The notes beneath the pieces were generated by a model that had not been told where the DNA came from, made no database searches, and saw only the letters and a list, made by a program, of their open reading frames with translations. This document shows positions 1 through 13,597 of a stretch of 13,597 nucleotides of DNA, piece by piece. Location of the stretch: the NCBI GenBank assembly GCA_046726415.1, contig JBKPAK010000027.1, positions 1 through 13,597 on the forward strand. The letters run 5' to 3'. Made by a program: the position numbers and the translations under genes. This DNA is from Candidatus Methylomirabilota bacterium. GTDB taxonomy: Bacteria; Methylomirabilota; Methylomirabilia; Rokubacteriales; CSP1-6. Every line of letters starts with the position of its first letter. Position 1 is the stretch's first letter.

Positions 1-230
1 TCGCGAACCGCGACCTGCGCGCCAAGCTCGACGGCCGCCTCAGCGATCACGCGAAACCGCACAGTGCTCAGGTCAGTCGCCTCCTCCACCGCCTCCACGT
101 CTACGGGCTGGTCGCGAAGATCCCCCGCTCGCGTCGCTGGCCCGTCACTGGGTTTGGCCATCGGGTCATGAGCGCCTCGGTCCGTCTCCGCCCGTTGCAC
201 TTCCCCGCGTTCTACGCCGAGACGGCGTGA
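1..230 (+). CDS. 3' end of a putative mobile-element protein (winged-helix C-terminus), a distant paralogue of 412-2066
   Basis: Frame 3 is open from the window edge to TGA 228-230: ANRDLRAKLDGRLSDHAKPHSAQVSRLLHRLHVYGLVAKIPRSRRWPVTGFGHRVMSASVRLR. This parallels the C-terminus of the next ORF (GFTAQEL...YDLRKLRGEELIERVGTRRRYQPKTPGIRTLTALLILR). It is absent from the ORF track because the start lies outside the window. Confidence 0.75.
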   Translation, partial: ANRDLRAKLDGRLSDHAKPHSAQVSRLLHRLHVYGLVAKIPRSRRWPVTGFGHRVMSASVRLRPLHFPAFYAETA

Positions 231-243
231 AAAGCCGCGAGAC

Positions 244-320
244 CTTCATCGCAAAAACAGAGAACCAACGACGGAAGAATCTTCATCGCAAAAAGCAAAG
301 AACCACCGCAGGAAGAATCT
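244..320 (+). repeat. Imperfect tandem duplication (37/38-bp units), probable element right end
   Basis: CTTCATCGCAAAAA-CAGAGAACCAACGACGGAAGAAT (244-280) and CTTCATCGCAAAAAGCAAAGAACCACCGCAGGAAGAAT (281-318), 33/38 aligned identities, each followed by CT, with no spacer. Confidence 0.9.
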
Positions 321-323
321 ACG

Positions 324-388
324 CTTTTTCCAGGACCTCGCCGGGAAAAAGTGGCTCGCCTAGCGGCGAGCAGCCCGGCTCCACCGGG
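324..388. other. Three consecutive hairpins upstream of the Rep-like gene (putative element left end)
   Basis: CTTTTTCC..GGAAAAAG (324-351), GCTCGCC-TAGC-GGCGAGC (354-371), CCCGG-CTCCA-CCGGG (374-388). Confidence 0.65.
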
Positions 389-411
389 AGCGATCGAATA
401 AGATTCTGGGC

Positions 412-2066
412 ATGAAACAGCATGACGATTCTCGGACTACTACCAGGACTTGCTGGAGGGGCGATATGACTGTCCGGATCGGATTGTGCTCAACGGCTAC
501 TTTCGGCTCGGCCAGCAGGGGGGCGCCTTTCGGCACTGGTGGCGCTGCCTAACTGGCGGCGACGATACCCTCGACCAAGAGCACGTGCTACGGATGGCCG
601 GCCGATTCAGTCGGCGGGTGCATGCCTACGCCAGACGCCATCACATCCGGCTCATTCACTGTGAAGCCGGCGTGCGCAAACACGATCTGGCGGAACAGCA
701 TCGGCCCTCTGATCCCACCTTCACGGGGCTCTTCTTGATCTTGGTCGCCAAAGCGCCGGCGCTCGTCTGGGAAGTGATCAAGACCCCGCGCGGGGCGCCC
801 TACCTGCAGCGCAAGACGCCCTGGCCGTACGTCAACCACTACCATTTTCACCTCATCGACCGAGACTGGGGCCACCTCACCATCAAGATGAGTGAGCATC
901 CGCCCTTTGGCGTGCAGGTGATGCTCAACGGGCACGAATGGGTCGCACGGCGCGCGCGCCGGAAAACCATCGCGACGGGGAAAGAGGGTAACTGCTTTGT
1001 GGGTGGGTCGGACTTCCCAGCTTTGGATCGGCTCGCGGATGCCTTGTGTGATGCTCACGCAATAGGGCGACTGACCAAAGTCTGTGACCGGTGGGTGTAC
1101 TCGAGTTGCTTGTGCTTTGCTCTCGACCGAGACGAGCAACAGCGCTCCGGGTTCCGCTACCAGTATTCCTGTTATCAACTCGAGTACAGCCGGAACTTCC
1201 TGTTTGCGCGTGGCGCGATGCTCGACGAGGTGTACCAAGGGCTCATCGACCGGACGCGCCGCGTCTTAGACGTGGGCACCCTGAAAACGATCTTTGGGCG
1301 GAAACACCGCCCCCATTGGTTTCGCAGGGCCAGGAAGGCGGCGCCCCGGATCGAGCGGGTGCTGGAGGAGTCGACCTATGTCGTGACGGTATTCAAGCTC
1401 CATTTCGATCGTCTGACCTTGAAGCTCTACGACAAAGGCCCGCGGGTGCTGCGGATCGAAGCCATCGCCCACAGCGTCAAAGCCCTACGGTGCGGCAAGC
1501 GCTTGGAGAAACTCTCGATCGTGCTGGCCCGGCTCCAGCGCATGGTGATCGACTTTCTCCACGTGGTGTATGCCGCCCACCTCAGTTCGCTCGATGCGGG
1601 CGCGCTGGACGCCCTACCTCAACCCATCCGCCGCGGCGCGCAGCGGCTGGCAGGCGTGGACATCCAGAAGCCGAGAATGAGGGCGGTCATGGAAGCGGTG
1701 CTCGCCTTGGCGCCCAAACCAGACGGATTTACTGCCCAGGAACTCGTTGACAAGACGCGGGCCCTCCTGGGTCTCGGCGAGAGCTACACGCCCCGGCACG
1801 CCGCGTATGATCTGCGCAAGCTCCGGGGCGAGGAGTTAATCGAACGGGTGGGAACGCGCCGACGCTATCAACCCAAGACGCCCGGAATTCGCACGCTTAC
1901 GGCCTTGCTGATCCTTCGCGAGAAGGTCCTCAAGCCCGTGCTGGCTGGCGCCGGGAAGCCCAAACCGGGGCGGCCGCCGAAACGGGTCCACCCACTCGAC
2001 GCCCACTACGAGATCCTCCAGCGCGAACTGCGGCGCACCTTCGAGACGCTCGGCGTGGCCGCCTGA
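412..2066 (+). CDS. Putative rolling-circle/single-strand transposase: Rep_trans-like catalytic region plus C-terminal winged helix; apparent 1-bp deletion near 430
   Basis: The 538-aa ORF 450-2066 has motifs DRIVLNGY, LNGHEW, QLEYSRN and LKLYDKGPRVLRIE (resembling the Y-x-K...R-x-E of Rep_trans initiators) and a wHTH tail. The frame extends upstream as FSDYYQDL. ATG412 (MKQHDD) joins it if one base is restored at GATTC 427-431. Function is inferred. Confidence 0.6.
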
Positions 2067-2099
2067 GACCTTGGGACAGCATGTTGGCCGTACGCGCGC

Positions 2100-2119
2100 G
2101 CTAAGGGGCTAAGGGGCTA
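2100..2119 (+). repeat. Short tandem repeat GCTAAGGGGCTAAGGGGCTA, probable element right end
   Basis: (CTAAGGGG)x2+CTA, starting 34 bp after the stop codon and followed by a GC-rich hairpin at 2124-2158 (core GGTCCG-TCAAG-CGGACC). Confidence 0.7.
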
Positions 2120-2227
2120 TGCTCCGCCCCGGCCGGTCCGTCAAGCGGACCCGGGCGGCGGGGGCTCCGAGAGAAGGATCGAGGAGGGGCTGAAAGCGGA
2201 CATTGTCCGGGCGGCGAGACGGCTTTA

Positions 2228-3904
2228 GTGTTTGTCTGGTCTCATGCGCACCCGAGAATCCTGGGAGCCGCCGCCGTTCACGATGCAACGTTGAAGCCGC
2301 GAGACGAGTCCGTGCGGGAGTCACTGCCGTTCCATCCGATTTACCCACGCGCTCGGTGGCCCGTCGCCGGCGCCACGATCATCGCGCTCAGCTACGCAGT
2401 TCCCGTCCTTGCGTACGTCGGCGCCATGGTCGACGGATACCAGCGGACCTTCGGAGGCAAGGATGCAAGCCCGCTGCGGCTCGACACGGGGGAGCTCGTG
2501 CACGGCGTGATCCTGTCATTGGGCTTGCTTGCCCTGATCGCGCTGTCGCCGCGAGTCTTCAAGTTCGGAGCCGCGCTGCGGCAGCGGAACGCGATCGACC
2601 TGGTCGAGGGCGACGGCCGGCCGCCGGTCCTGTATCTGCGTTCGTTCGGCGATGACGCGGCGCCCGATTACACGGGATCGGCGTTACCGGTGGGCGCCAG
2701 GCAGACCGTCGAGATGCGGTTGGCCCACGCGCTCGAGAGTGTCGGCGTGGTGATCTCGATCGGCCGCCCGGGCGAACGCCTCCCCGAGCTCGGGGCGAAT
2801 CGCTTCTATGTTTCGGATGCCGAGTGGCAGCGTGCCGTGCGTCACTTCCTCGCCGGATCGGCGGCCGTCGTCATCGTCGTCGGTCGCTCGACCGGTCTCA
2901 CGTGGGAGATCAGGACGGCGCTCGACGAGGTTCCTCACCGGCGGCTGCTGTTCGTCTTCCCCTACCTGTTACCGGGCGAGAAGCGAACGTGGAAGCAGGA
3001 GTCATGGCAATGGCTGCGATCGACGCGGAAGGGTTCCGGCGATGCGCTGGGAGCGCGGCTCCTGAGCGAGCTCCGAGCCGAGCGACAGGCGCGCTACGAC
3101 GCCTTTCGGGCGAATTTCGGTCACGCGTTCTCTACCCCGCTGCCGTCGGAGCTTGGCTCGAGCATAGTCCTGGACTACCTCGACCATGGGTCGCCGCGGC
3201 TCATTCCGACTCGACAACCCCTCTTCGTCCGCCGCAAGCGCGACCGGCAAGGCGTCACGCTCGACTACGCCCGCACGCTGCGCCCGTTCGTCGAAAAGCT
3301 GCAGAACCGCATGATCTCGCCGGATCGCCTCGAACGGATCCTGACCTCGCCACGCGGGCTCCGCCTCGTGACCGTGCTCTCCGGACTGTTCGCGGTGGCC
3401 GGATTCTGCTCGCCGTTGTTCCTCGGGTTCAGCCCGCTTTCGCTCGTGCTCTTCTTCCTCATGAGCGTTCCGGCCTCGTTGGCCTACTGGGGCGCCTGGA
3501 CGCTGCTTCGCGAGACCCCGGAGCATGCACGTGCTCACGCGGCTCGATTCGAACCGGCGGCCGACTCTTTGGTCGTGAACGCCCACGTCACCTATGCACT
3601 GTCGGCACTCGCTCTCCTGTTCGCCGTGCCGGGCGTCGTGGCGCTCGCCATGGCCTATCGGCAGCGCGGGAAGGTGCAGGGAACGCTTCTCGAGCCGCAC
3701 GTCCAATGGCAGATACGTACCCTGTGGGCCGCCCTCGGCTGGTTGGTCACGGCCATCGTGCTCGCCGCCACGGTCTTCCTGGCTCCCCTGGCACTGATCC
3801 TGGCGTTCGTCACGTACCTGTGGGTCACTTACCGCATCGTTCGCGGCTGGCGGGCGCTCGCCCGCCGCCAGCCCGTCGTCCCGTCTCGCTCGTTTCTCGA
3901 GTGA
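2228..3904 (+). CDS. Multi-pass membrane protein with a soluble TIR-like/flavodoxin-fold domain and a C-terminal DUF4870-like membrane domain
   Basis: 558-aa ORF with two N-terminal hydrophobic helices, then PPVLYLRSFGDD...IGRPGE.LP.LGA...WQ...VVIVVGRSTGLTWEI, two more TM helices, and a tail with AY..R...H..WQIRT.W...W..YRIVRGW..L. The start codon is uncertain. Confidence 0.75.
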   Translation: MFVWSHAHPRILGAAAVHDATLKPRDESVRESLPFHPIYPRARWPVAGATIIALSYAVPVLAYVGAMVDGYQRTFGGKDASPLRLDTGELVHGVILSLGLLALIALSPRVFKFGAALRQRNAIDLVEGDGRPPVLYLRSFGDDAAPDYTGSALPVGARQTVEMRLAHALESVGVVISIGRPGERLPELGANRFYVSDAEWQRAVRHFLAGSAAVVIVVGRSTGLTWEIRTALDEVPHRRLLFVFPYLLPGEKRTWKQESWQWLRSTRKGSGDALGARLLSELRAERQARYDAFRANFGHAFSTPLPSELGSSIVLDYLDHGSPRLIPTRQPLFVRRKRDRQGVTLDYARTLRPFVEKLQNRMISPDRLERILTSPRGLRLVTVLSGLFAVAGFCSPLFLGFSPLSLVLFFLMSVPASLAYWGAWTLLRETPEHARAHAARFEPAADSLVVNAHVTYALSALALLFAVPGVVALAMAYRQRGKVQGTLLEPHVQWQIRTLWAALGWLVTAIVLAATVFLAPLALILAFVTYLWVTYRIVRGWRALARRQPVVPSRSFLE

Positions 3905-4104
3905 GCGGCTCAAGTTCTCGTTCCCATCTCTGGGTGACATCGTCGCAGACCTGGAACCCGAACCGCTGATAGAACCCGGCGATGCCGGTGCCATCGGTCA
4001 ATGTCACCGACACGTAGCGGGACCGTTGCAGGTGCACCAGCCCCCCGCGCATACACTGCGTGGCGATACCGTGACGGCCGTAGGCCGGGTGCGTGATGAC
4101 GTCT
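3825..4104 (-). pseudogene. C-terminal fragment of a GNAT acetyltransferase
   Basis: Minus frame reads DVITHPAYGRHGIATQCM (acetyl-CoA motif A) and GFYQRFGF (motif B). The upstream in-frame sequence is not GNAT-like, so the N-terminal half is missing. Confidence 0.75.
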
Positions 4105-4228
4105 GTGCCTACGGCTCCAGCGGGCTCCGGCGTGCCGGGCTGGGGCTGACGCAGGGGGACAGGAGACCTGCGGTGGGGGAGCGGCGGCGGAGGGCGTTGA
4201 TGTCGACTTCTATGAAAGCGGCTGGCCG

Positions 4229-4234
4229 TGTCAA
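4229..4234 (-). promoter_or_regulatory. Outward-facing -35 box (TTGACA) at the IS110 right end, likely half of a circle-junction promoter
   Basis: Plus-strand TGTCAA = TTGACA on minus, with an A-tract upstream (plus TTTTTT 4245-4250). In the excised circle it lies 16 nt before TAGATG, a weak -10. Confidence 0.55.
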
Positions 4235-4299
4235 GTCGCCAGCGTTTTTTCCCGTGTGTGTGTGTCGTCGTCTGGCTGTGGCATGCAGTCCTGGACCGT

Positions 4300-4560
4300 G
4301 ACGAGGCACGCTCGAGTCTCGCGAGGTTCATCAGCCTTCTATTCGCGCTCGTCAGAAGGCGAGGCCTGAGGCCGCGCCGGCGCATGAGGGGATTCGAAGG
4401 GTGGGAGCGCCATCTATCCAGCGGCTCTGCGACGGCAGCCAAGTCGACACTCGCGCTCACCCACCCGTCGAACCTGCGAGAGACCGAGGCGGTCACGGTC
4501 ATGGACATCGTGGGGGTGGTCACCGCGTGATGGGTCGGTCGGGTTCGATTCTCGGATCGT
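4300..4560 (-). ncRNA. Putative bridge RNA (seekRNA) in the IS110 3' non-coding end; boundaries approximate
   Basis: Stem 4393-4410/4453-4472 and inner hairpin 4423-4440 enclose an internal loop. Its strands read GAGUGUCGACUU and GCUGGAUAGAUG in the RNA and match the flank TGTCGACTT and the core TCTAT. Confidence 0.75.
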
Positions 4561-4603
4561 GCGTTCTTCAGTTAACCGAGAAATCCTTGTCCTGGACTTC
4601 TGG

Positions 4604-5668
4604 TCATCTCTCATAGGCGGCCCGTGCGTGGAGTGCCCCGTCCGCCCCGAGGACACCGACGGCGTGGCGGGACTGAAACACGCTGCCGTCACGCAGGAGC
4701 GCATAGAGGATGCCCGCCAGGCGGCGGGCGAGGGCGACGACGGCGACGTGCTTGCCGCGGCGGGCGGCGATGCGCAGGGCCCAGGTCCGCAGCGCCTCGG
4801 CCTCGGGTGGCCGGCGGCGGAGAATCGAGACCGCGGCTTGGATGAGCAGCCAGCGCGCGCGGCCGGGGCCCGCTTTGGTGATGGGCCCCCGGCGCTGATG
4901 CTCGCCGGAGCTGAACTCGCCCGGCACCAAGCCGAGGTAGGCTTCGACCTGATGGGCGCGGCGGAAGCGCCGGGCATCGTCGAGAGTGGCCACGAAGGCG
5001 GCGGCGGTGACGGGCCCGATGCTCGGGACGGTGCGGAGGCGCCGGACGCGCGCATCCTGGGCGGCGAGGTGTTCGATCACGTCATCGGAATACGCGAGTT
5101 GCCGGTTGAGGGGCAGCATGACGGCGAGCAGCGGGCCGATGAGCGAGCGGACGGGGCCCGGCAGGGCCATGGCGTCGACGCGGTGGAGGAAGGCCTGCGC
5201 ACTGCCCGAGGGCACGCGATAGCCGTGCTGGCGGAGCAGGGCGCGGATGAGCGAGATGTACCGGGTGCGGGTGCGGACGAGGGCGTCACGGACCCCCAGC
5301 CGGCCGCGCACGTGGCGCGGGGCATCGGAGAGCCGATGGGCCGGGCGGTAGGCCCCGAGCACGCAGGCGTCCATCAGCGCGCGGGCATCACGCCGATCCG
5401 TCTTGACCTTCCGCGTTCGCGTCGCGTACATCGGGGCGAAGTTCGGATCCGCGACGATGACCTCATGTCCCAACCCCTCGAGGCAGCGGGCCACCCATTC
5501 ACTGTCCGTCGAGGCCTCGATCAGGATCCGCGCGCGGGGCCGTCCGCCGAGCACGGCCGCGAAGCGCTCCGGTTCCGTCCGGATCCGCTGCTCGACCAGT
5601 TCACCCGCCTCCGCCAGAAGACAAATCTGGCTTTCCTTCTTGCGCACGTCGATGCCAATATGGTCCAC
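4604..5668 (-). CDS. IS110-family DEDD recombinase/transposase (354 aa)
   Basis: GTG at 5668 with an AGGAG RBS upstream. Motifs GIDV, IEAS and KTDRRDA (DEDD), TVPSIGPVTA, and YLGLVPGEFSSG (catalytic Ser), AVVALARRLA. The frame is intact. Confidence 0.95.
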   Translation of the reverse strand: MDHIGIDVRKKESQICLLAEAGELVEQRIRTEPERFAAVLGGRPRARILIEASTDSEWVARCLEGLGHEVIVADPNFAPMYATRTRKVKTDRRDARALMDACVLGAYRPAHRLSDAPRHVRGRLGVRDALVRTRTRYISLIRALLRQHGYRVPSGSAQAFLHRVDAMALPGPVRSLIGPLLAVMLPLNRQLAYSDDVIEHLAAQDARVRRLRTVPSIGPVTAAAFVATLDDARRFRRAHQVEAYLGLVPGEFSSGEHQRRGPITKAGPGRARWLLIQAAVSILRRRPPEAEALRTWALRIAARRGKHVAVVALARRLAGILYALLRDGSVFQSRHAVGVLGADGALHARAAYER

Positions 5669-5837
5669 GGCTGGTCTCTCCTCTCTGCGGCCTTGACCGC
5701 GTGTATCCCTTGTGGGGCAGCTTAGGCCACCACGTCGAGCGGGAGGCCAGCCGCTTTCATCACATCTATTCTCGCCGACCCGACCCCCGCCGACTGACCG
5801 CACACCGCTGCCTGGCACCCCGGCCCCGTCAACGGCA

Positions 5838-6215
5838 GGTCGTGCACCCAGATCGTGCGGCCGCTCGTCGCGTCGATGGCCGCCACCTGGCTCGCCGAGG
5901 TGCTGACGTACAGCACGCCGCTGATCATGATCGGCGTCGCCTGGTTCGCCCACGTCCGGATGTCCGGCTGCCGGGCAATCAGCGCGCGGTCGGGGGACGG
6001 CCACCGCCACGCGATCCGAAGCCGGCTCACGTTGTCGCGGTGGATCTGGTCGAGGGACGAGTAGCGCCGGTTGGCGTTCGTGCCGCCGTACGTCGGCCAC
6101 TCCCGCGCGGGGGAACCGCTCGCTCGGCCGGCCCGACCGGGCTGCAGCCCGCCGCGCCGATCGCGATGAGCGCCGCGAGCGGCAGGGCGGCGGACCACGT
6201 GGACCGGAGGTTCAT
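5838..6215 (-). pseudogene. N-terminal fragment of a PQQ-dependent (glucose/quinate-type) dehydrogenase lipoprotein
   Basis: Signal peptide with lipobox-like AAGC from ATG6215, a frameshift at about 6100-6140, then EWPTYGG...RYSSLDQIHRDNVSRLRIAWRW...QATPIMISGVLYVST...AIDATSGRTIWVHD. Similarity ends at about 5838. Confidence 0.85.
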
Positions 6216-6344
6216 CGCCCGGATGGCATCACGCCGCGACGATGCGGATCGGGCAGACCTCCCGGCTGCGCCTTGGACGAGAGCGACGAGGCCGCCCGCG
6301 TGGAGCGGCCTCGTCGCACGTTGCTGCGCCGTCAGGTATGTGCG

Positions 6345-7958
6345 CTATTGCGGAGAGACGCAGTGGAAGTTCGCCGCCTGCGTGGTGCTGCCCGCCGGGT
6401 TGATCTGCCGCGCCACCTGCGGGTACGCGCACAGCGGTCGCTCGATGTCGACCACACCGCCGGTGCGGTGCACGGCGGTGATGGCGCCCGGGGCGATGCC
6501 GTGTTCCACCCACTGCTCGAGGGGGGTGAGCATGTCGAACTCGTTCGGCCCCGGGCCGCCGCTGCAGTGCAACATGCCGGGGGCCAGATACAGCCGCATG
6601 AACGAGTCGGTGCGATCCTGGCCGAGGGCCGCCGCCACCTCCTCGAAGTAGTCGATCGATCCGAGCGCGGTGATGGCGTGATCGCTCCAGCCGTTGTAGA
6701 CGATCAGCTTGCCCCCGCGGCGCTCGAAGCGGTCGAGGTTCGGATCCGTGGCATTCAGGATGCCGCCGATGAAGTCGAGCGTGGGCGGCCCGGTCTCGAA
6801 GTCGAAGTCGTGGATGTCGAAGCTGCCGTCGTCCTGGTTCGGGTAGGCGAGGTACTTGAAGAAATCGCCGCTGAAGGCGTAGTGCAGGTTCGGATAGGCG
6901 CCGGACTGGTTGGCGGCGCCGACGATCCAGGTGTTCCAGCCGCCCGGCTGGCTCTCCCCACCGACCGGGAATCCGGGGAAGATCTGTCCGTGCGAATTCG
7001 ACGGGCCGGCATAGACCGCCTTCACGGCATCGAGCTGTGCCGTCGTCAGGCACCGCGCGTTGGCCTCGTCGCCGGAAGCGCATCGGGCCAGGTGGGTGTC
7101 GGGGTTGAAGGTGCACACCCGCGGGTCGTCGATGATGCCGTCGGCGATGCCATCGACGGCGTCGCAGTTGGCGAGGACCTGCTGCTCGATGTACGGCAGC
7201 TTCGCGAGCGGCAGCACGGAGGCGGTGAGGTTGCCACGCCCCGGATAGAACCCGACCTCGTTCCACGCGAAGCCGATCATGAACCACGACCAGTTGTAGG
7301 CCGGGGCGCCGGCGATGATGCCGTCGAAGTCCTTGGGGTAGCGTTGCGCCTCCATCAAGGCCTGGCCGCCGCCCCGCGAGCAGCCCTGGAAGTACGAATA
7401 CCGGGGCTTCTTGCCGTAGAAGTCCTGCACGAGCTCCTTGCCGGCGACGGCCGTCTCGTGCACGGCGCGGTAACCGAAGTCGATCACCTTCGTCGGATTG
7501 TCCTGGGCCCAGCTCGCATCGATCGCGCTGCCCTGATGGCCCGTGTCCGTGCGCGCCGTGGCGTAGCCGCGGCCGAGCGGGACGGAGAGGTTGCCCTGGA
7601 ACGAGCCGGCGAAGCCGCCGTTGCCGCCCATGTAGAACTTGCCGTTCCAGCTCTCCGGCAGCCTCACCTCGATGTTGACGTGGTTGAAGCCCTCCCGCTT
7701 GTCGCCCGTGGTCACGTGGCCCAGCACCAGGCAGTGCGCGGGCAGCGTCGTCGACGCCGGCGTCCACGTCGCCGACATGAGCGTGGCCTTCCCGACCCGG
7801 TCTTTCCTCTGCGTGTCATTGGCGATCTCCGCGGCAAGCGTCGCGCACTCCTCCTGGGCCACTCTGTCCTTCGCGAGCGCGTCGACGGGCGCGGCCGCGC
7901 AGAACGCTGCCAAGGTCACCCCGAGTACCAACCTGCTCAGCGAATCGAACGGCTTCAT
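6345..7958 (-). CDS. Secreted tannase/feruloyl esterase family alpha/beta hydrolase (537 aa)
   Basis: ATG7958 with a GAGGAGG RBS and a signal peptide. Motifs RLPESWNGKF..GNGGFAG, TDTGH, YFQGCSRGG (nucleophile Ser), FDGIIAGAP, GWSD, PGMLHC, RPLCAYP. Confidence 0.95.
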   Translation of the reverse strand: MKPFDSLSRLVLGVTLAAFCAAAPVDALAKDRVAQEECATLAAEIANDTQRKDRVGKATLMSATWTPASTTLPAHCLVLGHVTTGDKREGFNHVNIEVRLPESWNGKFYMGGNGGFAGSFQGNLSVPLGRGYATARTDTGHQGSAIDASWAQDNPTKVIDFGYRAVHETAVAGKELVQDFYGKKPRYSYFQGCSRGGGQALMEAQRYPKDFDGIIAGAPAYNWSWFMIGFAWNEVGFYPGRGNLTASVLPLAKLPYIEQQVLANCDAVDGIADGIIDDPRVCTFNPDTHLARCASGDEANARCLTTAQLDAVKAVYAGPSNSHGQIFPGFPVGGESQPGGWNTWIVGAANQSGAYPNLHYAFSGDFFKYLAYPNQDDGSFDIHDFDFETGPPTLDFIGGILNATDPNLDRFERRGGKLIVYNGWSDHAITALGSIDYFEEVAAALGQDRTDSFMRLYLAPGMLHCSGGPGPNEFDMLTPLEQWVEHGIAPGAITAVHRTGGVVDIERPLCAYPQVARQINPAGSTTQAANFHCVSPQ

Positions 7959-8206
7959 GGGTGCGTCCTCCTCGCGGGGGGAGCGCCACGCGCGCCGAGC
8001 GTGCGACTGCCGAGGTGCGCGGGCACGCTTCCGACCGGGCCTGCGCTCGAACGCCGCCGCGGGCCATGCACCCGCGGCGCGGCCATGCCGCATCCCAGGT
8101 AGGCCCCCATTGGTCACCCGGGGCCGAGCGCCGCACGGCGCCGGGCTCTCGCCCGGCCCCCGGGGCCGATCGTGGCTCTCGCTCAGGGCCGAGTCAAGGA
8201 CACACC

Positions 8207-9531
8207 TGTGCCGGTCAGAAACCTCAGCAGCGCCAAGTGGGCGGACGTCGGGAGCGCGAAACGGGGCTCGGCCGGCCAGGGAGCAAGACCGGGGGGCCAC
8301 GACGGGAACGACGTTGCCCCAGAAGGCCGGGTCTTGGACCTGCGAGATCAGCGGGGCAGTGGCCCCGAGCCAGCCGTCGTTGGCTCGGGGCGTCTGGTGT
8401 CAGGCGGCGCGCTGGTACCGGTGATGGAGTCCGCCGAGATGCGGAATCGCCACGATCCGACCGAGAAAAGGGGGCTCGCTATCCCGTGGGTGTGGGCTGT
8501 TCTGGTCCAGCGCTTGATGTGGGCGCGAGGCGTTGTAGTAGACGCGGTAGGCCCGCAGGAGCCGGTGGAGGTGCCGCTCGTTCAGGACGAGGAAGTGGTT
8601 GAGGCACTCTCTTCGGATTGAGCCGATGACCCGCTCGGCGAAGGGATTTTGCCAGGGCGCGCGTGGGGCGATGAGCACCTCACGAATCCCCATCCGCTCG
8701 ACTCGCCGTGCGAACTCAGCGCCATAGATTCGATCGCGATCACGGAGCAAGTAGGTAGGAGCCGCATCGTCTGGGAATGCCTCGACGATCTGCCGCGCAG
8801 TCCAGGCTGCCGTTGGATGGTCCGTGACGTTGATATGGATGAGTTCACGGCGGTGATGGCGCAGGACGACGAACACGAAGAGCAGACGGAAGGTGAGGGT
8901 GGGCACGAGGAAGAAGTCGATAGCCACGATGTCCTGGGCGCGAGTGGCGAGAAAGGTGCGCCACGTAGGTGACGGCCGCGGCGAGGTCCGGTGCATGTAC
9001 TTGGCGACGGTCAGTTCGGCGACGTGGTAGCCGAGGAGCGCGAGTTCAGCTTGGATGCGCCGTCGGCCCCAGGTGGGATTCTCCCGAGCCATGCGTCGGA
9101 TCAGGTCGCGAATCTCGGCGCCGAGCCTTCGGCGGCCGACCGGGTCGTCCGGGACTTCCACCGCCAGTAGAGCTGGAAGCCCTGGCGATGCCAGGCAAGG
9201 ACCGTGGCGGGTTGGACAATGAGGAGGCTGGATCGCCAGCCCGCCCAGCACCGAGCCAGCCAAACCCAGAAGATCCGATCCCAGCGCGACAGGCGGGGTC
9301 GGCGAACGGAGCGTTGGAGGACGGCAAGTTGATGGCGCAGAGCCACGTTCTCGAGGGCGATGGCCGTCGACCCGAGGAGCAACGCACGGAGGAGCGTCGA
9401 GAGAGCGAATAGTGGGATCATGGTGGCCCCCGGCCCAGAGGTCGCGTCGGTGTCTCGACTCTACGCGGTAGAGAGGGGGGTGTGGCGTAAGTTCAAGCGA
9501 GGTGGGCCGAACGGAGTTTTTGACCAGGACA
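8207..9531 (-). mobile_element. IS element with integrase-core (rve, DDE) transposase and TGT...ACA ends (IS481/IS3-like), copy A
   Basis: Ends TGTGCCGGTCAGAAACCTC (8207-8225) and the reverse complement of 9513-9531, TGTCCTGGTCAAAAACTCC, form imperfect IRs. No target duplication is visible. Confidence 0.85.
8400..9421 (-). pseudogene. Integrase-core transposase with a frameshift near 9148
   Basis: N-part ALENVALRHQL...YWRWKSR (from ATG9421) and C-part MARENPTWG...AIDFF...LLRDRD...PWQNPFAERVIGSIRRECL...GGLHHRY lie in different frames. Alignment with copy B shows one missing base. Confidence 0.88.
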
Positions 9532-9739
9532 GCGGTGTGGGTCTTGCCCACGTTGACCGCCGCGATCCGTAGCAGCGCGGTGGCGCGATTCGAGGATCGG
9601 CGAGTCTTCGAGCTGAGCAGCCGGCCGCCGGAAATCTTGTTCCCCGGAGCCAAGGTCAGCCAGGATGTGAAGTGCTTCGCCGTCGGCCACTTCCTCATGT
9701 CGTCGCCGCACTCGGCGACGAGCCGCAGCACGGTGTAGG
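9532..9739 (-). pseudogene. Internal fragment of a second, different IS110 transposase (C-terminal domain)
   Basis: TVLRLVAECGDDMRKWPTAKHFTSWLTLAPGNKISGGRLLSSKTRRSSNRATALLRIAA. It is cut on both sides exactly at neighbouring IS ends. Confidence 0.85.
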
Positions 9740-10800
9740 TGTACCGCACCCGGTTTCCTGGACACCAGGGTGTGAGTGATGAGACGCATTGGAATCGCGA
9801 TTGGAGGGGGTATCGAGATAGCGGCCCCCACTGAGATCGTCGAGCCTGAGCCAAATGCGGCCCTCGATTTTCAGTCCGTGACCGGCAACCAGCCTCATGC
9901 CGCCCTCCGCTGCGCGTCGGCCCGTGCCTGCGCCGGGGTCCGATACCCAAGGCGCTCGATGATCCACTCGGCGTTGTACCGCGCCATGAACTCTCCGATG
10001 ATCCGCGGGGCCTCCGTCAGGCTCGGGAACCGGTGGAGGTAGATACACTGCTCTTTCAGTGTGCGAATGAACCGCTCCATGACCCCGTTGCATTCGGGCT
10101 CCCCCACATACGAGGGGCTGATCGTGATGCCCAGCCACTTCACCTCGTTGATCCACGCATCGGCGATGTACTGGGGCCCCCAGTCACAGCGCACGGCGAG
10201 GCCCCGGGCCACGTCCTTGCCGAAAGCCCCGAAGGCGTGCCGCACCCCCTGCCGAAGCGGCTCGAGGGCCGCCCAGCGATCGCCGAGCTTCGCCACGTGC
10301 CAGCCGACGAGCTCATCGAGATGATGGTCGATCGCTCCGAAAAACCAGCACCACCCGTCTGCCTCCGTGTAGAACCGGGTCGCATCCGTCCCCCACATCT
10401 CGGCCGGCCGCGTAGTGGTGATCGTCCCGTCGTGCGCCGGATTCCCATTCGGCGCCCCGAGCTGGCGGGGAGCCAAGAGGTGGTGGGCCCGCATCAGCCG
10501 GAGCACGTCTTTCCTCCGACGGCGAGTCCCCGATGGGCCAGGCGCGCCCGCACCTTGCGATAGCCCTCCCCGTGAAACGGGGTCGCGGCCAACACCGCGC
10601 GAATGCCCTCGACGATCGCCGCGTCGCTCGTGCCGGTCTTCGGCCCTCGCTTGCCCGGCCCGGGCGCAGCGGCGGGCCGCGGCGTCGCGGCCGCATAGAC
10701 GCTGGAGCGGGGGACCCGGAAGACCGTGCAGATCATCGTGAGCGGAGACGACCATCGCCGTCCCCGCGGGTGCGAAGCCACCCTTCTGGCGCCGCGCGCT
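9740..10800 (-). mobile_element. IS3-family element remnant (right end plus orfB; left part deleted)
   Basis: Terminal sequence TGTACCGCACCCGGTTTCCTGGACACC from 9740. No matching second IR is present. The sequence merges into an unrelated gene at about 10790-10802. Confidence 0.75.
9895..10750 (-). pseudogene. IS3-family OrfB-type DDE transposase, frameshift near 10510
   Basis: PLTMICTVFRVPRSSVY...GEGYRKVRARL, then in another frame VLRLMRAHHLL...WGTDAT...RCDWGPQY...PECNGVMERFIRTLKEQ...YNAEWIIERLGYRTP. Confidence 0.85.
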
Positions 10801-11457
10801 CGCCTGGTACGTCGACCAGATGAAGCACCTGCTGCCGCCGACGATCTTCTTCTTCATCGGCTTCAATTTGATCCTCTGGACGAAGCAGATGATCCTGCAG
10901 GAGCACAACATCGAGTTCAGCGGCTTCCTCGTGGCCACCATGGCCGCCCTGCTCGTCGCCAAGGCCGTGCTGGTCATGGACCACATGCCGTTCATGCGGC
11001 GCTTCGACGGCGCGCCGCTCTTGCAGCCGATCCTCTTCAAGGCGGCGATCTACTGGGCCTGCGTGTTCCTGGTACGGATCGGCGAGGGGCTGCTGCACTT
11101 CCTCCACGAGGGGGGCGCGCTGGTCGACTTCCCGCAGCACCTGGTCGACCGTTTTTCGTGGCCACGCTTCCTCACCATCCAGGTCTGGTTGATGGTGCTA
11201 TTCCTCATCTATGTCACCATTAACGAGCTCAACGGGCTGTTTGGCGACGGCGAGCTGTACCACCTCTTCTTCCGCTGGCGCTCCCGCAGGCGAAGCTGAC
11301 GCGCCGCCAGCGCATTCGGTTGCTGACCCGGCTTAGTCGCCTGACCGAGGCGAACGCCCTCGAGGCGTTCAGTGACCCCCGCACTGCGGCGCACGCCGAA
11401 ATGGTCGAGATCGTCCGCGCGCTCGCGGCGCCGCCGGCTGCGGTGACTGGTCGCTGA
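10793..11457 (+). CDS. Uncharacterised four-TM membrane protein, probably 5'-truncated, with an apparent 1-bp deletion near 11285
   Basis: ORF 10820-11299 (LPPTIFFFIGFNLI..., AKAVLV.DH.PF.RRFDGAPL) extends upstream as RALAWYVDQ. A protein-like tail QAKLTRRQRIRLLTRLSRLTEANALEAFSDPRTAAHAEMVEIVRALA continues in the -1 frame to TGA 11455-11457. Confidence 0.7.
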
Positions 11458-11571
11458 CCAGCGCGCACGTCGCGGGGCAGCCCGACCTGGCGCCCCGCTC
11501 GGAGACGTGTGGGTGGAACCACGGCTCCGAAGAAACGCTGAGCCGCCGGTCCGAGGCCGTCGCGCGAACGG

Positions 11572-11640
11572 CTACAGGAACCGGCGGCGACCGGTGTTGC
11601 CAGCGATCGGCTCCGGGGGCGTCGAGGCGACTGGCTCCAT
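11572..11640 (-). pseudogene. Truncated start of a probable Tat-exported protein
   Basis: GAGGAGG RBS, ATG11640, MEPVASTPPEPIAGNTGRRRFL then TAG. A twin-arginine motif with no hydrophobic region after it. Confidence 0.45.
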
Positions 11641-11865
11641 GGACACCTCCTCGCGACAGTGAATACAGACCAACGGACTTCATGCCAGCCTCGAACGATT
11701 GTCAACCGAATTCTCCGGTCGACGCGGTGCCCGAAACTGCACGGCGGCGTACTCTCGCAGGGCCGGTCGCGTCACGGGCTCCTCCCTCGACTCAGAGTGG
11801 GTAACCGTGGCTTCCGATCTACGACCTCGGTCTCGGTAACCGAAATTTTGATGTGATGCGCGCCC

Positions 11866-11894
11866 TTGACCGGTGATCCGGCGGACGCTAAGCT
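11866..11894 (+). promoter_or_regulatory. Sigma70-type promoter for the gene at 11927
   Basis: TTGACC (11866-11871), 17-bp spacer, TAAGCT (11889-11894), then a GAGGG RBS and ATG11927. Confidence 0.65.
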
Positions 11895-11926
11895 CGCTGC
11901 ACTTCATCGAGACGCGAGGGATCGCC

Positions 11927-12169
11927 ATGCGCACGACCGCGAGGACGATGGCTGCGTTCCTGGGGTTCGTCGTCACCTGGGGCGTCGCCGGGCCGGCCGT
12001 CGCCGGGACCATCAAGGGCACCATCCGATTGGCGGGCGGCGCCGTCGAGGTCAAGAAGCTCAAGGTGACGGTGGATCACGGGGTGTGCGGGACGGTCAAG
12101 GATGCCGAAGACCTCGTCGTCTCCGCCGACATGGGCATCCGCAACGCCGTGGTCTCCCTGCTGACCCCT
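11927..12169 (+). pseudogene. N-terminal fragment of a secreted beta-sandwich protein (carboxypeptidase-regulatory-like/cupredoxin-associated), cut by an IS
   Basis: Signal peptide ending AVA, then GTIKGTIRLAG...VTVDHGVCG...EDLVVSADMGIRNAVVSL. It is interrupted exactly at the TGT end at 12170, and no continuation is seen after 13503. Confidence 0.7.
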
Positions 12170-13503
12170 TGTGCCGGTCAGAAACCTCATCGGCCAGCCG
12201 TTGAGAATGCCTGACACTTGGCGCGAACGTCTGGAACCACATCCACGTCGTATTGAGTGTGATCAGGATTGTCGCGTTGATGGCCGCCGAGGACTGGAGT
12301 GCAGATTACCCATGCCAGTCAGGGTGGATCGCACGAGCGGGCGACGGCTGGCCCGCCGGCCGACCACGATCAGGCGACGCGAGTGTAGCGGTGATGGAGT
12401 CCGCCTGCCTGAGGGATGGCGATGATCCGGCCACGTGGCGAGGGTTCGACGACTCGTGGCTGGGGACTGTGTCAAGCGATTGGTGTGGCCGCGTGGTGTT
12501 GTAGTAGGCGAGATACGCGCGCAAGACGCGGCAGAGATGGGCCCCGCTCAGAATGATGACGTGGTCGAGGCATTCGCGACGGATTGAGCCGATCACCCGT
12601 TCCGCGAAGGGGTTCTGCCAGGGCGCTCTGGGGGCCGTGATCACCTGGCGGATCCCCATGTGGTCGACGCGCCGAGTGAAGGCCTCGCCGTAGATCGAGT
12701 CTCGATCCCGAAGTAGGAATTTCGGGCCGGTCTCCTCCGGGAACGCTTCGATCACCTGCCGGGCCGTCCAGGCTGCGGACGGGTGATCCGTCACGTTGAC
12801 GTGGAGAAGTTCGCGGCGGTGATGCCGCAAGACGACGAAAACGAACAGCAGGTGGAAGGTGATCGTGGGGACAACGAAGAAGTCGATGGCGACGATGTCT
12901 CGGGCATGCGCGGCGAGAAAGGCGCGCCACGTGGGCGACGGCCGAGGCGACGTCCGGCGCATGTACTTGGCGACCGTCAGCTCGGCGACCTCGTAGCCGA
13001 GAAGGGCCAGCTCCGCCCGAATGCGCCGGCGGCCCCACGTCGGATTCTCCCGCGCCATGCGTCGGATCAGGTCGCGAAGCTCCGCGTCGAGTCTCGGGCG
13101 GCCGACCGGGTTGGGCCTGGACTTCCAGCGCCAGTAGAGCCGGAAGCCTTTGCGGTGCCAGGCCAGTACTGTGGCCGGTTGCACGATGACGAGACTGGAC
13201 CGCCAGCTCGCCCACAGGCCTGACAGCCAGACCCAGAAGATCCGGTCCCCCTGAGACAGACGTGGTCGGCCGGCCGACCGCTGAAGGACGAGGAGTTGAT
13301 GGCGGAGCGCCATGTTCTCAAGGGCGATCGCCGCTGACCCAAAGAACACGGCGTGAAGGAAGGTTCCTAAACCCGTCACGAGAACCATCGCGGCCCCCCC
13401 CCGGCATCCGGCATGGCGTCTTGGTCGAGACCTACCGGATCAGCGGTGGAGACGGTAAAGAAAGTTCAGGTAGGACGAGCAGATGGGGTTATTGACCGGG
13501 ACA
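12170..13503 (-). mobile_element. IS element with integrase-core transposase and TGT...ACA ends, copy B
   Basis: TGTGCCGGTCAGAAACCTCA (12170-12189) is identical to 8207-8226. The other end, reverse complement of 13485-13503, is TGTCCCGGTCAATAACCCC. No target duplication. Confidence 0.87.
12370..13388 (-). CDS. Integrase-core (rve, DDE) transposase, frameshifted near its 3' end (about 12470)
   Basis: ATG13388, ALENMALRHQL, AIDFF, LLRDRD, PWQNPFAERVIGSIRRECLDH. The family tail SPQPRVVEPSPRGRIIAIPQAGGLHHRYTRVA* lies in the shifted frame and ends at 12370. Confidence 0.88.
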
Positions 13504-13597
13504 GGGTGACATCGGTCGTCATGGGCTGATCGTACCGTGCCTCAACCCGGCCCGTGTACCGGGTGACGCTCCGCCGAGTATTCGGACCATACGGGGT

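Follow-up and report, generated by a model that had tools for sequence, protein, structure and literature searches.

The locus studied here raises the question of what is represented by two divergent paralogous genes that lie head to tail, each followed by a short end finishing in the same motif: whether they belong to a mobile element, where such an element begins and ends, and which enzyme moves it. The genes are located at the start of the window, by which we mean the whole stretch of DNA that was analysed (13,597 nucleotides, contig JBKPAK010000027.1 of a Candidatus Methylomirabilota bacterium). An initial annotation, made from the letters of the window, described the tandem and proposed a Rep_trans-like, tyrosine-nicking mobile element that inserts at CT^A. 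In our study, its observations on the window were confirmed, and every testable part of its interpretation was supported. We conclude that positions 322–2111 are probably an autonomous insertion sequence (IS) of a very large unnamed family, the sole protein of which would be a transposase with a Rep_trans-like nicking domain and a winged helix, acting by the mechanism proposed below.

Layout and ends of the element

The locus was found to contain the following features.

1–230, + strand: last 75 codons of the type-A paralogue gene, truncated by the contig start (translation and family HMM)
231–282, + strand: type-A right end, reaching GGAAGAATCT (DNA similarity to four other type-A copies extends to here)
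283–321, + strand: second, non-identical copy of the type-A end tail, finishing GGAAGAATCTA (alignment; joint and loose ends at place 277)
322–2111, + strand: type-B element proper, 1790 bp, with left end, one gene and right end
324–351, + strand: left-end hairpin 1, 11-bp stem and 6-nt loop, 2 nt past the junction (covariation and fold)
354–371, + strand: left-end hairpin 2, 7-bp stem and loop TAGC (fold prediction)
413–2066, + strand: putative transposase gene, ATG at 413
450–1586, + strand: predicted TBP-like (Rep_trans-like) catalytic domain (alignment, model and fold searches)
1590–1955, + strand: predicted winged helix-turn-helix domain, then C-terminal helix (VIA-align)
2077–2086, + strand: CAGCATGTTG, one mismatch from the conserved 10-bp palindrome CAACATGTTG, beginning 35 nt before the end
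2103–2111, + strand: terminal motif AAGGGGCTA (AAG-N3-CTA; end comparison)
2112–2119, + strand: 8-nt tandem repeat of the end, AGGGGCTA (intact in an X1 contig spanning 2060–2600, zero differences)
2120–2170, + strand: unique flank, beginning TGCTCC and containing a GC-rich hairpin (unrepeated in the genome; at the empty site, fused directly to the type-A end)

The truncated upstream ORF (3–230) was found to be a distant paralogue of ORF 450–2066 by the family HMM (E 4e-6, profile positions 439–526), and the full-length type-A relatives C32 and C160 of the same genome were 26% identical to the downstream protein, which bears out the tandem of two divergent paralogues. The relatives of the type-A fragment at 1–230 (C160, C303, C139, and C32) were 66–80% identical. 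Two features had been overlooked initially. Both ends were found to be locally doubled, by 39 nt at 283–321 and by 8 nt at 2112–2119, and one base was missing after position 428 in the window copy compared with its relatives, causing a frameshift, so that the assembled open frame begins at TTG 450 (538 aa). At this position C326 contained an extra T and the contigs of X1, X2, and X3 contained an extra T or G. The homologues begin MKQHD(E/D)FSDYY, and an intact type-B form of 551 aa is 98% identical to the window protein.

Downstream of the element, the next ORF (2228–3904) was considered and rejected, with no family match, and was missed by tblastn of its own genome with P0001; its translation appeared by eye to be hydrophobic and membrane-protein-like. 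Other IS genes crowd the window, with IS110 and IS3 transposases nearby.

At the two ends, GAAGAATCTA (312–321) and TAAGGGGCTA (2110–2119) were present, with CTA-C-GCT at 319–325 and CTA-T-GCT at 2117–2123, in agreement with the AAG-N3-CT-A ends and CTA-Y-GCT junctions first described. The annotated unit of about 321–2119 was likewise supported, with the left edge at 321/322, a type-B junction common to 22 loci in other genomes, and the right edge at a CTA end common to 15 of 20 loci. In the right ends of other phyla, the CTA was located exactly 35 nt after the palindrome start in 15/20 and AAG-N3-CTA was present in 14/20; the palindrome CAACATGTTG was exact in 8/20 loci, and its spacing to the terminal CTA was fixed. 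The left flanks of other phyla contained AAG-N3-CTA in 16/22 and were CTA-final in 21/22. The 7.6-Mb genome contains 277 occurrences of AAG-N3-CTA when both strands are counted, and because the motif is this rare, its presence at both ends is not due to chance. Types A, F, and C348 likewise showed CTA followed by a hairpin on the left and a final CTA on the right. The N3 nucleotides of the motif differed between target and own end in the window (AAT vs GGG, respectively); a role of N3 as a copied guide was rejected, since the three variable bases differ.

Hairpins had been annotated at both junctions, and only the left one stood. Hairpin 1 (324–351) was conserved and covarying: across the 22 loci 97.9% of cells pair, compensatory changes were found in 4 of 11 pairs, and the covariation score was reached by 0/500 shuffles. 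Together with hairpin 2 (354–371) it gave z -3.9, equalled by 0/200 shuffles; the stem sequence of hairpin 2 varied among lineages with pairing kept, as judged by eye. The hairpin at 2124–2160 was present and behaved like its shuffles (z -1.5, equalled by 18/200 shuffles of this GC-rich sequence), and it was rejected as an element end, being unrepeated in the genome and folding no better than shuffles. No structure was predicted at the right end of type B or type A. Stems of 3–4 bp between the palindrome and the right end were seen by eye only. The absence of terminal inverted repeats noted initially was upheld: none of the 27 repeat pairs found is terminal, and the two ends are joined by no inverted repeat. 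No target duplication was found.

Copies, empty site and head-to-tail stacking

A Gammaproteobacteria genome contained six copies of 99.4–99.8% identity and an Anaerolineales genome contained seven copies (99.3–100%) of a 21%-identical relative, in both cases with sharp edges and unrelated flanks. Additional copies are found in the window's genome, of which two lie at the edges of contigs, and C326 and C306 are same-genome copies of type B. Most of the best 120 homologues were located on contigs of about 2 kb. An empty site was found in two soil metagenomes from two studies (runs X2 and X4), in whose contigs position 280 is followed directly by 2117. The shorter side of this joint spans 38 letters in one contig and 22 in the other, its position is ambiguous by 2 nt, and its support is one contig per run at low depth (3.2 and 2.6). 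The portion 231–282 is kept in these contigs. The 39 nt at 283–321 are missing from the empty site and therefore arrived with element B. The joint excludes CTA^ and is compatible with CT^A, which supports the insertion at CT^A proposed in the initial annotation. An insertion sequence is recognised by several nearly identical copies that share sharp edges within unrelated flanks, and by presence/absence polymorphism at one site. Both signs were found here, the latter in two metagenomes.

The same copies bear on the reading in which a small rolling-circle replicon (a plasmid or satellite) has become integrated here, so that the protein would be a genuine initiator of replication and the copies in chromosomes would be by-products of integration. 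A Rep_trans-like fold with a winged helix is an initiator architecture, also described for the archaeal Rep-Arvir in an excerpt of PMC13107129, and an origin could be provided by the left-end hairpins. Against this, the copies observed were all chromosomal or on large plasmids, many per genome and with exact edges, and the 1.8-kb unit has no second gene. The circle junction whose search had been suggested at the outset, or an equivalent tandem junction (2111 to 322), was found in none of the contigs of four runs, which is weak evidence because contigs drop rare forms. We consider the replicon very unlikely and favour the insertion sequence. A replicating circular intermediate would also suit an insertion sequence.

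The piling up of elements on related ends, which had been proposed from the window, was found to be general. A same-strand family member ended within about 100 nt upstream at 10 of 25 loci (7 genomes), and none did so on the opposite strand (0/25). In the window, type B follows directly after the right end of the distant type-A paralogue. In the Gammaproteobacteria genome, the B parts were 99.7–99.9% alike and the preceding type-F elements were 83.5–84.8% alike between two lineages; near-identical B behind diverged F indicates that B inserted independently behind F ends.

The frequency of such pairs (10/25 loci), together with an F+B block that was 98.6–100% alike at three loci of one genome, could also mean that the pair (F+B or A+B) is the functional unit, a two-gene element instead of a stack. 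This is the least probable of the readings weighed here. B was found alone at L019 and F alone in seven copies, the upstream partner of B varied (A in the window and at L030, F elsewhere), the B parts are almost identical behind F parts only about 84% alike, and the empty site indicates that B came to an A end already in place. Stacking of single elements is thus retained as the explanation of the tandem.

The protein family and its predicted fold

The protein is about 550 aa long, and its family was found to contain 4809 clusters at 50% identity (E ≤ 1e-3), spread over Proteobacteria, Acidobacteria, Chloroflexi, Verrucomicrobia, Gemmatimonadetes, Desulfobacterota, and Actinobacteria. The homologues are labelled in databases as hypothetical or as ArsR-like/ArsR family regulators. 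Such labels, and a window full of other IS genes, would agree with an ORF that is a passenger or an ArsR-like regulator of an element moved in trans, for instance by the nearby IS110 or IS3 transposase. We regard this as highly improbable: the ORF fills the element, whose sharp ends enclose no other gene in unrelated phyla, one end architecture is retained by four or five subfamilies that are only 21–29% identical, the winged helix accounts for only about 120 of 550 residues, and no neighbour is common to the genomes and flanks in which copies occur. A transposase encoded by the element itself is the reading followed below.

At the level of sequence, no subfamily matched Pfam, NCBIfam, PADLOC, or PHROGs. 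In Pfam, including PF02486, the window protein had no match at E ≤ 1 and 24 diverse members had none at E ≤ 10; PF02486 also failed to match types A, F, and C348 and was not found in the window's own genome. The NCBIfam transposase models matched none of types B, A, F, and C348 or three distant representatives, in keeping with the initial statement that no named IS family was recognisable. The annotated lack of DDE, DEDD, and HUH motifs was consistent with the model searches: the window protein gave no Pfam or NCBIfam match to the HUH Y1 TnpA of IS200/IS605 (Y1_Tnp) or to the HUH Y2 enzymes of IS91/ISCR, and no match to the IS110 DEDD domains (PF01548/PF02371), though these were found in ORF 4604–6100 of the window by the identical search. 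A sequence search of the PDB returned nothing beyond one chance alignment (E 0.37), and the ESM Atlas returned only unnamed 'hypothetical protein' clusters with scores ≤ 0.82. In hhalign, the family (A3) against eight plasmid Rep_trans proteins (A4) gave a probability of 0.1–0.2% over 11–15 columns; the 11-column piece places C-x-D-R-I of the family opposite S-I-D46-R-I of Rep, which is suggestive only. The protein is therefore not a Rep_trans member at the sequence-profile level. No description of a Rep_trans- or TBP-fold transposase, or of the present family, was found in the open-access literature (PMC, bioRxiv).

In the fold search, the whole protein gave no match at E ≤ 1e-3 and was dominated by the winged helix, for which reason the N-terminal domain was modelled alone. 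Its 390 residues were predicted to adopt a TBP-like fold (pLDDT 83.6, pTM 0.84). All four Foldseek matches of this model to solved structures at E ≤ 1e-3 were chains of 4cij (RepSTK1), with E 1.5e-4 to 4e-4, and no HUH protein was among the top matches. The Rep_trans likeness proposed initially thus stood for the predicted fold, with 4cij as the top Foldseek match, and did not stand in the hhalign comparison. VIA-align of the domain gave Z 7.3 to 4cij_B (193 aligned, rmsd 4.8), followed by 7.2 to 4cwe_A and 6.9 to 4cwc_A, and Z 7.3–8.3 to TBPs with about 174 of 180 aligned, scores that are moderate, since Z 7–8 is common, according to the tool, for models without a clear match, and the TM-scores were 0.27–0.37. 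As TBPs score level with Rep proteins, the fold is described as TBP-like, and both homology to Rep_trans and convergence would fit it. In the BFVD, 19 matches at E ≤ 1e-3 were inovirus proteins and giant-virus TBPs, and A0A345MNV4 was found at rank 24 (E 1.8e-3), which is an inovirus Rep_trans initiator according to an excerpt of PMC13107129. The winged helix (model residues 394–515) gave VIA-align Z 9–10.4 to the winged helices of the Rio2 N-terminal part, MarR, ArsR, and Orc/Cdc6.

Among 24 diverse full-length proteins (A2), D23, R24, D150, E258, Y340, R348, and E350 were invariant, and K338 and K342 were conserved in at least 90%. In the numbering of the window protein, the invariant residues were D10, R11, D137, E245, K325, Y327 (codon 1428–1430), R335, and E337, where Y327 corresponds to Y340 of the full-length relatives. 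K325, Y327, R335, and E337 were still invariant in A3, down to 22% identity, and K329 was conserved in at least 90% of the A3 rows. The K-x-Y-x-K and R-x-E motifs occupied consecutive strands of the model (322–328 and 333–340, respectively), matching the LKLYDK...LRIE pair that had been annotated as the equivalent of the Rep_trans motifs, and the tyrosine of K-x-Y-x-K was the sole invariant tyrosine of the catalytic domain. In QLEYSRN, initially annotated as a further equivalent of the Rep_trans motifs and of putative function, the Q, E, and N were invariant. The RepD study gives R189-x-Y191-x-K193, R212-x-E214, D142, and D46 (Carr 2016, PMC4797284), and RepD-type residues were likewise invariant in our alignment of eight plasmid Reps. 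The invariant D23, D150, and E350 of the family, candidates for the three acidic metal ligands, lie on separate predicted strands in the same order as RepD D46, D142, and E214. The residue pattern of the family thus appears to mirror R-x-Y-x-K/R-x-E/D142/D46 of RepD, as judged from sequence and strand order.

The protein might still be a transposase of other chemistry, with a TBP-like domain convergent with Rep_trans, such as a hydrolytic metal nuclease or an enzyme of double-strand cut-and-paste or copy-out transposition without a covalent tyrosine. The non-significant profile comparison with Rep_trans and the equal match of TBPs to the model agree with this, and the four invariant acidic residues (D23, D150, E258, and E350) could make a purely metal-dependent site. 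However, the catalytic domain has a single invariant tyrosine, which is found in K-x-Y-x-K, one strand ahead of R-x-E, as in Rep_trans, and the strand-specific end motif without target duplication or inverted repeats is typical of nick-and-transfer and not of DDE-type transposition. We consider the other chemistry rather unlikely, and the tyrosine nickase is preferred.

Proposed mechanism and comparison with known systems

In the mechanism that we propose, the enzyme would recognise A(A/G)G-N3-CT^A on the strand of the gene. It would cut twice, once at the left junction, whose motif is part of the flank and is followed after 2–3 nt by the left-end hairpins, and once at the element's own right end. 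The cutting residue would be the invariant tyrosine (Y327 in the window, Y340 in the relatives), acting through a 5'-phosphotyrosine link, with the invariant acidic residues holding a metal; the winged helix may bind the end, as proposed initially. Starting at the left end and finishing at the right end, one strand would be released, or rolled off, and closed to form a circle, and the reaction would be reversed at a target bearing the identical motif, leaving no target duplication and making inverted repeats unnecessary. Since the motif terminates all members of the family, the best targets would be right ends of related elements, and head-to-tail stacking would result. In the window, element B, carrying 39 nt of a prior type-A end, would have inserted at the CT^A of a type-A end that was already present. 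On balance we lean towards a new mechanistic class of prokaryotic transposon, in which a Rep_trans/TBP-fold tyrosine nickase would cut A(A/G)G-N3-CT^A, move one strand from the hairpin-marked left end to the unstructured right end, and use end-mimic targets that yield arrays of paralogues, sometimes carrying each other's ends.

The transposase classes include DDE, DEDD, and HUH enzymes, tyrosine and serine recombinases, and Cas1, and HUH enzymes are found among the initiators of plasmids and phages, the relaxases, and the transposases. To our knowledge, Rep_trans enzymes were previously known only as plasmid and phage initiators and relaxases, never as transposases. If the enzyme assignment is true, the family would be an additional transposase class and the missing Rep_trans counterpart of the HUH transposases, the Rep_trans fold having been recruited for transposition as HUH was. 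End-mimic targeting would explain how arrays of related elements are formed. A family model would correct thousands of annotations that now read hypothetical or ArsR-like, and, as the family breaks assemblies, would help to account for broken contigs in metagenomes of soil and sludge. The 9-nt target motif, strict orientation, and lack of target duplication make the element a candidate for tools that insert single-strand DNA in a sequence-directed manner.

Compared with the Rep_trans initiators (PF02486; RepC/RepD of pT181-type plasmids, RepSTK1 4cij/4cwc/4cwe), the family shares the crescent sheet of the TBP-like fold (here predicted), a basic-x-Tyr-x-Lys motif on one strand with Arg-x-Glu on the strand after it, conserved Asp residues on an N-terminal and a middle strand, and a DNA-binding domain that forms a separate unit after the catalytic one. 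It differs in having no significant sequence or profile similarity, a domain of about 390 residues with long insertions instead of about 200, a winged helix as the DNA-binding part, and a lifestyle as an IS in multiple chromosomal copies instead of as a replicon. The pT181 origin is nicked in the loop of a hairpin, whereas the proposed nick of the family lies beside the hairpin. The MOB-T relaxases of conjugative elements (Tn916 Orf20, RelSt3) contain a Rep_trans domain and an HTH; like them, the family combines a Rep_trans-type nickase (here predicted) with a DNA-binding domain and would mobilise integrated DNA from a specific nick site. The relaxases, however, serve intercellular transfer with a conjugation apparatus, whereas the family element is 1.8 kb long, has one gene, and moves within genomes.

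IS200/IS605 elements encode the HUH Y1 TnpA and have structured subterminal DNA without inverted repeats or target duplication. The family resembles them in the latter respects, in one-sided insertion next to a short specific sequence, in strand specificity, and in its single small gene for a putative nickase. The fold is unrelated, there is no HUH motif or Y1_Tnp match, only the left end is clearly structured, and the motif that serves as target is also that of the element's own right end, a property that leads to stacking. IS91, ISCR, and Helitron elements are rolling-circle transposons with HUH Y2 enzymes. Asymmetric ends, the absence of target duplication, a short conserved target alongside, and the carrying along of flank when a boundary is missed are common to these elements and the family, but the family has no HUH Y2 enzyme, and its carried flank (39 nt) is on the left (5') side and not the 3' side. 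An excerpt of the 2026 study PMC13107129 describes Rep-Arvir, a replication initiator of archaeal viruses and plasmids, as a TBP-fold nickase with a winged helix and a KHYYM tyrosine motif, tied to Rep_trans only by structure. The family shares with Rep-Arvir, as far as that excerpt describes it, the TBP fold (here predicted) with a winged helix, a tie to Rep_trans through structure only, and fold matches to giant-virus TBPs and an inovirus Rep, and is distinguished from it by its bacterial hosts, its K-x-Y-x-K motif, and its IS lifestyle.

The type-B element in the window and its mobile copies

The 7.6-Mb genome holding the window consists of 352 contigs, and the window lies at the start of contig C27. 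The window was found to be an IS-rich stretch with the following features.

3-230, plus strand: C-terminus (last 75 residues) of a type-A paralogue, in an open frame running off the contig start
450-2066, plus strand: type-B open frame, translated to 538 aa
2228-3904, plus strand: 558-aa frame with membrane-protein-like hydrophobic stretches (by eye) and no Pfam family; first gene of the host downstream of the element
3825-4523, minus strand: GNAT acetyltransferase-like ORF (weak match, E 6e-6); it overlaps the last part of the membrane-protein-like frame, which is on the other strand
4604-6100, minus strand: IS110-family transposase ORF (DEDD_Tnp_IS110, E 1e-12; Transposase_20, E 3e-24)
6345-8300, minus strand: tannase/feruloyl esterase gene between IS copies (PF07519, E 3e-118)
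8400-9950, 9895-11040 and 12306-13388, minus strand: three IS3-like ORFs with integrase-core (rve, rve_3) and HTH_21/HTH_32 matches

A Transposase_20 fragment was also present in the ORF at 8400-9950; this points to IS remnants that are nested or fused. The type-B element (322-2111) was preceded by a truncated type-A element (1-321). The initial annotation had described two divergent paralogues in tandem, and the upstream fragment was indeed a true but distant paralogue (family HMM, E 4e-6). The fragment was 66-80% identical to four other copies in the same genome, and full-length type-A copies were 26% identical to the type-B protein. Both end strings, the CTA-Y-GCT continuations and the two hairpins described there were all found in place. 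The homologues of the type-B protein are about 550 aa long with the N-terminus MKQHD(E/D)FSDYY, and the equivalent start in the window is ATG 413, with one base absent after 428. The extra base was present in the copy on contig C326 and in contigs of three soil metagenomes covering that place; the window copy has therefore either suffered slight damage or been mis-assembled.

When one genome was scanned for each species, 40 loci were obtained. A Gammaproteobacteria genome contained six type-B copies (1788 bp) with 99.4-99.8% identity, and an Anaerolineales genome contained seven copies (1669 bp) of type F, a 21% identical relative, with 99.3-100% identity. The flanks of the copies were unrelated on either side. 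Neither target duplications nor inverted repeats were found at the element edges, the latter as the initial annotation had stated. The element is mobile and sharp-ended. A 49%-identical full-length member, annotated as hypothetical, was found at 143353-144990 of the 473-kb Mycobacterium riyadhense plasmid NZ_OY970457.1, which contained five matching places in total. Rhodococcus and Burkholderia megaplasmids carried more distant family members.

Element ends, target motif and stacking

The left-end alignment comprised 22 distinct type-B junctions from Proteobacteria, Verrucomicrobia, Acidobacteria, Gemmatimonadetes, Desulfobacterota and Anaerolineae. The left end always started with N-G-C and ran straight into an 11-bp hairpin, followed by a second hairpin. 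The window fitted these junctions from base 322 on, which upheld the proposed boundary at 321/322; the C326 copy alone had pointed to 378. In the first hairpin 97.9% of cells were paired and compensatory changes were found in 4 of the 11 pairs (22 cells); its covariation score was reached by none of 500 shuffles, and the hairpin is selected as a structure. The predicted fold of the window left end had a z of -3.9. No structure was predicted at the right end, where the 10-bp palindrome CAACATGTTG was exact in 8 of 20 loci. The right terminus lay exactly 35 nt from the palindrome start and was CTA in 15 of the 20 loci, with AAG-N3-CTA in 14. The left flanks ended with CTA in 21 of 22 cases and with AAG-N3-CTA in 16, a 9-mer with only 277 occurrences on both strands of the window's genome. 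The target resembles the right end of the element itself.

This end plan is shared by the other subfamilies. In type A, CTA was followed by two bases and a GC hairpin at the left side, and the right side carried GGAAGAATCTA. Type F ended with ...ACTA, and its conserved left end started with CCTA. In the only copy of the C348 type, CTA followed by GC and a hairpin lay 216 nt upstream of the ATG, and ...GGCCTA lay 53 nt downstream of the stop. The right flanks of family ends in the window's genome started with YGC(T/G)C in 8 of 9 cases (window 2120-2125; C32:16583, C139, C160:8182, C303:6561 and C326), as they did in soil contigs. Genome-wide, YGC(T/G)C followed only 10 of the 277 AAG-N3-CTA sites, six of these 10 being element ends, and it was absent from the right flanks in other phyla. 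In this lineage, targets that additionally resemble the start of a left end may be preferred; alternatively, the sites may be remnants of tiny end-only derivatives. A short dispersed repeat (type D) ending with ...CCGYCTA, with a GAAC-N4-GTTC hairpin, was found at C32:14700-14760, C160:6290-6330 and 450-590, C303:9197-9247 and C297:4161-4241; in C32 and C160, type-A elements lay directly behind it. Type D may be a derivative consisting of an end only, or else the right end belonging to a further subfamily.

For 25 type-B left junctions, 2.6 kb of upstream sequence was searched with the family HMM. As the initial annotation had anticipated for related ends, a same-strand family member ended within about 100 nt upstream in 10 of the 25 loci, from seven genomes, and an opposite-strand member in none; one further match lay about 2.2 kb upstream, in locus L033. 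The element in front was type A in the window and in L030, and in the Gammaproteobacteria genome type F preceded five of the six B copies. The B parts were 99.7-99.9% alike in all pairs and the F parts of two lineages 83.5-84.8%; therefore, B inserted behind F ends on more than one occasion. The complete F+B block was 98.6-100% alike within one lineage, and co-mobilisation of the pair is therefore possible. Full F+B arrays of 3.4 kb (about 1270-4702) were found in L020, L022, L024 and L043 of one Gammaproteobacteria genome, their outer flanks differing from one array to the next; another insertion interrupted the F copy of L021. Stacking is a general feature.

Empty site and position of the cut

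Contigs of four soil metagenomes (X1-X4) were aligned to window 1-2600. One X2 contig and one X4 contig, from runs of different studies, contained an empty-site joint 280->2117, in which 1836 bases were skipped with a 2-nt 'CT' ambiguity. The unique right flank showed no differences from the window; therefore, in those populations the flank directly adjoins the type-A end. It follows from the joint that insertion occurred without target duplication, and that the inserted piece was 281/283-2116/2118, comprising B, a 39-nt second type-A tail in front and an 8-nt repeat behind. Since the resident end ...GAATCT was followed by inserted DNA with T as its first base, a cut after CTA is ruled out; the cut was at CT^A or at most two bases further left. 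This evidence is good, not overwhelming, as depth was low (3.2 and 2.6) and the X4 side of the joint was short, with 22 letters against 38 in X2.

Several differences separated the 39-nt tail from the resident type-A end. In X1, X2 and X4, the tail continued leftwards into about 30 other letters (loose ends, window place 277), whose first bases, CGCGC, directly followed another TCTA. The arrangement resembles an internally deleted type-A derivative of ~70 nt, composed of a left-end start and a right end, and B apparently brought the tail from an earlier stacked position.

Protein family, fold and proposed mechanism

The protein family is very large: with clustering at 90%, 5699 of 8000 scored candidates had E <= 1e-3; at 50%, 4809 clusters were at E <= 1e-3 and 436 at E <= 1e-30. 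The best homologues, and members in 13 matching plasmid records, were named 'hypothetical protein' or 'ArsR family regulator'; among the few named close homologues was P0012, 80% identical to the window protein, from a Rokubacteria bin. No Pfam domain was found in the best 120 homologues, and no Pfam, NCBIfam, PADLOC or PHROGs model matched any subfamily. No description of this family, or of a transposase with such a fold, was found in open-access PMC and bioRxiv literature; ISfinder and subscription journals were outside the scope, and an earlier description is possible.

In the AlphaFold model from 24 diverse sequences (pLDDT 85.3), an N-terminal domain of 390 residues was followed by a winged helix (394-515; Z up to 10.4 against known winged helices) and a C-terminal helix. 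For the fold searches, a separate model of the N-domain was built from the window sequence (pLDDT 83.6, pTM 0.84). In Foldseek against PDB, the only four matches with E <= 1e-3 were chains of 4cij, the Rep_trans initiator RepSTK1 (E 1.5e-4 to 4e-4). In VIA-align, TBPs gave Z 7.3-8.3 with about 174 of 180 residues aligned, 4cij_B gave Z 7.3 (193 aligned, rmsd 4.8), 4cwe_A and 4cwc_A gave 7.2 and 6.9, and the next-ranked entries were partial matches at 6.7 and below. The Rep_trans sheet connectivity is that of TBP (Carr et al., 2016, PMC4797284). Foldseek against BFVD gave 19 matches with E <= 1e-3, consisting of inovirus proteins and giant-virus TBPs; at rank 24 was A0A345MNV4 (E 1.8e-3), identified as an inovirus Rep_trans protein in the Rep-Arvir study of 2026 (PMC13107129), which used exactly this route to link an archaeal initiator to Rep_trans. 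Profile-profile comparison with Rep_trans was not significant (probability 0.1-0.2%), and the protein was therefore kept out of PF02486. The model suggests that it shares the Rep_trans fold and works like a Rep_trans nickase.

In the proposed mechanism, the enzyme would recognise A(A/G)G-N3-CT^A on the coding strand, a motif belonging to the flank at the left junction and to the element at the right end. Tyr340 (numbering of full-length relatives; Y327 of the window protein) would cut and hold the 5' end, and the strand between both cuts would be released, or displaced by synthesis from the 3'-OH of the flank. The freed strand would be closed into a circle, whose joint is again motif-then-left-end, and the reverse reaction at any similar motif would give insertion without duplication. 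In the window, the upstream look-alike motif AGGAATCT would have served as the left cut, with 39 nt carried along. Such a mechanism would explain the end asymmetry, strict orientation, stacking and the carried-along 39 nt. The pT181-type Rep proteins run 10-12 nt beyond the nick before termination (Carr et al., PMC4797284), to which the 8-nt right-end repeat may or may not be related.

The D23, R24, D150, E258, Y340, R348 and E350 residues were invariant in the 24 diverse full-length sequences, with K338 and K342 conserved in at least 90%. Adding types A, F and C348 (22-25% identical) left the D23, R24, D150, E258, K338, Y340, R348 and E350 columns invariant. In the predicted model, D23 was located on the first strand, D150 at the end of a middle strand, and Y340 and R348/E350 on the last two sheet strands. 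In RepD, strand 10 carries R189-x-Y191-x-K193 and strand 11 carries R212-x-E214, and the remaining metal ligands are D142 and D46 (PMC4797284); an alignment of eight plasmid Reps showed the same invariant residues as RepD. The candidate active-site residues of the element protein, as modelled, agree with those of RepD in order and strand placement.

Follow-up and report, generated by a model that had tools for sequence, protein, structure and literature searches.

The window, by which we mean the whole stretch of 13,597 nucleotides that was analysed, is contig C27 of a 7.6-Mb soil-metagenome genome (67.5% G+C) and carries one complete IS110-family element on its minus strand. The insertion sequence (IS) occupies 4209..5765 (-), representing 1557 bp plus one copy of a 2-nt core. 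On the transposase strand, the left end was placed at 5765 and the right end at 4209, based on the subterminal repeats, the alignment of ends among paralogues and homologues, and uninterrupted targets; metagenome contigs break at 4210 and 5771, which weakly supports these ends. The transposase (recombinase) gene was predicted at 4604..5668 (-), with a GTG start at 5668 and a product of 354 aa. The domains PF01548 (E 1.3e-12) and PF02371 (E 2.6e-24) were both found above their cut-offs, and the protein matches the solved transposases of ISCro4 (E 2e-13) and IS621 (E 4e-13). Residues D7, E51, D91 and D94 align to the IGIDV, EA and KTDxxDA motifs of a DEDD (RuvC-like) N-terminal domain, and S254 (S254-G255), within GLVPGEFSSG, aligns to the ESG serine, as read against the ISCro4 transposase 9t56 and the IS621 protein. 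The same stretch fits the motif GL-P----S(t)G that is quoted for IS1111 transposases (PMC11187229).

The ends were compared with those of the IS1111 group, in which the inverted repeats are subterminal, 7-17 bp long and a few bases from the ends. The left repeat (5745..5760) lies 5 nt inside the left end and the right repeat (4212..4227) 3 nt inside the right end; the two are 16 nt long and 100% complementary. The non-coding ends measure 97 nt on the left (5765-5669) and 395 nt on the right (4603-4209), and the longer one is 3' of the transposase gene, as in the IS1111 group. Insertion was site- and orientation-specific, without duplication beyond the core: AG alone is common to the occupied junctions and the uninterrupted sites described below. 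The element thus has the features of the IS1111 group that can be tested on sequence. Its transposase, counted from the predicted GTG start, is 4 aa above the 330-350 aa given for that group (PMC11187229).

The flanks and neighbours of the element were also annotated. At 5776-6198 (-) lies the N-terminal part (~140 codons) of a PQQ-dependent dehydrogenase, which covers PF01011 positions 1-86 of 595 and is cut exactly at the left IS junction. The continuation of this gene was not on the far side of the element, where the right flank holds a repeat related to the second target family (see below) and then a fragment of a GNAT acetyltransferase. The two flanks are not obviously halves of one former site, and they need not be halves of one gene. 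Further along, a 651-aa protein of the tannase/feruloyl esterase family (PF07519, E 3e-118) is encoded at 6345-8300 (-), beside a cluster of IS genes. This cluster, at 8400-13388 (-), consists of three consecutive IS3-family integrase-core frames (rve/rve_3, HTH_21), and within the long frame 8400-9950 a stretch of 60 aa belongs to PF02371 and represents part of another IS110-family transposase (~9554-9731). The stretch 8400-13388 is an IS-rich and probably rearranged region.

Signals of expression and movement were searched for across the element. Metatranscriptome contigs from one run include relatives (90-95%) over the transposase gene and none over 4367-4447, which has no bearing on expression either way. 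Among the short Logan contigs over 3800-6200, no contig bridged the flanks (an empty site) or a circle junction. The scan of 4150-5850 predicted neither a sigma-70 promoter for the RNA described below, nor a complete promoter in the integrated state, nor a minus-strand terminator. A -35-like hexamer, TTGACA, was read at 4229..4234 (-), 16-18 nt from the right end, and is kept in the paralogues; it could possibly be half of a promoter that is completed at the junction of the circular form.

The target-loop hairpin and its RNA

The earlier note on this DNA had proposed a bridge-RNA hairpin on the transposase strand, with an outer stem, an inner hairpin and a two-sided loop, and this structure was recovered. 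The putative target-binding hairpin lies at 4393..4472 (-) and consists of an outer stem (4472-4453/4410-4393), an internal loop and an inner hairpin (4440-4423). An inverted repeat of 18 nt within the outer stem (4472-4455/4410-4393) is 83% complementary, and the ViennaRNA fold of 4480-4385(-) gave the outer stem, the inner hairpin and the two-sided internal loop with an MFE of -43.4 kcal/mol (z = -2.16; 2 of 200 shuffles were equally stable). For the whole 406-nt non-coding region as folded, z was -1.29.

Both sides of the loop can be read against the flanks. The 5' loop strand, GUGUCGACUU (4441..4450 (-)), pairs with transposase-strand DNA 4209-4200 through nine Watson-Crick pairs and one G.T pair, spanning the final right-end nucleotide, the AG core and then 7 nt of the right flank. 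The identity of the loop 9-mer at 4449-4441(-) with + strand 4201-4209, already pointed out in the earlier note, is exact; the 9-mer occurs twice in the window versus 0.07 expected, a count reached in 2 of 200 shuffles. The 3' loop strand, GGAUAG-AUG (4411..4419 (-)), has the sense of 5771-5763, which is left flank, core and the first 3 nt of the left end (eight identical positions and one G.T). Because it shares the sense of the left target half and core, it would pair with the opposite DNA strand, and GGAUAGA (4419-4413, minus) was indeed complementary, with one G.T pair, to the TCTATTC with which it had been matched before (+ strand 5765-5771). Since the window copy folds only slightly better than its shuffles, the evidence has to come from other copies.

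Seven more such RNAs were found in the same genome, 67-82% identical where alignable. In the alignment of seven copies (the window and six others) the stems are kept with compensatory changes and the two loop strands differ. A covariance model, R1, was built from seven same-genome copies and applied to the window and 79 homologous loci, which had been retrieved by their transposase with one genome per species and come from the best 80 of 144 relatives among 532 candidate stretches. The nearest transposase homologues among the matches kept came from Candidatus Rokubacteria (75-84% aa identity). In the window, R1 scored 142 bits at 4312..4485 (-), its sole match there, and Rfam at gathering thresholds gave 0 matches in the window. 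Among the 80 sources there were 73 R1 matches, and the RNA lay directly 3' of the transposase in 70 of the 79 loci, which again come from the best 80 of 144; nine of the 79 were without an R1 match, and some of these stop at or shortly past the gene (e.g. L055, L059).

The conserved region, ~170 nt long, contains the target-loop hairpin, a second helix domain and a single-stranded 3' segment, and has the layout of a bridge RNA or long seekRNA. The second helix domain (GCGCC..hairpin..GAGCGC, 4345..4383 (-)) comprises helices 4-6, in which 7 of 12 pairs showed compensatory change. In alignment A2, 92.6% of pair cells were paired and 18 of the 27 helix pairs had compensatory, both-side change (0 of 500 shuffles as high), figures to be read with the fact that A2 was fitted to R1, which somewhat favours the structure, and that the loci are phylogenetically related. 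Slid controls reached 31-51% pairing versus 92.6%.

Two of the same-genome copies, at C255:6310-6481(-) and C230:20107-20276(+), consist of the bridge RNA and the right IS end, and no transposase or left end was present within 1.5 kb upstream. They were considered as stand-alone (orphan) seekRNA genes, a reading that was rejected: their appearance is that of IS copies truncated on the 5' side in which the guide RNA is still complete. The guides of the C255 remnant match four uninterrupted sites elsewhere in the genome.

Guides, flanks and the recombination core

Covariation of the loop with the flanks across homologues had been set beforehand as a test of the bridge-RNA reading. The IS ends were located by the subterminal repeat motif and 10 nt were taken for each loop strand. 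Both ends and both guides were obtained for 53 of the 73 matches; the remaining 20 were excluded, for an end beyond the contig, a missing repeat motif or an unaligned loop. Each pair was scored at the best of 7 offsets, with the same rule for cognate and control pairs; a fixed offset undercounts registers that are shifted by one. On the right side the 5' strand matched its own flank with a mean of 8.02/10 Watson-Crick pairs, at 9 or more in 26 and at 8 or more in 39 of these 53 loci from the best 80 of 144. Non-cognate pairs gave a mean of 5.03/10, and 0.04% of 2458 such pairs (guides differing by 4 or more) scored 9 or more. On the left side the 3' strand scored 8.43/10 against its own left flank and 5.14 against non-cognate flanks. 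With one representative per guide class (35 right, 33 left), none of 10,000 permutations reached the observed mean on either side.

The register of the 5' strand is constant in the homologues, with a modal offset of 3 in 24 of the 39 loci that reach 8/10 or more, and lineages with wholly different guides (L028, L033, L051, L056, L068, L082 and L086) each match their own flanks. The remaining 14 of the 53 loci scored below 8/10 on the right side; in some the sequence directly past the end differs (L023, L024), and others have several mismatches. The loop 9-mer varied with the targets across the 53 loci, and since it is not constant where the targets differ, the bridge-RNA reading stands. The central proposal of the earlier note, a bipartite target loop of IS110/IS1111 type that can be read against both flanks, is therefore upheld by cognate scores of ~8/10 versus ~5/10 for non-cognate pairs at the 53 loci.

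These comparisons also bear on another explanation, in which the hairpin is a mere structure of the mRNA 3' end, serving as a terminator, as a stabiliser or for protein binding, and its matches to the flanks arose by chance, aided by the palindrome GTCGAC. That hexamer is self-complementary, so that 6 of the 9 matches would be obtained with either strand, and the z-score of the window copy's fold is modest. Against this, the hairpin has no U-tract, the loop strands are the variable part of a conserved RNA and track the flanks in 35 and 33 guide classes, and non-palindromic guides behave alike (e.g. L028, L033, L056, L068 and L086). We consider this explanation very hard to credit.

The core was then located within the bridge-RNA reading. 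The dinucleotide at the right junction (4207..4208) and that at the left junction (5766..5767) are both AG on the transposase strand and CT on the + strand, and both were placed by the uninterrupted targets and by covariation of the core. The register of the core was defined as 5 nt before the ATG of the left repeat and after the 4-nt right-end extension. Among 54 loci (from the best 80 of 144), 31 had one and the same core dinucleotide in all four places (left junction, 3' guide, right junction and donor segment), the uniform cores being AG in 25, GA in four and AA in two. The other 23 of the 54 were not uniform, and eleven of them differ only by AA at the right junction. In four loci (L061, L063, L068 and L069) the left junction reads GA, the right junction GC and the donor segment GT (GG in L063), with only the first core base in common, which suggests a one-base shared core or a tolerated core mismatch in this lineage.

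A side observation concerns the right junctions of L066, L073, L074, L079, L083, L052, L053, L072, L076, L044 and L051. These eleven loci carry one extra A before the core (..CAGA-A-AG..), relative to L058 and to the donor segment of their own RNA, and 9 of the 11 come from Gemmatimonadota-type genomes. The extra A may be a slipped junction or a right end that is one base longer.

Uninterrupted targets were found in the same genome. The sequence ..GGAT-AG-TCGACAT.., which fits the guides of the window element, occurs uninterrupted on C232 (once), C252 (once) and C326 (two sites). These four unoccupied sites belong to a single repeat family and are exact over 12 nt. The 12-mer that the window guides dictate has 6 occurrences in the genome versus 0.41 expected. 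A second family, ..GAGAGCGT-AG-GCAACAT.. (C270, C303 and twice on C345), fits the guides of the C255 paralogue. In the uninterrupted targets the left and right halves are joined by a single AG, with no AGA between them, and the occupied sites have the same halves, each beside one AG.

The junctions and targets indicate a recombination core of 2 nt, which reads AG on the transposase strand and CT on the + strand, and the "unusually long 5-bp shared core" put forward in the earlier note is not supported: single AGs join the halves of the uninterrupted targets, and a dinucleotide at a fixed register covaries over the 54 loci. The empty site reconstructed there, TGTCGACT-TCTAT-TCTCG, is likewise unsupported, the expected string being absent from the genome except at the occupied site and the halves being joined by one AG. 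The empty site that these sequences fit best consists, on the + strand, of 4200-4206, CT and 5768-5776, which is 3 nt shorter.

The rival in question keeps the same bridge-RNA loop and takes the core as 5 bp (ATAGA on the transposase strand), so that the empty site retains the 5-mer and the 3' strand also reads the donor junction. The element is indeed flanked by direct repeats of 5 nt that read TCTAT on the + strand (4209-4213 and 5765-5769), AUAGAUG would match the circle junction at 7/7, and close relatives share TAGA, even CATAGA (L028), at both junctions. Opposed to this are the same-genome targets without AGA between their halves; the 13-mer of the 5-bp-core empty site, which the genome holds at the occupied junction only; and the donor-like segment, which reads the right end plus 2 nt. 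In addition, the right-end extension CA(T/C)AGA is kept even where the left flank is unlike it: L056, L068 and L086 retain it beside left flanks that do not end in TAGA, and the shared bases are the dinucleotide after the extension. Because the extension is kept regardless of the left flank, the 5-nt repeat can be explained as the extension meeting a target ..AT-AG, after which comes a left end whose first base is A. The longer core is improbable in our judgement. The match of AUAGAUG to the donor junction, which had also been claimed, holds only with that longer core; with the 2-nt core it corresponds to target half, core and 3 nt of left end, and on this sequence reading it is the integrated left junction that is read.

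The positions of the sites were examined in relation to repeats. At C232:17238, C252:1732, C326:22978 and C326:30117, the sites that match the guides at 12/12 are the first bases of a repeated sequence, and their left neighbours are unique. The repeat has at least four copies, with similarity extending ~115-140 nt from the site, and is tandem on C232. Since the guide-matching sites are all at the start of the repeat beside unique left neighbours, the IS appears to aim at the end of another repeat.

A further claim of the earlier note, that of an intact set of recombinase, guide, target and donor, agrees with the aligned catalytic residues, the recovered IS ends, the covarying RNA and the unoccupied matching sites. 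A loop that once guided the IS could nevertheless belong to a fossil, the window copy being no longer mobile and the intact set nominal. In this direction point the single copy at 100% identity in the assembly (the next is 82%), a left-end extension of ATGTG versus ATGGG in most relatives, a left flank one base off the guide, flanks that resemble different genes, and other same-genome copies that are frameshifted or truncated. In the other direction, the open reading frame is full-length with all catalytic residues aligned, the extra A of the subterminal repeat is present in both arms with pairing still at 16/16, the guides match four unoccupied sites at 12/12, and the RNA score equals that of the best homologues. 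We regard loss of mobility as unlikely, with a real chance all the same.

Donor-reading bases and a proposed mechanism

Past the second helix, the single-stranded segment AUAGAAG (4336..4342 (-)) corresponds to the last 5 nt of the right IS end and the core AG, and is donor-guide-like. It was compared with right-end DNA on the alignment columns of 64 loci (from the best 80 of 144), and was identical in 62/64, 63/64 and 61/64 loci at the variable positions, with T/C, G/C/A and A/G covariation. In the target loop, AUG (4413-4411) equals the three bases with which the left IS end begins; the equivalent triplet was identical in 32 of 59 homologous loci (from the best 80 of 144), and the ATG and TTG lineages each match their own left end there. 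When the linker before the second helix was compared by eye across the homologues, no donor guide for the left end was found. The linker sequence ..AAUCCCCUCAU.. was tried as such a guide and set aside, as it fits L056 but not the changes in L022, L024, L033, L045 and L054.

Observed directly were the anatomy of the element, its conservation, RNA segments that covary with the flanks, the ends and the core, and cognate sites that are unoccupied. With these observations we conclude, with high confidence, that 4485-4312(-) is the bridge RNA (seekRNA) of an intact IS1111-group IS and that the internal loop of 4472-4393 is its target-binding loop, with a 2-nt core AG. By analogy with ISEc11, ISPa11, ISKpn4 and ISPst6 (PMC11187229) and with IS621, the RNA would be made, bound by the protein and used to guide recombination.

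In the mechanism that we propose, the 5' loop strand (4450-4441) would base-pair with the transposase strand of the right target half and the core AG, and the 3' loop strand (4419-4414) would pair, with one G.T, with the opposite strand of the left target half and core, so that both guides overlap on the core as in IS621. AUG (4413-4411) and U4441, which corresponds to the last base of the right end, would act like the handshake guides of IS621. As these bases match the IS ends, the loop fits the integrated junctions better than the empty target. The single-stranded 4342-4336, which reads the right IS end and core, would serve as one donor guide. The DEDD/Ser recombinase and the RNA would then unite the circular IS with a GGAT-AG-TCGACA site, with strand exchange at AG.

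A more far-reaching reading is offered tentatively, and the chances seem somewhat against it. The target loop of this lineage may be built for integrated junctions, with guides that extend into the IS ends (the left guide by 3 nt, the right guide by 1 nt) and a donor-like segment that reaches into the ancestral right flank, in which case one loop could license both excision and insertion. The family would then be a natural record of reprogrammed guides (at least 35 classes) and of a reprogrammed core (AG, GA, AA and AT, in step, at up to four places). If true, the family would provide a ready-made rule set for engineering IS1111-type recombinases.

Comparison with known systems

The RNA-guided mechanism of transposition was first described in 2024, and the window element is a clear but ordinary example of it, which leaves the general picture of how IS110/IS1111 elements work unchanged. 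It is a clean natural example outside the usual proteobacterial models, in which one soil genome holds an intact element, decayed copies with other guides, and unoccupied sites that match guides exactly. The ~70 homologous loci (from the best 80 of 144) give rules, position by position, for the loop bases that read target, core and IS ends, and for changes of the core. This comparative set appears worth keeping for its natural guide classes (at least 35), cores reprogrammed in step, handshake-like extensions and unoccupied cognate sites. IS1111 elements are far less studied than IS621, and the position rules could help in the design of tests.

In the search for structures, ISCro4 and IS621 transposases were the matches, and no solved IS1111 complex was found. 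Apart from the two papers of 2024 and a review of 2026 (PMC13604230), we found no structural or covariation study specific to donor recognition in IS1111 elements; other IS1111 members may already be shown with this layout in the supplementary seekRNA folds of these sources and in Extended Data Fig. 10 of Durrant et al.

Insertion in a fixed orientation and at a single position of a repeated sequence, as seen here, is shared with IS4321/IS5075 and with the REP-targeting members of IS110/IS1111 (PMC11187229, PMC11208160). The target repeat of the window element was assigned to no family and was not identified as a transposon end or a REP.

Comparison with IS621 (Durrant et al. 2024, PMC11208160; Hiraizumi et al. 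2024, PMC11208158) shows further shared features. In IS621 both guides include the core (PMC11208160), and a handshake guide pairs with core-adjacent donor bases after strand exchange (PMC11208158). The window RNA likewise has internal-loop guides for opposite strands with a 2-nt core in both, bases next to the core that match the partner DNA, and a separate donor guide that equals IS end plus core. Read on the + strand, the arrangement is that of IS621: the core is CT, the 5' strand equals the left target and core (7+2 nt), and the 3' strand pairs with the core and right target (2+4 nt). On that reading the transposase gene and RNA of the window point the opposite way, which is the published reversal of match order between IS110 and IS1111 types (PMC11187229). 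Unlike in IS621, the window RNA lies in the right end and would be transcribed outward from the element, the element has long subterminal repeats, and inspection of the linker gave no left-end guide. The donor-reading bases also lie in a single-stranded segment of a multi-loop and not in a second internal loop; bridge RNAs in the right end with donor nucleotides in the multi-loop are described for IS1111 elements by Durrant et al., who note this for many of them (PMC11208160).

The closest counterparts are the seekRNAs of ISEc11, ISPa11, ISKpn4 and ISPst6 (Siddiquee et al. 2024, PMC11187229). IS1111 seekRNAs are reported to come from the downstream non-coding region, to co-purify with the transposase, to carry the top-strand match 5' of the bottom-strand match, and to occur in short (82-96 nt) and long (148-172 nt) forms (PMC11187229; PMC13604230). 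The window element differs from these four in its host lineage (soil MAGs), its target and guide sequences and its transposase of 354 aa, and it is known from sequence alone. It resembles them in an RNA downstream of the gene for the transposase, in its subterminal inverted repeats, and in a stem around a two-sided loop with the top-strand-complementary segment 5' and matches that overlap in the target. The RNA of ~170 nt and its ~80-nt hairpin may be compared with the long and short forms, and in both cases the relatives are naturally reprogrammed (PMC11187229).
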